From Thermodesulfobacteriota bacterium (GTDB lineage Bacteria; Desulfobacterota_D; UBA1144; Nemesobacterales; JAJCZQ01), in assembly GCA_965203965.1 (NCBI GenBank), contig CBDBDR010000017.1, positions 576,001-640,000 on the forward strand: a stretch of 64,000 bases of DNA, in the 5' to 3' direction. Position 1 is the first letter of the stretch; each line of letters opens with the position of its first letter. Positions 1-64,000 of this stretch are shown here, in pieces. Position numbers and translations under genes: made by a program. The notes below the pieces were generated by a model. That model was not told the origin of the DNA. It searched no databases and saw only the letters and a program-made list of their open reading frames with translations.

Positions 1-1063
1 TTGACCTGTTTAGTTTTTCCTGTTCAAACAATTCAACATCAATATTTGAGCCAAGTTCCAGTGACATTTCTTCAAGTTTGCTGCTGATTTCATTAAGGGA
101 TCTTTTGCCAAAATTCTCTATGTTTAAGAGCTCTTCCGCTGTTTTTTGTATCAGTTCACCCAGATAAATAATATTTGCTTTGTTAAGACAATTAAAGGAC
201 CTTGCAGATAAATTCATATCTTTAACTAAATCAAAAAGAACCTCTTCATTACCTCTGACAATATAATTACTATCGTCTATTTTCTCGTTTTCTTCTTCTT
301 CAAAAGCTACTTCATCAAAATTAATGAAAATATTCAGATGCTGTTTAATGATCTTTGCGGCGTATGCAAGTGCATCTTCAGGTAAGATTGTGCCATTTGT
401 CCATATTTCAAGTGTTAATTTTTCGTAATCTGTCCTTCTTCCCACCCTTGCATTGGTAATTGTATAATTAACCTTTCTCACAGGCGAGAACAATCCATCA
501 ATTGGTATAGAACCTATATCCCTCTTATATATTCCACTTCTTCTCTCAACAGGTTCATAACCTTTTCCCATTTCAACCATGATTTCCATCTGAAGCATTT
601 TGTTTTCAGACACAGTAGCTATATGCTGATTACCGTTAATTACGGACACCATGTGGTTTTCCTCTATATCCGACGCCTTGACATCGCCGGGTCCCTCAAA
701 ATTCAAGGTCAAAACTTGTGGCTGACATGTATGTATTTCAAAATTCAGGCTTTTAAGATTAAGAACAATCTCGGTTACATCTTCCTTTACTCCTGGAACG
801 GTAGAGAATTCATGCAACACACCGTCAATCTTAACACTTGTAATTGCAGGACCTTGAATGGAAGAAAGCAAAACTCTTCTCAAAGAATTACCAAGTGTTG
901 TTCCATAACCCCTTTCAAGAGGTTCACACACAAATTTACCGTATGTTGGAGTGGAAACTTTTTCATCCTTTTCAATTCTCTGAGGATGCTTCAGATCTTT
1001 CCAATTCTTTTGAAACTGTTTCAAGTTTATTTCCTTTAAATTTTTTTCTACTGATTGCTCCAT
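1..1063 (-). CDS. rpoA: RNA polymerase alpha subunit (3' end runs off the window)
   Basis: Not in the ORF track. Manual translation from ATG at 1063 gives MEQSVEKNLKE...GKFVCEPLERGYGTTLGNSLRR; lies downstream of rpsD. Confidence 0.95.
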   Translation of the reverse strand, partial: MEQSVEKNLKEINLKQFQKNWKDLKHPQRIEKDEKVSTPTYGKFVCEPLERGYGTTLGNSLRRVLLSSIQGPAITSVKIDGVLHEFSTVPGVKEDVTEIVLNLKSLNFEIHTCQPQVLTLNFEGPGDVKASDIEENHMVSVINGNQHIATVSENKMLQMEIMVEMGKGYEPVERRSGIYKRDIGSIPIDGLFSPVRKVNYTITNARVGRRTDYEKLTLEIWTNGTILPEDALAYAAKIIKQHLNIFINFDEVAFEEEENEKIDDSNYIVRGNEEVLFDLVKDMNLSARSFNCLNKANIIYLGELIQKTAEELLNIENFGKRSLNEISSKLEEMSLELGSNIDVELFEQEKLNRS

Positions 1064-1086
1064 AATTATAATCCTTTTTCCTTTTA

Positions 1087-1713
1087 TTATACTCTTGAAT
1101 AAAACTCTACAATCAATTGCTCGTCAATCGGAAATGTTACATCCTCTCTTTCGGGTAATCTATTTACAACACCTTTATAATTATCCTTGTCATGCTCCAG
1201 CCATAGAGGCACAGGCTTCCTTGTGAGTAACTCCAAGGATTGATTTATACGGGAAAGCCTTTTACTCTTGTCTCTTATTGCAACCACATCCCCTTGACTA
1301 ACTTGAAAAGACGGAATATTTACCACACTACCGTTAATGAGAACATGCTTATGCCCCACAAGCTGGCGTGCATCGCTTCTTGTACTGGCAAAACCTAAAC
1401 GGTAAACAACATTATCAAGCCTTCGTTCAAGTACTGATAATAAAATTGATCCCGTTACACCTTGCAACCTCGACGCTTTCTTAAAATATCTTATGAACTG
1501 TTTTTCTCTTATTCCATACATCCTTTTTACCTTTTGCTTTTCCCTGAGCCTCACTCCGTATTCAGAAAATTTGGGTCGTCTTTGACCGTGTTCACCTGGT
1601 GGATGTTTTGATTCTACTGATGATTTTCCATTATAGCTCCTCTCACCTTTAAGGAAAAGGTTAATTCCCTCTCTCCTTGAAAGTCGGTCAGTCGGTCCTG
1701 TATATCTTCCCAT
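1087..1713 (-). CDS. rpsD: 30S ribosomal protein S4
   Basis: MGRYTGP..., LERRLDNVVYRLGF, IVEFYSR; alpha operon position. Confidence 0.98.
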   Translation of the reverse strand: MGRYTGPTDRLSRREGINLFLKGERSYNGKSSVESKHPPGEHGQRRPKFSEYGVRLREKQKVKRMYGIREKQFIRYFKKASRLQGVTGSILLSVLERRLDNVVYRLGFASTRSDARQLVGHKHVLINGSVVNIPSFQVSQGDVVAIRDKSKRLSRINQSLELLTRKPVPLWLEHDKDNYKGVVNRLPEREDVTFPIDEQLIVEFYSRV

Positions 1714-1774
1714 GTAAACTATCGAACCTCCTCAAAAACTAAAAATATTGGTCTCATAATTTTTACCATATTAT

Positions 1775-2164
1775 CTAAACCCTCCTCCTTCCTGGTGGCC
1801 TACAACCATTATGTGGAAGAGGAGTAATATCTCTTATAAATGAAACACGTAGTCCTGATGCCTGCAACGATCTAATAGCAGGTTCTCTTCCAGGTCCCGG
1901 ACCTTTTACAAAAACTTGAACTGATTTCATACCTACTGATGAAGCTTTCTTTGCGGCATCTTCTGCAGCTACCTGAGCTGCGAACGGCGTGCCCTTTCTT
2001 GTGCCTTTAAAGCCTCTGGCTCCACCGCTTGACCATGAAAGCACATTTCCACTCTTATCACTAATACTAACAATGGTATTATTAAACGTCGCCCTGATAT
2101 TAACTACGCCATCCTCAACAAATTTTTTAACTTTCTTTCTTGCTGCTGTCTTCTTTTTAGCCAT
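1775..2164 (-). CDS. rpsK: 30S ribosomal protein S11
   Basis: [23 protein letters not shown] motifs. Confidence 0.98.
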
Positions 2165-2187
2165 TATTCAACTCCGACTCTCAAAAA

Positions 2188-2568
2188 TTATTTACCTACC
2201 TTCTTTTTCTTGGCGATTGCTGAACCTCTTGGTCCTTTTCTAGTTCTTGCATTTGACTTTGTCTTTTGTCCTCTGGTTGGCAATCCTTGCCTGTGTCTTA
2301 TTCCCCTGTAACAACCTATTTCAACCAATCTCCTTATGTTGCTTTGGATTTCCTTTCTTAAATCACCTTCAACTGTGTAACTGCTTTCTATTATCTCCCT
2401 TAATTTGGCAACTTCATTATCTTCTAGATTTTTTGACGCTTTATCAAAATCAATATCTGCGAGTTTTAATATATCCCGTGAGGTTTTCCTTCCAACACCA
2501 TATATGTAAGTTAGTGCTACTTCTACCCTTTTATTTAAGGGAATATCTACTCCTGCAATCCTCGGCAT
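2188..2568 (-). CDS. rpsM: 30S ribosomal protein S13
   Basis: [10 protein letters not shown]...GCYRGIRH...NARTRKG; start moved to ATG 2568, which has GGAGG upstream. Confidence 0.97.
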
Positions 2569-2587
2569 AAAATATATTCCTCCTGAA

Positions 2588-2701
2588 TTAACCTTGCCTT
2601 TGTTTGTGTCTTTTATTGACACAAATAACTCTCAAGATACTATTTCTTTTAATTATTTTACACTTATCACAAATTTTCTTTACTGATGCTCTTACCTTCA
2701 C
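2588..2701 (-). CDS. rpmJ: 50S ribosomal protein L36 (zinc-ribbon form)
   Basis: Too short for the ORF track. GTG start, [37 protein letters not shown]. Confidence 0.95.
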
Positions 2702-2716
2702 AACTTTTCTCCCATA

Positions 2717-2938
2717 CTATTTTCTCAATCTATAAGTGATCCTGCCTTTTGTTAAATCATAAGGCGATAGTTCAAGTTTAACTTTATCTCCGGGAAGGAT
2801 TCTAATAAATCTTGTTCTCATTTTTCCAGATACATAAGCAATAATTTTATGTCCGCCTTCTATTTCAACTCTGAACATGGCATTCGATAATGCCTCTAAA
2901 ATTGTTCCCTCAAACTCTAATATTTCTTCTTTGGGCAT
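2717..2938 (-). CDS. infA: translation initiation factor IF-1
   Basis: SGKMR...IRILPGDKV...[13 protein letters not shown]. Confidence 0.98.
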
Positions 2939-2956
2939 CCAGTCCTCGTAATTTAT

Positions 2957-3718
2957 TCAATTTAAGCTGGTCAATATCTCTGCACCATTATCGGTTACTG
3001 CTACAGTGTGCTCAAAATGAGCTGAAAGTTTACCATCTGCTGTAACAGTAGTCCATCCATCATCTAAAATCCTCACCTCGGCAGTTCCAACATTGACCAT
3101 TGGCTCAATTGCTAAAACCATACCACTTTTAAGGGTAACTCCAAGATGTAATGCTTCGGTTACAAAATTAGGTACTTGTGGTTCTTCGTGCAAATTTCTT
3201 CCAATCCCGTGACCTACAAATGATCTTACAACTGAAAATCCTTGTTGCTCTACATAGTCCTGTATTGACTTGGAAATATTCCCTATCCTGTTTTTTGATC
3301 TTACACTATCAATTCCACTGAGTAATGATGCCTCCGTAACCTCAAGCAATTTTTTGGCTTGAGCATTGACCTTTCCCACGGAAACCGTTATAGCAGAATC
3401 TCCATAATACCCTTCTACACAAGCACCAAAATCTATTCCGAGGATATCTCCCTCTTTTAAAATCCTGTCTTTTGAAGGTATTCCATGCACAACCTCATCA
3501 TTTAAGGCAAAACATACTGAAGCAGGGTAGTTTAAATAACCCTTGAAAGCTGTCTTAAAAGATCTTTTATCTGCAATATCTTCAGCAATTTTATTCAACT
3601 CCCAAGTTGATACCCCTTCTTTTGCTTTTTCTTTTAAGCAGGATAATACTTCAACTACTGCCTTGGAAGCTAATCTCATTTTTTTCAATTCTTCCTTGCT
3701 CTTCAAATGTATCATCAT
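2957..3718 (-). CDS. map: methionine aminopeptidase type I
   Basis: HGIP, GHGIG, HEEP, AIEPM, SAHFEHT motifs. Confidence 0.97.
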   Translation of the reverse strand: MMIHLKSKEELKKMRLASKAVVEVLSCLKEKAKEGVSTWELNKIAEDIADKRSFKTAFKGYLNYPASVCFALNDEVVHGIPSKDRILKEGDILGIDFGACVEGYYGDSAITVSVGKVNAQAKKLLEVTEASLLSGIDSVRSKNRIGNISKSIQDYVEQQGFSVVRSFVGHGIGRNLHEEPQVPNFVTEALHLGVTLKSGMVLAIEPMVNVGTAEVRILDDGWTTVTADGKLSAHFEHTVAVTDNGAEILTSLN

Positions 3719-4281
3719 GAAAACGCTGATAGTAACTTATCTATCCTTTGTGATATTTTATCAACATCACCTGTTCCATCTATTTTCCTCAAAATACCTT
3801 TTGATTCATAATAACTGATAAGCGGGGACGTCCTCTCACTGTAAACTTTCAACCTATCCCTTACTACCTCATGGGAATCATCCTGTCTGCCTTCAATTTT
3901 CTGTCTTTTCAATATTCTTGATATGACTTCTTCATCATTAACATCGAGAAATATCACCAAATCTAATTTGAAATTAATTTCCCCAAGCATTTCATCAAGT
4001 GCTTTGGCTTGCGCAATCGTTCTTGGAAAACCATCAAGCATAAACCTGCCATTTTCTAAATTTGCCAGTTTTTGCCTGATTATTTTAATCACAACGGAGT
4101 CGGGTACCAAATCTCCTTTATCCATGAATGACATGGCAAGCAACCCAATTTCTGTTCTATTTTTAACAGCCTCCCTTAATAAATCCCCCGTAGATATATG
4201 AGATACTTTATATTTCTCTGTTATGTAACTTGCTTGTGTCCCTTTACCAGCTCCCGGTGGTCCAAATATTATTATCTGCAT
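3715..4281 (-). CDS. adk: adenylate kinase (short-LID type)
   Basis: GPPGAGKGT, LDGFPRT; short LID (GRQDD). Confidence 0.97.
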   Translation of the reverse strand: MQIIIFGPPGAGKGTQASYITEKYKVSHISTGDLLREAVKNRTEIGLLAMSFMDKGDLVPDSVVIKIIRQKLANLENGRFMLDGFPRTIAQAKALDEMLGEINFKLDLVIFLDVNDEEVISRILKRQKIEGRQDDSHEVVRDRLKVYSERTSPLISYYESKGILRKIDGTGDVDKISQRIDKLLSAFS

Positions 4282-4292
4282 ATTTGTTTTAT

Positions 4293-5624
4293 TCAGGTTC
4301 TAAACCTCCTTGGATCTTTCATACCTTTTTTCTTCACAAAACCTTCATAGCTATGAGTAATTAGAAAAGATTCTATCTGCTGTAAAAAATCAAGCGTAAC
4401 ACCAATAACTATCAAAAGAGACGTGCCACCAAAATAAAAGGGAAGATTAAAAGGCTCTCTTTCCAAAAATGCAGGTAAAACACACACGGCTGATACATAA
4501 ATGGCACCTATAAAAGTTATCCTATTCAGTACTGTCCCAATATACTCAGATGTTTTTTTACCCGGCCTTATACCAGGGATATTTCCACCATTTTTTCTCA
4601 GATTATCCGCCAGATCGTCAGGGTCATAAATTATCGCGGTATAAAAATAGCAAAAGAATATTATAAGTGCTGCAAATATGGCATTGTAAAATAAAATGTT
4701 CTGAAACATTAACTCAGATACATTTCTTAAAAATGGGACGTCAATAAAAGTCAGTATAGTAGCGGGAAATATTAATAACGAGGAGGCAAAAATTGGAGGT
4801 ATTACCCCAGCAGGATTTGTTTTCAAGGGCAGATGGGAAGATTGACCTCCATAAACTTTCCTCCCGATAACTCTCCTTGGATACTGAACGGGAATCTTTC
4901 TATATGACCTTTCCACAAAAACAATCATTGATATTAACAGAGTAAGAAACAACAAAATCAGCACCAAACCCAGCACCGTCAATTCCTCAGTTGTAACCAA
5001 TCTGACCATGTTCCAGAAAGCTCCTGGAATACCTGCTAAGATTGAAATAGCTATTATCAAGGAAATTCCATTTCCTATTCCGTGTTCTGATATTTGTTCA
5101 CCAAGCCACATTACAAACATTGAACCGGCAGTAAGCGTCAATACTGTTGTAACCCTGAATCCCCAACCTGGGTCCGTTGCTACTGATGAGCCAATTCCCA
5201 CCTCACCAAAACCACCACCTTCCAATGTAATAGCAAGCATAAATCCCTGAATAACACAAATCAGAATAGTCCCATATCTTGAATACTGATTGATTTTCCT
5301 TCTACCAGCCTCTCCTTCTTTTTGCATCGCCTCTAAAGACGGAAATGCCTTAACAAGAAGAGACATAATAATGGACGAGGTTATATAAGGCATTACACCA
5401 AGCGCAAATATTGAAGCCTGCTCTAAAGCTCCACCGGAAAACATATTAAGTATATCAAATATAGTTCCTCGTGTTTGCTCAAATAGGCGTGAAATCTGCT
5501 CAGGGTCTATTCCCGGTATTGGTATAAATACACCCAGCCTATACACAACAAGTATAAAAGCTGTAAACAACAGCCGCTTGTTTAACTCAGGTATTCTTGG
5601 AACAGAAGAAATGCTGGTGCTCAT
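4293..5624 (-). CDS. secY: preprotein translocase SecY
   Basis: SIFALGVMPYITSSII, GIGNGISLII, IPGIRPG, GGTSLLI. Confidence 0.98.
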   Translation of the reverse strand: MSTSISSVPRIPELNKRLLFTAFILVVYRLGVFIPIPGIDPEQISRLFEQTRGTIFDILNMFSGGALEQASIFALGVMPYITSSIIMSLLVKAFPSLEAMQKEGEAGRRKINQYSRYGTILICVIQGFMLAITLEGGGFGEVGIGSSVATDPGWGFRVTTVLTLTAGSMFVMWLGEQISEHGIGNGISLIIAISILAGIPGAFWNMVRLVTTEELTVLGLVLILLFLTLLISMIVFVERSYRKIPVQYPRRVIGRKVYGGQSSHLPLKTNPAGVIPPIFASSLLIFPATILTFIDVPFLRNVSELMFQNILFYNAIFAALIIFFCYFYTAIIYDPDDLADNLRKNGGNIPGIRPGKKTSEYIGTVLNRITFIGAIYVSAVCVLPAFLEREPFNLPFYFGGTSLLIVIGVTLDFLQQIESFLITHSYEGFVKKKGMKDPRRFRT

Positions 5625-6052
5625 ATAATTTCTACTTTACCACCGCACTTTTCTATTTTTTCTTTTGCTAACTTGCTCACAGCATTTACCTGAACTGTAA
5701 GCCTTTTTTCTAATCCACCCTTTCCCAGTAGTTTTACTCCTTTCTTTCCACTTACCAAACCTCTGGATATCAAGTCATTAAGTGAAACCGTTTGTCCTTC
5801 ATCAAAGACAGACAGATTCAAAACATTCACAATATCAAAAGATTTTTTAAACCTGTTTTTAAAGCCTCTTTTAGGAACCCTGAGTTTTAGTGGAGTCTGC
5901 CCACCTTCAAACCAACGAGAAACACCCTTTCCAGATCTTGAAAGCTGACCCTTATGACCTTTTCCACTCTGTCTCCCCTGTGAACCGAAGCCCCTACCTA
6001 TCCTTTTTGAAGATTTTTTTGAACCCTTTGATGGTGATAATCTTTCAAGCAT
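5621..6052 (-). CDS. rplO: 50S ribosomal protein L15
   Basis: RIGRG...GHKGQ...FEGGQTPL. Confidence 0.97.
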   Translation of the reverse strand: MLERLSPSKGSKKSSKRIGRGFGSQGRQSGKGHKGQLSRSGKGVSRWFEGGQTPLKLRVPKRGFKNRFKKSFDIVNVLNLSVFDEGQTVSLNDLISRGLVSGKKGVKLLGKGGLEKRLTVQVNAVSKLAKEKIEKCGGKVEII

Positions 6053-6063
6053 AAAAACCTCTA

Positions 6064-6591
6064 TTAATTTGCCAAGTAATTTTTAGGTATATCAAGATCT
6101 TCCAAATTCTTATCTCTGACTGAAGCAATTTGAGTTGGCACTTTCAGTTCGGATAAACCTTTCATAACTGCCAAAACCACATTCATAGGATTCCTCGACC
6201 CAAGCACTTTTGATAGAATATCGTGTATCCCTGCAAGTCCCACTACTGCCCTGACGGCACCTCCTGCAATTACTCCAGTACCTGGAGCTGCGGGCATCAG
6301 TTTAACTTTACTTGAAATATGTTCGGCAACTATTTCATGAGGAATTGTTGCTCCATTTCGCGGTACTTCTAACAACGTTTTCTTTGCTTTTTCAATTGCC
6401 TTTCTTATAGCATCAGGAACCTCATTGGATTTTCCCAACCCGGAACCAACTATACCATCCCCGTTGCCAACAACAGCCAAGGCAGTAAAATGAAACTTCT
6501 TACCACCCTTTGTAACTTTTGCAACCCTTCTTATATGGACTACTTTCTCCTCTAATTCTAAACCCGCTGGATCTACATATTTTTTCTCCAA
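6064..6591 (-). CDS. rpsE: 30S ribosomal protein S5
   Basis: RVAKVTKGG, PAAPGTGVIAGG; TTG start. Confidence 0.97.
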   Translation of the reverse strand: MEKKYVDPAGLELEEKVVHIRRVAKVTKGGKKFHFTALAVVGNGDGIVGSGLGKSNEVPDAIRKAIEKAKKTLLEVPRNGATIPHEIVAEHISSKVKLMPAAPGTGVIAGGAVRAVVGLAGIHDILSKVLGSRNPMNVVLAVMKGLSELKVPTQIASVRDKNLEDLDIPKNYLAN

Positions 6592-6609
6592 TCACTTTCC
6601 TCCTGAACT

Positions 6610-6993
6610 TTAAATCTTGATTCCACCTTCTTTTAATCCATCTGCTAAAGCCTTAACTCTTCCGTGATAGGAATAGCCCCCCCTGTCAAAACAAATCCTT
6701 TTGATACCCTTTTCCTTTGCAAGTTCTGCCAATTTTTTACCAACCGACTTCGATACTCCTATTTTTCCTGCCATTTCACTGCTTGTATATTCTGCTTCAC
6801 TTGCAATACCCGAAGACAGAGAAGAAACATGAAGAATTGTTTTCTGTCTTTTATCGTCTATAACTTGTGCATAAATATTTTTCTTTGACCTATATATTGA
6901 AACCCTTGGAATGTCACTAGTTCCGGAAATTTTTTTCCTAATTCTCTTATGCCTGAATTTCCTTCTTATATTTTTTGAAAGCTTACTGGTCAT
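6610..6993 (-). CDS. rplR: 50S ribosomal protein L18
   Basis: IYAQVIDD, FDRGGYSYHGRVKALAD. Confidence 0.97.
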   Translation of the reverse strand: MTSKLSKNIRRKFRHKRIRKKISGTSDIPRVSIYRSKKNIYAQVIDDKRQKTILHVSSLSSGIASEAEYTSSEMAGKIGVSKSVGKKLAELAKEKGIKRICFDRGGYSYHGRVKALADGLKEGGIKI

Positions 6994-7538
6994 TTTTTTG
7001 CTCCAGCCTTGCCGGGCTTCAATATGAGTTGTTCTCCTCTATACCTTACTCCTTTACCCTTATAAGCATCGGGTTTTCTCAAATGCCTAATCTTTGCAGC
7101 AGTTTCACCCACCAGTTGCTTGTCTATTCCTTGAAGAGTTAAAACAGTTCCTCTTTCCTCCACCTTTGCCCCAACTCCTTTTGGTAATTCAAAGTTTATG
7201 GTGTGTGAATAACCCAAAGTAAGTTTTAACCCTTTATCCCCAACCGTCTCTGCTTTGTAACCAGTGCCTACTATCTCCAAAATTTTAGTGAAGCCTTCAG
7301 AAACACCGGTTACTGAATTTTGAAGCAATGACCTTGCCAATCCATGATAAGTACGGATTTCCTTTTCATCACTATTTCTCGTTACCTCAATACTACCGTT
7401 TTCAATTATAACCTCAATCCCTCTTGGCAAGTTGATATTTAACTCTCCTTTGGGTCCCCTTATATAAACAACCTCGTTTTTTGTTTCTACGTTTACTTTA
7501 TCTGATAGCTTAATAATTTTTCTTCCAATCCGAGACAT
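6990..7538 (-). CDS. rplF: 50S ribosomal protein L6
   Basis: MSRIG, LGYSH, PDAYKGKGVRY. Confidence 0.98.
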   Translation of the reverse strand: MSRIGRKIIKLSDKVNVETKNEVVYIRGPKGELNINLPRGIEVIIENGSIEVTRNSDEKEIRTYHGLARSLLQNSVTGVSEGFTKILEIVGTGYKAETVGDKGLKLTLGYSHTINFELPKGVGAKVEERGTVLTLQGIDKQLVGETAAKIRHLRKPDAYKGKGVRYRGEQLILKPGKAGAKK

Positions 7539-7556
7539 ATAAACCAGTCCTTTCTT

Positions 7557-7949
7557 TTAATTAACAATACATATAATTTCCCCACCAACTCCTTCTTTTC
7601 TTGCGACTGTTCCAGTCATAATACCCTTTGGAGTAGAGAGAATAGATATTCCCATGCCAGCTTTAACTCTTGGTATCTGATGTTTATTAACATAGATCCT
7701 TCTACTGAGTTTGCTGACCCTCTTTATTTCACCTATTACAGGTTGCCTGCTTTTGGTATATTTTAATTTTAGCGTTAAAAATTTCTTTAATCCATCTTGA
7801 TCTTGAATAATTTCAACGATGTAACCTTCTTCCTTTAATACTTTGGCTATTTGTGATTTAATCGTGGAATGAGGAATTTTTACCTCATTATGATTTGCAA
7901 TGATTGCATTTCTTATTCTGGATAACATATCTGCAATTGGATCAGTCAT
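7557..7949 (-). CDS. rpsH: 30S ribosomal protein S8
   Basis: MTDPIADML, STPKG, GGE. Confidence 0.98.
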   Translation of the reverse strand: MTDPIADMLSRIRNAIIANHNEVKIPHSTIKSQIAKVLKEEGYIVEIIQDQDGLKKFLTLKLKYTKSRQPVIGEIKRVSKLSRRIYVNKHQIPRVKAGMGISILSTPKGIMTGTVARKEGVGGEIICIVN

Positions 7950-7959
7950 TAATTCCTCC

Positions 7960-8145
7960 TTACAAACTTGCCTTTCTCACACCTGGAATCAATCCTGCAC
8001 TTGCCATTTTCCTGAAGCACAATCTACATATTCCAAATTTCCTCATGTAGCCTCTTGTTCTTCCACAAGCATTACATCTGTTCACTTTCCTGACTGAGAA
8101 TTTAGGATTTCTCTTTGATTTTTCTAACAATGCCTTTCTTGTCAT
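7960..8145 (-). CDS. rpsN: 30S ribosomal protein S14 type Z
   Basis: 61 aa with CNAC and CRLC zinc motifs. Confidence 0.97.
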
Positions 8146-8154
8146 GGTGTCCTC

Positions 8155-8709
8155 TTAATTTTTTGAAAACGGCACTCCCAATAATTCCAACATTGTCAAC
8201 GCTTCATTGTCCGTATTAGAAGTTGTTACTATAGTTATGTTTATACCTTTAACATTCTGAACTTTGCTATAATCAATCTCGGGAAAGATTACATGCTCTT
8301 TTACTCCAAGTGTGTAATTACCCCTTCCGTCAAATGATTTGGGATTAACTCCTTTGAAATCCCTTACCCTTGGCAGTGCCAGATTGACAAGTCTGTCTAG
8401 AAACTCATACATTCTGTTGCCTCGTAATGTTACCATGCAACCTATTTTCACATTCTCTCTCAACTTAAACCCTGCTATGGATTTCTTTGCTTTTGTTATA
8501 ACAGGTCTCTGCCCAACAATTTGTGCCAACTCTTCAACAGCTTCATCTATTACCTTTGTATTCCTACCAGCTTCGGACAAACGGCCAAGACCCATATTAA
8601 GCACTATGTTTGTAACCCTTGGCGCCTGCATGATGTTTTTATATGAAAATTTTTTCATTAGCTCAGGCAAAGCTTTTTCTTTATAAGTTACTTTAAGTTT
8701 TGGCTCCAT
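8155..8709 (-). CDS. rplE: 50S ribosomal protein L5
   Basis: [26 protein letters not shown]. Confidence 0.98.
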
Positions 8710-9026
8710 TATATTGTCTCACCACTTTTTTTACTGATTCTGACTTTTTTGCTGTCTTTCATAATATCAAATCTGACTCTGGTTGGAGACTTGGTATGGG
8801 GATCGTACAGCATTACATTTGATATATCTATAGGAAGCTCTTTATCCGATATTCCTCCAGTCGGATTTTTCTGTGTGGGTTTGCTGTGTTTCTTAACTAA
8901 ATTAACTTTCTCCACAATAATTTTTCCCTTTTTGGGCAAAACTTTAATTACTTTACCTACCTTACTTTTATCTTTACCAGCAGCAACGTAAACAGTATCA
9001 CCCGATTTAATATTAACTTTCTTCAT
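8709..9026 (-). CDS. rplX: 50S ribosomal protein L24
   Basis: KOW-like [17 protein letters not shown]. Confidence 0.96.
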
Positions 9027-9056
9027 ATCAATAAAATCCTCTCAAACAACAGAAAA

Positions 9057-9425
9057 TTACACAACCTCGGGAGCCAGAGAAATTATCTTCATAAATCCTT
9101 TTACCCTTAATTCTCTTGCTATAGGACCAAACACCCTTGTTCCAATTGGCTCATTATCCTTGCTTATTATTACGGCTGCATTATCATCAAAACTTACGTA
9201 CGTCCCATCAGGTCTTCTTTGCTCTTTTTTAGTTCTCACTATAACTGCTTTATGCACGCCACCCTTTTCAACTTTGGCGTTGGGTATTGCCTCTTTCACC
9301 GAAACAGTTATGACATCTCCTAAACGTGCATATTTACGACCGGATCCACCCAAAACCTTTATACAAAAAAGTTTTTTTGCTCCAGTATTGTCTGCAGATT
9401 CTAAATATGTGCTTGATTGAATCAT
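9057..9425 (-). CDS. rplN: 50S ribosomal protein L14
   Basis: ADNTGAK, FDDNAAV, GTRVFGP, SLAPEV. Confidence 0.98.
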
Positions 9426-9449
9426 GTACTTATCTTTAACCTGGGCAAG

Positions 9450-9719
9450 TTATTGACTACTCTGCCCAACCACTTTTTCTATTACTTTTCTCACTTTCCA
9501 TCTCTTTGTCTTACTAATAGGTTTTGATTCTATTATCATTACCTTGTCTCCTATTTGACACTGATTAAGACCATCGTGAGCTTTCAGTCTTGATCTCCAT
9601 CTGATAGGTTTTTTGTAACGGGGATGGTTTTTGATTCTGCTTATATCAACCACTACTGTCTTATCCATCTTATTGCCTACCACTAAACCGGTTAATGTTT
9701 TCAATCTTCCTCTATGCAT
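9450..9719 (-). CDS. rpsQ: 30S ribosomal protein S17
   Basis: KMDKTVVV, HPRY, PISKTKRW. Confidence 0.97.
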   Translation of the reverse strand: MHRGRLKTLTGLVVGNKMDKTVVVDISRIKNHPRYKKPIRWRSRLKAHDGLNQCQIGDKVMIIESKPISKTKRWKVRKVIEKVVGQSSQ

Positions 9720-9922
9720 TAACGTCTCCTCATTGCAATTTCCTCTCTCTTAACTGTTTCCAAACGAGCTATATCTTTCCTGAGTTGTTTTATTCCAGCA
9801 TAATTATTTATCTGCTTTGTAGCAACTTGAATCCTGATATTGAAAAGCTCCTCCTTCATATCTTTCTCTTTCTTTGCAAGTTCATCTTCTGTTAACTCCC
9901 TGAAATCACTGGCTTTTGTCAT
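9719..9922 (-). CDS. rpmC: 50S ribosomal protein L29
   Basis: ELFNIR...RKDIARLET; position between rplP and rpsQ. Confidence 0.95.
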   Translation of the reverse strand: MTKASDFRELTEDELAKKEKDMKEELFNIRIQVATKQINNYAGIKQLRKDIARLETVKREEIAMRRR

Positions 9923-10347
9923 TAGAACAACCCCCCGCTGTAATCTCTAGATACAACTCTTGTTTTTACGGGTAGCTTGTGCGAAGCAAGTCTGAAAGCC
10001 TCACGTGCCAATTCTTCAGATACACCACTGATTTCATATAATAGTTGACCTCTTCTTACCGGTGCAACCCATCCAGCAATATCACCCTTTCCTTTTCCCA
10101 TTCTAGTTTCTGCCGGCTTCTTAGTAATAGGTTTATCCGGAAATATTCTGATCCACAGCTTTGCACCTCTTTTAACTTTTCTGGTAATAGAAATACGCGC
10201 TGCTTCAATCTGCTGAGAAGTTATTTTCCCGTTTTCAGTTGTTTGAAGTGCAAGTTCCCCAAAAGATATCTTCACGCCTTTTGTAGGTTTACCCTTTATC
10301 CTTCCCTTTTGTACTTTTCTGTATTTTGTCTTTTTCGGCTGTAACAT
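9922..10347 (-). CDS. rplP: 50S ribosomal protein L16
   Basis: [24 protein letters not shown]. Confidence 0.98.
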
Positions 10348-10350
10348 TTT

Positions 10351-11007
10351 TTATTGATTACCCTGCTTTGGTTTTTTCTCTAATATCTCTCCTTTAAATA
10401 TCCACACCTTGATACCGATAATTCCGTATGTTGTATTAGCTTCGGCAAAACCATAATCAATGTCGGCTCTCAGGGTTGCAAGCGGTACTCTACCTTCTCT
10501 ATACCATTCTTTCCTTGCTATTTCGACACCTCCGAGTCTCCCAGAAACCATGATCTTAATTCCAATAGCACCTATACGGATCGCCGAAGAAATACACCGC
10601 TTCATTGCCCTACGGTAGGCCACGCGACGTTCAAGCTGAAGAGCACAGTTTTCCGCTACCAATTGAGCGTCTATTTCAGGTCTTCTTACTTCTCTTATGT
10701 CAAGATATACCTCTTTATTGGTAATTCTGCTCAATTTTTTCCTAAGTGCCTCAATTTCCTGTCCTTTTCTCCCAATAAGTATGCCAGGACGTATTGAATA
10801 AATAACAACCCTTACGTGATCAGAGGCAGCCCTCTCAATTTCAATTTTTGAAATACCTGCTTGATAAAAAGTCTTTTTAATTAAAGATCTGATCTTCATA
10901 TCTTCCTGCAGCAGGTATGTATAGCTTCTTTTCTCCGCGTACCACCTTGAACTCCAATCAGTAGTAATACCTAATCTGAATCCAATTGGATTAATTTTTT
11001 GACCCAA
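10351..11007 (-). CDS. rpsC: 30S ribosomal protein S3
   Basis: [29 protein letters not shown] start. Confidence 0.98.
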
Positions 11008-11009
11008 TA

Positions 11010-11348
11010 TTATAGCCCCCTCTTTTCTAACTCAATCGTAATATGACTCATTCTTTTTTTCCTCGGTGTTGCTCTACCCATAGCTCTGGCTTTGTATCTC
11101 TTTAATACCGGACCTCCAGATGCAGTGGCAGTTTTAATGTAAAGATAATCCGTTTCTGAATGCCCTTTTTCAGAAGCATTGGCTACTGCGGATTGCAACA
11201 CTTTCGCAACTATAGGAGAAGATTTTTTCTTCAACCCTGACAGTAAGCTAAAAGCATCTTCAACGTTTTTGCCTCTTACAAGGTCTAATACTAATCTCAC
11301 TTTTTTAGGAGACACTTTCATAAATTTTAAGATAGATCTTGAAACCAT
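11010..11348 (-). CDS. rplV: 50S ribosomal protein L22
   Basis: [25 protein letters not shown]. Confidence 0.97.
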
Positions 11349-11363
11349 AACTCTACTCCGGTG

Positions 11364-11654
11364 CTATTTTCCTTTCATCTTCCTGACTTTTTTATCTCCA
11401 GCAGTGTGTCCATGATAAACTCTGGTTGGAGAAAATTCCCCCAGTTTATGCCCTATCATGTGCTCAGTTACATAGACTGGAATAAATTTCTTTCCATTAT
11501 AAACTCCAAAGGTAAGCCCTATCATCTCGGGAACTATCATGGAAGATCTTGACCACGTCTTTATGATCCGAGAGCTGTCAGAACTCTTTTGCAATTCAAC
11601 TTTTTTCATCAGCTTTGGTTCAACATATATTCCCTTTTTACTTGATCTTGGCAT
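11364..11654 (-). CDS. rpsS: 30S ribosomal protein S19
   Basis: [18 protein letters not shown]. Confidence 0.98.
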
Positions 11655-11663
11655 ATCTACTCC

Positions 11664-12506
11664 TTAATCCATTCCGTAACCGACTCGTCTTGGCTTGACC
11701 ACGTATTTGTCCGTCTTCTTATTTTTTCTTGTTTTGTAGCCTATGGTTATCCAACCCCACGGAGATACAGGATGTGGATTACCCTTGGTTGCTTTACCTT
11801 CTCCACCACCATGCGGATGATCTACCGGATTCATCGCCACGCCTCTTACGTGTGGCCTTTTACCCATGTATCTGCTCCTTCCTGCTTTACCCAGTTTAAC
11901 AAGTTGATGTTCCGAATTTCCCACTCGCCCAATGGTGGCATTACACTTGATGTGTACTAATCTGATTTCACCCGAACTCAGTTTAATTTGAGCATAATCT
12001 CCTTCCTTTGCATTAATCTGGGCATATCCTCCTGCTGACCTTACAAGTTTAGCTCCCCCACCCGGTCTTAATTCAATGTTATGAATTATTGTCCCAACAG
12101 GAATTTTCTCTATGGGCAAAGAATTTCCCACTTGAATCTCAGAATTTGGACCTGAAGTAACAATATCTCCGACCTTTAAACCTTCTGTAGCTAATATATA
12201 CCTCTTTTCACCGTCTCTATAATGAAGCAAGGCTATTATTGCAGATCTGTACGGATCATACTCTATTGAAGCAACCTTAGCCGGGACGTCATGTTTATCT
12301 CTTTTAAAGTCAATTATTCTATATAACTTTTTATGCCCACCTCCCCTGTTATAACTTGTAATTCTCCCATGAGAATTCCTGCCCGATTTTTTGTTGATCG
12401 AAACGGTTAGAGACTTTTCCGGACTATTTTTTGTTATTTCTGCAAAGTCCTGCCCAGATCTGAATCTGGTTCCGGCAGTTTTGGGTTTGTATTTTTTTAT
12501 TCCCAT
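11664..12506 (-). CDS. rplB: 50S ribosomal protein L2
   Basis: [27 protein letters not shown]. Confidence 0.98.
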
Positions 12507-12508
12507 AT

Positions 12509-12796
12509 CTAGATGCCTTCAAAAAACTCTATGGTGCCTTCTTTTAATTTGATATACGCTTTTTTCACTGCTGATTGTTTTCCGACCTTCCTTCCAAACC
12601 TCTTTATAACTTTACCTGGGGTTATCAGCGTTCTTACTTTTTCAACCTTTACTTTGAAAACCTTTTCTATGGAGTCTTTGATCTGATGCTTTGTAGCTTT
12701 TCTGTCAAAAGAAAAAACATACCAACTTAACTCCTTTAATTCAGTTGTTTTTTCAGTTAGCAGAGGATTTTTTATTATATTTCTGTAATCTTTCAA
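12509..12796 (-). CDS. rplW: 50S ribosomal protein L23
   Basis: PLLTEK, KKAYIKL; TTG start. Confidence 0.96.
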
Positions 12797-13416
12797 CTTA
12801 CAAGCACCTCTTGAATTTTCTCCAGAGAACCTTTTGTCATTACCAAATATTTGAAATTCAATAAATCGTAAACGTTCAAACCACCACCCCTTAAAACTTT
12901 CACATTTTTTAGGTTATTTGCCGATTTCTCTAAATTTTCATTTTTTTCATCTACTAATATAAGGCATTCAGTAATATCAAACTTTTTCATAAAACTGGAC
13001 ACTTGTTTGGTCTTGACCTCTGAAAGATCAAAATTATCAAGAACATATATCTCATTTTCATTGTATTTATGCGACAGTGCAGATTGGATAGCCTGTTTCC
13101 TAACTTTTTTGGGAATAGAAAAAGACCAATCCTTTGGCTTCGGACCAAAAATAACCCCACCCCCTCTCCATAGTGGTGATCTGTTAGAACCACTTCTTGC
13201 TCTGCCTGAACCTTTTTGCTTCCAAGGTTTTTTACCACCTCCACTTACTTCTCCTTTGGTTTTTGTGGAAGCAGACCCTGAACGTCTGGAGGCAAGCTGC
13301 CATCTTACAACTAAATGTATAAGCGCTTCTTTAATCGGACACTCGAATATCTCTGACTTGAGTTCGACATGTCCGGTGTTTTTTTTCTCCAAGTCATAAA
13401 CTTCAACTTGTGGCAA
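12793..13416 (-). CDS. rplD: 50S ribosomal protein L4
   Basis: GGKKPWKQKGSGRAR, GGGVIFGP; TTG start. Confidence 0.98.
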   Translation of the reverse strand: MPQVEVYDLEKKNTGHVELKSEIFECPIKEALIHLVVRWQLASRRSGSASTKTKGEVSGGGKKPWKQKGSGRARSGSNRSPLWRGGGVIFGPKPKDWSFSIPKKVRKQAIQSALSHKYNENEIYVLDNFDLSEVKTKQVSSFMKKFDITECLILVDEKNENLEKSANNLKNVKVLRGGGLNVYDLLNFKYLVMTKGSLEKIQEVLVS

Positions 13417-14055
13417 TTATCTATCTCCTTTTTTTGAAATCAGCTTTAAAAATAACTTCCCACCATTGGGTCCGGGAACTGATCCTTTAACTGCAATCAA
13501 ATTTTTTTCTGGGTTTACACTAACTACTTCAGCACTCCGTACAGTCATATTCTCCCCTCCCATTCTTCCCGCCATTTTTATTCCTTTGAAAACCCTGCCA
13601 GGATAAGAAGCCTGACCAATTGACCCCGGTCTTCTATGAGCCATGCCTCCGTGTGAATTAGGTCCGCCTCTGAACCCATACCTCTTCATCGTGCCAGAAA
13701 AACCCTTGCCCTTGCTTACACCTGTAATATCCAATATATCCCCCGAATTAAAAATATCGGCTTTAATTTGGTCCCCCAGTTTGTAATCCTCAACCTTTTC
13801 AATTTTAAATTCTTTCAGAGTTTTCAATAAAGGAGTTTTTGATTTCTTAAAATGCCCTGTCATAGCTTTGTTAAAACCTTGAGGTTTCCCTTCACTAAAA
13901 CCTAACTGAATGGCTCCGTAACCGTTTTTTTCTATTGTTTTTTTTGACACAACATAACAAGGCCCAGCCTCTATCAAAGTTGCTACGACCATAACAGATT
14001 CTTCATTGAAAAACTGTGTCATACCGATCTTTTTTCCAATTATGCCTTGAATCAT
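13417..14055 (-). CDS. rplC: 50S ribosomal protein L3
   Basis: GKKIGMTQ, SKGKGF, HRRPGSIG, KGSVPG. Confidence 0.98.
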   Translation of the reverse strand: MIQGIIGKKIGMTQFFNEESVMVVATLIEAGPCYVVSKKTIEKNGYGAIQLGFSEGKPQGFNKAMTGHFKKSKTPLLKTLKEFKIEKVEDYKLGDQIKADIFNSGDILDITGVSKGKGFSGTMKRYGFRGGPNSHGGMAHRRPGSIGQASYPGRVFKGIKMAGRMGGENMTVRSAEVVSVNPEKNLIAVKGSVPGPNGGKLFLKLISKKGDR

Positions 14056-14060
14056 AAAAA

Positions 14061-14381
14061 TCAGGTTCCCGTTAATTTAATTTCTACTTCAACTCCTGAA
14101 GCTAAATTCAGTTTCATTAACTCGTCGATCGTTTGCTGAGTTGGCTCAAGTATATAAACCAACCTTTTGTGTGTTCTTATTTCAAAATGCTCTCTTGAAT
14201 TTTTATTAACATGAGGTGAGCGTAATACACAGTATCTACTTATTTTAGTTGGTATGGGAACAGGTCCCGATATTCTTGCACCGGTTCGCTTGGCTGTATC
14301 AACTATTTCTACTGTAGATCTATCCAACAGTTTATGATCAAAAGATTTTAATTTTATTCTTATTTTGGAAGCTGCACTCAT
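14061..14381 (-). CDS. rpsJ: 30S ribosomal protein S10
   Basis: [23 protein letters not shown]. Confidence 0.98.
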
Positions 14382-14396
14382 ATAATCACCTGGGTT

Positions 14397-15581
14397 TTAT
14401 TCTATAATTCCTGTAACTACGCCGGCACCTACAGTTCTTCCCCCTTCTCTTATCGCAAACCTCAACTGCTCATCCATCGCAACAGGACTTATCAACTCTA
14501 CCTCCATGTTTATATTGTCTCCAGGCATTACCATCTCTACTCCTTCTGGTAATTTTATACTCCCCGTTACATCTGTTGTCCTAAAATAAAACTGCGGACG
14601 ATATCCAGGAAAAAACGGCGTATGCCTCCCCCCTTCCTCCTTCTTCAACACATATACCTCTGCATTAAATCTCTTGTGCGGCGTTATCGAACCAGGTGCA
14701 GACAACACCTGCCCTCGCTCCACTTCATCCTTCCCTATGCCTCGCAGCAACACTCCTACATTATCTCCTGCCTGCGCATCATCAAGTATCTTACGAAACA
14801 TCTCCAAACTCGTAGCTACCGTCTTGTGTGTCTCCCTAAACCCCACTATCTCTATACCATCTCCTGCTACTATCTTGCCTCGCTCTACCCTTCCTGTTAC
14901 TACCGTCCCCCTCCCTGATATTGTAAACACATCCTCTATCGCCATCAAAAACGGCCTATCCAAATCTCGCTCCGGCTCCGGTATATAATTATCAACACTC
15001 CCCATTAACTCCTTTATCTTCTCCTCATACTCCTCTTCCCCTTCCAACGCCTTTAGTGCACTTACCTTAACCACCGGAACCTCATCCCCAGGAAATTCAT
15101 ACTGACTCAACAACTCTCTCACTTCTAATTCCACTAAATCTAACAACTCTTCATCATCTAACATATCTACCTTGTTCAAGGCAACTACCATATACGGCAC
15201 CCCTACCTGCTTCGCCAACAATATATGCTCTCTTGTCTGAGGCATCGGCCCATCTGGTGCACTCACCACTAATATCGCACCATCCATCTGCGCTGCTCCC
15301 GTTATCATGTTCTTTACATAATCCGCATGTCCCGGACAATCCACGTGCGCATAATGCCTACCATCTGTCTCATATTCCACGTGCGCTATGCTTATCGTTA
15401 TCCCCCGCTCCCTCTCCTCAGGTGCCTTGTCTATATTCTCAAACTCTACAAACTCTGCTTGCCCTTGCTTAGATAATACCTTAGTTATTGCCGCCGTTAA
15501 CGTCGTCTTACCATGATCCACATGTCCTATTGTCCCTATGTTTAAATGAGGCTTCCCTCTCTCAAATCTCTCCTTGGACAT
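14397..15581 (-). CDS. tuf: elongation factor Tu
   Basis: [32 protein letters not shown]. Confidence 0.99.
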
Positions 15582-15780
15582 CCTTTATTCCCTCCTATCT
15601 CTTATCTCTATCCTTTACTCTCTTCCTCTTTCCTACATACCCACACTGCAAGTGAACCTCTTATTATTATCACACCTATTATTATTGTCAAAGAATAATA
15701 GGTCATTTCCTTATATTCACATTCATTATGTTTTTTATCAGGATAACCTGACCTACAGTTAAGTAAGAGAGAGTATATAT

Positions 15781-15820
15781 GCTTTTATTTTTAAGTTAAT
15801 GCTTTTATTTTTAAGTTAAT
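15781..15820. repeat. perfect 20-bp tandem duplication (GCTTTTATTTTTAAGTTAAT x2)
   Basis: Read directly; lies in the divergent tuf/ffs intergenic region. Confidence 0.9.
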
Positions 15821-15941
15821 TTATAACTATTGAAATTCAACGTAAGTTGCCACTAATCAATAAAATTCTATTTGATAAAAACTACTACATAAATAGTGGT
15901 GTTCCATGTAGAATACACCCTCAAAGATTGATAGAAAAAAT

Positions 15942-16046
<105 letters not shown>

Positions 16047-16060
16047 TCAATTCACAAATC

Positions 16061-17665
16061 ATGTCATATCTAGTTCTAGCAAGAAAATGGAGACCAAAAA
16101 CATTCAGCGATGTTACAGGTCAACGTTATATAACTATTGCATTGAAAAACGCTATAACTTCCGGAAAACTTGCCCACGCTCTTATATTCTCTGGTCCCAG
16201 AGGCGTTGGCAAAACAACCACTGCCAGAATAGTAGCCAAAGCCCTTAACTGCATTAACTTGGAAAATGAAAAATTGACGTGTGAAAACGGAGACCACACT
16301 TGTTCATTCTGCTCCGAAATATCAGAGGGCAGATGTGTTGATGTATTAGAAATAGACGCTGCATCTCATACAGGTGTGGACGACGTAAGGGAAATAACGG
16401 AAAACGTAAAATACCTCCCGGGTTCTGCAAAAAAGAAGGTTTATATAATTGATGAAGCACACATGCTGTCTCAATCGGCTTTTAATGCACTTTTGAAAAC
16501 GCTTGAAGAGCCTCCCGATCACGTACTTTTTATACTTGCAACCACGGAATCACACAAAATTCCAGCAACTATCCGGTCAAGATGCCAGAGTTATGATTTC
16601 AAAAAACTCTCAATAAACGAAATAAAGTCACAGCTTGAGCAAATCTCAGAATTTGAAGAGGTATCAATAGATCAACAAACGCTGATCACAATATCCAAAG
16701 AAGCTGACGGGAGTATAAGAGACGCACTGAGTATAATGGATCAGCTAATGGCAACATTCGGTAGCAATATCAGTTACGATGAAACTCTCAACGCACTGGG
16801 GCTTTTGGATAAAACCCATTTGTATGAACTGTTAAAAGGCATAATAGAAAAAAAAACCAGTAGATCAATTGAAACACTGAAGCATATAACCAGTCGGGGA
16901 ATAATACACAAAAGGATTGCAGACGACCTTGTAAACATGCTGAGAAATTCTCTCTTCATAAAAATCTGCGGAGATGAATTGGATATGGAATTAACCGACG
17001 ACGATATTAAAAATATTAAAAACCTTGTCTCCGGCAAGAGTGCAGAGGATATTGAGTTGCTCTTCAGTCTCGCAATTGAAAATGCCGATAGTGTGCACAG
17101 GTCATACTTCCCTGATCTTGCTCTGGAATCAATGATTATAAAGCTTGCCTCAATTGATACTACGATACCAATAAACCAGATTATGGAAAAAATAGAGAAT
17201 CTCTCTGTGGCTCTCAATAACAACACTATCCAGAACAAAAAAGTAAATGTTGCACCAACAATTCAATCCACTCAAAAAGAAACAGTTAACGATGAAGAGA
17301 AAACGGAGGAAAAAATTTTTGATACATTCACCTCTTTTATTAAAAGCCAAAATACAATATTGGGATTGTATTTGGAAAAATCAGATTCAATAACCAGAGA
17401 TGAAAAAACTCTTAAAATTGTATTTAACGACAATTCAATCAGTTTTGAAAAAATAAGTAAAAAAGACTCACTGAACAACCTGAAATCATTAGCCAGTGAT
17501 TTTTATAAGACTGAAATGAATGTCAGGGTTGAATTAAGCGACGGACAAGCATCAGCTAAACACAGTGAAAATAGGCTCGTCACAAGAGATGAAAAAACTA
17601 CGGCAGACAACCGTGTTTTCAAAGAGGCAATAAAAATTTTTGATGGAAAGATAGTTAAAAATTAG
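16061..17665 (+). CDS. dnaX: DNA polymerase III subunit gamma/tau
   Basis: LARKWRP, GPRGVGKTT, IIDEAHML, LKTLEEPP, SRCQ. Confidence 0.97.
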   Translation: MSYLVLARKWRPKTFSDVTGQRYITIALKNAITSGKLAHALIFSGPRGVGKTTTARIVAKALNCINLENEKLTCENGDHTCSFCSEISEGRCVDVLEIDAASHTGVDDVREITENVKYLPGSAKKKVYIIDEAHMLSQSAFNALLKTLEEPPDHVLFILATTESHKIPATIRSRCQSYDFKKLSINEIKSQLEQISEFEEVSIDQQTLITISKEADGSIRDALSIMDQLMATFGSNISYDETLNALGLLDKTHLYELLKGIIEKKTSRSIETLKHITSRGIIHKRIADDLVNMLRNSLFIKICGDELDMELTDDDIKNIKNLVSGKSAEDIELLFSLAIENADSVHRSYFPDLALESMIIKLASIDTTIPINQIMEKIENLSVALNNNTIQNKKVNVAPTIQSTQKETVNDEEKTEEKIFDTFTSFIKSQNTILGLYLEKSDSITRDEKTLKIVFNDNSISFEKISKKDSLNNLKSLASDFYKTEMNVRVELSDGQASAKHSENRLVTRDEKTTADNRVFKEAIKIFDGKIVKN

Positions 17666-17679
17666 AAGGTCATCCAACA

Positions 17680-18513
17680 TTAAATGAACTTTCTATTTTT
17701 ATTTATTCTCTCATATTCTTTTACTATCCTACTTAGAGTGGAGTAGTGTAAGGAAAAATAATCAGCCAATTGTTTAAGAGTGTAATCACCGCTCAGATAT
17801 GCTTTTGAAATTGCTGCCTCTCTGGAATTAGAGGAATCTACATACTGCTGAATTGGAACAGATCTCTGTATCTTTGGGATCTCTCTCATATCCTTTTTAT
17901 TATCAATATGGTTTAGCATTTCGGTTATAAAATCCTCATCGCCTAAGAATATCTGCTTTCTTACCTGCTCTAAAACGTTTTCCTCTGAATCTGTAATTGC
18001 TGAAAATTCTGATTTGAAATCATCAAAGAGGCTTTCTACATAATCTTTACTGAACCAGTAGGGACACTCTTCCCTGTCAAACAGATACTTACAACTGCTC
18101 CACTTGAACTGATAGGGAGAAGAAACAAATCCTGACTTCACTGGACGGAATAAAATATATTTAATTAAATCTGTAAGGTATTTGTTCTTTTGAACCAGAA
18201 CTGCTTTGTATCGCCCCTGAAAAATATGACCAACTCTGTTATGCTCCCTGTTAAATTTCTGGGTATAAATCCCGTTCAACTGCCTCATTCCTCTGGATAG
18301 ATTAGGATTTGGTGTTTCAACTACAATCATGTAGTAGTTACCCATAAGACAATATGAATAACAGACCCAGCCAAATCTCCCGCAAACATTTTCAAAAATT
18401 TCCAACCATGCTTCAGCATCCTCGGGCTTCAAAAACACATTCTGTAAAGCATTGCCTTTGGTAATAATAAAATAAACTGCACCGGGTAACTCAATTCTTA
18501 ATGAACGTGCCAT
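17680..18513 (-). CDS. RAYT/Y1-transposase-like protein with C-terminal HTH; HUH motif degenerate
   Basis: MARSLRIELPGAVY..., GMRQLNGIYTQKFNR, GHIFQGRYKA, C-terminal YTLKQLADYFSLHYSTLSR; the expected NHxH reads NYYM. Confidence 0.85.
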   Translation of the reverse strand: MARSLRIELPGAVYFIITKGNALQNVFLKPEDAEAWLEIFENVCGRFGWVCYSYCLMGNYYMIVVETPNPNLSRGMRQLNGIYTQKFNREHNRVGHIFQGRYKAVLVQKNKYLTDLIKYILFRPVKSGFVSSPYQFKWSSCKYLFDREECPYWFSKDYVESLFDDFKSEFSAITDSEENVLEQVRKQIFLGDEDFITEMLNHIDNKKDMREIPKIQRSVPIQQYVDSSNSREAAISKAYLSGDYTLKQLADYFSLHYSTLSRIVKEYERINKNRKFI

Positions 18514-18546
18514 AATCGTATATTCTAGCCAATATTAAAATTAACA

Positions 18547-18560
18547 CAAGACTTGACCCC
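18547..18560 (-). mobile_element. possible residual element end GGGGTCAAGTCTTG upstream of the RAYT-like gene
   Basis: Resembles the GGGGTCAGGTCTTG-type motif I recall flanking this gene family; not verified by search. Confidence 0.4.
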
Positions 18561-18652
18561 TAAAATATGTTTCAGATATTTAAATCCCAATCAATGTGTT
18601 TTAAAAGCATTCCTTTTATCCGAAACTTTCTGAAAGAAACACCAAATGTTAT

Positions 18653-19486
18653 TCAACTTTTATCTCTCATATCTTTCAGTAGCTTTATATCAGCAGCAAC
18701 TTGGTTGGGTGGGTTTTCAACAATAAGGTTTAAATGCCTTAGACTCTCGTTTCCAATAATTGCTTCAAATCCCCCCAAACCTATTTTACCTTCACCTATA
18801 AGTTCATGCCTGTCTTTTTTCCCACCCAAACCCACTTTTGAATCATTACCATGAATTAACTTCAGTTTGTCCATTCCAAATGTTTTTTCCACCTGATCAA
18901 GTGTCCTATTTAACTCCTTGTCATCTCTGAGGTCGTAACCTGCTGCAAACACATGTGCAGTATCAAAACAAACACCCAGTTCACTGTTATCAACGATATC
19001 CAGTATTTGAGCAAGTTCCTCAAATTTATCACCAATCGTATCACCCTGCCCTGCTGAGTTTTCCAGTAGCAGTTTCGCGGTTCCATTGTATCCTTCCAAT
19101 ATCCTCAGAATAGAATCAGCAACCCTGATAACTGATCTCTGGCGTGTCATTTCTTTTGAACTTCCAAGATGGGTCATTACATATTTTGCTTTGAGCAATG
19201 ATGACCTATCTAAATCTTTGCTGATAATTCCTATTGAATTGCTTCTTACTTCTTCATCAATGGAAGCTAAGTTAATAAAGTAAGGAGTGTGAACATAGTA
19301 GCTACTCAACCTATATTTTGAACAATCCGACAAAAATTTCCCAATTACATTATCACTTAACACGGGGGCTTTGCCTCCCCGTGGGGATCTTGTGAAGATC
19401 TGAAAGCACTCACAGCCCAGATCAAAAGCCCTGCTTGGTACTTTCTCAACTCCACCTGCAATTGACACATGGCTTCCAAAATACAT
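18653..19486 (-). CDS. nfo: endonuclease IV
   Basis: GSHVSIAGG, HTPYFINLAS, LENSAG, DTAH, HGNDSK, DRH. Confidence 0.95.
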   Translation of the reverse strand: MYFGSHVSIAGGVEKVPSRAFDLGCECFQIFTRSPRGGKAPVLSDNVIGKFLSDCSKYRLSSYYVHTPYFINLASIDEEVRSNSIGIISKDLDRSSLLKAKYVMTHLGSSKEMTRQRSVIRVADSILRILEGYNGTAKLLLENSAGQGDTIGDKFEELAQILDIVDNSELGVCFDTAHVFAAGYDLRDDKELNRTLDQVEKTFGMDKLKLIHGNDSKVGLGGKKDRHELIGEGKIGLGGFEAIIGNESLRHLNLIVENPPNQVAADIKLLKDMRDKS

Positions 19487-19585
19487 TGGCGTTGTGGTTA
19501 AAACAAAACGTTCACTGTCAAAATTTATTTATTAAGATATAGTATCCAGAAATTTTTTCCCGTGATAAGGGTGAAAAGATAAATT

Positions 19586-20134
19586 ATGATCCCCGACAAA
19601 GCATTTATTACAAAGGGCGTTGGTAAGCACAAAGAAAAGTTAACCAGTTTTGAGATGGCACTCAGAAACGCCGGCATTGCTTCATTCAATCTTGTAAAAG
19701 TTTCCAGTATATTTCCCCCGTATTGCAAGCTGATTTCCAGAGATAACGGTTTAACCATGTTATCACCCGGACAGGTTGTTTATGTTGTTATGAGTGAAAA
19801 CTCAACAAATGAGCCAAACCGTCTTATTGCTGCATCTGCAGGGTTGGCTATTCCAAAAAATCAAAAATATCATGGCTATATCTCGGAGCACCATAGTTTT
19901 GGACAAAAAGAGACGGTAGCAGGAGATTATGCCGAAGATCTGGCTGCATATATGCTTGCAACAACTCTTGGTGCCATGTTTGACCCGGACAAAAGCTATG
20001 ATGAACAAAAAGATATCTGGGAGATCAGCGGACACAAGGTCAAATCAAGAAACATCACTCAAACAGCAGTTGGCGATAAGAACAGTTTATGGACAACCGT
20101 GATAGCTGCCGTGGTATTTTGCAGCTATAGGTAA
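19586..20134 (+). CDS. pdaD: pyruvoyl-dependent arginine decarboxylase
   Basis: SFEMALRNAGI, NLVKVSSIFPP self-cleavage motif, GYISEHH. Confidence 0.9.
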   Translation: MIPDKAFITKGVGKHKEKLTSFEMALRNAGIASFNLVKVSSIFPPYCKLISRDNGLTMLSPGQVVYVVMSENSTNEPNRLIAASAGLAIPKNQKYHGYISEHHSFGQKETVAGDYAEDLAAYMLATTLGAMFDPDKSYDEQKDIWEISGHKVKSRNITQTAVGDKNSLWTTVIAAVVFCSYR

Positions 20135-20146
20135 GAACTGTCCCGT

Positions 20147-21808
20147 TCAAGAAGCCTTGGACAACATTTCCCTCGCTGCTTCAAGTGTTTTTTCAGTAAT
20201 GTTTTTTCCCGTAAGCATTCTGCCTATCTCTTCAATTCTTTCCTCATCATTCAATCTGTTGATTACCACGTTTGTGCGATCATTCTCAACAAATTTTGAC
20301 ACTTTAAAATGAGTTTTGGCAAACTTTGCTACTTGAGGCAGATGCGTTATGCAGATGACTTGGTTGTTTTCAGATAAACCTTTAATTTTCTTCCCTATGG
20401 TTTCTGCTGTAACACCACCGATACCTGAATCAATTTCGTCAAATATTAATATTGATCCTATCTCTTTATTTGAAAGAATATCTTTTAAAAGAAGCATTAT
20501 TCTTGATAATTCCCCTCCTGATGCAACTTTGACCAGAGGTTTTGGAACCTCATCAGGATTTGCTGAGAATAAAAAGGAGATCTTGTCAATACCATCAGGA
20601 GAAGTAGGTTTTTCTTGCATTTCCACTTTCAGAACTGCACCTTTAAGCCCCAGGTGTTTAGACTCTTCAGCAAAAAAGCACATGAGTCTTTCAGATGCCT
20701 CTTTTCTTTTCAAAGAAAGCTGTTTTGCTAAAGAATCTAACTTGGTGAACAACTGTTCACGTTGTTGCTTCAATTGGTCAACTGTATCATCCCAGTTTGC
20801 TAAATCTGAGAGCTCTTGGGATATTTTTTCTCTTTTTCCCAGTATTTCTTCAACTGTTCCACCATATTTTCTCTTTATGCCATTGATCTCCGCTATTCGG
20901 CTGTTGATTTCTTCCAGCCTTTCGGGGTTAAATTCCATTCTGGATAAATAGTCATTCAGTTTGAAAGAAACATTTTCAAGCTCAAATATAATTGATTTCA
21001 CTGAATCGTTAAGTTCGCTCAAGCCTGGATCTATTTCACCCAGTTCTTCAATCTCTTTGGACACGTTTTTAACCGTGTCATATGCTGACGATCCTGATTC
21101 GTAAATTGCACTGTATGAACGGCTTAAATAACTGCTTATTTTCTCAACATTGGAAAGTATTTTTTCCTCTTGCACAAGCTTTTCTTCTTCCCCTTTTTGC
21201 AGGCTTGCGTCGTCCAACTCGTTGAGTTGATATTTTAAATATTCTCCTTTTCCAAATTGATCTTTTGCTTTTACAAGCAATCTCTCAAGCTCTTTATCGG
21301 TATTCAAATATTGGTAATATGAACTTTTGCACTCTTCAAGTAACGATATATTGTCCGAGTAAGAATCCAGAAACTTCAAGTGATTGTTTGGTTTTATTAA
21401 TGACTGATGCTCATGCTGACTGAAGGTGTCAACCAGATTAGTTGTTAGGTCGGCAAGTACGCTCAAGGTAGCCATACTACCGTTAATAAAAACTTTGCTC
21501 CTCCCTTCAATCGGAATCAATCTTCTGATAACGAGTTGTCCATCATTTGCACTAAATCCTCGTTCTTCCAACTTTTCTACAATCCAATTGCTATTGTTTA
21601 TATCAAACAAGGCTTCTACCATTGCCTGTTTCTTTCCCGTCTTTACAATATCTGGAGATACCCTATCACCTAAAAGTATGTTGATAGCATCAATAATTAT
21701 GGATTTTCCAGCCCCGGTCTCACCTGTAATTATGTTAAGACCATCTGAAAATTCCACGGTTAAGCTGTCTATTACTGTGTAATCCTTTAGAGAGATCTGA
21801 ACAAGCAT
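20147..21808 (-). CDS. recN: DNA repair protein RecN
   Basis: TGETGAGKS, SGGELSR, FDEID, ITHLPQVA. Confidence 0.97.
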   Translation of the reverse strand: MLVQISLKDYTVIDSLTVEFSDGLNIITGETGAGKSIIIDAINILLGDRVSPDIVKTGKKQAMVEALFDINNSNWIVEKLEERGFSANDGQLVIRRLIPIEGRSKVFINGSMATLSVLADLTTNLVDTFSQHEHQSLIKPNNHLKFLDSYSDNISLLEECKSSYYQYLNTDKELERLLVKAKDQFGKGEYLKYQLNELDDASLQKGEEEKLVQEEKILSNVEKISSYLSRSYSAIYESGSSAYDTVKNVSKEIEELGEIDPGLSELNDSVKSIIFELENVSFKLNDYLSRMEFNPERLEEINSRIAEINGIKRKYGGTVEEILGKREKISQELSDLANWDDTVDQLKQQREQLFTKLDSLAKQLSLKRKEASERLMCFFAEESKHLGLKGAVLKVEMQEKPTSPDGIDKISFLFSANPDEVPKPLVKVASGGELSRIMLLLKDILSNKEIGSILIFDEIDSGIGGVTAETIGKKIKGLSENNQVICITHLPQVAKFAKTHFKVSKFVENDRTNVVINRLNDEERIEEIGRMLTGKNITEKTLEAAREMLSKAS

Positions 21809-21877
21809 AACAATTACTTAAAGCATTTTTCAGAACACGAAATTTTGCCCTTCCACGCACGGTTGAATTTTTCAGCC

Positions 21878-23140
21878 CTACTCTCTTACTTGCCCTTCAC
21901 CATAAACAACAAATTTTCTGGACGTCAGCTCTTCTACACCCATGGGTCCAAAAGCATGAAGTTTGGATGTGCTGATTCCTATTTCAGCTCCCAACCCCAA
22001 CTCAAATCCGTCATTAAATCTGGTGGAAGCATTTACTATTACGGCAGAAGAATTAACACGGCTCAAAAAATATTGAGAATTTTTATAGCTTTCCGTAACA
22101 ATTGAATCAGTGTGCATGGAACCGTATTTATGAATATGTATTATTGCATCTTCCATGCTCTCAACCACTTTCACATTCAGTATCAGGTCAAGATACTCTT
22201 CATAATAATTCTTTTCCTCGGCAGGAATGATTTCTTTTATTATTTTACGTGTTTCATCACACCCTTTGATTTCAACGTCGTGCTTTATTAACTCTCTGGC
22301 AACCAACGGCAAAAATCCCTTCGCTATATTTTTATGAACAAGAAGTGTCTCCATGGCGTTACAGACCCCGGGTCTTTGAACCTTAGAGTTCACTGCAATC
22401 CTGATTGCAAGCTCAACATCAGCACTCTCGTCCACAAACACGTGACATACCCCCTTGTAATGCTTCAGAACCGGTATCTTTGAATTTTCGGATACAAATC
22501 TGATCAAACCTTCACCTCCTCTGGGTATTATCAGGTCAATCAATTCATCCAGTTTCAACATATCAAGGATTGCATTCCTGTCCATTATGGGAACAATCTG
22601 CACACACCCTACAGGTATTCCAACTTCATCAAGAGCTTCATTTATTACTTGTCCAATGGCAAGATTTGAATTTATAGACTCGGAGCCGCCGCGAAGTATA
22701 ACGGAATTGCCTGCTTTCAGGCACAGTGCGGCTGCGTCAACAGTTACACTGGGTCTTGATTCGTAAATTATCCCAATCACACCAAGTGGTATTCGCATTT
22801 GTCCAACAACAAGACCATTAGGACGTTTCCAAGTTTTTATAATTTCCCCAACGGGATCATTAAGAGAGGCAATTTGCCTGAGTCCCTCCACCATGGAGTT
22901 AATTCTTTTATCACTCAAGATAAGTCTGTCCACAAGTGCATCACTTAGTCCCTTGCTTTTTGCCCCTTCTACGTCCAACTCGTTTTGAGATTTTATGACG
23001 CCTTTTTGACTGACAATTTTTTCTGCAATTAACAAGAGAGCCTGGTCTTTTAATCTGGTATCAATTGCAGAAAGAGCTAACGAAGACTGTTTGGCACTAA
23101 ATGCAATATTTTTAATCAATTCACGAGTATCAGAACTCAT
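21878..23140 (-). CDS. proA: glutamate-5-semialdehyde dehydrogenase
   Basis: PLGVIGIIYESRP, CNAMETLL, NASTRFNDG, GAEIGIST. Confidence 0.97.
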   Translation of the reverse strand: MSSDTRELIKNIAFSAKQSSLALSAIDTRLKDQALLLIAEKIVSQKGVIKSQNELDVEGAKSKGLSDALVDRLILSDKRINSMVEGLRQIASLNDPVGEIIKTWKRPNGLVVGQMRIPLGVIGIIYESRPSVTVDAAALCLKAGNSVILRGGSESINSNLAIGQVINEALDEVGIPVGCVQIVPIMDRNAILDMLKLDELIDLIIPRGGEGLIRFVSENSKIPVLKHYKGVCHVFVDESADVELAIRIAVNSKVQRPGVCNAMETLLVHKNIAKGFLPLVARELIKHDVEIKGCDETRKIIKEIIPAEEKNYYEEYLDLILNVKVVESMEDAIIHIHKYGSMHTDSIVTESYKNSQYFLSRVNSSAVIVNASTRFNDGFELGLGAEIGISTSKLHAFGPMGVEELTSRKFVVYGEGQVRE

Positions 23141-23196
23141 ATTATTTTCCCGACCCTCTCTTGAGAAAAATCAGACATAAACAATTCACCCGTTTT

Positions 23197-23796
23197 TCAG
23201 ACTGTTAGAATGTCTTTTTCTTCAAGATATTTAACTATCTGTCCCGTGCCTTCTTCAATACTAACTAAATCAGTCCGTATATTTATCTCGGGATCAAGTG
23301 GTTCTTCATAAGGGTCGTCAATACCCGTGAAGCCTTTTATAATTCCCTCACGAGCTTTTTTATACAGACCTTTAACGTCTCTTTTTTCACACTCTTCAAC
23401 TGGGCAATCCACAAATACTTCTATAAATTCTCCATCCTCCACCAATTCCCTTATTTTATCCCTGTCTGCCCTGTATGGCGAAACAAATGCGGAAAGAACA
23501 ATCATCCCCGCGTCCACAAACAGCCTTGAAACTTCACCTATTCGCCTGATATTTTCTTCCCTGTCTTCTGCTGAAAAACCGAGATCCTTACAAAGTCCCA
23601 TCCTGACGTTATCTCCATCCAGAATATAGGTTCTTACGTGTCGCTCAATCAACACTTTTTCAACTTCATTTGCAAGAGTTGATTTTCCGGAACTTGGAAG
23701 TCCAGTGAACCAAAGAATTGCAGAACCGTGCTTATTAAGTCTTCTTCTATCGCCTTTATGAATGTCATGATCATGAGGAATTACAAACCTTTCCAT
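23197..23796 (-). CDS. cysC: adenylyl-sulfate kinase
   Basis: WFTGLPSSGKST, LDGDNVR, RDVKGLY, FTGIDDPYE. Confidence 0.96.
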   Translation of the reverse strand: MERFVIPHDHDIHKGDRRRLNKHGSAILWFTGLPSSGKSTLANEVEKVLIERHVRTYILDGDNVRMGLCKDLGFSAEDREENIRRIGEVSRLFVDAGMIVLSAFVSPYRADRDKIRELVEDGEFIEVFVDCPVEECEKRDVKGLYKKAREGIIKGFTGIDDPYEEPLDPEINIRTDLVSIEEGTGQIVKYLEEKDILTV

Positions 23797-23954
23797 TGTG
23801 AGCCTCCTAAGTAGTAAGATGAGATTTGGTATTGTATCACAACTAATGAGTTATTAAATCACAATCTTTTACGATCAGTGGCTGTTTTAAGTGATATTGA
23901 CTTATTTTCTTTAAGCTGAACAATTACACCCCAAATTCAAATGGAGGAAGCCAG

Positions 23955-24368
23955 TTGGAAAGAACTTTATCTATCGTAAAACCGGATGGGACAAATAAAA
24001 ACATTGTAGGAGAAGTTATTGCACGTTATGAACAGAATGGATTAAGAGTTATCGCACTCAGAATGATAAAAATGTCCAAAAAGCAAGCTGAAGGTTTTTA
24101 CTATGTCCACCGTGAAAGACCGTTTTTTGAAAGCCTAACACAGTTCATGTCATCAGGAACAGCAGTTGTAATGGTCTTGGAAGGAGAGAATGCCATCTCA
24201 AAGGTAAGGGAAATTATGGGTGCAACCAATCCTGAGGAGGCAGCCGAGGGAACTATCAGAAAAGATTTTGCCACTAATATTGAGCAGAACACTGTTCACG
24301 GATCTGACTCACCAGAATCAGCCAAATATGAGATAAATTACTTTTTTAACTCTCTTGAGGTGTTTTGA
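23955..24368 (+). CDS. ndk: nucleoside-diphosphate kinase
   Basis: [22 protein letters not shown] start after GGAGG. Confidence 0.97.
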
Positions 24369-24630
24369 GGAAATAATGTCTTCTGTAAAACAGGTAACTT
24401 GTTAGCCCCATTATCTGAAATAATTTTTTCCAATCGCTCTCTTGAGCTATTACAATACTCCTTATTAGCCTCAAAACCTAAAAACCGCCTATTTAGTAGT
24501 CTTGCTGCCACTGCAGTAGTTCCACTACCCATAAATGGGTCAAGGACTATTTGCTTGATCTTAATACTTCTTTGATTGCCTCTTCTTTGGAAAAATTCAT
24601 AATTCATTCTCTCTCAGATGCAAAAAAATC
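24338..24630 (-). pseudogene. relic of a restriction-modification locus: C-terminal fragment of a beta-class DNA methyltransferase, possibly preceded by a restriction-enzyme tail
   Basis: IVLDPFMGSGTTAVAARLLNRRFLGFE (motif I) with no catalytic N-terminal half; another frame upstream reads FFASERE*IMNFSKEEAIKEVLRSSK. Confidence 0.75.
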
Positions 24631-24763
24631 AGGGGAGATAGTCAATTTATTATTGGATGGTTATAAACTTAGGCTTATTCAAAAGTTTTTTACTGCAAAT
24701 TTCACCGCAAAAAGTTAATTTGACGTAAAACACCCAGTCATCACTTTACACGTTATTATACAA

Positions 24764-25498
24764 CTACAGTATCGTTGCGTCATTTGTACCGCTAGTCCTT
24801 TCTAATAAATTTAAAGATATAAAACTGCTAATATCCACTTCTTCCACACAGGTACCTAATGTATCGGAGAAGATATTCAGAATAGTTTCAATACATTCTT
24901 CAATATCAATTTTTCTTTTTAACACCTTTTTAACGGATGTAACTCCTACACCCTCATAACCACATGGGTTTACAAGATCAAAGGTCTTGAGATCGTTATT
25001 TACATTTATAGCGATTCCGTGTTTTGTGCAACGTCTTTTAACATTGATACCGATGGAGGCTATCTTATTGTTGCCAATCCACAATCCAGGTTTGCCTCCC
25101 ACTCTGTGCGATCTAATCCCCAATCGCTTTAAAAATTCCATTACAACCTTTTCCAACAAAAAAACATAATCTTTTAATTTTAAGTTGAATTTTCCAATGT
25201 TAATTATTGGGTAAATAACGAGCTGTCCATGTTCATGGCAGGTAATATCACCTCCACGGTCGGAGCGATGCAAAGCAACCCCTAAACTTCCCAATTTTTC
25301 AGGGACGACTAAAAGATGGGAGCAGTCAGAATACCTTCCGAGTGTTATGATCGGTTCATGGTATAAAAAAAGCAGGAACCCTTCAAGATCAGTTTCTCCT
25401 TTGACCAGAAGGTTCTGAAGCTGATCTTGTATTTGAGTTGATATTTGATAGGGCTGAAATCCGAGATACTTAAAACCTATTCTTTTTATTTGCTTCAT
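24764..25498 (-). CDS. lipB: octanoyltransferase LipB
   Basis: HEPIITLGR, DRGGDITCH, KIASIG, HGIAINV, NPCG. Confidence 0.93.
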   Translation of the reverse strand: MKQIKRIGFKYLGFQPYQISTQIQDQLQNLLVKGETDLEGFLLFLYHEPIITLGRYSDCSHLLVVPEKLGSLGVALHRSDRGGDITCHEHGQLVIYPIINIGKFNLKLKDYVFLLEKVVMEFLKRLGIRSHRVGGKPGLWIGNNKIASIGINVKRRCTKHGIAINVNNDLKTFDLVNPCGYEGVGVTSVKKVLKRKIDIEECIETILNIFSDTLGTCVEEVDISSFISLNLLERTSGTNDATIL

Positions 25499-25559
25499 TT
25501 ACATTCAGTATTTAATTAAAATAGTTCGTGATTTTCTCTATTCTCTGAGAGTAAACAAT

Positions 25560-26522
25560 ATGAAAAAAAATAACAAAATATTTCCCGTAACACTATTTCA
25601 AGGCACACAGTCCCTTCTCATTGACAGGGAAATAGAAAAGATCAGAGAGATTGAATCCCTTAACTCTCCCGGACTTGATCATTTGACTTTTCATCTGGAC
25701 ACTGACTCAGTTGAGAAAGTAATTAGAGCTGCAAATACCGTTCCAATGTTTGGAGGTCGCAAATTACTGGTTGCCAGAAATGTTGAATCTCTGAATTCAA
25801 AAGAGGTTTCAAAGTTGAATGATTATATTAACACCCCTTCTCCTGACACACTGCTAGTTCTCGTTTCTGAGGGAACGACCAAGCCAAAATTGAAAAAAAA
25901 CAAGAACCTAACAACTGTGAACTTTAATAAGATCAATATGATTGAAAGCAAAATCCAAAAAGAGGCTGAAATACTCGGTGTTAACATTTCAAGGAGGGCG
26001 TGTATGGAAATACACAGGTTGGTAGGTGACGATTTTACCTTGATCAATAACGAGTTGCTTAAAATTTCAAGCTATTTCGGGAATGAAAAATTGATCGATG
26101 AAAAAGACATAGAAAATTTTATCCTGAAAAGAAAAGAGGAAGACGTCTTCAGTTTGGTAAATTCCATTTCCAACGGTCAACTTCAGTCTGCCGTCAAAAT
26201 TCTCAAAAACCTTGAGGATCAGAAATACGAACCTCTTTCAATAGTATCAACTCTGTCATGGCGTATCAGGCAAATCTGGCAGGTGAAAGAGCTTATCAGT
26301 TTGAATAAAAGTGATGATGAAATTATGAAAAAAATGAAAATCTCAAGTGGTGCAGTCTATTACATAAAAAAGCAGGCTGCAAACTTCAGCATTAAATCCC
26401 TTGCAGAAATTACGTCTAAACTGAAGAAAATTGATACTGAACTGAAGTCCTACAATCAAAATAAATACAACTTATTGAGTAGATTTATCGTAAACCTGTG
26501 TAGTGATAGAAGTGATAAATAG
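25560..26522 (+). CDS. holA: DNA polymerase III subunit delta
   Basis: TVPMFGGRKL, NELLK, VFSLVNS, IDTELK; convergent with rpsT as is common. Confidence 0.85.
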   Translation: MKKNNKIFPVTLFQGTQSLLIDREIEKIREIESLNSPGLDHLTFHLDTDSVEKVIRAANTVPMFGGRKLLVARNVESLNSKEVSKLNDYINTPSPDTLLVLVSEGTTKPKLKKNKNLTTVNFNKINMIESKIQKEAEILGVNISRRACMEIHRLVGDDFTLINNELLKISSYFGNEKLIDEKDIENFILKRKEEDVFSLVNSISNGQLQSAVKILKNLEDQKYEPLSIVSTLSWRIRQIWQVKELISLNKSDDEIMKKMKISSGAVYYIKKQAANFSIKSLAEITSKLKKIDTELKSYNQNKYNLLSRFIVNLCSDRSDK

Positions 26523-26524
26523 AA

Positions 26525-27337
26525 TTAGGATATTTTTTCCCAATTCTCGTTGACCCATTCCTTCAGTTTCAATTTCATTTCTTTAGAGATTGGGTAACTC
26601 TCAATTTTGCTGAGGATTTCTTCTGTTGTTATACCTTGCTCTTTGAATTTCTGGATGATCTTCTGATAAAGCTCATTAAAACCATATTTTGCTATCGCGG
26701 CAGAGATTATAGCTAACGCTACAAGGGAAAGAACTCCGCCAATCATTCCACCCAGACCAATTGCCACAAGAGCAGATATAATGGCAGCACCACCAGTATA
26801 GGCAGACATGTGCACCGCTATGAATAGGACGAGAGCTGGAACTCCGATCCCGGCAATAGTTTCAACTGCTTTATCAATACTAACTGAGTCTTTAAGCTTA
26901 TCTATCAGTTTTGCGACCTCTTTGTCTATCTTGTCTATGACTGCTTTGTCAATACTAACTGTGTCTTTAAGCTTATCCATCAGTATTGTGAGCTCTTTGT
27001 CTATTTTGTCTATGGCTGCTTTGTCAATACTAACTGCGTCTTTAAGTTTATCCACTATACTCATCTCTGCCGGCTGCAAGTCGTGAACTTTTTTTGATAG
27101 TCTAGAAATGTTTCTGGATGCATTCCTTTTATGAATAACGCCTTTGGTTGCAGCTTTGTCAAAAGCAGAGATAATGTCTTTCAACCGCTCACTGGCTTTA
27201 TCGGTATTTTTTTCTTCAATTAAAGAAAGTAATGACTTTGTTTTAGTTTTCAGAGTGGTTTTAACAAAGCTGTTTCTCTCTTTTCTTTTAATGCTCTGTC
27301 TTTGCTTTTTCTTTGCTGATGCTTTTCTTAAACCCAT
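26525..27337 (-). CDS. rpsT: 30S ribosomal protein S20 fused to a repeat linker and a hydrophobic C-terminal domain (270 aa)
   Basis: aa 1-88 are S20 (SAKK..RQ...RN, DKAATKGVIHKRNASRNISRL); no stop, frame continues for about 180 more aa. Confidence 0.88.
   Translation of the reverse strand: MGLRKASAKKKQRQSIKRKERNSFVKTTLKTKTKSLLSLIEEKNTDKASERLKDIISAFDKAATKGVIHKRNASRNISRLSKKVHDLQPAEMSIVDKLKDAVSIDKAAIDKIDKELTILMDKLKDTVSIDKAVIDKIDKEVAKLIDKLKDSVSIDKAVETIAGIGVPALVLFIAVHMSAYTGGAAIISALVAIGLGGMIGGVLSLVALAIISAAIAKYGFNELYQKIIQKFKEQGITTEEILSKIESYPISKEMKLKLKEWVNENWEKIS
26864..27052 (-). repeat. 75-bp (25-aa) tandem repeat, about 2.5 copies, inside the rpsT fusion
   Basis: DKLKDAVSIDKAAIDKIDKELTILM / DKLKDTVSIDKAVIDKIDKEVAKLI / DKLKDSVSIDKAV. 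Confidence 0.92.
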
Positions 27338-27479
27338 AATTTCTACATCGTCCTGAAAATTAGAGGTTAGTATTTACATTTATTACACATTTTGTCAAAT
27401 TATATTTACTAAAAAGGCAAAAAATAACGTAACAAATTAAGAATAGCAGTTAGTATTATAAATTTTAAAGGAGACCAAC

Positions 27480-28124
27480 ATGAAATTTTTTCTTGATTCT
27501 GCCAACATGAAAGAAATAAAAGATGCTGCCTCAAGCGGTATCCTTGATGGCGTAACAACTAACCCTTCACTTGTATCCAAAGAGGGAGACCAAAAGGAAT
27601 TTAAGAAACTAATAGTGGAGATTTGCGAAATTGTAAACGGACCCGTAAGTGCTGAAGTAATAAGCACAGAGTTTGACAAGATGGTAGAGGAAGCTGAAAT
27701 ACTTGCAGATCTTCATAAGCACGTGGTTGTAAAGATGCCTATGACCGAAGATGGAATAAGAGCAACAAAATTTGTATCAGATAAAGGAATTAAAGTTAAC
27801 GTAACTCTGGTATTCTCAACCACTCAGGCTTTGCTGGCTGCAAAGGCAGGTGCAAAATATGTAAGTCCCTTTGTTGGTCGTTTGGATGACGTGTCATCTT
27901 CGGGAATGGAACTTGTAGAAAACATTGTTACGGTTTATAACAACTATGACCTCAAAACCGAAATACTTGTCGCAAGTGTAAGGCATCCAATGCACTTAGC
28001 AGAATCTGCACTGCTGGGAGCTGACGTTGCAACTATGCCCTACAAGGTTTTCAAACAACTTTACAAGCACCCGCTAACTGACATCGGACTTGAAAAATTC
28101 CTTTTAGACTGGAAGAAAAAATAA
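27480..28124 (+). CDS. tal: transaldolase (small, FSA-like family)
   Basis: [35 protein letters not shown]; Phe in SPF favours transaldolase over FSA. Confidence 0.9.
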
Positions 28125-28159
28125 CTGATTGCTGAGCAACAGGTTTAGTTAAATACGTT

Positions 28160-29056
28160 TTAGTAATTTCTTTGCCCAAGATACTCTGCCAGATCTTGAA
28201 GGATACACGTGTCCCTATCTATGTTTTTCAAAGACAAAACAGCTTTATTTGTCAGCTCTTTAACTAACTTATTAGACTTATCACCTCTCTTAAAAACTGG
28301 CTTGTTCTTTTGAGTGTCCGAACCACTTGTTTTACCAGTAATCAGGACACTATTATCATCAATCAAATCATCTATGATCTGGTATGCCAAGCCAATACTT
28401 TGGGAATAATTCCGCAGAGTCTCTAGGTCGGAGATGCCTGCACCACCCACCAAAGCTCCTGAGATCACTGATGTTTCAATTAATGAGCCGGTTTTTAGGG
28501 AATGGATATGTTTTAATTCTTCAAACGTGGTTTCACCATTGTTTTCAACTTCCATATCCTTCAACTGTCCTTTCACCATTCCTTGTAAACCCGCTGCACG
28601 GGAAACATCGTCAATAATGTCCAGCAAGGTTTTATCCGCAATACCGGATAGCCTACCGTTTCTCACTATTAAATTGAACGCATCTGTAAGAAGTGCATCA
28701 CCTGCAAGTATAGCCGTAGCCTCACCATAAACTTTATGGTTTGTTGGCACTCCCCTTCTCAGGTCATCATCATCCATTGAGGGAAGGTCGTCATGGATAA
28801 ACGAATAGGTATGTATCATCTCTATTGCACAGGCAACGGGCAAGGCTCTTGAATAATCTTTGTCAAAAGTCTCACAAGCCGCAAGGCAGAGGATGGGTCT
28901 CAGTCTTTTACCACCGGCAAAAATACTGTGCCTTACTGATTTATCAAGGGTTGTCTGACCACTCCCATTTAGCGGGAAAATATTGTAAAGAGTTGAGTTA
29001 ACCAGTTCTTTTCTGTTGGAAATATAACTTTCAATGTTGCTGCACGTCATTCTCAT
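28160..29056 (-). CDS. ispA: polyprenyl (farnesyl) diphosphate synthase
   Basis: GGKRLRP, IHDDLPSMDDDDLRRG, QIIDD; follows xseB. Confidence 0.92.
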   Translation of the reverse strand: MRMTCSNIESYISNRKELVNSTLYNIFPLNGSGQTTLDKSVRHSIFAGGKRLRPILCLAACETFDKDYSRALPVACAIEMIHTYSFIHDDLPSMDDDDLRRGVPTNHKVYGEATAILAGDALLTDAFNLIVRNGRLSGIADKTLLDIIDDVSRAAGLQGMVKGQLKDMEVENNGETTFEELKHIHSLKTGSLIETSVISGALVGGAGISDLETLRNYSQSIGLAYQIIDDLIDDNSVLITGKTSGSDTQKNKPVFKRGDKSNKLVKELTNKAVLSLKNIDRDTCILQDLAEYLGQRNY

Positions 29057-29277
29057 TCCCGATCAGCGTTGAACTCTTTAAACTCCAAACTTCCGTTACT
29101 GTTTTCAATCAAAAGCGAGACTTTGCTTTTAAACTCTTCAAGCTGAGCGTGGCAATCTTTAATCAATTCAATTCCCGCTTCGAACTGTTCCAATGATTCA
29201 TCAAGCGGGATATTGCCCGTTTCCAACTCGCCAACAATTTTTTTTAATCCATCTAATTTCTCTTCAAATTTTTTCAT
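29053..29277 (-). CDS. xseB: exodeoxyribonuclease VII small subunit
   Basis: FEEKL..L..IV.ELE.G...LDESL..FE.G. Confidence 0.93.
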   Translation of the reverse strand: MKKFEEKLDGLKKIVGELETGNIPLDESLEQFEAGIELIKDCHAQLEEFKSKVSLLIENSNGSLEFKEFNADRE

Positions 29278-29328
29278 CTCAACTTGCTATTCTATACCCT
29301 CTAGATCATTAAACAAAAAATTACAAGA

Positions 29329-31161
29329 TCAAACGTCTATGATCTTTTTTTTGTTATCGCGTATAAATTCAAGATCAGTCTCGTTTGAAGCTGGGTCAAA
29401 GTCCACAAGTATTATTTCTCCCTCCTTACTCAAATTTATACCTTTCCTGTATATGAATATTTTATCTTCTTTCTTATTTTTATAGAGCAACGGAACAATA
29501 TGATCTTTGGCAAACAGGGAGTAAAGTTGATCAAGGTTGGAACTTTTATCTATTTGGACAGAGATAACTACGTAATTTTTACGCGAGATATTACTGTTTA
29601 TACTGAAAACATTCAGAGGTTTGCCAAAAGCCACGTTCAATTTCAGTCTTGAAACCGTTTCAATATCCGCCCTGCCCCTCTTTTTATTTATAACGGGTAA
29701 CACTTCCTCTATACCAAAATCTATCTTTGATAACTTGCTGACGAAAAGGTTTACCTTGTCACTTGTTGTCACCGCAATCATGCTTTGGGCGTTGTCAATA
29801 CCGGTTTTTTCCAGTTGACTTATATTGAGGCTATTACCTTCAATTGCTTCAAATCCTAGACTCCGGGCATTCTGGATAAGCACGTCGTTTGTATCTATAA
29901 AACATATATCTAAATTGTTCTTGACCAATAGTTTTCCCACGAGCCTCCCGAGGGCATTAGCCCCTACAATTACTATCTTTTTTGCATCCGCTTTTACACC
30001 GAGTAGCTTCGCAACGGGACCAGCTGTTAGTCCCTGAAATATCACTGTTATGGTAATGGTTAAAAATACAAGTCCCTGTATCAATTCACCACCTGCAAAC
30101 CCTTTGTTTTTCAGCTCTATACTAATTAGTGAAGCAATGGAGGCTGCAACAATACCCCTTGTAGATATGTAAGAGAGGAACATTTTCTCGTTTATCTTCA
30201 GACCGGATTTCATAGATGAGATAAAAACCGTCAAAGGTCTTACAACAAACATTAGAGCAATTACTACAAGAACTCCTTTGTAACCAAGTTCATACACATA
30301 TTCCAGGTTGACACTTGCGGTAAGCATTATAAACAGCAATGAAATAAATAAGATTGATATTTTGCCTTTGAATCTCTTTAATACCTGCTTGTTCGGAATA
30401 TCCATATTACCTACCACTATCCCCGAAACAACGGCAGCCATTAATCCGGATTCAATCAATAAAAGTTCCGACACGGCATAAACTCCGAGTGCAAAAGCCA
30501 GCACGAAAAAATCCTGGTTCTCATCGAGATAATTTGATAGATTATTTACAAGAAAACCAATCAGGTATCCCCCGATCAACCCTATGGCAACTCCAGACCC
30601 AAGTCTTAAAAATACAAAATTAATATCCATAAAGAATGACCCATGTGTTTGAAGAACAATCTCAAAAACAAAAATTGCTCCAATTACTCCAATTGGATCA
30701 ATGAATACACCTTCATGCTCAAGAATGTTCTTCAGATCTGATCTGACGTGGATCTTTCTCATCAGAGGCTGAATAACAGTGGGACCCGTGACAACTACAA
30801 GAGAGCCGAAGAGGAATGCCTGTTTCCAGTCAAGATCTATTATAAACCACGCGAAGAAAGCGGCACCAAGCATCGTGATAATTGCACCTACCGTAATGAG
30901 TGGCAAGATAATAAATCTGTGATTTTTTATCTCTTGTTTTTCTAGATTAAGCCCCGCTTCAAATAAAATTAACGCAACAAAAATCTTGATTAGAGTTTCA
31001 AATCCCTGACCAAACATTCCAGGATTAACAAGGTTAAGAAACTCCGGACCTAGTGCTACCCCCGATAATAGAAGAATAATAATACTCGGAATACCAAGCC
31101 AGATGGAGATGACCTGACACGTAACACCTGCAATAAGTGCTATAGAAACAGTTGTTAACAA
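29329..31161 (-). CDS. CPA1 cation:proton antiporter with C-terminal TrkA-N (RCK) domain
   Basis: Many TM helices, ILFEAGL, VTGPTV, EGVFIDP; IVIVGANALG Rossmann motif. Confidence 0.88.
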   Translation of the reverse strand: MLTTVSIALIAGVTCQVISIWLGIPSIIILLLSGVALGPEFLNLVNPGMFGQGFETLIKIFVALILFEAGLNLEKQEIKNHRFIILPLITVGAIITMLGAAFFAWFIIDLDWKQAFLFGSLVVVTGPTVIQPLMRKIHVRSDLKNILEHEGVFIDPIGVIGAIFVFEIVLQTHGSFFMDINFVFLRLGSGVAIGLIGGYLIGFLVNNLSNYLDENQDFFVLAFALGVYAVSELLLIESGLMAAVVSGIVVGNMDIPNKQVLKRFKGKISILFISLLFIMLTASVNLEYVYELGYKGVLVVIALMFVVRPLTVFISSMKSGLKINEKMFLSYISTRGIVAASIASLISIELKNKGFAGGELIQGLVFLTITITVIFQGLTAGPVAKLLGVKADAKKIVIVGANALGRLVGKLLVKNNLDICFIDTNDVLIQNARSLGFEAIEGNSLNISQLEKTGIDNAQSMIAVTTSDKVNLFVSKLSKIDFGIEEVLPVINKKRGRADIETVSRLKLNVAFGKPLNVFSINSNISRKNYVVISVQIDKSSNLDQLYSLFAKDHIVPLLYKNKKEDKIFIYRKGINLSKEGEIILVDFDPASNETDLEFIRDNKKKIIDV

Positions 31162-31312
31162 GAAAAACTCCTTGTATCAAATTTAGGAAAGTATAATAGT
31201 TTTTGAATCATTTTAACAATCTCAAAGATCTTACGTTCAGTGTTAATTGCTGTTATCAAACAACTCGATAATTGATATGTTGTGATTTTTAGGAAAAGTA
31301 TTAACTGAACTG

Positions 31313-31510
31313 ATGAAACCATTAAGCAAGCAAAAATGGGAAAAGATTAAAGAGACGGAAAACCTGCTGAATGATATTAGGGAAACACTTCAGGTGAACA
31401 CAGATCAGATCATTAACAAGATCAACAAACTCGTAAGCGAAAACGACAAGATGAAAAAGGAAATTGCCGAGTTGAGCAGCAAAGATAATAAAACACAATT
31501 CCCGAAATAA
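31313..31510 (+). CDS. small coiled-coil hypothetical protein (65 aa)
   Basis: AGGA upstream, amphipathic heptad pattern; loosely like the AlaRS C-terminal coiled coil. Confidence 0.5.
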   Translation: MKPLSKQKWEKIKETENLLNDIRETLQVNTDQIINKINKLVSENDKMKKEIAELSSKDNKTQFPK

Positions 31511-31656
31511 CTTTCTGTCTCATCAGTTCAGTGGGTTAATTTCACCTCAACCCCCAGATCAAGAGTAGCCCATGACCGGTTTGCGGTAAGCACTCTTGCC
31601 CGCCCGCTGATTGCAAGTAGCGCAGATCTGTCAAAAACAATCTTCATTCTATCAAT

Positions 31657-32883
31657 CTATTTCCCTACCAGATGTTTTGGGAAATCAGAGATCTTTTCAC
31701 AGCCTATCTGCTCCATAACCTGCCTTAGCTGTATTTTGAAAATAGAAATAGTATGCTGCCCACCTTCTTTACCAAGTGCCCCAACACCATACATAAAAGC
31801 TCTTCCCATAAATGCAAAATCCGCACCGCAGGCAAGAACCCTGGCAATATCAGCACCAGACCTGATACCGCTGTCCATCATAATTTTTATCTTGTTCCCG
31901 TATAAGGGATACACTGCCTTTAGAACTTCTATAGTAGATTGTCCGGCATCAAGTTGCCTTCCTCCGTGGTTTGAGATGATTACCCCGTCAAACCCCAATT
32001 TTATTGCCTTTTCGGTATCTTCCTCACTTGCGACGCCTTTGAGCACTAACTTGCCCTTCCACATATCACGAATACGCGATACGTTCTCCTCGTTTAGTCT
32101 TCCGGAAAAAGTTTCATTCATGAACCGTCCCAAACCTCTTAGATCAAGTCCCTTGGGCATGTAAGGGATTAAAGTTTCAAATTTTGGTTGACCGTGTATA
32201 AGAGTGTTAATTGCCCATGCGGGTTTACCGATCATCTGAGCAACGTTTTTGATCGTCATTCTAGGAGGCATAGCAAGACCGTTTTTTATATCTTTTGGTC
32301 TGTATCCAAAAGTAGGAACATCACACAAAACCACAAGTACTTTACATCCTGAATCTTCTGCCCTTTTTATTATCTTATCCCTCATTTCACGTTCGGTTGG
32401 GTTGTATAATTGAAACCAAAATCTACCCTCGGTGATCTCGCTTATTTTCTCTATGCTACTTGTGCTTACCGTGCTTAAAATAAACGGCGAGTTATGATCA
32501 TAAGCCGCTCTTGCAAGTATGTTTGCAGAATCAGGCCAGATAAGTCCCTGAAGTCCAATAGGTGAGATACCAAAAGGGGCATCATAAGTATTGCCAAACA
32601 ACTCGGTGCTCATATCCGAACCTTTATATTCATTCAGATATACAGGTTTAAGTTCAACTTTGCTTATATCGGAGTTGTTTTTCTGCAGATTTATTTCCTC
32701 ATTGCATCCCCCATCTAGATATTCAAACGCAAACTTCGGCATCCTGACCCTTGCTCTTTCCCGTAAGTCTTCAACGGTAGGATAGTTTGTATTGTAATTC
32801 AGCTTCATGCCTTCAGTTTCAACTTGGTGAACGTTAGAACTGTTTGAACTGTGATCATGTTTCATCTCTTTATCCCCGATCAA
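31657..32883 (-). CDS. FMN-dependent alpha-hydroxy-acid oxidase/dehydrogenase (LldD-like); real start may be downstream
   Basis: EYLDGG, WFQLY, LVLKG, SNHGGRQLD, DSGIRSG, GRAFMY. Confidence 0.92.
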   Translation of the reverse strand: MIGDKEMKHDHSSNSSNVHQVETEGMKLNYNTNYPTVEDLRERARVRMPKFAFEYLDGGCNEEINLQKNNSDISKVELKPVYLNEYKGSDMSTELFGNTYDAPFGISPIGLQGLIWPDSANILARAAYDHNSPFILSTVSTSSIEKISEITEGRFWFQLYNPTEREMRDKIIKRAEDSGCKVLVVLCDVPTFGYRPKDIKNGLAMPPRMTIKNVAQMIGKPAWAINTLIHGQPKFETLIPYMPKGLDLRGLGRFMNETFSGRLNEENVSRIRDMWKGKLVLKGVASEEDTEKAIKLGFDGVIISNHGGRQLDAGQSTIEVLKAVYPLYGNKIKIMMDSGIRSGADIARVLACGADFAFMGRAFMYGVGALGKEGGQHTISIFKIQLRQVMEQIGCEKISDFPKHLVGK

Positions 32884-33000
32884 GTGGTTTTTATACTAAC
32901 TACCATTATCGCAATAAATCAAGATAATTATGAGAGGATTTAACCATAAAATTGAATAAATAACAGGATAAAGTAGTTTAATAATCTGGGAATAAATTTC

Positions 33001-34722
33001 ATGAAATTATCCAATTATTTTATACCAACATTAAAAGAAAACCCCGCCGATGCAGAAATAATCAGTCATAAACTTATGATACGTGCGGGCATGATACGAA
33101 AGCTGGCTGCTGGTATCTATGACTATCTACCTCTTGGGCTTAAATGTATAAAAAAAGTAGAGAACATAGTTAGAGAGGAGATGAACAGGGCTGGAGCCAT
33201 TGAACTTCTTATGCCTTCTGTATTGCCAGCAGAGCTCTGGAAAGAAAGTAAAAGATGGGATTTTTACGGAAAAGAATTGTTAAGGTTCAAGGATCGTGCC
33301 GAGAGGGATTTTTGTATAGGTCCCACCCATGAAGAAATAATCACCGACGTTGTCAGAAAAGATATACGCTCCTATAAACAGCTACCCATAAATCTATACC
33401 AGATCCAGACAAAGTTCAGAGATGAGATTAGACCACGTTTTGGGGTGATGCGCGCAAGGGAATTTATAATGAAAGATGCCTACAGTTTTGATGCCACCGA
33501 TGAAGCTGCCGACAGATCCTACGTGCTCATGTATGAGGCATACAATAATATCTTTGAAAGATGTGGGCTTGAATTCAGAGCAGTCCTTGCCGACACGGGC
33601 AACATAGGAGGGAGTTTCTCCCATGAATTTATGGTGCTTGCACCAACTGGTGAAGACGTGATTATGAGCTCAACGGGATCGGATTATGCAGCCAACCTTG
33701 AGCTTGCGGAAATTGGTATTACCGATGATGAAAAAGAAGGTGAGAGGCATAGAAATAACTTGGAAGTTTTAACTGAAATAAGCACGCCAGATATGAAAAC
33801 CGTTGAAGAAGTAGCCAAAAACCTTGACGTTACAAACGACAGGTTAATAAAAACGCTAATTGTTCATACTGATAAAGAACCTGTTGCCGCTCTGGTCAAA
33901 GGTGACGCGGAACTCAGTTTAGCAAAGTTAAAAAAGACGATCGGTGCGGAATTTATAGAACTCGCAAGCCCGGAAACTATAAGAGAGTTTACAGGTGGAC
34001 CGCTCGGATTTAGCGGTCCCGTTGGTATGAAGAGAAAAATAAGGATAATCGCAGACAAATCCCTGCGAAATGTTCGGAACATGGTTACCGGGGCAAATAA
34101 GGAAGATAAGCATATAAAAGGTGTCAATCCGGGAAGGGATTTTGAAGCGGATATTTATGCTGATATTCGCGTCGCAAAGGACGGTGATAAATGCCCGGTT
34201 TCAAAAAACGGCACGCTGAAATCAACAAGGGGCATTGAAGTGGGACACGTTTTTAAACTCGGAACCAAATACAGCGAAGCTATGAACGCAACCTTCTCGG
34301 ATGAAAATGGAAAAGAAAAACCTTTTATAATGGGTTGTTACGGAATAGGTATTGGTAGAACAGTGGCAGCCGCGATTGAGCAGGGTAACGATGAAGCGGG
34401 AATTAAGATCCCCCCTTCAATAGCACCTTTTGAAATCTGTATTGTTCCCACTAATCTGAAAAATAAAAAGGTGAAATCCGTATCTGAAAAAATTTATGAA
34501 AGCCTGAAAAAAAACGGTTTTGACGTGCTTATTGATGATCGTAATGAAAGTGCAGGAGTTAAGTTTAAAGACGCCGATCTTATAGGAGTTCCTCAACAAG
34601 TGATCGTTGGTCCCAGAACTCTTGAAAATGAAGAAGTAGAGTTGAAAAACAGAATGACCGGGGAGTCACAAAGAGTAAAGATTGATGAGGTTGTTGGGGA
34701 AGTTAATAAATTATTAAGTTAA
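33001..34722 (+). CDS. proS: proline--tRNA ligase (bacterial type with editing domain)
   Basis: GPTHEE, QTKFRDEIRPRFG, GIEVGHVF, MGCYGIG. Confidence 0.98.
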   Translation: MKLSNYFIPTLKENPADAEIISHKLMIRAGMIRKLAAGIYDYLPLGLKCIKKVENIVREEMNRAGAIELLMPSVLPAELWKESKRWDFYGKELLRFKDRAERDFCIGPTHEEIITDVVRKDIRSYKQLPINLYQIQTKFRDEIRPRFGVMRAREFIMKDAYSFDATDEAADRSYVLMYEAYNNIFERCGLEFRAVLADTGNIGGSFSHEFMVLAPTGEDVIMSSTGSDYAANLELAEIGITDDEKEGERHRNNLEVLTEISTPDMKTVEEVAKNLDVTNDRLIKTLIVHTDKEPVAALVKGDAELSLAKLKKTIGAEFIELASPETIREFTGGPLGFSGPVGMKRKIRIIADKSLRNVRNMVTGANKEDKHIKGVNPGRDFEADIYADIRVAKDGDKCPVSKNGTLKSTRGIEVGHVFKLGTKYSEAMNATFSDENGKEKPFIMGCYGIGIGRTVAAAIEQGNDEAGIKIPPSIAPFEICIVPTNLKNKKVKSVSEKIYESLKKNGFDVLIDDRNESAGVKFKDADLIGVPQQVIVGPRTLENEEVELKNRMTGESQRVKIDEVVGEVNKLLS

Positions 34723-34742
34723 GTTCCACTCGCGGAATAATA

Positions 34743-35436
34743 ATGCTAAAGAAGGAAACCATAAAAAAGAAGGAAACCATAAAAAATATTTTGAAAGAAT
34801 TGGCACAGAAAAGGCCTGTTTCCCATTCAGAAGCAGATTTTCAATCTGCACTCGCTGGGGAGATAAAAAAGCAACAAAAATGTTTCAACATTGATGTTCG
34901 CCTTGAGTTTCCGTACCCGCTGAGGGGAGATAAGCGGGAGTACGCTGACATCAAGATCCTGCAGCGAAGCACCAAAAAAAAACGACCTGAGTGTGGAAAC
35001 AACCGTTATTGAACTGAAATACAAGACACAAGGTATTAAACTGACAGTAGATAATGAAACATTTCCTAATGAAACATTTTCTCTAAAAAACCAATCAGCT
35101 CAACCCCAAGATCTTTATGACTTTTGGAAAGATGTTGAACGCATTGAAGGACAAAATTCAGGTGGTTATGTCATATTACTCACAAACGATAATCAGTACT
35201 GGGAAGAATCTGAAAATAGTAATGTGAAAGATAAAGACTTCCGCTTGCATGATAATCGTGATGTCAATAGCAATGAGTTAAAATGGCAAAATGATCCAGC
35301 AGAAGGAACTATCGAAGGACGAGAAGACCCAATAAACCTGCGCAACAATTATAAAATAGAATGGTGTGATTATTACTCAGACAAGCGAACGACTTTCCGT
35401 TACCTGTTACTTGAAGTTAAAGGCAAACAGAATTAG
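34743..35436 (+). pseudogene. PD-(D/E)XK-like nuclease gene split by a frameshift at an A9 tract (34974-34982)
   Basis: ORF1 has HSEADFQ..LA..RLE..DI, ORF2 has IELKYKT..KNQSAQ..YDFWKD..LLTND; removing one A joins them (TKKNDLSVETTVIELKY). Confidence 0.72.
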
Positions 35437-35495
35437 CATCCTTCCGCAGGAATGACGGAGAGATAGAAGTGGCTACGTTAAACACCATCAACTTC

Positions 35496-38078
35496 TCATC
35501 CTTTAATAAAAACTAACTTCCCCTCATTGTTCAAAAAAACATACACGGTATTCCCTTCCTCAAACTCCCCTTTCAACAACTTTGAAGCCAGAGGATCCTG
35601 AATATATTTTTGTATGGTTCTTTTAAGAGGTCTTGCACCATACACCGGATCATAACCAAGTTCTGCAATATATTCATTTACCTCATCTCTAAGCTCTATC
35701 CCGATGTTTTTCTCAGCCAGCCTTTTCCTCAGATGCCCAATTTGTATACTGACTATTTTTACCAACTGCTCTATGGACAGCGGCTTGAAAATTATTGTCT
35801 CATCAATACGGTTTATAAATTCAGGCTTAAATGAACTTCTTAAAACCTCGTTGACTTTTTTAACCATCTTATCTTCATCGGATAAAAATTCCTGAATGTA
35901 GTGACTTCCCAGATTAGAGGTCATTATTATCACCGTGTTCTTGAAATCTACGGTTCTACCCTGTCCATCCGTAAGTCTTCCGTCATCAAGGATCTGTAGC
36001 AATATATTGAAAACGTCATTGTGTGCTTTCTCAATCTCATCAAACAGTATCACGGAATAGGGACGTCTCCTCACGGCTTCGCTCAACTGACCACCCTCTT
36101 CATAACCAACGTATCCGGGAGGTGCACCCATTAACCTTGAAACCGAGTGCTTTTCCATATACTCACTCATATCAACCCTGATCATTGCATGCTCATCATC
36201 AAACATAAACTCTGCAAGTGCCCTTGCAAGTTCGGTTTTACCCACACCCGTCGGGCCAAGAAATACAAATGAACCTATTGGCTTATTTGGATCCGATAAG
36301 CCCGAACGCGATCTCCTCAGTGCATTTGATACCGCCTTAATGGCTTCGGTCTGTCCGATCACTCTCTGGCTGAGTTTGTCCTCCATGTGAACCAGTTTTT
36401 CAACCTCACCTTCTATAAGTTTGGAAACGGGAATGCCAGTCCATTTGGAAACAATTGAAGCAACGTCTTCGGCTTCAACTTCCTCTTTGAGCATCTTTTT
36501 CTCTTTTTGTAGTTCGGAAAGTTTAAGACTGTTATCCTCAATCTCTTTATTCATTTTAGGCAGTTCTCCATAAAGAAATTCCGACGCTTTTGACAGATCT
36601 CCTTCCCGCTGTGCTTTTTCGGCGTTGGTTTTTTGCCGTTCTATCTTTTCTTTGATGCTACGGATGTTTGTTATAAGCTCTTTTTCTCTATGCCAGTGTG
36701 ATTTGAGAGTTCCCGATTCTTCCTTCAAATTCGCTATATTCTCCTCAATGGATTTCAACTTTTCTTTTGCAGCTTTATCCTTCTCTTTTTTTAGCCCTTC
36801 TCTTTCAATTTCCAACTGCAAGATCTTTCGCTCAACTTCATCTATCTCGGTTGGCATTGAGTCAATTTCCATTTTCAGTTTGGCTGCTGCTTCGTCAATA
36901 AGATCAACCGCTTTATCAGGCAGAAATCTCCCGGAGATGTACCTGCTGGAAAGAACACCCGCTGAAATAATTGCTTCATCTTTTATTTTGACACCGTGAT
37001 GAACTTCGTATTTTTCTTTCAATCCACGCAGAATTGATATTGTGTCTTCCACTGAAGGTTCATTAACGAACACCTGTTGAAATCTCCTCTCAAGTGCAGC
37101 GTCTTTTTCAATATATTTTCTATACTCGTCAAGAGTGGTTGCACCAATACAGTGCAATTCTCCCCTTGCAAGAGCAGGTTTTAGCATATTTGAAGCATCA
37201 AGCGAGCCTTCGGCACCGCCGGCACCAACGACAGTGTGAATTTCATCAATAAAAAGAACTATCTCACCCTGCGACTCAGATACTTCCTTCAACACGGCTT
37301 TCAGCCTTTCTTCAAACTGACCTCTGTATTTTGCACCCGCAAGTAGTGAACCAATATCCAGTGCTATCAGCCTTTTATTTTTTAATCCATCGGGAACATC
37401 CCCTTTTACAATACGCTGGGCAAGCCCCTCAACAATGGCAGTTTTTCCCACACCTGGCTCCCCTATCAAGACAGGATTGTTCTTTGTTCTTCTCAAAATT
37501 ACCTGTATAACCCTTCTTATTTCATCATCTCTTCCTATAACGGGGTCAATTTTCCCCTGATCCACAAGTTCTGTAAAATCCTTGCCGTATTTTTTAAGAG
37601 ACTGGAAAGTATCTTCTGGTGATTGTGTGTCCACTTTTTGATCCCCCCTGATCTTTTTTAGCACTTCCATTATCGCAGTTTTGGTAATGCCTCTCTTTTT
37701 AAGCCCGTCTTTCAATCCCGCCGGTGCATTTTCTACAATACCAATAAGCAGATGTTCGGTGCTTATATACTCATCATTGAAGGCTTTGGCTTCTTTATCG
37801 GCAGTATTGAAACATTGATTAAGCTCCCTACTTGCATAAACCTGATCGGATCCAGATTCAACCTTAGGAAGTTTTTTAATTTCATCTGATGCCAACTGCC
37901 TGATTTCCTGTATCTTTGATCCAATCCGTTCAATGATCTCCGTGGGAATTCCTGATTCTTCCAATAAAGCAACCATTAGATGAGAAACATCAACTATCTG
38001 GTTCTTTCCGTCTATTGCTATGTTTTGTGCATTAGCAACCGCTTCCTGTGCTCTTATCGTCAGTTTGTCAAACTTCAT
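35496..38078 (-). CDS. clpB: chaperone ClpB
   Basis: Two AAA+ domains ([16 protein letters not shown]), long middle coiled coil, GAPPGYVGY. Confidence 0.98.
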
Positions 38079-38157
38079 GGTCTTAAAATATTAATGAATT
38101 TTGAGGAAGCAAGAGTAAATAAGAAACATCTTCATTCACAAAATGTTAATTAAATAC

Positions 38158-38350
38158 TTGACTTTGACATTGTTCAAACTACCATTATTGTCGCTTAGTT
38201 TCAAAACGAGAACCCGATCTGTCGGGTCTCCATGAATAAAAAACCCAACAGGGAAATAAATGGAACATCCAAAACTCGTTTTGATGACTAAGCAAGGCCC
38301 GACGCCCGTGCGTCAGGGTAAAAAATTTAAGGAGGTGCTTAGTCATCATG
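38158..38350 (+). promoter_or_regulatory. sigma70-like promoter plus structured leader with alternative helices over the start codon
   Basis: TTGACT/TTGACA at 38158-38169 with -10-like TACCAT/TATTGT; 38193-38210 pairs with 38275-38293, or 38282-38294 pairs with 38336-38348. Confidence 0.7.
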
Positions 38351-38824
38351 AGATTTTTTGTTTATCAATTGCTCTTAGCTTTAGTTGTTATATCAGTAAG
38401 TAGTTGTGCAACCATAATAAACAGTAGAACCCAAAGTGTTAGCGTTAACAGTTCGCCCAGTAAAGCTACAGTTAACATAAACGGCGTGTACAAAGGCTTG
38501 ACCCCATTGGTTACAGAGTTAAAAAGAAAGAAGGAACACATTGTAAAAATAAATTTGCAAGGTTATGAACCTTATGAGCTTGCCCTAAATCAAACAGTTT
38601 CCGGTTGGTTAGCAGGAAATATTGTGTTTGGTGGCATAATTGGGTTGGTAGTAGACGCTATGACTGGAGGGATGTACAAATTGGAACCTAACCAGATAAC
38701 TGCAAATTTAACCAAAATGGTTTCTACTTCACAGATTGTTGACGGCAATATCTATATTTCAGTTGTATTGGAACCCAAAGAAGATTGGGTGAAGATAGGA
38801 CAATTAACACCAATCTCCCAATAA
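38348..38824 (+). CDS. PEGA-domain lipoprotein
   Basis: Lipobox VSSC, CATII, SSPSKATVNING..GLTP, GNIVFGGIIG..VDAMTG; AAGGAGG RBS. Confidence 0.85.
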   Translation: MRFFVYQLLLALVVISVSSCATIINSRTQSVSVNSSPSKATVNINGVYKGLTPLVTELKRKKEHIVKINLQGYEPYELALNQTVSGWLAGNIVFGGIIGLVVDAMTGGMYKLEPNQITANLTKMVSTSQIVDGNIYISVVLEPKEDWVKIGQLTPISQ

Positions 38825-39253
38825 AGGCCTGACAAAGAAATATTTCTCTATGGGGGAAAAACTGAAAAATGACCGAGACGTTTTTTAAGTAATTACTTAA
38901 TTTTTCTTGGGGGAATACCTGCCCTCACTTTCAAGGGGTTCAAACGGGAAAAATAATCGCTTGTTAAACACCGTTTAATCCCCATTTAAACCGTCAATAA
39001 TTCCGCCAAAAGACCTCTCTAATCCGCGTTTCTCTGGGGTTTATACTGGAACTTATTTGCTCTTTGCGATTGACTATTTTTTTCTTAGCAATGTCAATAA
39101 GCCTCTCATGATCGTTATCCGTTACGTTACAATCGTAATCTTAGACGTGTTGCAGATGTATGGCGGGTCAAGAAAAAAGAATGTTAACGCACTCTTTGCT
39201 CAAATACTCTGCTCAATTCTTCGAAGTTTTTCATAGGATTAAGCAAATACCAC

Positions 39254-39730
39254 TTACTCTATATCAATAATTATAAACTCCCTTATTCCCCCGGGAGTTC
39301 TTGTTTGCGTGTTGTCATTTACTTCTTTACCGATCAAAGACCTTCCAAGTGGAGACGTAATTGAGATCTTTCCCTCATTTGGATCCGATTCATCTGCACC
39401 TACAAGTTGATACTTTTTTCTCTCACCCGTATCAACGTCCTCAATTGTTACTGTCAGACCGAATACAACCCTGTCCCTGCTTGTTATGCTCTTGGGATCA
39501 ATTACCTCCGCCATCACCAGTTTCGCTTCAAGCTCCCTTATCCTACCTTCAACAAAAGACTGCTTATCCTTTGCCGTTTCATACTCTGCATTTTCAGAAA
39601 GGTCTCCCAGCGATCTGGCATATTCAATTGCTTTGATGACTTCGTGTCTATCAACAGTTTTTAGTTTTTGCAGCTCACTCTGCAAGCTCTTATAACCTTC
39701 CGGTGTCATTGGCACTCTACTTACCGACAT
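39254..39730 (-). CDS. greA: transcription elongation factor GreA
   Basis: [22 protein letters not shown]; start set at ATG 39730 after GGAGG. Confidence 0.97.
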
Positions 39731-42700
39731 TTTTTCCTCCATTAGTCGTTTTATAATCTTGTATTGCTTTTACATTAAGTCCTTTCTTAATTAAAACCTC
39801 TATGGCTCCCACACCTGCCTTTGCTCCCGGTATGGTCGTAAAGTAAGGCACGTTATACATAAGGGCAGTTCTCCTGATAGACAAGGATTGTGCCACTTCC
39901 TTTTCTCCAAAAGTCGTATTTACCACAAGTTGAATGCCACCGTTCTTCAAATGATCGGTAACGTCAGGCCTGCCCTCCATCACCTTGTTTATCCTTTTGT
40001 TCTCTATACCGTTATCTGCAAGAAAAGCTGAGGTTCCCTTCGTGCACATCAGCTTAAAACCCAACTCATGCAGTTTTTTTGATACGTTCAACACCACCCT
40101 ATTTTTATCCTCATCCTTAACGCTTATGAACGCTGAACCACTGCGGGGGAGAGTATTTCCAGCCGCAACCTGAGATTTCAAAAAAGCCCCGTTCAGATCA
40201 ACGTCAATTCCCATGACCTCTCCCGTAGACATCATTTCGGGACCCAGCATTGGATCAACTCCCGAAAACCTTACAAAAGGGAACACCGACTCCTTGACGG
40301 AATAATGAGTAGGAATGATCTCTTCAGTATATCCGAGTTCCTTCAATGATTTGCCGGTCATGACCTTTGTTCCGAGATTTGCAAGCGGAACACCTATTGC
40401 CTTACTAATGAACGGTATTGTCCTGCTTGCCCTTGGATTTGCTTCAATCAAGTAAATGGTGCTGTCTTTTATTGCAAATTGAACATTGACAAGCCCCTTG
40501 ACTCCGAGTGCAAGAGCAAGTTCTTTGGTTTGTCTCCTTATCTCTTCAAGGATATTATCCTTAATTGAGAACGGTGGTAATACCATTGCACTATCCCCCG
40601 AATGTATGCCTGCCTCCTCAATATGCTCCAATATTCCCCCTATAACAACGGTCTCACCATCTGAGATCGCATCCACGTCAACTTCCCTTGCATCTTTTAG
40701 AAATTCATCAATAAGAACTGGATGGTCTTGCGATACCTGAACTGCCTCTTTTATATATCTTCCGAGAGCATCCACGCCATACACAACTTCCATTGCCCTG
40801 CCTCCAAGCACGTAAGAAGGTCTCACTATGACGGGGTAGCCGATCCTTTTCGCTATCCTTACGGCTTCGTCTTTACTCCTTGCGATCCCATTCTTAGGCT
40901 GCTTCAGATTTAATTTATGAACTACTTCTCTGAATCTCTCACGATCCTCAGCAAGATCAATACTGTCAGGGGATGTGCCTATAATTTTTATTCCATTTTT
41001 TTCAAGAGGGATTGCAAGTTTCAGAGGAGTTTGCCCTCCAAGTTGCACTATCACACCATCGGGTTTTTCCCTATTCAGTATCTCAAGCGTATCTTCAAGT
41101 GTAAGCGGTTCAAAATATAGACGGTCGGACGTATCATAATCCGTGCTTACGGTCTCTGGATTGCAATTCACCATTATTGACTCATAACCCTCTTCCTTTA
41201 AGGCAAAAGACGCGTGAACACAGCAGTAATCAAACTCTATGCCCTGCCCTATGCGATTTGGGCCACATCCGAGTATGACAACGCTTTTTTTCTCAGTTGG
41301 TGTTGCTTCGCTCTCGGATTCATACGTGGAGTAAAGATAGGGAGTGTATGCCTCAAATTCAGCGGCGCAAGTATCTACCATTTTATAAGCCGGATCAATA
41401 CCAAAATACTTTCTTTTTTCTCTTATTTCATCTTCATTACAACCGAGACAATCAGCCAGATAAATATCCGAATACCCAATCTGCTTGGCTTCTTTCAAAA
41501 TATCCCCGTTCAAACCCTCTATTTTTATCCCCTTTATTTCTGACTCAAAATCAACGATCTGCTTTATATTGTATAAAAACCAGCGATCTACACCGCTCAA
41601 ACCGTATATCTCTTCAAGATCCACACCACGTCTGAAGGCATCAGCTATGAACCATAATCTCTCGGCATTGGGAACTCTCAACTTCTCCTTTATCTTATCA
41701 AGGTCTGAACATTTGGTTTCAAGCCCGTAAGAATCAATCTCAAGAGACCTTATGGCTTTCTGAAGTGATTCCTTGAATGTTCTTCCAATTGACATAACCT
41801 CTCCAACCGACTTCATCATGGTGGTTAGGGTTGGGTCGGCTTGAGGAAATTTTTCAAATGCAAATCTTGGTATCTTTACCACGACGTAGTCAATCGTTGG
41901 TTCAAACGAAGCTGGAGTGTATTTTGTAATATCATTTGATATTTCATCAAGCGTATAACCAACCGCGAGCTTTGCCGCTATCTTAGCGATCGGAAAACCG
42001 GTGGCTTTTGAGGCAAGTGCAGAACTCCGAGACACTCTCGGATTCATCTCAATTATGACCATATCACCGTTTTCAGGGTTAATGGCAAATTGAATGTTGG
42101 AACCCCCTGTGTCAACTCCTATTTCTCTTATTATTTTTATTGAAGCGTCTCTTAACTCTTGATATTCCTTGTCGCTAAGGGTCTGGGTGGGTGCAACGGT
42201 TATGCTGTCTCCGGTATGAACACCCATAGGGGAAAAATTTTCAATTGAGCATATAATCACAACGTTGTCTTTACAGTCCCGCATTACTTCATATTCAAAT
42301 TCCTTCCATCCTATTACGGACTGCTCAACCAGAATTTCTGATACTGGACTCATATCCAAACCCGATTTTGCCTGCTCTGCAAACTCTTCTTTGTTGTATG
42401 CAATGCTCCCTCCAGTACCTCCCAGAGTGAATGAGGGTCTTATTATGATCGGATAGCCCACTTCCTCTGATATTTTCCAAGCCTCATCCATATTGTGGGC
42501 AATACCACTTCTTGGAACTTTCAAACCTATCCTCAGCATCGCGTCCTTAAAAAGCTCTCTGTTCTCGGCTTTCTTTATAGCCTCTAACTTTGCACCGATA
42601 AGTTCAACGTTGTTTTTTGCCAGCACACCGGACTCTGCCAACTCAACGGCAAGGTTCAAAGCAGTCTGACCCCCAAGAGTAGGCAAAAGTGCATCGGGCT

Positions 42701-42944
42701 TTTCAGTTTCTATGATCTTTTCAACTACTTCCGACACAATAGGCTCAACGTAAGTTCTATCCGCAAGGCTCGGGTCGGTCATTATTGTGGCTGGATTGCT
42801 GTTTACAAGTATTACCTTGTAGCCCTCGTCTTTAAGAGCCTTGCACGCTTGAACTCCCGAGTAGTCAAATTCACATGCTTGACCTATCACAATTGGTCCG
42901 GAACCAATGATCAATATACTGTTTAAATCTTCTCTTTTTGGCAT
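39717..42944 (-). CDS. carB: carbamoyl-phosphate synthase large subunit
   Basis: [17 protein letters not shown], duplicated ATP-grasp domains, MGS domain. Confidence 0.99.
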
Positions 42945-43231
42945 ATCTGTAAATTATTTCAAGAGATGGAAAGGAAACGAGAAACTCCTAAATCATAAGA
43001 TTTATACCTCAAAACGGGTATTGTGGCAACTATATAATGCAGATACTATGGAGTAGCTTTGCAAGCACCTTTGCTTTTCAAAACAAAAATAAATCATTCC
43101 CCTTCCCCTTCTGGTTATGAATCCCTGCTTTCGTATGAATGATGATATATGGGTTGATGTGATGACAAGCCTCATAATAGCCGTTACGTATAACTTTATG
43201 AAACTTGCCATTAAGTTTATTATTCACCTTT

Positions 43232-45133
<1,902 letters not shown>

Positions 45134-45244
45134 TTATATCAGAAAGAACTATTATTAGGCATTATTTTCCTAAGTTATAATTTGAGCCAAAGTTATGTTA
45201 TTTTTACAAACCAAAATATCAGTTTGAAGTATTACAGCTATTTT

Positions 45245-46273
45245 ATGAAAACCAATATACTCGGCATAGAATCATCATGTGATGAAACAGCGGCGGCGGT
45301 TGTCCGCAATGGTAAAGAGCTTCTTTCAAACGTGGTTGCATCACAGATGTCAACTCATGCAAAATACGGTGGGGTTGTCCCGGAAGTAGCGTCCAGAATG
45401 CACGTTGAGTCTATCTTGCCGGTTATTGACAGCGGATTGGACGATGCCGGATTATGCCTTGCAGACGTTGACGGAATCGCAGTTACGCAGGGACCAGGAC
45501 TTATTGGCTCGCTGCTTGTGGGACTCGCCGCCGCAAAGACCATTGCCTTTGCACTTCAAAAACCCCTTATCGGAGTGAATCACCTTGAGGCTCATATATC
45601 CGCAATTCATTTGGAAAACAAAGTGGATTTCCCTTTTATCGCACTGATAGCTTCAGGAGGACATACAAACCTCTTCCACGTTAAGGGCTATACGGATTTT
45701 GAACCGATCAGTAGAACAAGAGATGATGCAGCAGGAGAGGCTTTTGACAAAGCCGCAAAGCTAATGGGGCTGAGCTACCCCGGTGGAGTGGTCATTGACA
45801 AACTTGCTTCGCTCGGCAATCCTGAAAAATACAAATTTCCAATCCCATTTGACACAACAGACTCTTTTGATTTCAGCTTCAGCGGGATTAAAACTTCCCT
45901 GTCAAATTTTTTAAGGAAAAACAGTATCAAAACGGACAAAGATATACGCGACGTGTGTGCTGGCTATCAGGAATCTATAGTAAAAAGTCTTGTTAACAAG
46001 TCATTCAATGCCGCACTGAAACATAAAATTGATAGAATAGTAATTTGTGGTGGGGTGGCATGCAATTCAAGATTAAGACGTCTTACTAGTGAATCAGGTG
46101 ATAATTTGGACATTGAAATACTTTACCCTTCTCCACAATTATGCACTGACAACGCCGCAATGATAGCATCAATAGGCTATTTCAGATTTATTGAAGATAA
46201 AATATCGGGTCTGCATATTTCACCCTATTCCACTTCCAGGCCTAAAATAGTTCGTGGACGGACAAATTTTTAG
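45245..46273 (+). CDS. tsaD: tRNA t6A transferase TsaD
   Basis: LGIESSCDET, NHLEAH, SGGHT, DDAAGEAFDK, TDNAAM; start moved to ATG 45245. Confidence 0.97.
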   Translation: MKTNILGIESSCDETAAAVVRNGKELLSNVVASQMSTHAKYGGVVPEVASRMHVESILPVIDSGLDDAGLCLADVDGIAVTQGPGLIGSLLVGLAAAKTIAFALQKPLIGVNHLEAHISAIHLENKVDFPFIALIASGGHTNLFHVKGYTDFEPISRTRDDAAGEAFDKAAKLMGLSYPGGVVIDKLASLGNPEKYKFPIPFDTTDSFDFSFSGIKTSLSNFLRKNSIKTDKDIRDVCAGYQESIVKSLVNKSFNAALKHKIDRIVICGGVACNSRLRRLTSESGDNLDIEILYPSPQLCTDNAAMIASIGYFRFIEDKISGLHISPYSTSRPKIVRGRTNF

Positions 46274-46280
46274 TCGTCTT

Positions 46281-46583
46281 TTAGGCATTATAATCAACAA
46301 CTCTCCTTTCAGTTCTTACCTGTGATACAAACTCGGCAACTTTAACGTGATCTGGGTGCTTCTGATAAATTTCCAAATCCTCTTTTGTGTCAAAAGACGA
46401 GTAAAGAACAACGTCACAGGCAACTTCAGACTGATTGAAGTTTATCCCTACTTCAAGTTCTTTAATTTGGCTAATTTTCCCCGTGAGTTCCTCAAGCATA
46501 CTCTTGAGGTTTAATCCCAATTCATGTTTGTTAAGCCCATCATGGCTGTCTTTTATTTTCCACATAACAACGTGCTTTATCAT
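46281..46583 (-). CDS. Dabb family stress-responsive A/B barrel protein
   Basis: MIKHVVMWK...YQKHPDH...VVDY. Confidence 0.88.
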   Translation of the reverse strand: MIKHVVMWKIKDSHDGLNKHELGLNLKSMLEELTGKISQIKELEVGINFNQSEVACDVVLYSSFDTKEDLEIYQKHPDHVKVAEFVSQVRTERRVVDYNA

Positions 46584-46764
46584 TATAAGATCTCCTTAAA
46601 TTTATTTGAGGGACAAAAAATTTAATATCCACCTGAAATTACAGTATCAGGTAACGGTGGAATATAAAAGCCATAGAACAATGAATACACTATATGTATT
46701 GCCGAGATGAGATTTCCACAACGCCCATTTGCTTTCTTGATCCTAAATTGATATATTGACATGT

Positions 46765-47115
46765 ATGGGTTCAAGAATTTTTATAGTCTCATTACTATTA
46801 ATATTCACCTTGCACGTTATAGCGGGGATTGCCAGAGCGTGTTGTCAGGATGTAAGCAATACCGTTCAAGTTACACCAAATAGTGCTGATGAGCCCTGCC
46901 ATTCCAAGAGCGAAGAGCATAAGTCAAACTCCGATAACAGATCACAGGACCCAGATAATTGTTGTTGTGATATGGCACGGTGTCAAATGCAAATAATCGC
47001 TTTATCCTCTAGCATTTTAACTAGTCCCGCTTTATTTGGCTTGTTGCAACTTTCCTCAGCCGATAACCTTACCTCATACGTTCCGGGAACACCTGAACGA
47101 CCTCCAAAATGCTGA
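46765..47115 (+). CDS. Cys/His-rich exported leader protein, CopL/DUF2946-like, ending PERPPKC
   Basis: Signal peptide (..GIARA), CC, PCH, CCC..C, Pro-rich RPP tail; first ORF of the metal operon. Confidence 0.65.
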   Translation: MGSRIFIVSLLLIFTLHVIAGIARACCQDVSNTVQVTPNSADEPCHSKSEEHKSNSDNRSQDPDNCCCDMARCQMQIIALSSSILTSPALFGLLQLSSADNLTSYVPGTPERPPKC

Positions 47116-47196
47116 TCTGATCCCTTCATTACACGGGAACTGTACCGTGGATCACAATATATATGTCTTTATATCACTAATAATTGGAGGTGTGAT

Positions 47197-47610
47197 ATGA
47201 CCAATATCATTATTTCATTAATAGCAATAATGCTTTTTACAGAAGTAGTTTCTTATGCAGCACATGATGAGACCCATAACGAACAAAAAGCAGTTGATAC
47301 CGTCAATATCAATGCACAAAAAGGCGAAGTAGTAATAATTGTGCATGGGATTGTTTGTTCATTTTGTTCTCAAGGTGTGGCAAAAAAACTATCCAAACTG
47401 CCTTTTATAGATAGTTCCAAATACACAAACGGCATCAAGGTTGAGATTGACAAACAGAAGGTAACAATCGCTGTCAAATCAGGATCAAACTTTGATATTG
47501 ACAAAGTATTCAAATCAATAAGATCAGGTGGTTATGAACCCGTAGTTGCTTACAAAAATCTGGGTAACGCAACTGTTACAATACATCCTGACGGAAGAGA
47601 AACAAAATGA
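47197..47610 (+). CDS. exported heavy-metal-associated (HMA-like) protein
   Basis: Signal peptide, HDETH, VHGIVCSFC CxxC motif, I..GGY ending. Confidence 0.8.
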   Translation: MTNIIISLIAIMLFTEVVSYAAHDETHNEQKAVDTVNINAQKGEVVIIVHGIVCSFCSQGVAKKLSKLPFIDSSKYTNGIKVEIDKQKVTIAVKSGSNFDIDKVFKSIRSGGYEPVVAYKNLGNATVTIHPDGRETK

Positions 47611-48479
47611 AAACTATTCTGTTCATTCTCCTCATATTGTTGTTGATCAATATATGTAATGCAAAAGCCGACCAGCCGGTGATGGATATGGCACCTCGCT
47701 GGGAAAATGGTTACGGAATTCAGATCAGGCAGGAGTTTTATGGCTCTGATAAATTGCTCAAGGGTAACAAGAAAATTAACAATCCTCTGGGGCTTGAGAG
47801 ATACGTCAGTAAAACTTGGCTTGAAGGCGTTTATACAATCAACCGCTCAATACGTACAACGCTTAAGTTGCCCTTCGTATATCAAAGACGGGTCAGGAAT
47901 GTAAACGGCGTCGGTATTGAACAGAAAAACAGTGGTTTAGGAGATTTGGTTCTGGGTATCCCACTGAAATATTACAGGAATAAAGGTGCTTATACGGACA
48001 ATTTCGGTATAACACCTTCGCTGAGGATACCCACGGGTGATAGTTCGGGAAATTTTCCGATCACAGACGGCAGTTGGGATGCAGGGTTAAGTATTTCCTA
48101 TAGTTTGGAAACACCAAAACTTTATTCGGTAGCTGAAATATTCTATTGGAAAAACAACTCAGGTAAAAATGACATGAGACTGGGAGATGAGTTTGGGGTT
48201 GAGATTGACCTTGGATACCACCCGTATCACAACAACGTAACAAACACCGGAATCTTCATTATGTGGGACTTCATATTAAGAAATAACGGTGCACCCAGTG
48301 CAGCGAACCTCACAACTTTTACTGGTGGAAAGTTAGTTCAAACGGGCCCGATACTTGTATTATACAAAAACAATATAATGTTCAGGGCAGAATATAAGCA
48401 CCCTGTCTATGAAAATGTAGATGGTGTTTCAAACTCAAGGGGGTCAGAGCTGAATATAGGTATTGGCTTTGCATTTTAG
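47607..48479 (+). CDS. outer-membrane beta-barrel protein (transporter family)
   Basis: Signal peptide, SGLGDL, LRIPTG, GSWD, C-terminal aromatic GFAF. Confidence 0.7.
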   Translation: MKTILFILLILLLINICNAKADQPVMDMAPRWENGYGIQIRQEFYGSDKLLKGNKKINNPLGLERYVSKTWLEGVYTINRSIRTTLKLPFVYQRRVRNVNGVGIEQKNSGLGDLVLGIPLKYYRNKGAYTDNFGITPSLRIPTGDSSGNFPITDGSWDAGLSISYSLETPKLYSVAEIFYWKNNSGKNDMRLGDEFGVEIDLGYHPYHNNVTNTGIFIMWDFILRNNGAPSAANLTTFTGGKLVQTGPILVLYKNNIMFRAEYKHPVYENVDGVSNSRGSELNIGIGFAF

Positions 48480-48489
48480 GAAATATTAA

Positions 48490-48867
48490 ATGAACCAAAA
48501 AATCAAACCAAGAAAATGGGGATGGTTAGTATTGTTTACATCCACAAGCACACTTCTTTGCTGTGCCTTACCAACATTATTTGTAAGTTTGGGGATGGGC
48601 ATGGCCGTTGCCTCAATTGCAGCTAATGCCCCTTTGCTTATTAAGTTGAGTATGTATAAAAACTGGGTTTTTGCTTTTTCGGGATTGCTATTACTAGTAA
48701 GTGGGTGGCTTTTATACAGACGAGATAGATACTGCTCAACCGATCCTGAACTTTCAAGAATTTGTGAATACACAAACGTATGGAATCGGCGATTGTATTG
48801 GTGCTCCGTGATAATCTGGCTAATTGGTTTTTTCTTTGCTTTCCTTGCCGTGTATATCTTTTACTGA
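48490..48867 (+). CDS. MerT/MerF-like inner-membrane metal transporter
   Basis: LLCCALP in the first TM segment, second Cys pair C.TDP....C, 3-4 TM segments. Confidence 0.75.
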   Translation: MNQKIKPRKWGWLVLFTSTSTLLCCALPTLFVSLGMGMAVASIAANAPLLIKLSMYKNWVFAFSGLLLLVSGWLLYRRDRYCSTDPELSRICEYTNVWNRRLYWCSVIIWLIGFFFAFLAVYIFY

Positions 48868-48956
48868 TTGAAAAAATAGGGATCATCAAAGGGAAAAACA
48901 ACTGCTATATTTAAATATTCCAATCTTGTTTCATAAGTAGATGATCAAGAGATTTT

Positions 48957-49958
48957 TCAGGGTATGTACAAACCCATCTTTTCAATTATCTCTTGCATAT
49001 TCTGCTTTGCTATTCTATGAGCTTTTCTTGTTCCCTCATAAAGGATCTCTTTAACCTGCTTGGGTTTTGATTCATATTCATTTCTTCTCTCAATATAAGG
49101 CTCAAGCATAATATTAATGGCTTTTGATAACTTTTTCTTAACCTCAACGTCTCCCACTTTTCCCGTTCTGTATCTTTCTTTTAAGTCCTCAACCTCATCC
49201 CTATCTTTATTGAAAGCATCATGGTAAATAAACACTGGGTTCCCTTCTACCTTTCCCGGTATATCTGCCCTTATACGGTTCGGGTCGGTGAACATGCTCA
49301 TCACTTTCTTTTGAACAGATTTTGGGTCATCCGAGATGTATATACAGTTTTCAAGACTCTTGCTCATTTTCCTGTTCCCGTCAGTTCCAATCAACCTTGA
49401 AGTTTCACTGATAACGGCTTCGGGCTCCTCAAAATACTCACCATATAAATGGTTAAACCTTCTTGCCAACTCTCTGGTCAATTCAATATGGCTCAGTTGA
49501 TCCTCGCCAATAGGCACTTTCGTAGCTTTGAACATCAATATATCCGCTGCCATTAATATCGGGTAGCCGAGGAGACCCACGGAATAGTTCTCTCCCACTC
49601 CCATATCCTGAATCTTTTCTTTCAGGGTCGGTATTCTTTGCGACCTCGCAACTGAGCACAGCGTTGAGAATATTGTTGAGAGTTGAGATATTTGGGCAAC
49701 CTGAGATTGAATATAGAACGTGGATATTTCAGGATCCATGCCAACGCTTAACCAGTCCAGCGTCATTTGAATTGTGTTATTTTCAACTTCACTGACCTTA
49801 TCGTAATGGGTTGTGAGCATGTGCAAATCCGCAACAAGAAAAAAACATTCATACTCGTTTTGATACTTCACCCTGTTTTGCAGTGATCCAACCAGATGCC
49901 CCAGATGAAGCCTTCCCGTTGGTCTGTCTCCCGTTACAAGTATTTTCTTATCGTTCAT
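48957..49958 (-). CDS. trpS: tryptophan--tRNA ligase
   Basis: TGDRPTGRLHLGH, YPILMAADI, GEDQ, KMSKS. Confidence 0.97.
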   Translation of the reverse strand: MNDKKILVTGDRPTGRLHLGHLVGSLQNRVKYQNEYECFFLVADLHMLTTHYDKVSEVENNTIQMTLDWLSVGMDPEISTFYIQSQVAQISQLSTIFSTLCSVARSQRIPTLKEKIQDMGVGENYSVGLLGYPILMAADILMFKATKVPIGEDQLSHIELTRELARRFNHLYGEYFEEPEAVISETSRLIGTDGNRKMSKSLENCIYISDDPKSVQKKVMSMFTDPNRIRADIPGKVEGNPVFIYHDAFNKDRDEVEDLKERYRTGKVGDVEVKKKLSKAINIMLEPYIERRNEYESKPKQVKEILYEGTRKAHRIAKQNMQEIIEKMGLYIP

Positions 49959-49986
49959 ATTGGATCAATAAAAACTTTTTTATTAC

Positions 49987-50060
49987 CACGCCCGGAGGGA
50001 GTCGAACCCCCAACCTTGTGATCCGTAATCACACGCTCTATCCAGTTGAGCTACGGGCGC
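49987..50060 (-). tRNA. tRNA-Arg(ACG), CCA not encoded
   Basis: GCGCCCG/CGGGCGT acceptor stem, TGTGA-TTACGGA-TCACA anticodon arm, GGTTCGACT T-loop. Confidence 0.96.
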
Positions 50061-50146
50061 AATTAAAAGTGGAAACTTTGTAATTATTACTATATCAATA
50101 TAATCTTCAAATTATCCTTAAATAGTTTTTAATCTTTTAACAAAAC

Positions 50147-50175
50147 TTGACAAAGTTAAAAAAATCAGTCATATT
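50147..50175 (+). promoter_or_regulatory. candidate sigma70 promoter immediately before the octamer array
   Basis: TTGACA (50147-50152), 17-bp spacer, CATATT (50170-50175). Confidence 0.55.
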
Positions 50176-50177
50176 GT

Positions 50178-50517
50178 GAGCCAAAGAGCCAAAGAGCCAA
50201 AGAGCCAAAGAGCCAAAGAGCCAAAGAGCCAAAGAGCCAAAGAGCCAAAGAGCCAAAGAGCCAAAGAGCCAAAGAGCCAAAGAGCCAAAGAGCCAAAGAG
50301 CCAAAGAGCCAAAGAGCCAAAGAGCCAAAGAGCCAAAGAGCCAAAGAGCCAAAGAGCCAAAGAGCCAAAGAGCCAAAGAGCCAAAGAGCCAAAGAGCCAA
50401 AGAGCCAAAGAGCCAAAGAGCCAAAGAGCCAAAGAGCCAAAGAGCCAAAGAGCCAAAGAGCCAAAGAGCCAAAGAGCCAAAGAGCCAAAGAGCCAAAGAG
50501 CCAAAGAGCCAAAGAGC
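50178..50517. repeat. perfect simple-sequence repeat (GAGCCAAA)42 plus GAGC
   Basis: 336 bp of uninterrupted 8-mers; one antisense copy TTTGGCTCTTT at 50533-50543. Confidence 0.97.
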
Positions 50518-50580
50518 GGACGGAGTTCCCTTTTTGGCTCTTTTTATATAAAGGTTTATTTAAAAAATGGAGGAACTAAA

Positions 50581-50949
50581 ATGGAATTTGAAAGAATAGA
50601 TAATCCCACTGATGTAACTCACTCTAAAATAATAACTGCAAGTTTGAATGATAAAAAATTAAATAAGACAAACTGGAATAAATTAAGATCAAAATTGACC
50701 AAACTTGCGATACAGACTGGCTCTTCATTGGAAGAACTTAATGAAACAATTCCAGGTCTTAGTATTGTACAAGGAATAAAGAAACCATATGGTTGGCAAT
50801 ACAACACAAATGGCAATTTTTCTCTTAATGGTGTAAATGCAAAAACATGTTTAAAGAATATCAGAAAACTTGCGGAAATTTGCAACGCAAAAGTGTATAT
50901 AGAGTTTTCTTACAAAGAAGGGACAAACAAAGGGAAAATACAGATATAA
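50581..50949 (+). CDS. hypothetical protein (122 aa)
   Basis: GGAGG then ATG at 50581; normal protein composition, unlike the repeat-derived extension in the ORF track. Confidence 0.7.
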   Translation: MEFERIDNPTDVTHSKIITASLNDKKLNKTNWNKLRSKLTKLAIQTGSSLEELNETIPGLSIVQGIKKPYGWQYNTNGNFSLNGVNAKTCLKNIRKLAEICNAKVYIEFSYKEGTNKGKIQI

Positions 50950-51146
50950 CATTGAGATTGTTATGAAAACCTAAACCTCATGAACCTTCTCAAAATAATA
51001 CTTTTTCCAATCATCAAGAATTTTGTACTGCACTTTCTGATTTCCTCCGAAACAGCACCGACATTTCATTCCTGATGAAAAAAGAGAGGCTTTACGTGGT
51101 TGGTTTACGGCGATCAAGTTTTTTGACATGGAAAGAACCAAGATCT

Positions 51147-51271
51147 CATCTGGATCCGAGAGGTTGTTTATTATAGCAACAAAAAAGATTTGAAATTGAC
51201 TCATTCATAACTCTTTGTAATTGTTAAAGGAAAAGTTTACTCTGTTCAGCAGAAGAAAAAAATCATCAAAA
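51147..51271 (+). repeat. 5' flank of ankyrin cassette, copy 1 (about 125 bp)
   Basis: Nearly identical to 54205-54328. Confidence 0.9.
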
Positions 51272-51276
51272 GCAAG

Positions 51277-54048
51277 ATGACCACCATTAAGATCATTAAT
51301 TTTTTGCTGTTAATTCTCATTTTGTGCGGTTACGCAAAAGCTCAAGAACTGCCTACAGCAAAGTTGTCAAAGTTGCTTTTATCGGCGTCAGCAGAAGGTC
51401 AAACCGAAACTGTAATAGCTCTAATTGCCAAAGGAGCTGACGTCAATACTAAAACTAATAACGGCATTACGCCTCTACACACGGCTGCATTGGGAGGTCA
51501 CACTGCAACTGTAAAAGCCCTAATAGCCGCAGGGGTTGACATTGAAGCTAAAGATAATAACGGCATTACGCCTCTACACGCGGCTGCAGGGGAAGATCAC
51601 ACTGAAATTGTAAAAGCCCTAATAGCCGCAGGGGTTGACATTGAAGCTAAAGATAATAACGGCATTACGCCTCTACACGCGGCTGCATGGAAAGGTCACA
51701 CTGAAATTGTAAAAGCCTTAATAGCCGCAGGGGCCAACCTCAATACTAAAAGTAAAGACGTTGTTACGCCTCTACACGCGGCTGCATTGAGAGGTCACAC
51801 TGCAACTGTAAAAGCCCTAATAAACAAAGGGGTTGACATTGAAGCTAAAGATAATAACGGCATTACGCCTCTAAACTTTGCTGCATTGATAGGTCACACT
51901 GCAACTGTAAAAGCCCTAATAGCTGCTGGGGCTAACCTCAATACTAAAAGTAAAGACGTTGTTACGCCTCTACACGCGGCTGCAGGGAAAGGTCACACTG
52001 AAATTGTAAAAGCCCTAATAGCCGCAGGGGCTAACATTGAAGCTAAAGTTAATAACGGCAATACGCCTCTACACTTAGCTGCATTGGAAGGTCACACTGA
52101 AATTGTAAAAGCCCTAATAAACAAAGGGGCTAACATTGAAGCTAAAGATAATAACGGCAATACGCCTCTACAAGCGGCTGCAGGGGAAAGTCACACTGAA
52201 ATTGTAAAAGCCCTAATAAACAAAGGGGTTGACATTGAAGCTAAAGATAATAACGGCAATACGCCTCTACACCGGGCTGCATTCGAAGGTCGCACTGAAA
52301 TTGTAAAAGCCCTAATAGCCGCAGGGGTTAACATTGAAGCTAAAGATAATAACGGCAATACGCCTCTACACTGGGCTGCATTGGAAGGTCACACTGAAAT
52401 TGTAAAAGCCCTAATAAACAAAGGGGTTGACATTGAAGCTAAAAATAAAGACGGCGTTACGCCTCTACACATAGCTGCAGCTAAAGGTCACACTGAAATT
52501 GTAAAAGCCCTAATAAACAAAGGGGTTGACATTGAAGCTAAAGCTAATAACGGCAATACGCCTCTACACCGGGCTGCATTCGAAGGTCGCACTGAAATTG
52601 TAAAAGCCCTAATAGCCGCAGGGGTTAACATTGAAGCTAAAGATAATAACGGCAATACGCCTCTACACGCGGCTGCATTGGAAGGTCACACTGAAATTGT
52701 AAAAGCCCTAATAAACAAAGGGGTTGACATTGAAGCTAAAAATAAAGACGGCGTTACGCCTCTACACATAGCTGCAGCTAAAGGTCACACTGAAATTGTA
52801 AAAGCCCTAATAAACAAAGGGGTTGACATTGAAGCTAAAGCTAAAGACGGACTTACACCCCTACACTGGGTTGCATGGCACGGTCACACCGAAACTGTAA
52901 AAGCCTTGATTGCCGCCGGGGCTAATGTCAATACTAAAGATAAAGACGGCAATACACCTCTACGCTTGGCTGCAAAAAACGGTCACACTGCGACTGTAAA
53001 AGTCCTGAAAAACAGCAATATGTCTATACACATGGCTGCAGGGAAAGGTCGTACTGCAATTGTAAAAACTCTAATTGCCAAAGGGGCTGACGTCAATACT
53101 AAAGATAAAGACGGCAATACGCCTCTACACATGGCTGCAGGGAAAGGTCGTACTGCAACTGTAAAAACTCTAATTGCCAAAGGGGCTGACGTCAATACTA
53201 AAGATAAAGATGGCAATACCTCTCTACACTTGGCTGTAAGGAAAAGTCAAACCGAAACCGTAAAAATCCTGATCGCCAAAGGAGCTAACGTCAATACCAA
53301 AGATAAAGACGGCAATACGCCTTTACACTTGGCTGTAAGGAGAGGTCATACTGCAACTGTAAAAGCTCTAATTGCTAAAGGGGCTGACATTAATACTAAA
53401 GATAAATACGGTGATACATCTCTACACTTGGCTGTAAGGCGCGGTCGTGCTGTAACCGTAAAAGCCCTAATAGCCGTTGGGGCTAACGTCAATACTAAAG
53501 ATAAAGATGGCAATACCTCTCTACACTTGGCTGCACAGTACGGTCAAACCGGGGTCGTGAAAGCCTTAATAGCCGCCGGGGCTAACGTCAATATTAAAAA
53601 TAAAAACGGTCGTACGCCTCTACGCTTAGCTGCACATTACAGTCGTACTAAAACCGTAGAAGTCCTAAAAGAAGCCGATCTAAACTGGGCAGTACGGCGT
53701 GGTCATACTGCAACCATAAAAGCCCTAAGTCATGCTGGTGTTAAAGTCAATAATAAAGATAAAGATGGTAGTACACCCCTACATTTTGCTGCACAGTACG
53801 GTCGTACTGCAACCGCAAAAGCCCTAATTGCCGCCGGAGCCTATGTCAATACTAAAGATAAAAAAGGCAATACACCTCTACACTTGGCTGCACAGTACGG
53901 TCATACTGCAACCGTAAAAGTCCTGATCGCTGCCGGGGCTAAAGTCAATACTAAAAATAAAGACGGCAGTATGCCTCTAGACTTTGCTGCACATTACGGT
54001 CAAACTGAAATAGTAAAAATTCTGAAAGAAACTGGCGGAATACGATAA
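51277..54048 (+). CDS. secreted ankyrin-repeat protein (about 27 repeats plus N-cap)
   Basis: Sec-type signal peptide, repeated G.TPLH.AA..GH.EIVKALI..GA units of 33 aa. Confidence 0.96.
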   Translation: MTTIKIINFLLLILILCGYAKAQELPTAKLSKLLLSASAEGQTETVIALIAKGADVNTKTNNGITPLHTAALGGHTATVKALIAAGVDIEAKDNNGITPLHAAAGEDHTEIVKALIAAGVDIEAKDNNGITPLHAAAWKGHTEIVKALIAAGANLNTKSKDVVTPLHAAALRGHTATVKALINKGVDIEAKDNNGITPLNFAALIGHTATVKALIAAGANLNTKSKDVVTPLHAAAGKGHTEIVKALIAAGANIEAKVNNGNTPLHLAALEGHTEIVKALINKGANIEAKDNNGNTPLQAAAGESHTEIVKALINKGVDIEAKDNNGNTPLHRAAFEGRTEIVKALIAAGVNIEAKDNNGNTPLHWAALEGHTEIVKALINKGVDIEAKNKDGVTPLHIAAAKGHTEIVKALINKGVDIEAKANNGNTPLHRAAFEGRTEIVKALIAAGVNIEAKDNNGNTPLHAAALEGHTEIVKALINKGVDIEAKNKDGVTPLHIAAAKGHTEIVKALINKGVDIEAKAKDGLTPLHWVAWHGHTETVKALIAAGANVNTKDKDGNTPLRLAAKNGHTATVKVLKNSNMSIHMAAGKGRTAIVKTLIAKGADVNTKDKDGNTPLHMAAGKGRTATVKTLIAKGADVNTKDKDGNTSLHLAVRKSQTETVKILIAKGANVNTKDKDGNTPLHLAVRRGHTATVKALIAKGADINTKDKYGDTSLHLAVRRGRAVTVKALIAVGANVNTKDKDGNTSLHLAAQYGQTGVVKALIAAGANVNIKNKNGRTPLRLAAHYSRTKTVEVLKEADLNWAVRRGHTATIKALSHAGVKVNNKDKDGSTPLHFAAQYGRTATAKALIAAGAYVNTKDKKGNTPLHLAAQYGHTATVKVLIAAGAKVNTKNKDGSMPLDFAAHYGQTEIVKILKETGGIR

Positions 54049-54135
54049 GCAGTTAATGCTTGAAACATCATAAAGATTAAACAGCAAAAACGCTCTTCTT
54101 AATCCTTAAACGGATCAAATTCATTTTTTCCAGCA
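54049..54135 (+). repeat. 3' flank of ankyrin cassette, copy 1
   Basis: Nearly identical to 54988-55073. Confidence 0.9.
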
Positions 54136-54204
54136 CTCATAATAACAACAAGTGGTTTTAATGTATGGAATATTCTAATAGAGTATTCTTACGTTCATTT
54201 AGAA

Positions 54205-54328
54205 CATCTGAATCCGAGAGGTTGTTTATTATTGCAACAAAAAAGATTTGAAATTGACTCATTCATAACTCTTTGTAATTTTTAAAGGAAAAGTTTACCA
54301 TATTCAGCAAAAGGAAAAATCATCAAAA
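54205..54328 (+). repeat. 5' flank of ankyrin cassette, copy 2
   Basis: Nearly identical to 51147-51271. Confidence 0.9.
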
Positions 54329-54342
54329 AGAAGGAGACTACA

Positions 54343-54987
54343 ATGAAAACTCAAAAACCATCTACTGATGTTCTTGCAGACCAAAACCCGGAAAAAGCAA
54401 AGTTGTCAAAGTTGCTTTTATCGGTGTCAAAAGAAGGTCAGACTGAAACCATAAAAACCCTAATAGCCAAAGGGGCTAATGTTAATACTGAAGATGAATA
54501 CGGCTTTACGCCCCTACATTTGGCTGCATCGAAGGATCATACTGCAACCGTAAAAGCCTTGATCACTGCTGGAGCTAACGTCAATGCTAATAAAAATAAT
54601 AAAGGTTATACGCCTCTACACTGGGCTGCACAGGAGGGTCACACCAAAACGGTAGAAGTCTTAATAGCCGCCGGGTCTAACATTGAAGCTAAAGATAAAT
54701 CCGGTCATACGCCTCTACACTGGGCTGCAGCGCAAGGTCAAACTGCAATGGTAGAAGACTTAATAGCCGCCGGGTCTAACATTGAAGCTAAAGCTAATGA
54801 CGGTTCTACACCTCTGCATTTGGCTGCAGATCACCGTCACACTACAACTGTAAAAGTCCTAATAGGAGACGCCAAAGCTGATGTCAATACTAAAGATAGA
54901 GACGGCAATACGCCTCTATACTGGGCTGAAACGAAAGGTTACACTGAAATCGTAAAAGTCCTGAAAGAAGCTGGGGGAGTACGATAA
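54343..54987 (+). CDS. ankyrin-repeat protein (5 repeats plus N-cap), no signal peptide
   Basis: Shares the AKLSKLLLS N-cap and LKE.GG.R end with the upstream paralog; AAGGAG RBS. Confidence 0.95.
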   Translation: MKTQKPSTDVLADQNPEKAKLSKLLLSVSKEGQTETIKTLIAKGANVNTEDEYGFTPLHLAASKDHTATVKALITAGANVNANKNNKGYTPLHWAAQEGHTKTVEVLIAAGSNIEAKDKSGHTPLHWAAAQGQTAMVEDLIAAGSNIEAKANDGSTPLHLAADHRHTTTVKVLIGDAKADVNTKDRDGNTPLYWAETKGYTEIVKVLKEAGGVR

Positions 54988-55073
54988 GCAGTTAATGCTT
55001 GAAACATCATGAAGATTAAACAGCAAAAACGCTCTTCTTAATCCTTATATGGATAGAATTCATTTTCTCCAGC
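54988..55073 (+). repeat. 3' flank of ankyrin cassette, copy 2
   Basis: Nearly identical to 54049-54135. Confidence 0.9.
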
Positions 55074-55114
55074 CATAACAACACCAATAAGCCCACGTTG
55101 AAACTACTAAACAG

Positions 55115-55170
55115 TTAAAATTCAACTGAAAACGATTCATTACACTGTTTAAAATCCATTCTTTAGCCAT
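55115..55170 (-). pseudogene. N-terminal stub of an MjaI-like restriction endonuclease
   Basis: ATG overlaps the end of the methylase gene; MAKEWILNSVMNRFQLNF then the resemblance stops. Family call from memory. Confidence 0.6.
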
Positions 55171-56467
55171 TTATTACTGCCTCTCTTTCATAATTCAAAA
55201 ATCTTTTATAGTGCTTATATTCAAAACTTCTATCTGTTTCAGCAAAGCCATTTTTGATCAAATGTGCATTAATAAATGTTTTATTCTTTAAATACAGATA
55301 ACAAAGCAGATTGTTCTGTTCATCGTATTTCACTTCGTCAAATCTTAAAAATACTTTCTGACCTTTGGTTTTTTCTTTTAAGAACTTTTTCGCGGCAGAT
55401 AATTTCTCCTTGATTGGTTTAACGCCAATGAGCTTGACCTTCAAGCCGTCACTTAAAACTACTTCGTTCGGGGAATGAACCTCTTTAATCAAAAAATATT
55501 CATCTCTTTTACCGTTTGAACCATTGTCAATTCTTGAGCCAAATTGTAATTTTCTTGGATCAACCTCTTTACTTATTTTTACAGTATCTTTGAAAATATA
55601 GGGCAAACTACTTATATCCTTTTTGTAGTCTTTAACAACGTTGCTTGCACTAGTAAAATTAATTAAAGATCCTTCAAAAAGTTCTGGTTTGGATACGGCA
55701 AGTTTTTCCTTGATGATCGGCATAAATTCATCGTTTATTTCATATCCAATGGAATTTCTTTTTAAGTTAATTGCACTTAAACAGGTTGTCCCACTACCCA
55801 GGAAAGGATCCAATACAGTATCATCAACATAAGAAAACATTTTTATTAAACGGTTTGGTAGCTCCACGGGAAACATCGCAAGGTGTTTATCCTGTTTCTC
55901 ACCCGAAAAATTCCAATGACCGGAAAAATATTTATTCCATTCTTCTTTTGTGAGCTTAGACTTTTCCTTAATATGTTTGCTAACTTTCTTTGGTCTACCG
56001 GGTTTCTTAAACAACAATATAAATTCATAATCAATCTTTAAAATACCGTTCCTTGGATAAGGGTACGAACCCATTATGGTCGCCCCACCAGTAGTATTGG
56101 ATGTAATGATCTTTTGCCATATGATCGCCCCCATATAATCAAATCCAATAGTTTCACAAAATTTAATTACTTCAGTCCTTATGGGAATAACCTTATACCG
56201 TCTATAATAAACAGACCTAGCAAATTGGTCGCCAATATTTACACAGAGACGACATCCGTTATCCAGCACACGGTAACACTCGTTCCAGACAAGATTCAAA
56301 TTGTTGATGTAATCTTCATAAGAATCATCAAAACCTATCTGATCACTGTCCCCATAATCTTTAAGCTGCCAATACGGTGGAGATGTAACTACAATATGAA
56401 CCGAAGCGTCCTCAATCAAGTCCATATTCCTAGAATCTCCTATGACGATTTGATGATCGGTTTTCAT
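55163..56467 (-). CDS. beta-class DNA methyltransferase (probably N4-cytosine) with C-terminal thermonuclease-like domain
   Basis: TSPPY, HLAMFP, LDPFLGSGTT; C-terminal KVKLIGV..YD....LLCYLYL...FINAHLIKNG; start moved to MKTDH. Confidence 0.9.
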   Translation of the reverse strand: MKTDHQIVIGDSRNMDLIEDASVHIVVTSPPYWQLKDYGDSDQIGFDDSYEDYINNLNLVWNECYRVLDNGCRLCVNIGDQFARSVYYRRYKVIPIRTEVIKFCETIGFDYMGAIIWQKIITSNTTGGATIMGSYPYPRNGILKIDYEFILLFKKPGRPKKVSKHIKEKSKLTKEEWNKYFSGHWNFSGEKQDKHLAMFPVELPNRLIKMFSYVDDTVLDPFLGSGTTCLSAINLKRNSIGYEINDEFMPIIKEKLAVSKPELFEGSLINFTSASNVVKDYKKDISSLPYIFKDTVKISKEVDPRKLQFGSRIDNGSNGKRDEYFLIKEVHSPNEVVLSDGLKVKLIGVKPIKEKLSAAKKFLKEKTKGQKVFLRFDEVKYDEQNNLLCYLYLKNKTFINAHLIKNGFAETDRSFEYKHYKRFLNYEREAVING

Positions 56468-56712
56468 AAAAACAAAAAGGGAAAATCTATTTAACCATGA
56501 ATTCAAAGCCCAAGCACAACAAGATGTGCTAACTATGAAAATACCCAATTTGCACCTTAATTCCAAAACGTCCACGGGAACAATCCTGATACCAAACCAG
56601 CTTGATTTTCTATCCTTACACCAAATCACGGCAGGTTGAACTATCAAATTATTTACAGAGCTAAACCAACCCATATAATAGTGAGCTATATTTATAGATA
56701 ACAGAGGAAAAA

Positions 56713-57330
56713 ATGGACAATCTTGAAAAAAACCTGGATAGAGAGGTCAACAGCTATCTGCAAATTGTTGAAAGCAACCCTGAAGTGCAAAAACTACAAA
56801 ACGGGAGTATTACATCAGACGTTTATAGTAAATTCCTCAAAACGTTCTACGTTGTTGAATATTTAAGTCATAAAGCCGTAAAAAAGGCAAGTGAAAAGAC
56901 TACCAACTCACACCCCTATTTGAGCAAAAGATTTGATCTGTGCGCCAAGGGAGAACTTGGTCACGCTGAGATCGCCTTAAAAGACCTTTCCGATCTTGGC
57001 GAAACGGATCTTGAACTTAACAACAAGCAGATTGTTGACGAATACGATGACTTTCTTCAAAGGAACGCTGATGATTACCCACTGGGCATACTTGGTCATT
57101 CGTATCTTTTTGAGAATGTCTCGGGAATTTTATTTCCCAAGAACAACCCCCTTAATTTCCCTTCAAAGTTCATAGAGGTTCATGCAAAAGAAGACCCAAG
57201 ACACTCTCAGGCAATTAAGAGAACAGTTAGAAAAATAGAAAAAGACATCTCAGTAAATGATATTGAAAGGATCATTAGCATAACCAGAAAAAGCGGTAAC
57301 TACCTTTTAAAAGTGTTTGAAACTGCTTAA
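56713..57330 (+). CDS. heme-oxygenase-like iron-containing redox protein
   Basis: Helical, with ELGH, YLFE and HAKEDPRH putative metal ligands. Confidence 0.65.
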   Translation: MDNLEKNLDREVNSYLQIVESNPEVQKLQNGSITSDVYSKFLKTFYVVEYLSHKAVKKASEKTTNSHPYLSKRFDLCAKGELGHAEIALKDLSDLGETDLELNNKQIVDEYDDFLQRNADDYPLGILGHSYLFENVSGILFPKNNPLNFPSKFIEVHAKEDPRHSQAIKRTVRKIEKDISVNDIERIISITRKSGNYLLKVFETA

Positions 57331-57341
57331 AATAAAACAGT

Positions 57342-58739
57342 ATGAGCAGTCCCTCCCTCCTTCTGAAACTGCGGGAATTAGTAAGTTGTAAGATCTCAAC
57401 GGACAAAGAGTTTCTTGAGCTATACGGAACCGACTGGACAAGGGAGTTCATTCCCAACCCACTGGCGGTAACATTCCCAAAAACTGTAGAAGACGTCAGG
57501 AAAATAACTACTTTTGCCAACGCAAACAAAATCCCGTTGACACCTTCGGGAGGAAGAACAGGTTTAAGTGCAGGTGCAGTAGCATCAGAAGGAGAGCTTG
57601 TAGTTTCATTTGAAAAAATGAACAAAATTCTCTCTTTCAATGAAATTGACCGTACACTGGAAGTGGAAGCTGGTGTTACCACGCAACAGGTGCAGGAATT
57701 TGCCTCAACAAAGGAGCTTTACTACCCCGTTGACTTCTCATCCAGAGGATCAAGCCAGATAGGTGGGAACATTGCCACAAATGCAGGAGGGATACACGTC
57801 ATAAGGTATGGTTCAACAAGGAATTGGGTAACGGGGTTAAAAGTTGTAACCGGTAGAGGTGAATTGCTTGATCTTAACATGGGTCTAACTAAAAACGCCA
57901 CGGGATATGATCTAAAAAATCTTTTTATCGGCAGTGAGGGAACTTTGGGGTTTATAGTGGAAGCCACCTTACAGTTGACCAGTAAACCTCGCCAATCATC
58001 CGTAATGTTGACCGGGACGGATGAAATTGGAAAATCGGTTGAAATTCTCAATATGTTCAGAGAAAAGATCACATTAAACGCATTTGAGTTTTTTTCGGCA
58101 AATGCCGTTGAACACATAACGTCAAAGACTGGAAAGAACTTTCCCATAAAAAACAGCTATATGTATTACTTGTTAATGGATTTTGAAACACCTACGGATA
58201 TTGAATTGGAAAAAGTTGACAAGATATACCGGCAAGCTGCTCGTAAGAAACTGATTGGAGAAACGGTGATCAGCCGGAGCACAGCACAGAACTCCAAACT
58301 CTGGGAGCTGCGCGAAAACGTTACGGAGTCAATATCAAAGTTTTTAACTTATAAAAACGATATTTCCGTGAGAACGTCGCAAATCCCTGCTTTTATAAAA
58401 GAGATAGAAGAAACTTTACAAAGAAAATACCCAGATTTCAGCACGATCTTGTTCGGACATATAGGAGATGGAAATATACATGTAAGCATTTTAAAACCTG
58501 AAAGTCTCAACAAGCAGAAGTTTTTGGAAACCTGTAAAAATGTGAACAAATCATTATTCGGGGTCGTGTCAAAATACAAGGGTAGCATATCTGCCGAGCA
58601 TGGCGTTGGTCTCATCAAAAAACCCTACCTGACCTACACACGAACAAAGGAAGAGATCAATATAATGAGGGGAATAAAAAAAGTTTTTGACCCCAATAAC
58701 ATCTTGAACCCCGGCAAGATATTTCCCGATCAGGTTTGA
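57342..58739 (+). CDS. FAD-linked oxidoreductase (GlcD / D-2-hydroxyacid dehydrogenase-like)
   Basis: GGRTGLSAG, GGNIATNAGG, GSEGTLG, GHIGDGNIH, SAEHGVG, LNPGK. Confidence 0.93.
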   Translation: MSSPSLLLKLRELVSCKISTDKEFLELYGTDWTREFIPNPLAVTFPKTVEDVRKITTFANANKIPLTPSGGRTGLSAGAVASEGELVVSFEKMNKILSFNEIDRTLEVEAGVTTQQVQEFASTKELYYPVDFSSRGSSQIGGNIATNAGGIHVIRYGSTRNWVTGLKVVTGRGELLDLNMGLTKNATGYDLKNLFIGSEGTLGFIVEATLQLTSKPRQSSVMLTGTDEIGKSVEILNMFREKITLNAFEFFSANAVEHITSKTGKNFPIKNSYMYYLLMDFETPTDIELEKVDKIYRQAARKKLIGETVISRSTAQNSKLWELRENVTESISKFLTYKNDISVRTSQIPAFIKEIEETLQRKYPDFSTILFGHIGDGNIHVSILKPESLNKQKFLETCKNVNKSLFGVVSKYKGSISAEHGVGLIKKPYLTYTRTKEEINIMRGIKKVFDPNNILNPGKIFPDQV

Positions 58740-59299
58740 ACCTCACTATGGCGGAAGCAGTCAATAACGTGATCATTCACAACACCAACGGCCTGAATAT
58801 GAGAATACAGAATGGTTGATCCTAAAAATTGAAATCCCTTGCCTTTTAGATCTTTTGCAATAGAATCAGAGAGTTTGGTGTTGGGAGGTATTTCCGACAG
58901 GTTTTTCCAGTTGTTAATAACTGGTTTCCCATCTACAAAACCCCAGAGATAATTACTGAAGCTTCCATATTTCTCCTGAATATCAATGAATTTTTTCGCA
59001 TTATTGACGGATGCCTCTATCTTTTTCCTGTTCCTGATGATCCCGGGATTCAGCAATAGTTCTTCAATTTTTTCATTACCAAAACCCACAACTTTTTCCA
59101 CGTTGAAATCATCGTAAGCCCTTCTGAAATTCTCTCTTTTTTTTAATATGGTGAACCAACTTAAACCCGCTTGTGCTGACTCCAGAACCAGGAACTCAAA
59201 CTGCTTTCGGTCATTAAATACCGGCAGCCCCCACTCTTCATCATGATACTTTATATACAAATCATGCCTGAGGCACCACTGGCATCTTTTCATACTCAT
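58730..59299 (-). CDS. tag: DNA-3-methyladenine glycosylase I
   Basis: RCQW, YHDEEWG, ESAQAGLSW, NDHVIDC. Confidence 0.95.
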   Translation of the reverse strand: MSMKRCQWCLRHDLYIKYHDEEWGLPVFNDRKQFEFLVLESAQAGLSWFTILKKRENFRRAYDDFNVEKVVGFGNEKIEELLLNPGIIRNRKKIEASVNNAKKFIDIQEKYGSFSNYLWGFVDGKPVINNWKNLSEIPPNTKLSDSIAKDLKGKGFQFLGSTILYSHIQAVGVVNDHVIDCFRHSEVQT

Positions 59300-59346
59300 C
59301 ACAGAATTTTGCCATAATTTATGCAAAAACATACATCCAAAATTAT

Positions 59347-60096
59347 TTACCTGTAGAGCGGGTTTTCAAAATCAAATCTGCACCCCGCATCCCATTTAGA
59401 ACGCTGGTTACCATGTGCGGGGATTCCTCCTGCGTCTTTTATCATTCGTGCAAGGTGCATCAAGTTCCACGTCATAAAAGTAGTGTTACGATTGGTAAAA
59501 TCATTCTCGGGACCGCCAGACCCCTCATCAAGATAAGATGGGCCTGGGCCAGCTTCACCCAACCAACCAGCATCTGCCTGTGGAGGGATCACGTAGCCAA
59601 GATGTTGCAATGAATAAAGAATATTCATCGCACAGTGCTTTGCACCGTCCTCATTACCAGTTATCAAACATCCCCCAACGCGTCCATAGTAGGCGTATTG
59701 TCCTGCATCATTCAGATCACCGGATGTTGAATAAAGCCTTTCTATTACCTGCGTGCACACGGAAGACTTCTCTCCAAGCCATATAGGGGAAGTAATGACC
59801 AAAATATCCGAGTCAATCACCTTCTTATAAATATCAGGCCACTCATCCTTATCCCATCCATGCTCGGTCATATCACCCCATACTCCAAAAGCAACTTTGT
59901 AATCCACGGGTCTAAGGCATTCAACGCTTACCCCATTCTCTTCCATTATAAGCCTTGAAATATCAATCAAACCCTGGGTGTGTGATAATTCAGGGGATTT
60001 TTTCAGTGTGCAATTCAAAAAAATAGCTTTAAGATCATTGAAATCCCACTTACTCCCTTCACACATTTTTAGTTGTTTTTCATTAAGCTCAGTCAT
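59347..60096 (-). CDS. flavodoxin-family / NADPH-dependent FMN reductase-like protein
   Basis: NCTLKKSP..SHT, SPIWLGE, ITGNEDG; start set at MTELN. Confidence 0.85.
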   Translation of the reverse strand: MTELNEKQLKMCEGSKWDFNDLKAIFLNCTLKKSPELSHTQGLIDISRLIMEENGVSVECLRPVDYKVAFGVWGDMTEHGWDKDEWPDIYKKVIDSDILVITSPIWLGEKSSVCTQVIERLYSTSGDLNDAGQYAYYGRVGGCLITGNEDGAKHCAMNILYSLQHLGYVIPPQADAGWLGEAGPGPSYLDEGSGGPENDFTNRNTTFMTWNLMHLARMIKDAGGIPAHGNQRSKWDAGCRFDFENPLYR

Positions 60097-60229
60097 CGGA
60101 TTTCCTCTATTCCTAACCATTTGCACCGGACAGAACAGACCAGATCCTGATCGCTCCCCATAGAACTGTAAGGTAGGTTAAGGCTAAGAGAGTTTTGTTT
60201 GGCTTTTGAGAAACAAGACGATATTATCG

Positions 60230-61567
60230 CTAACACCCATCTTCAGTAACCTTAGTAATTTGAGTATTACCAGCATTAGTGCTCGCTTCAACCACCTTAT
60301 TAATTTCAATCATGCCTGAGTTAGCATACTCAATAATTTCATAGAACGTACTGGTTGCCTCTCCATTCTCATCAAATTCTATAGCGCCCGACACCCCATC
60401 GTAGTTAATATTATCATTCGTTTCATCGTCATCTGTTAGAAATCTAGCACATTCTCCATAAGTATTACAAGGTGTTCCACCACGGGAAACTTTGATCATC
60501 TCAGAAACATATTCGGTCGGTTCATTACTTCCAGCGGACAAAGATGCTAATGCAAGAATCACTAAGGCATCATACGCTTGAAACCCATAGTAAAAGCGAT
60601 CCAATTCTGGATTAACTTCTCTCAAATCTGCTTCAAAACTTTCAGATCTGCATAGATCACCGGATATTTGTACAGACTTGATACTACCACCAGCACCATT
60701 AATTGACGTTATTACCTCAGGGTCTAAATCTATACCAATTCCCAGATAGTATTCGGCGCCGTTGGGGATATCATTCCTGTCTACCACTTCTGCCAATATG
60801 GCCCTACCCTCTCCAAAAGAGAGGAGAACTATAACGTCAGTATTGCTGTCAGTAATACCTGAAATATCCGTGATTATAGACTCGGTATCTGCGGAAGGGG
60901 CATAAGACAGTGTTGACACTACTACATTTCTACCAACGAAATAATCATCAGAATCAATAATCCTTTCTATCTCTTCCGACAATCTCCTTCCCCAATCATC
61001 GTCACGATAAACAAGTGCTATGTCAACTGTGTCAAGAGAGGCAGTGTCCTCATCTATAGTATCTACAATTAATTCTGTTTTATGAACAGAATCCGAAACA
61101 GTGGTTCTATAGTAATAAGGATAATCAAGTCCCGTTCTGGCTAAAAAACGCTCATTGTATTCAGTTAGGCTTGGAGATGTGTTAGCAGGCGATACCATAA
61201 CTACCTCGCTTCCGATCACCCGATAGATTATGCCAAGAGAAACTCCAGAAGCATAAGCTCCGACAATACCATGAACACCTATATCTAAAAGTTCCCCTGC
61301 AACTTGATAAGCTGCACCAGGGTTACCTTCACTATCCCTAAAAATTAACTCGACGTCTCCCCCGGCTCCATTAATATCAGACGCCGCAACATCAATAGCT
61401 GCCTTCATGGCCGGGAAATCTGTGCCAGATTCAGGCAATATCACTCCTATACAGAGAGAATCCACACATGTTGTATCATCATCTTCCTCACAACCAACAT
61501 TAAACAACGAAAAACTCACTAAACTTAAAATTGAAACGATCAAAAAACTTAATTTTCTAAAATACAA
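60230..61567 (-). CDS. type I periplasmic-binding lipoprotein (LivJ/ANF-receptor-like)
   Basis: Lipobox NVGC, IGVILP, IVGAYASGVS, SPANTSP, YDALVILALA, GVSGAIEFD; TTG start. Confidence 0.85.
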   Translation of the reverse strand: MYFRKLSFLIVSILSLVSFSLFNVGCEEDDDTTCVDSLCIGVILPESGTDFPAMKAAIDVAASDINGAGGDVELIFRDSEGNPGAAYQVAGELLDIGVHGIVGAYASGVSLGIIYRVIGSEVVMVSPANTSPSLTEYNERFLARTGLDYPYYYRTTVSDSVHKTELIVDTIDEDTASLDTVDIALVYRDDDWGRRLSEEIERIIDSDDYFVGRNVVVSTLSYAPSADTESIITDISGITDSNTDVIVLLSFGEGRAILAEVVDRNDIPNGAEYYLGIGIDLDPEVITSINGAGGSIKSVQISGDLCRSESFEADLREVNPELDRFYYGFQAYDALVILALASLSAGSNEPTEYVSEMIKVSRGGTPCNTYGECARFLTDDDETNDNINYDGVSGAIEFDENGEATSTFYEIIEYANSGMIEINKVVEASTNAGNTQITKVTEDGC

Positions 61568-61659
61568 TTTTCTAACTCCTTTAATGAAATTGCTTACCCT
61601 TGTGTATTGAAGCAGAAAAATTATTTTAAGTCAATAAAAATTGATGCTGTTCAATTGGC

Positions 61660-63084
61660 TTAGGTGCAGTCTCCCGTAGGAGTTCCATCCAAATTGTACA
61701 CCGTTTCAGTCCTGCTACCGGCAACAGTAGTATCATACTCATAAACGGCATAGAACCCTTTGGTTATATCTTTCACATCGTTAAAATCTATCGGACCCGA
61801 AACTCCCTCGTAGTTAATATCGTTATTATTCTCATCACCATCCGTTAGCAGATCGGCACATTCCCTGTAACTTTCACAAGTTTCCCCAACTTCGGAAACT
61901 GGCTTCATATAATCAACATAGACTTCTGGGTCGTCACTCTTGGCAGCCAGAGAAGCCAGAGCCATAAGTACCAGGGCATCATAAGAATGATGTGAGAATG
62001 CAAAACTTGTCAATCCAACGATTTCATTCTGAAGACGTCTGTTAAAGTCTCCTTCTTTACACTTATCTGGGGCTGATGCAATTGCAATTATGCCATTGGT
62101 TAAATCTTTGTTAAAGGAAGGAGGTGGAGGACTTAAAATACTCTCTACTTCTACCAATCTTTCACCGATGTCCAAAGGAACAAACCCATCCCCTGTATAG
62201 TATCTAGCTAGACCAGGAACACCCAACGACGCTGTGCCGGTCGCACTCGTTGGATTTGGAATACCATCATCTTCTAACATAGCTCTCAATATATTAGCTC
62301 CTTCAGTAAAGGCAAAGAGGATTATTACATCCGCTTCCCCTATATCTCCAGTTGCGCTATCTTTAAGGTCATTAACTATCGTCCTAACTTGGATATTAGT
62401 TATAGGATTCTCTGATGTAATTTCAGGGTATTTTACTGTTTTGATAAGAGTCAAATTTGGGTTATTTTCAATCGAAAATTCCACCCCCTGTGATAAACTT
62501 TCTCCCCACCGATCATCACGATAGATTAAGGCTATCTGAGCTTTATTTGACTCTGTTGCACCGGTATCTGTTTTTATTCTTTCTATCATAAATGGTACAA
62601 TAAAGACATCTGAAGGAGCTGTTCTGTGGAAAAAAGTCTTTTGAAGAGCAAAAGGATCACTTAGAATAAATTCGTTTAATGCAGTAAAAGCAGGTGCTGT
62701 GGCAGAAGGAGATACCATAACTACGCGACTCGAGTGCACCTTTGTTAAAATTCGGCCAGAAACACTGGAAGAAGCGGCTCCAAGTACGCCTTCAATTCCA
62801 AGATCTAATAACTCTTCCGCTGCGAGAAAACCTACTTCCGGATCTTCACGACTATCTCTGTAAATAATCTTAATATTTCCACCAGCATTATTAATATCAG
62901 ACTCTGCCAGACTGGCACCCGCTACTGATGGGTCATCCTCGGGCAGAATTACCCCTATACAAAGAGTCTCGTCATCTAACGCACATTCATTACCTTCGTC
63001 ATCATCACAGGCAGATAACAAAAAACCACTCACAATTAACATCAAAGCTAAAAAATAGAAAATCACGCGACCTGATCGTTCCAT
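61660..63084 (-). CDS. type I periplasmic-binding lipoprotein, paralog of the adjacent gene
   Basis: Lipobox LSAC, IGVILP, GAASSSVS, RTAPSD, YDALVLMALA, GVSGPIDF; start at MERSG after GGAGG. Confidence 0.85.
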   Translation of the reverse strand: MERSGRVIFYFLALMLIVSGFLLSACDDDEGNECALDDETLCIGVILPEDDPSVAGASLAESDINNAGGNIKIIYRDSREDPEVGFLAAEELLDLGIEGVLGAASSSVSGRILTKVHSSRVVMVSPSATAPAFTALNEFILSDPFALQKTFFHRTAPSDVFIVPFMIERIKTDTGATESNKAQIALIYRDDRWGESLSQGVEFSIENNPNLTLIKTVKYPEITSENPITNIQVRTIVNDLKDSATGDIGEADVIILFAFTEGANILRAMLEDDGIPNPTSATGTASLGVPGLARYYTGDGFVPLDIGERLVEVESILSPPPPSFNKDLTNGIIAIASAPDKCKEGDFNRRLQNEIVGLTSFAFSHHSYDALVLMALASLAAKSDDPEVYVDYMKPVSEVGETCESYRECADLLTDGDENNNDINYEGVSGPIDFNDVKDITKGFYAVYEYDTTVAGSRTETVYNLDGTPTGDCT

Positions 63085-63245
63085 AGAATTTAAACCTCCA
63101 TTGAAGACCAAAAGTCTAAAAACATGTTTTCGACATCAGAATTGTTCAACCTTTTTGATCTTATAGGTTTACCTTTTCTTTTTTTGACATAACTGAAATA
63201 TAATGCTGAGAAAAACGCCATTAGTTTGAGAATTTTTAAGCCCCG

Positions 63246-64000
<755 letters not shown>

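Follow-up and report, generated by a model that had tools for sequence, protein, structure and literature searches.

The locus

The window analysed here is a stretch of 64,000 nucleotides from the genome (G000) of a sponge-associated Thermodesulfobacteriota bacterium. On its reverse strand a gene for ribosomal protein bS20 (rpsT) reads on in frame through a repeat linker into a small membrane-protein-like module (Table 1). The first-pass annotation had described an S20 gene without a stop codon, convergent with holA and continuing into a hydrophobic stretch and a charged tail, and the locus is indeed built this way: the frame has zero internal stops (translation, table 11), it begins with a full S20 domain, and its own stop lies 2 nt from that of holA.

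Table 1. Features of the fused reading frame and its surroundings, in window coordinates
Feature	Position	Strand	Basis
Fused ORF: bS20, repeat linker and membrane module	26525..27337	-	270 codons, stop at 26525-26527
bS20 part, aa 1-88	27074..27337	-	Pfam and TIGR00029 matches; comparison with P0154 and P0152; DNA homology with G001
Junction codons P89-A90-E91-M92	27062..27073	-	Point of divergence from the stand-alone end '...HDLQATK*'; M92 (ATG) follows a poor SD
Linker, aa 89-160, amphipathic and helical	26858..27073	-	TRF, repeat search, DNA alignment with G003, AF2, spacing of charged and hydrophobic residues
M120, ATG start codon of repeat copy 2; SD weakened (AAAGAGCT)	26978..26980	-	G003 alignment, SD energy
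Repeat copy 3: SD-like AAAGAGGT, 10 nt, ATA (I145)	26903..26923	-	G003 alignment, SD energy
Hydrophobic Gly/Ala-rich region, aa 161-220	26678..26857	-	Kyte-Doolittle, AF2, conserved G/P/A columns
Charged helical tail, aa 221-270, with conserved family motif '...YPISKE.K.KLK...'	26528..26677	-	Family alignment, AF2
Promoter-like TTGACA-18-AATACT upstream of rpsT	27369..27398	-	10/12 matches
holA (DNA polymerase III delta), convergent with the fusion	25560..26522	+	ORF positions

The S20 part is matched by Ribosomal_S20p (PF01649; aa 6-84, 71.2 bits, cut-off 29.5, profile positions 4-82 of 83) and by TIGR00029 (62.8 bits, cut-off 33, profile positions 5-83 of 84), and the Pfam search of the fusion found no domain besides S20. 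With 270 aa the protein lies outside the norm for bS20, which is stand-alone and of ∼85-110 aa. S20 is a three-helix protein, and the helices of the AF2 model (aa 2-42, 46-66 and 70-85) agree with that fold. The fusion is the only S20 match in its genome, which is 99.48% complete, so that the second rpsT suggested for checking at first pass did not turn up. Its position is the orthologous one, convergent with holA and beside a transaldolase-like gene, with neighbours as in the related genome G001.

Counts of promoter-like and terminator-like sites in the region showed no excess over shuffled sequence; the sole terminator-like hairpin (27071-27083) sits on the + strand. In GC and GC3 the module is not anomalous (0.42, the window as a whole having 0.39).

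Stand-alone alleles and the insertion point

Near-identical strains encode a 91-aa S20 (P0154, P0152) that is the same as the fusion through Q88 and then ends in 'ATK*'; P0152 departs from the S20 part of the fusion by a single substitution, T45P. The gene order in G001 is rpsT, a 97-bp spacer and holA. DNA homology between the fusion and the G001 rpsT ends at about codon 85, and the spacer is gone in G000. Together with the strains ending at aa 91, this upholds the proposal of an insertion at the rpsT 3′ end. Each of the 17 relatives examined encodes S20 as a stand-alone gene, the tail measuring 4-24 aa, and a search for longer S20 proteins returned the fusion protein alone.

A stand-alone module of >50% identity was not found in the 98-314 aa range, so the 91-aa strains are probably without the module; its absence from this allele is judged from protein sequences. 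A metagenome scan with P0152 gave 80 loci, the best at 61% identity and none of them the near-identical contig. The fusion allele is recent and polymorphic, and both alleles still circulate.

The junction in other contigs and sequencing runs

The identical 270-aa protein is recorded on two contigs. The junction at ∼27073, within the stretch 27040-27090 that had been proposed for inspection, is bridged by three contigs with no difference there: X3 and X7 from DNA, and X9 from an RNA library. X7 is a 1038-nt contig from another DNA sample; X9 is a 518-nt contig from the RNA library of another study and spans 26816-27333. As the RNA-library support comes from assembled contigs, it is no proof that the region is transcribed, from which strand, or as one transcript.

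Within 4 of the 17 listed runs no stop or indel was seen after S20. Of the words sampled from 26400-27500, 12 of the 17 runs contained at least half, and the fusion allele was found in runs from several studies dating from 2016 to 2024. The cover by RNA-library runs is confined to 26359-27333 (X9) and 26562-27046 (X13); the uncovered contig flanks prove nothing. Run X14 had a small word share of 0.15, and in X7 one nucleotide is deleted from an A-run at 26533. Persistence of the allele from 2016 to 2024 exceeds what would be expected of a clearly harmful accident, and an adaptive value is possible.

The repeat linker and its internal starts

Tandem Repeats Finder reported a 75-bp period with 2.5 copies and 91% matches at 26865-27054, the same number of copies as counted at first pass, and a further repeat search found a third copy, at 60%, running into rpsT. 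A genome of the sister genus, G003, holds the module inside a host gene with SD and ATG intact, as AAGGTGAT-N10-ATG. Copy 2 of the repeat in G000 reads AAAGAGCT-N10-ATG and copy 3 reads AAAGAGGT-N10-ATA, where G003 has ATG. Judged from this alignment, the linker consists of three tandem copies of the module gene's own SD and first codons, translated in the frame of rpsT, which agrees with the earlier idea of an amplified module N-terminus; the ATA of copy 3 marks where the module gene originally started, its ATG having decayed. Differences between the repeat units are mostly non-synonymous (five of seven), as expected of a young, little-constrained linker. In the AF2 model the linker forms helices at aa 89-126, 131-151 and 154-164, with pLDDT of 57-80.

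As a reference for SD pairing, the median duplex energy was -3.1 kcal/mol for 35 crude gene starts and -0.9 at random sites. M92, already suspected of lacking a strong ribosome-binding site, scored -1.7 kcal/mol, and M120, a possible minor internal start, -2.1; the internal starts overall range from -1.7 to -2.9. The best SD of the linker, at -6.5 kcal/mol, is that of copy 3 and faces the non-start ATA.

These values bear on whether the one frame gives two products, with proteolysis in the linker freeing S20, or the module starting at M120, M92 or GTG-95, or both. Such a reading draws on the linker being built up from the repeated translation start region of the module itself, with an ATG retained in copy 2 and a GTG after an SD-like sequence in copy 1, on the SD and ATG that G003 keeps intact inside its host gene, and on the cleaved fusions of ubiquitin with ribosomal proteins, by which such precursors are known to be workable. 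Yet every internal start pairs weakly against the reference median, the only strong SD precedes ATA, an unusual start, and the Pfam search gave neither a protease site nor an autoproteolytic domain. We regard two products as unlikely, if the least unlikely of the alternatives considered here. Because the near start has decayed and the other SDs are weak, the module would chiefly be produced as an extension at the C-terminus of S20, and we consider that the full product of ∼30 kDa is probably made and membrane-anchored.

The membrane module and its family

A phmmer search (E <= 1e-3) gave 352 representatives homologous to the module, with the family signature 'MDKxV...GVPGLVL...GAAAIT...YPISKELK'. 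The module itself matches the family profile at E 7.7e-45 over positions 2-117 of 118, its invariant and near-invariant Gly, Pro, Ala and Lys columns being present, and it is the only match in its genome. The likeness of the tail to a stand-alone MDKxV family, put at ∼110 aa in the first-pass annotation, holds: 100 of the 150 representatives among the matches listed are stand-alone and unextended, with a median length of 121.5 aa and 'MDK' as their commonest start. Extensions of at least 40 aa occur N-terminally in 29 and C-terminally in 21 of these 150. The module of G000 is unlike the typical member in being fused to S20 and in having its near start decayed to ATA.

Kyte-Doolittle means over 19 aa exceed 1.6 at centres 165-211. 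There is one charged residue in the 60 of aa 161-220, and aa 221-270 hold 9 K+R and 9 D+E, so that the hydrophobic stretch and charged tail are as first described. In the AF2 model of the module (pLDDT 93.1), aa 161-220 form two short helices and the beginning of a long one, a predicted structure that we read as a membrane hairpin. Since family members carry partner domains both N-terminally (HTH_3, MerR, ankyrin) and C-terminally (CN_hydrolase, HRDC, Mrr_cat, PAS-GGDEF-HD), the two ends of the module probably lie in the cytoplasm. The Tat signal on the host enzyme of G003, an exported protein, sits badly with cytoplasmic hairpin ends. A complex prediction with two copies of the module scored 0.01, which is evidence neither way.

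Neither Pfam nor the PDB yielded a relative of the module: the PDB sequence profile search gave a designed helical repeat only (E 3.9e-4), and no PDB structure was matched by Foldseek at E <= 1e-3. The best VIA-align fold match (Z 6.4) was rejected, as it covers the C-terminal 50 residues only and is under the noise level for helical models. Nothing meaningful came from PHROGs, and the ESM Atlas returned 'hypothetical protein' clusters only.

Some family members have weak matches (E <= 0.1) to LeoBC (13 of 56), PDC-M09A (12 of 56) and BnzA (9 of 56), and P0033 matches the PADLOC model of LeoBC at positions 404-549 of 601 with E 3.9e-7. The likeness to the bacterial dynamin-like LeoBC lies in its membrane-inserting region, weakly matched by these members; unlike LeoBC, the module has no GTPase or other domain, and the window's own copy has no match. 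The similarity may reflect Gly/Ala-rich hydrophobic composition only. Phage_holin_3_6 scored 20.3 bits, below its cut-off of 28.4, on P0011, one of 41 extended members; the phage homologues of the module lie among head and tail genes, none of them beside a lysin.

Mobility and age of the module

The family is patchy, occurring in 3 of 101 genomes of the order and in a different context in each. A related-locus search with a 12-sequence alignment of the module found homologues on two phage contigs as small co-oriented genes, between terminase and portal on one (L120) and just upstream of the tape-measure gene on the other (L119). In G003 the module lies in frame inside a molybdopterin oxidoreductase as an insert of 166 codons, with 77% DNA identity to the module of G000, and the orthologs of this enzyme in G000 and G002 have no insert. 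The insert of G001 is an orphan among the 41 genomes searched and gives no basis for a wider family of inserts.

Synonymous divergence was compared over 127 codons by a simple Nei-Gojobori count. Between G000 and G003 the module has a pS of 0.403, against 0.689 for the host, all 20 sliding windows of the host being at 0.54 or above; the congeneric pair G001-G003 gives 0.525. By this count the module copies in the two genomes are younger than their hosts. A module dN/dS of 0.33 denotes purifying selection.

A repeat search found no terminal inverted repeats, palindromic ends or target duplication at the module borders. A perfect 10-nt inverted repeat (26698-26707 / 27063-27072), with one arm at the junction, is at chance level, ∼0.2 such pairs being expected in 681 nt by rough estimate. 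A MITE or RPE-like repeat, which would be present many times per genome, was set aside with a single copy in G000 and neither terminal inverted repeat nor duplication at the borders. Inteins have Cys or Ser at the start, His-Asn at the end and Cys, Ser or Thr after it. The G003 insert opens with N and closes with '...TSY', these splice-junction residues being absent, and there is no Hint or intein Pfam family in the fusion, the G003 insert or the G001 insert. As for self-splicing introns, there were no Rfam matches at E <= 1 in 26300-27500 of the window, and only two chance-level, unrelated ones at 1300-2100 of locus L003.

Origin of the fusion

The comparisons above show that a mobile gene of ∼0.5 kb inserted among the final codons of rpsT, a single-copy gene. 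The account that we favour, and hold to be fairly likely, is a recent capture of this gene by rpsT, in which it is a tolerated hitch-hiker and the product is a membrane-anchored S20. The incoming gene was promoter-less, its product a small predicted membrane-hairpin protein from an uncharacterised family. Its insertion deleted the last three rpsT codons, the stop and the holA spacer, falling in frame by chance. The 5′ end of the module, comprising its SD and ∼14 first codons, was tandemly triplicated into an amphipathic helical linker of ∼70 aa; the start nearest the membrane core has decayed from ATG to ATA, other in-frame starts being left with weak SDs. The predicted product runs from bS20 through the linker (∼9 nm fully extended) to a membrane hairpin and a short cytoplasmic helical tail; with both ends of the hairpin in the cytoplasm this would be a membrane-anchored S20, and the module would gain the strong expression of rpsT. 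A long linker and a C-terminus that tolerates extensions would keep S20 usable. A partial loss of its function would be survivable, since bS20 is non-essential in model bacteria, its loss slowing growth, according to one report (PMC10931766).

Selection might instead have favoured the fusion as a tether, an idea already raised at first pass, that anchors 30S subunits, or unassembled S20, at the membrane, where it could promote translation close to the membrane or link a membrane activity with the supply of ribosomes. In keeping with this, the fusion is the sole S20 gene, its allele recurs across studies and years and in RNA libraries, the long helical linker predicted by AF2 could bridge ribosome and membrane, expression of the module depends on rpsT now that its near start is lost, and the module is under purifying selection. 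However, no other S20 fusion was found and all 17 relatives are stand-alone, near-identical strains manage without a fusion that is recent and polymorphic, and the linker changes are mostly non-synonymous. An unrelated enzyme has captured the module in frame as well, and in its family it is joined to numerous unrelated domains, so that nothing ties it to ribosomes; its presence in frame in both S20 and the G003 enzyme argues for a selfish or mobile gene over a ribosome-specific device. An adaptive tether therefore seems to us rather improbable. A bolder reading, which we find more doubtful still, is that the module stands for an undescribed class of mobile membrane-hairpin genes that colonise host frames, and that in this bacterium most 30S subunits are put together and work at the inner face of the membrane. 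An artefact, whether a sequencing or assembly error masking a stop or frameshift or a chimeric contig joining rpsT to a foreign gene, is very improbable: the genome stems from metagenome-type data and the X7 deletion points to indel variants or errors nearby, but the junction is the same in another DNA sample and another study's RNA library, the exact protein is on two contigs, holA adjoins directly in its proper place, and the DNA homology with the G003 module copy ends exactly at the stop.

Likeness to known systems

A recent capture by rpsT shares features with several known systems. Phage morons are small accessory genes, often encoding membrane proteins, that are inserted into the series of conserved phage genes; an example is HK97 gp15, which neighbours the tape-measure gene. 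The module resembles them in its small co-oriented homologues wedged into viral contigs, its patchy family and its travelling as a unit with its own SD, whereas the copy described here is chromosomal, has an in-frame fusion with a host gene in place of its former independent start, and gave no sign of a promoter or terminator belonging to it. Rickettsia palindromic elements are selfish DNA inserted in frame into protein-coding genes, and here too foreign DNA is kept within host ORFs with the frame intact (the G003 oxidoreductase and S20). Unlike these elements, the module, of 0.5 kb and single-copy per genome, encodes a conserved, folded membrane protein, and we could find neither palindromic or inverted-repeat termini nor target duplication.

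Mitochondrial ribosomes are tethered to the membrane by mL45/Mba1, which likewise links ribosome and membrane through a ribosomal component; mL45 is a large-subunit protein at the exit tunnel with peripheral association, whereas the fusion joins a small-subunit protein to a predicted C-terminal integral hairpin. Some eukaryotic ribosomal proteins are made as fusions with an N-terminal ubiquitin that is cleaved off. S20 would resemble them as a ribosomal protein made in fused form, and differs in that its added module is C-terminal and that it is not known to be processed.

Implications

Should the 30-kDa protein be produced and incorporated into ribosomes, it would be a natural experiment in which the small subunit is membrane-anchored via a primary assembly protein; a full-text literature search brought up no precedent for a membrane-anchored bacterial small subunit in the titles and abstract openings. 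Mobile hairpin genes of the class suggested above, if real, would enter host frames terminally or internally, stay in frame and turn soluble host proteins into membrane-anchored ones. The locus also brings to notice a widespread, uncharacterised membrane protein family that occurs on phage contigs too. It is a gene fusion caught nearly in the act, with a linker that can be traced base by base to the ribosome-binding site of the newcomer. Together, the two alleles, the origin of the linker and the capture in the sister genus indicate that multidomain proteins and their linkers can arise from mobile small genes.

The fused reading frame

The first-pass annotation described an S20 gene (rpsT) without a stop codon that reads on through a repeat, a hydrophobic stretch and a charged tail, convergent with holA, and every described part was found. 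Pfam Ribosomal_S20p matches aa 6–84 at 71.2 bits (cut-off 29.5 bits; profile positions 4–82 of 83) and NCBIfam TIGR00029 scores 62.8 bits (cut-off 33) on this S20 part, at whose end the frame stays open. A linker of 75-bp repeats follows, with a further, decayed third copy extending into rpsT, and then the module, a captured gene for a small membrane protein. The stop codons of holA (+) and the fusion (−) are 2 nt apart (window 26520–26527).

In the closest complete relative, G001, rpsT encodes 99 aa and is separated from holA by a 97-bp spacer. This convergent spacer is absent at the fusion, so a terminator for one gene could only be located within the other. One arm of a perfect inverted repeat falls exactly at the rpsT–module junction and the other within the module; by a rough estimate, a repeat of this length is near chance level for the size of the region.

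Features of the fusion and of related loci (window coordinates unless a locus is named)
Feature	Coordinates	Strand	Description
Fusion ORF	26525–27337	−	single open frame, 270 codons
Tandem repeat	26865–27054		75-bp period, 2.5 copies, 91% matches
Hydrophobic stretch	fusion aa 161–220		1 charged residue in 60
Tail	fusion aa 221–270		mixed charge
Inverted-repeat arm, in module	26698–26707		10 nt
Inverted-repeat arm, at junction	27063–27072		10 nt
In-frame module insert	L003:1453–1950 (G003:C105)		166 codons, within Tat-signal molybdopterin/4Fe-4S oxidoreductase
Module homologue	L120:3989–4342		viral contig, between large terminase and portal gene
Module homologue	L119:3992–4369		viral contig, directly upstream of tape-measure gene
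Different insert in oxidoreductase ortholog	L031:1027–1512 = G001:C1:299748–300233	−	162 aa, in frame
Oxidoreductase-like stretch	G000:C13:5100–6389 (L024)		near contig end

Origin of the linker

Base-level alignment of the source genome (G000) with G003, from a sister genus, identifies each 75-bp unit as the region where translation of the module gene itself starts, in keeping with the earlier proposal that the module N-terminus had been amplified. The acidic/basic helical repeat of the linker is thus what was once 5′ UTR and N-terminus, now translated in the rpsT frame.

Linker copies and Shine–Dalgarno (SD) pairing energies, computed with an assumed canonical anti-SD sequence
Site	Sequence	Energy (kcal/mol)
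G003 module start	AAGGTGAT, 10 nt, ATG-GAG-AAA-GTT-AAA-GAC	
G000 copy 3 (ATA)	AAAGAGGT, 10 nt, ATA-GAT-AAG-CTT-AAA-GAC	−6.5
G000 copy 2 (M120)	AAAGAGCT, 10 nt, ATG-GAT-AAG	−2.1
G000 copy 1, containing M92 and V95	...GCAGAGATGAGTATA-GTG-GAT-AAA	V95 (GTG) −2.9; M92 −1.7
rpsT start		−4.0
Median of 35 crude gene starts		−3.1
Random sites		−0.9

The sole good ribosome-binding site in the linker precedes ATA, a non-start codon, which suggests that the module is translated chiefly as an S20 extension. We regard a two-product arrangement, in which the module would also start internally, as unlikely: V95, M120 and M92, the last already noted as lacking an obvious strong ribosome-binding site, all pair more weakly than the median of the crude gene starts.

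An AlphaFold2 model of the full-length fusion (pLDDT 77.1, pTM 0.44) has S20 helices at 2–42, 46–66 and 70–85 and linker helices at 89–126, 131–151 and 154–164 (pLDDT 57–80), with the module after them. Since its hydrophobic residues are spaced every 3–4 positions, the linker is predicted to be amphipathic and coiled-coil-like.

Mobility of the module

Within the order, the module turned up in three of the 101 genomes (G000, G003 and G033), and its context differs in each. G033 encodes it as a stand-alone protein of 233 aa that has C-terminal repeats of its own. In G003, whose public record is labelled as an uncultured Spirochaetia MAG, it sits inside an oxidoreductase between host residues ‘...VSI’ and ‘SPTLNS...’, retaining its SD and ATG but not its stop codon; the orthologs in G000 (977 aa) and a further relative, G002 (979 aa), are uninterrupted. 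The G000 and G003 modules share 77% DNA identity over 408 nt, up to the G000 stop, and 63–65% aa identity. At the module end G000 reads TCC-TAA-TTC and G003 TCC-TAT-TCT, so that the G003 frame continues into the host gene.

Between these two copies pS is 0.403 (127 codons), whereas for the host oxidoreductase of the same genomes it is 0.689 (912 codons), with all 20 sliding 127-codon windows at 0.54–0.80; even the congeneric pair G001–G003 gives 0.525. The common ancestor of the module copies is thus younger than that of their hosts, which indicates that G000 and G003 acquired the module separately and recently. The module dN/dS of 0.33 shows evolution as coding sequence, under looser constraint than S20 (0.05). 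Two viral contigs carry a module homologue as a stand-alone, small, co-oriented gene, in what resemble moron positions. These comparisons argue that the module is a mobile gene.

No terminal inverted repeats or target duplication were found at the module. It was also considered as a self-splicing intron and as an intein, and rejected as either (no intron-like RNA and no intein domain were found); nor does it belong with MITE or RPE elements.

The oxidoreductase itself gave further observations. The G001 ortholog carries a different insert, ∼30 residues upstream of the G003 insertion site. It is built of charged helical repeats and a hydrophobic hairpin, and its tail repeats ‘ELIEKLGPL’ in tandem; a search of 41 genomes found no relative, and Pfam assigns it to no family. 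The loop concerned looks like a hot spot for inserts of membrane-like character. The L024 stretch of G000 is 75% identical to the first 431 residues of the G003 oxidoreductase and represents a paralog or else a duplicated fragment.

Recency of the fusion

The proposed insertion at the rpsT 3′ end agrees with DNA homology between G000 and G001 rpsT, which stops at about codon 85, and with two 91-aa proteins in the 90%-identity cluster of the fusion protein. One (P0154) equals the fusion exactly through Q88, the other (P0152) does so save for T45P, and both then read ‘ATK*’. S20 was detected in 37 of 41 related genomes. The same fusion was looked for in relatives, and all 17 loci inspected hold a stand-alone S20 with 4–24 residues past the conserved core; because relatives carry up to 24 extra residues, the S20 C-terminus appears to tolerate extensions. 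No stand-alone module with >50% identity was found among proteins of 98–314 aa (query aa 92–270), so strains with the 91-aa allele probably lack the module. A shared-word search for long proteins containing this S20, which is weak evidence, recovered the fusion alone. The fusion event thus appears both recent and polymorphic.

The module family

A phmmer search with aa 141–270 against 1.84 billion representatives gave 352 matches at E ≤ 1e-3, of which 145 reach E ≤ 1e-10. Among the 150 matches listed, 29 have an N-terminal extension, 21 a C-terminal one, and 100 no extension of ≥40 aa; in these 100 the median length is 121.5 aa and ‘MDK’ the commonest start, in line with the stand-alone MDKxV family to which the first-pass annotation had likened the tail. 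Database names are only ‘hypothetical’ or ‘uncharacterized membrane protein’.

When 41 extended members were scanned against Pfam, N-terminal partners included HTH_3, MerR and ankyrin repeats, and C-terminal partners CN-hydrolase (first profile positions absent), HRDC, Mrr_cat and PAS-GGDEF-HD; one member reads on into what looks, by eye, like an AAA+ ATPase reduced to its C-terminal half. Because these partner domain types are all cytoplasmic, both module ends probably face the cytoplasm, and the module would form a hairpin that crosses the membrane an even number of times. In P0018, P0108 and P0084 the module ORF continues into fragments of other genes (a CN-hydrolase lacking its first strand, an isolated HRDC domain and the apparent ATPase half); these could represent additional in-frame captures, or else metagenome chimeras.

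Pfam offers no consistent match for the family (0 families for the fusion's module, stray matches in 2 of 56 members), and by sequence it has no relative in PDB. An AlphaFold2 model of the 130-aa query with the family alignment (mean pLDDT 93.1) has short hydrophobic helices at 26–36 and 43–53, a long helix at 58–93 and two short charged helices, with no convincing match to a solved fold. Members match membrane regions of the PADLOC models LeoBC (13/56), PDC-M09A (12/56) and BnzA (9/56) weakly, and the fusion's own module matches none of them; we treat the likeness as a lead only.

The predicted product would run from the bS20 C-terminus through a ∼70-residue helical linker to a membrane hairpin, followed by a tail in the cytoplasm. 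Such a layout could serve as an adaptive tether of ribosomes to the membrane, and membrane-tethered mitoribosomes and ribosomal proteins made as ubiquitin fusions offer likenesses in what the product might do. The stand-alone S20 of relatives and the 91-aa alleles speak against it, and we find it quite improbable. A full-text literature search, judged from listings and abstract openings, gave no precedent for an S20–membrane fusion.

The fusion in independent data sets

The G000 assembly (17 contigs, 99.48% complete) was searched for a second rpsT, and its one S20-family match is the fusion itself; the module likewise matches once. The exact 270-aa protein is recorded on two contigs. In 12 of 17 public runs listed, half or more of the sampled words from window 26400–27500 are present, and contigs of four (X3, X7, X9 and X13) were compared over 25800–28000; being assembled contigs, they prove presence, not transcript ends, strand or expression level. 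X3, which may be the source of the window DNA or near it, covers the full interval with zero differences. X7, another sample, has a 1038-nt contig (26349–27387) with the junction unchanged. X9, an RNA library from a different study, has three overlapping contigs (26359–26547, 26493–26837 and 26816–27333), the last running from S20 through the repeats into the beginning of the hydrophobic region with zero differences. X13, an RNA library from a fourth study, covers 26562–27046, within the module. The proposed check across the junction thus found it uninterrupted in other samples, an RNA library included, with no stop or indel there in the contigs compared. The fused frame is found in several data sets, RNA libraries included, and that it is an artefact is very hard to credit.

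The only difference in the X7 contig, the sole contig of that run over this position, is a 1-nt deletion at 26533. It leaves an A-run one A short, so that 15 other residues take the place of the fusion's final two and the stop moves into holA antisense. P0153 (283 aa), in the same 90%-identity cluster, is this variant; it may be real or a homopolymer error.

Interpretation

The single rpsT has captured a small mobile gene in frame at its 3′ end. The module recalls phage morons as a travelling small membrane-protein gene, and Rickettsia palindromic elements, which are in-frame selfish insertions, in its seat within host frames. bS20 is reported to be a primary 16S-binding protein, non-essential in model bacteria, whose loss slows growth via initiation defects (PMC10931766). 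On balance we favour the fusion as a tolerated hitch-hiker. Here the capture of a mobile gene has given a well-documented gene fusion with an unusual host gene; the fusion is, however, young and polymorphic, and its function is putative.
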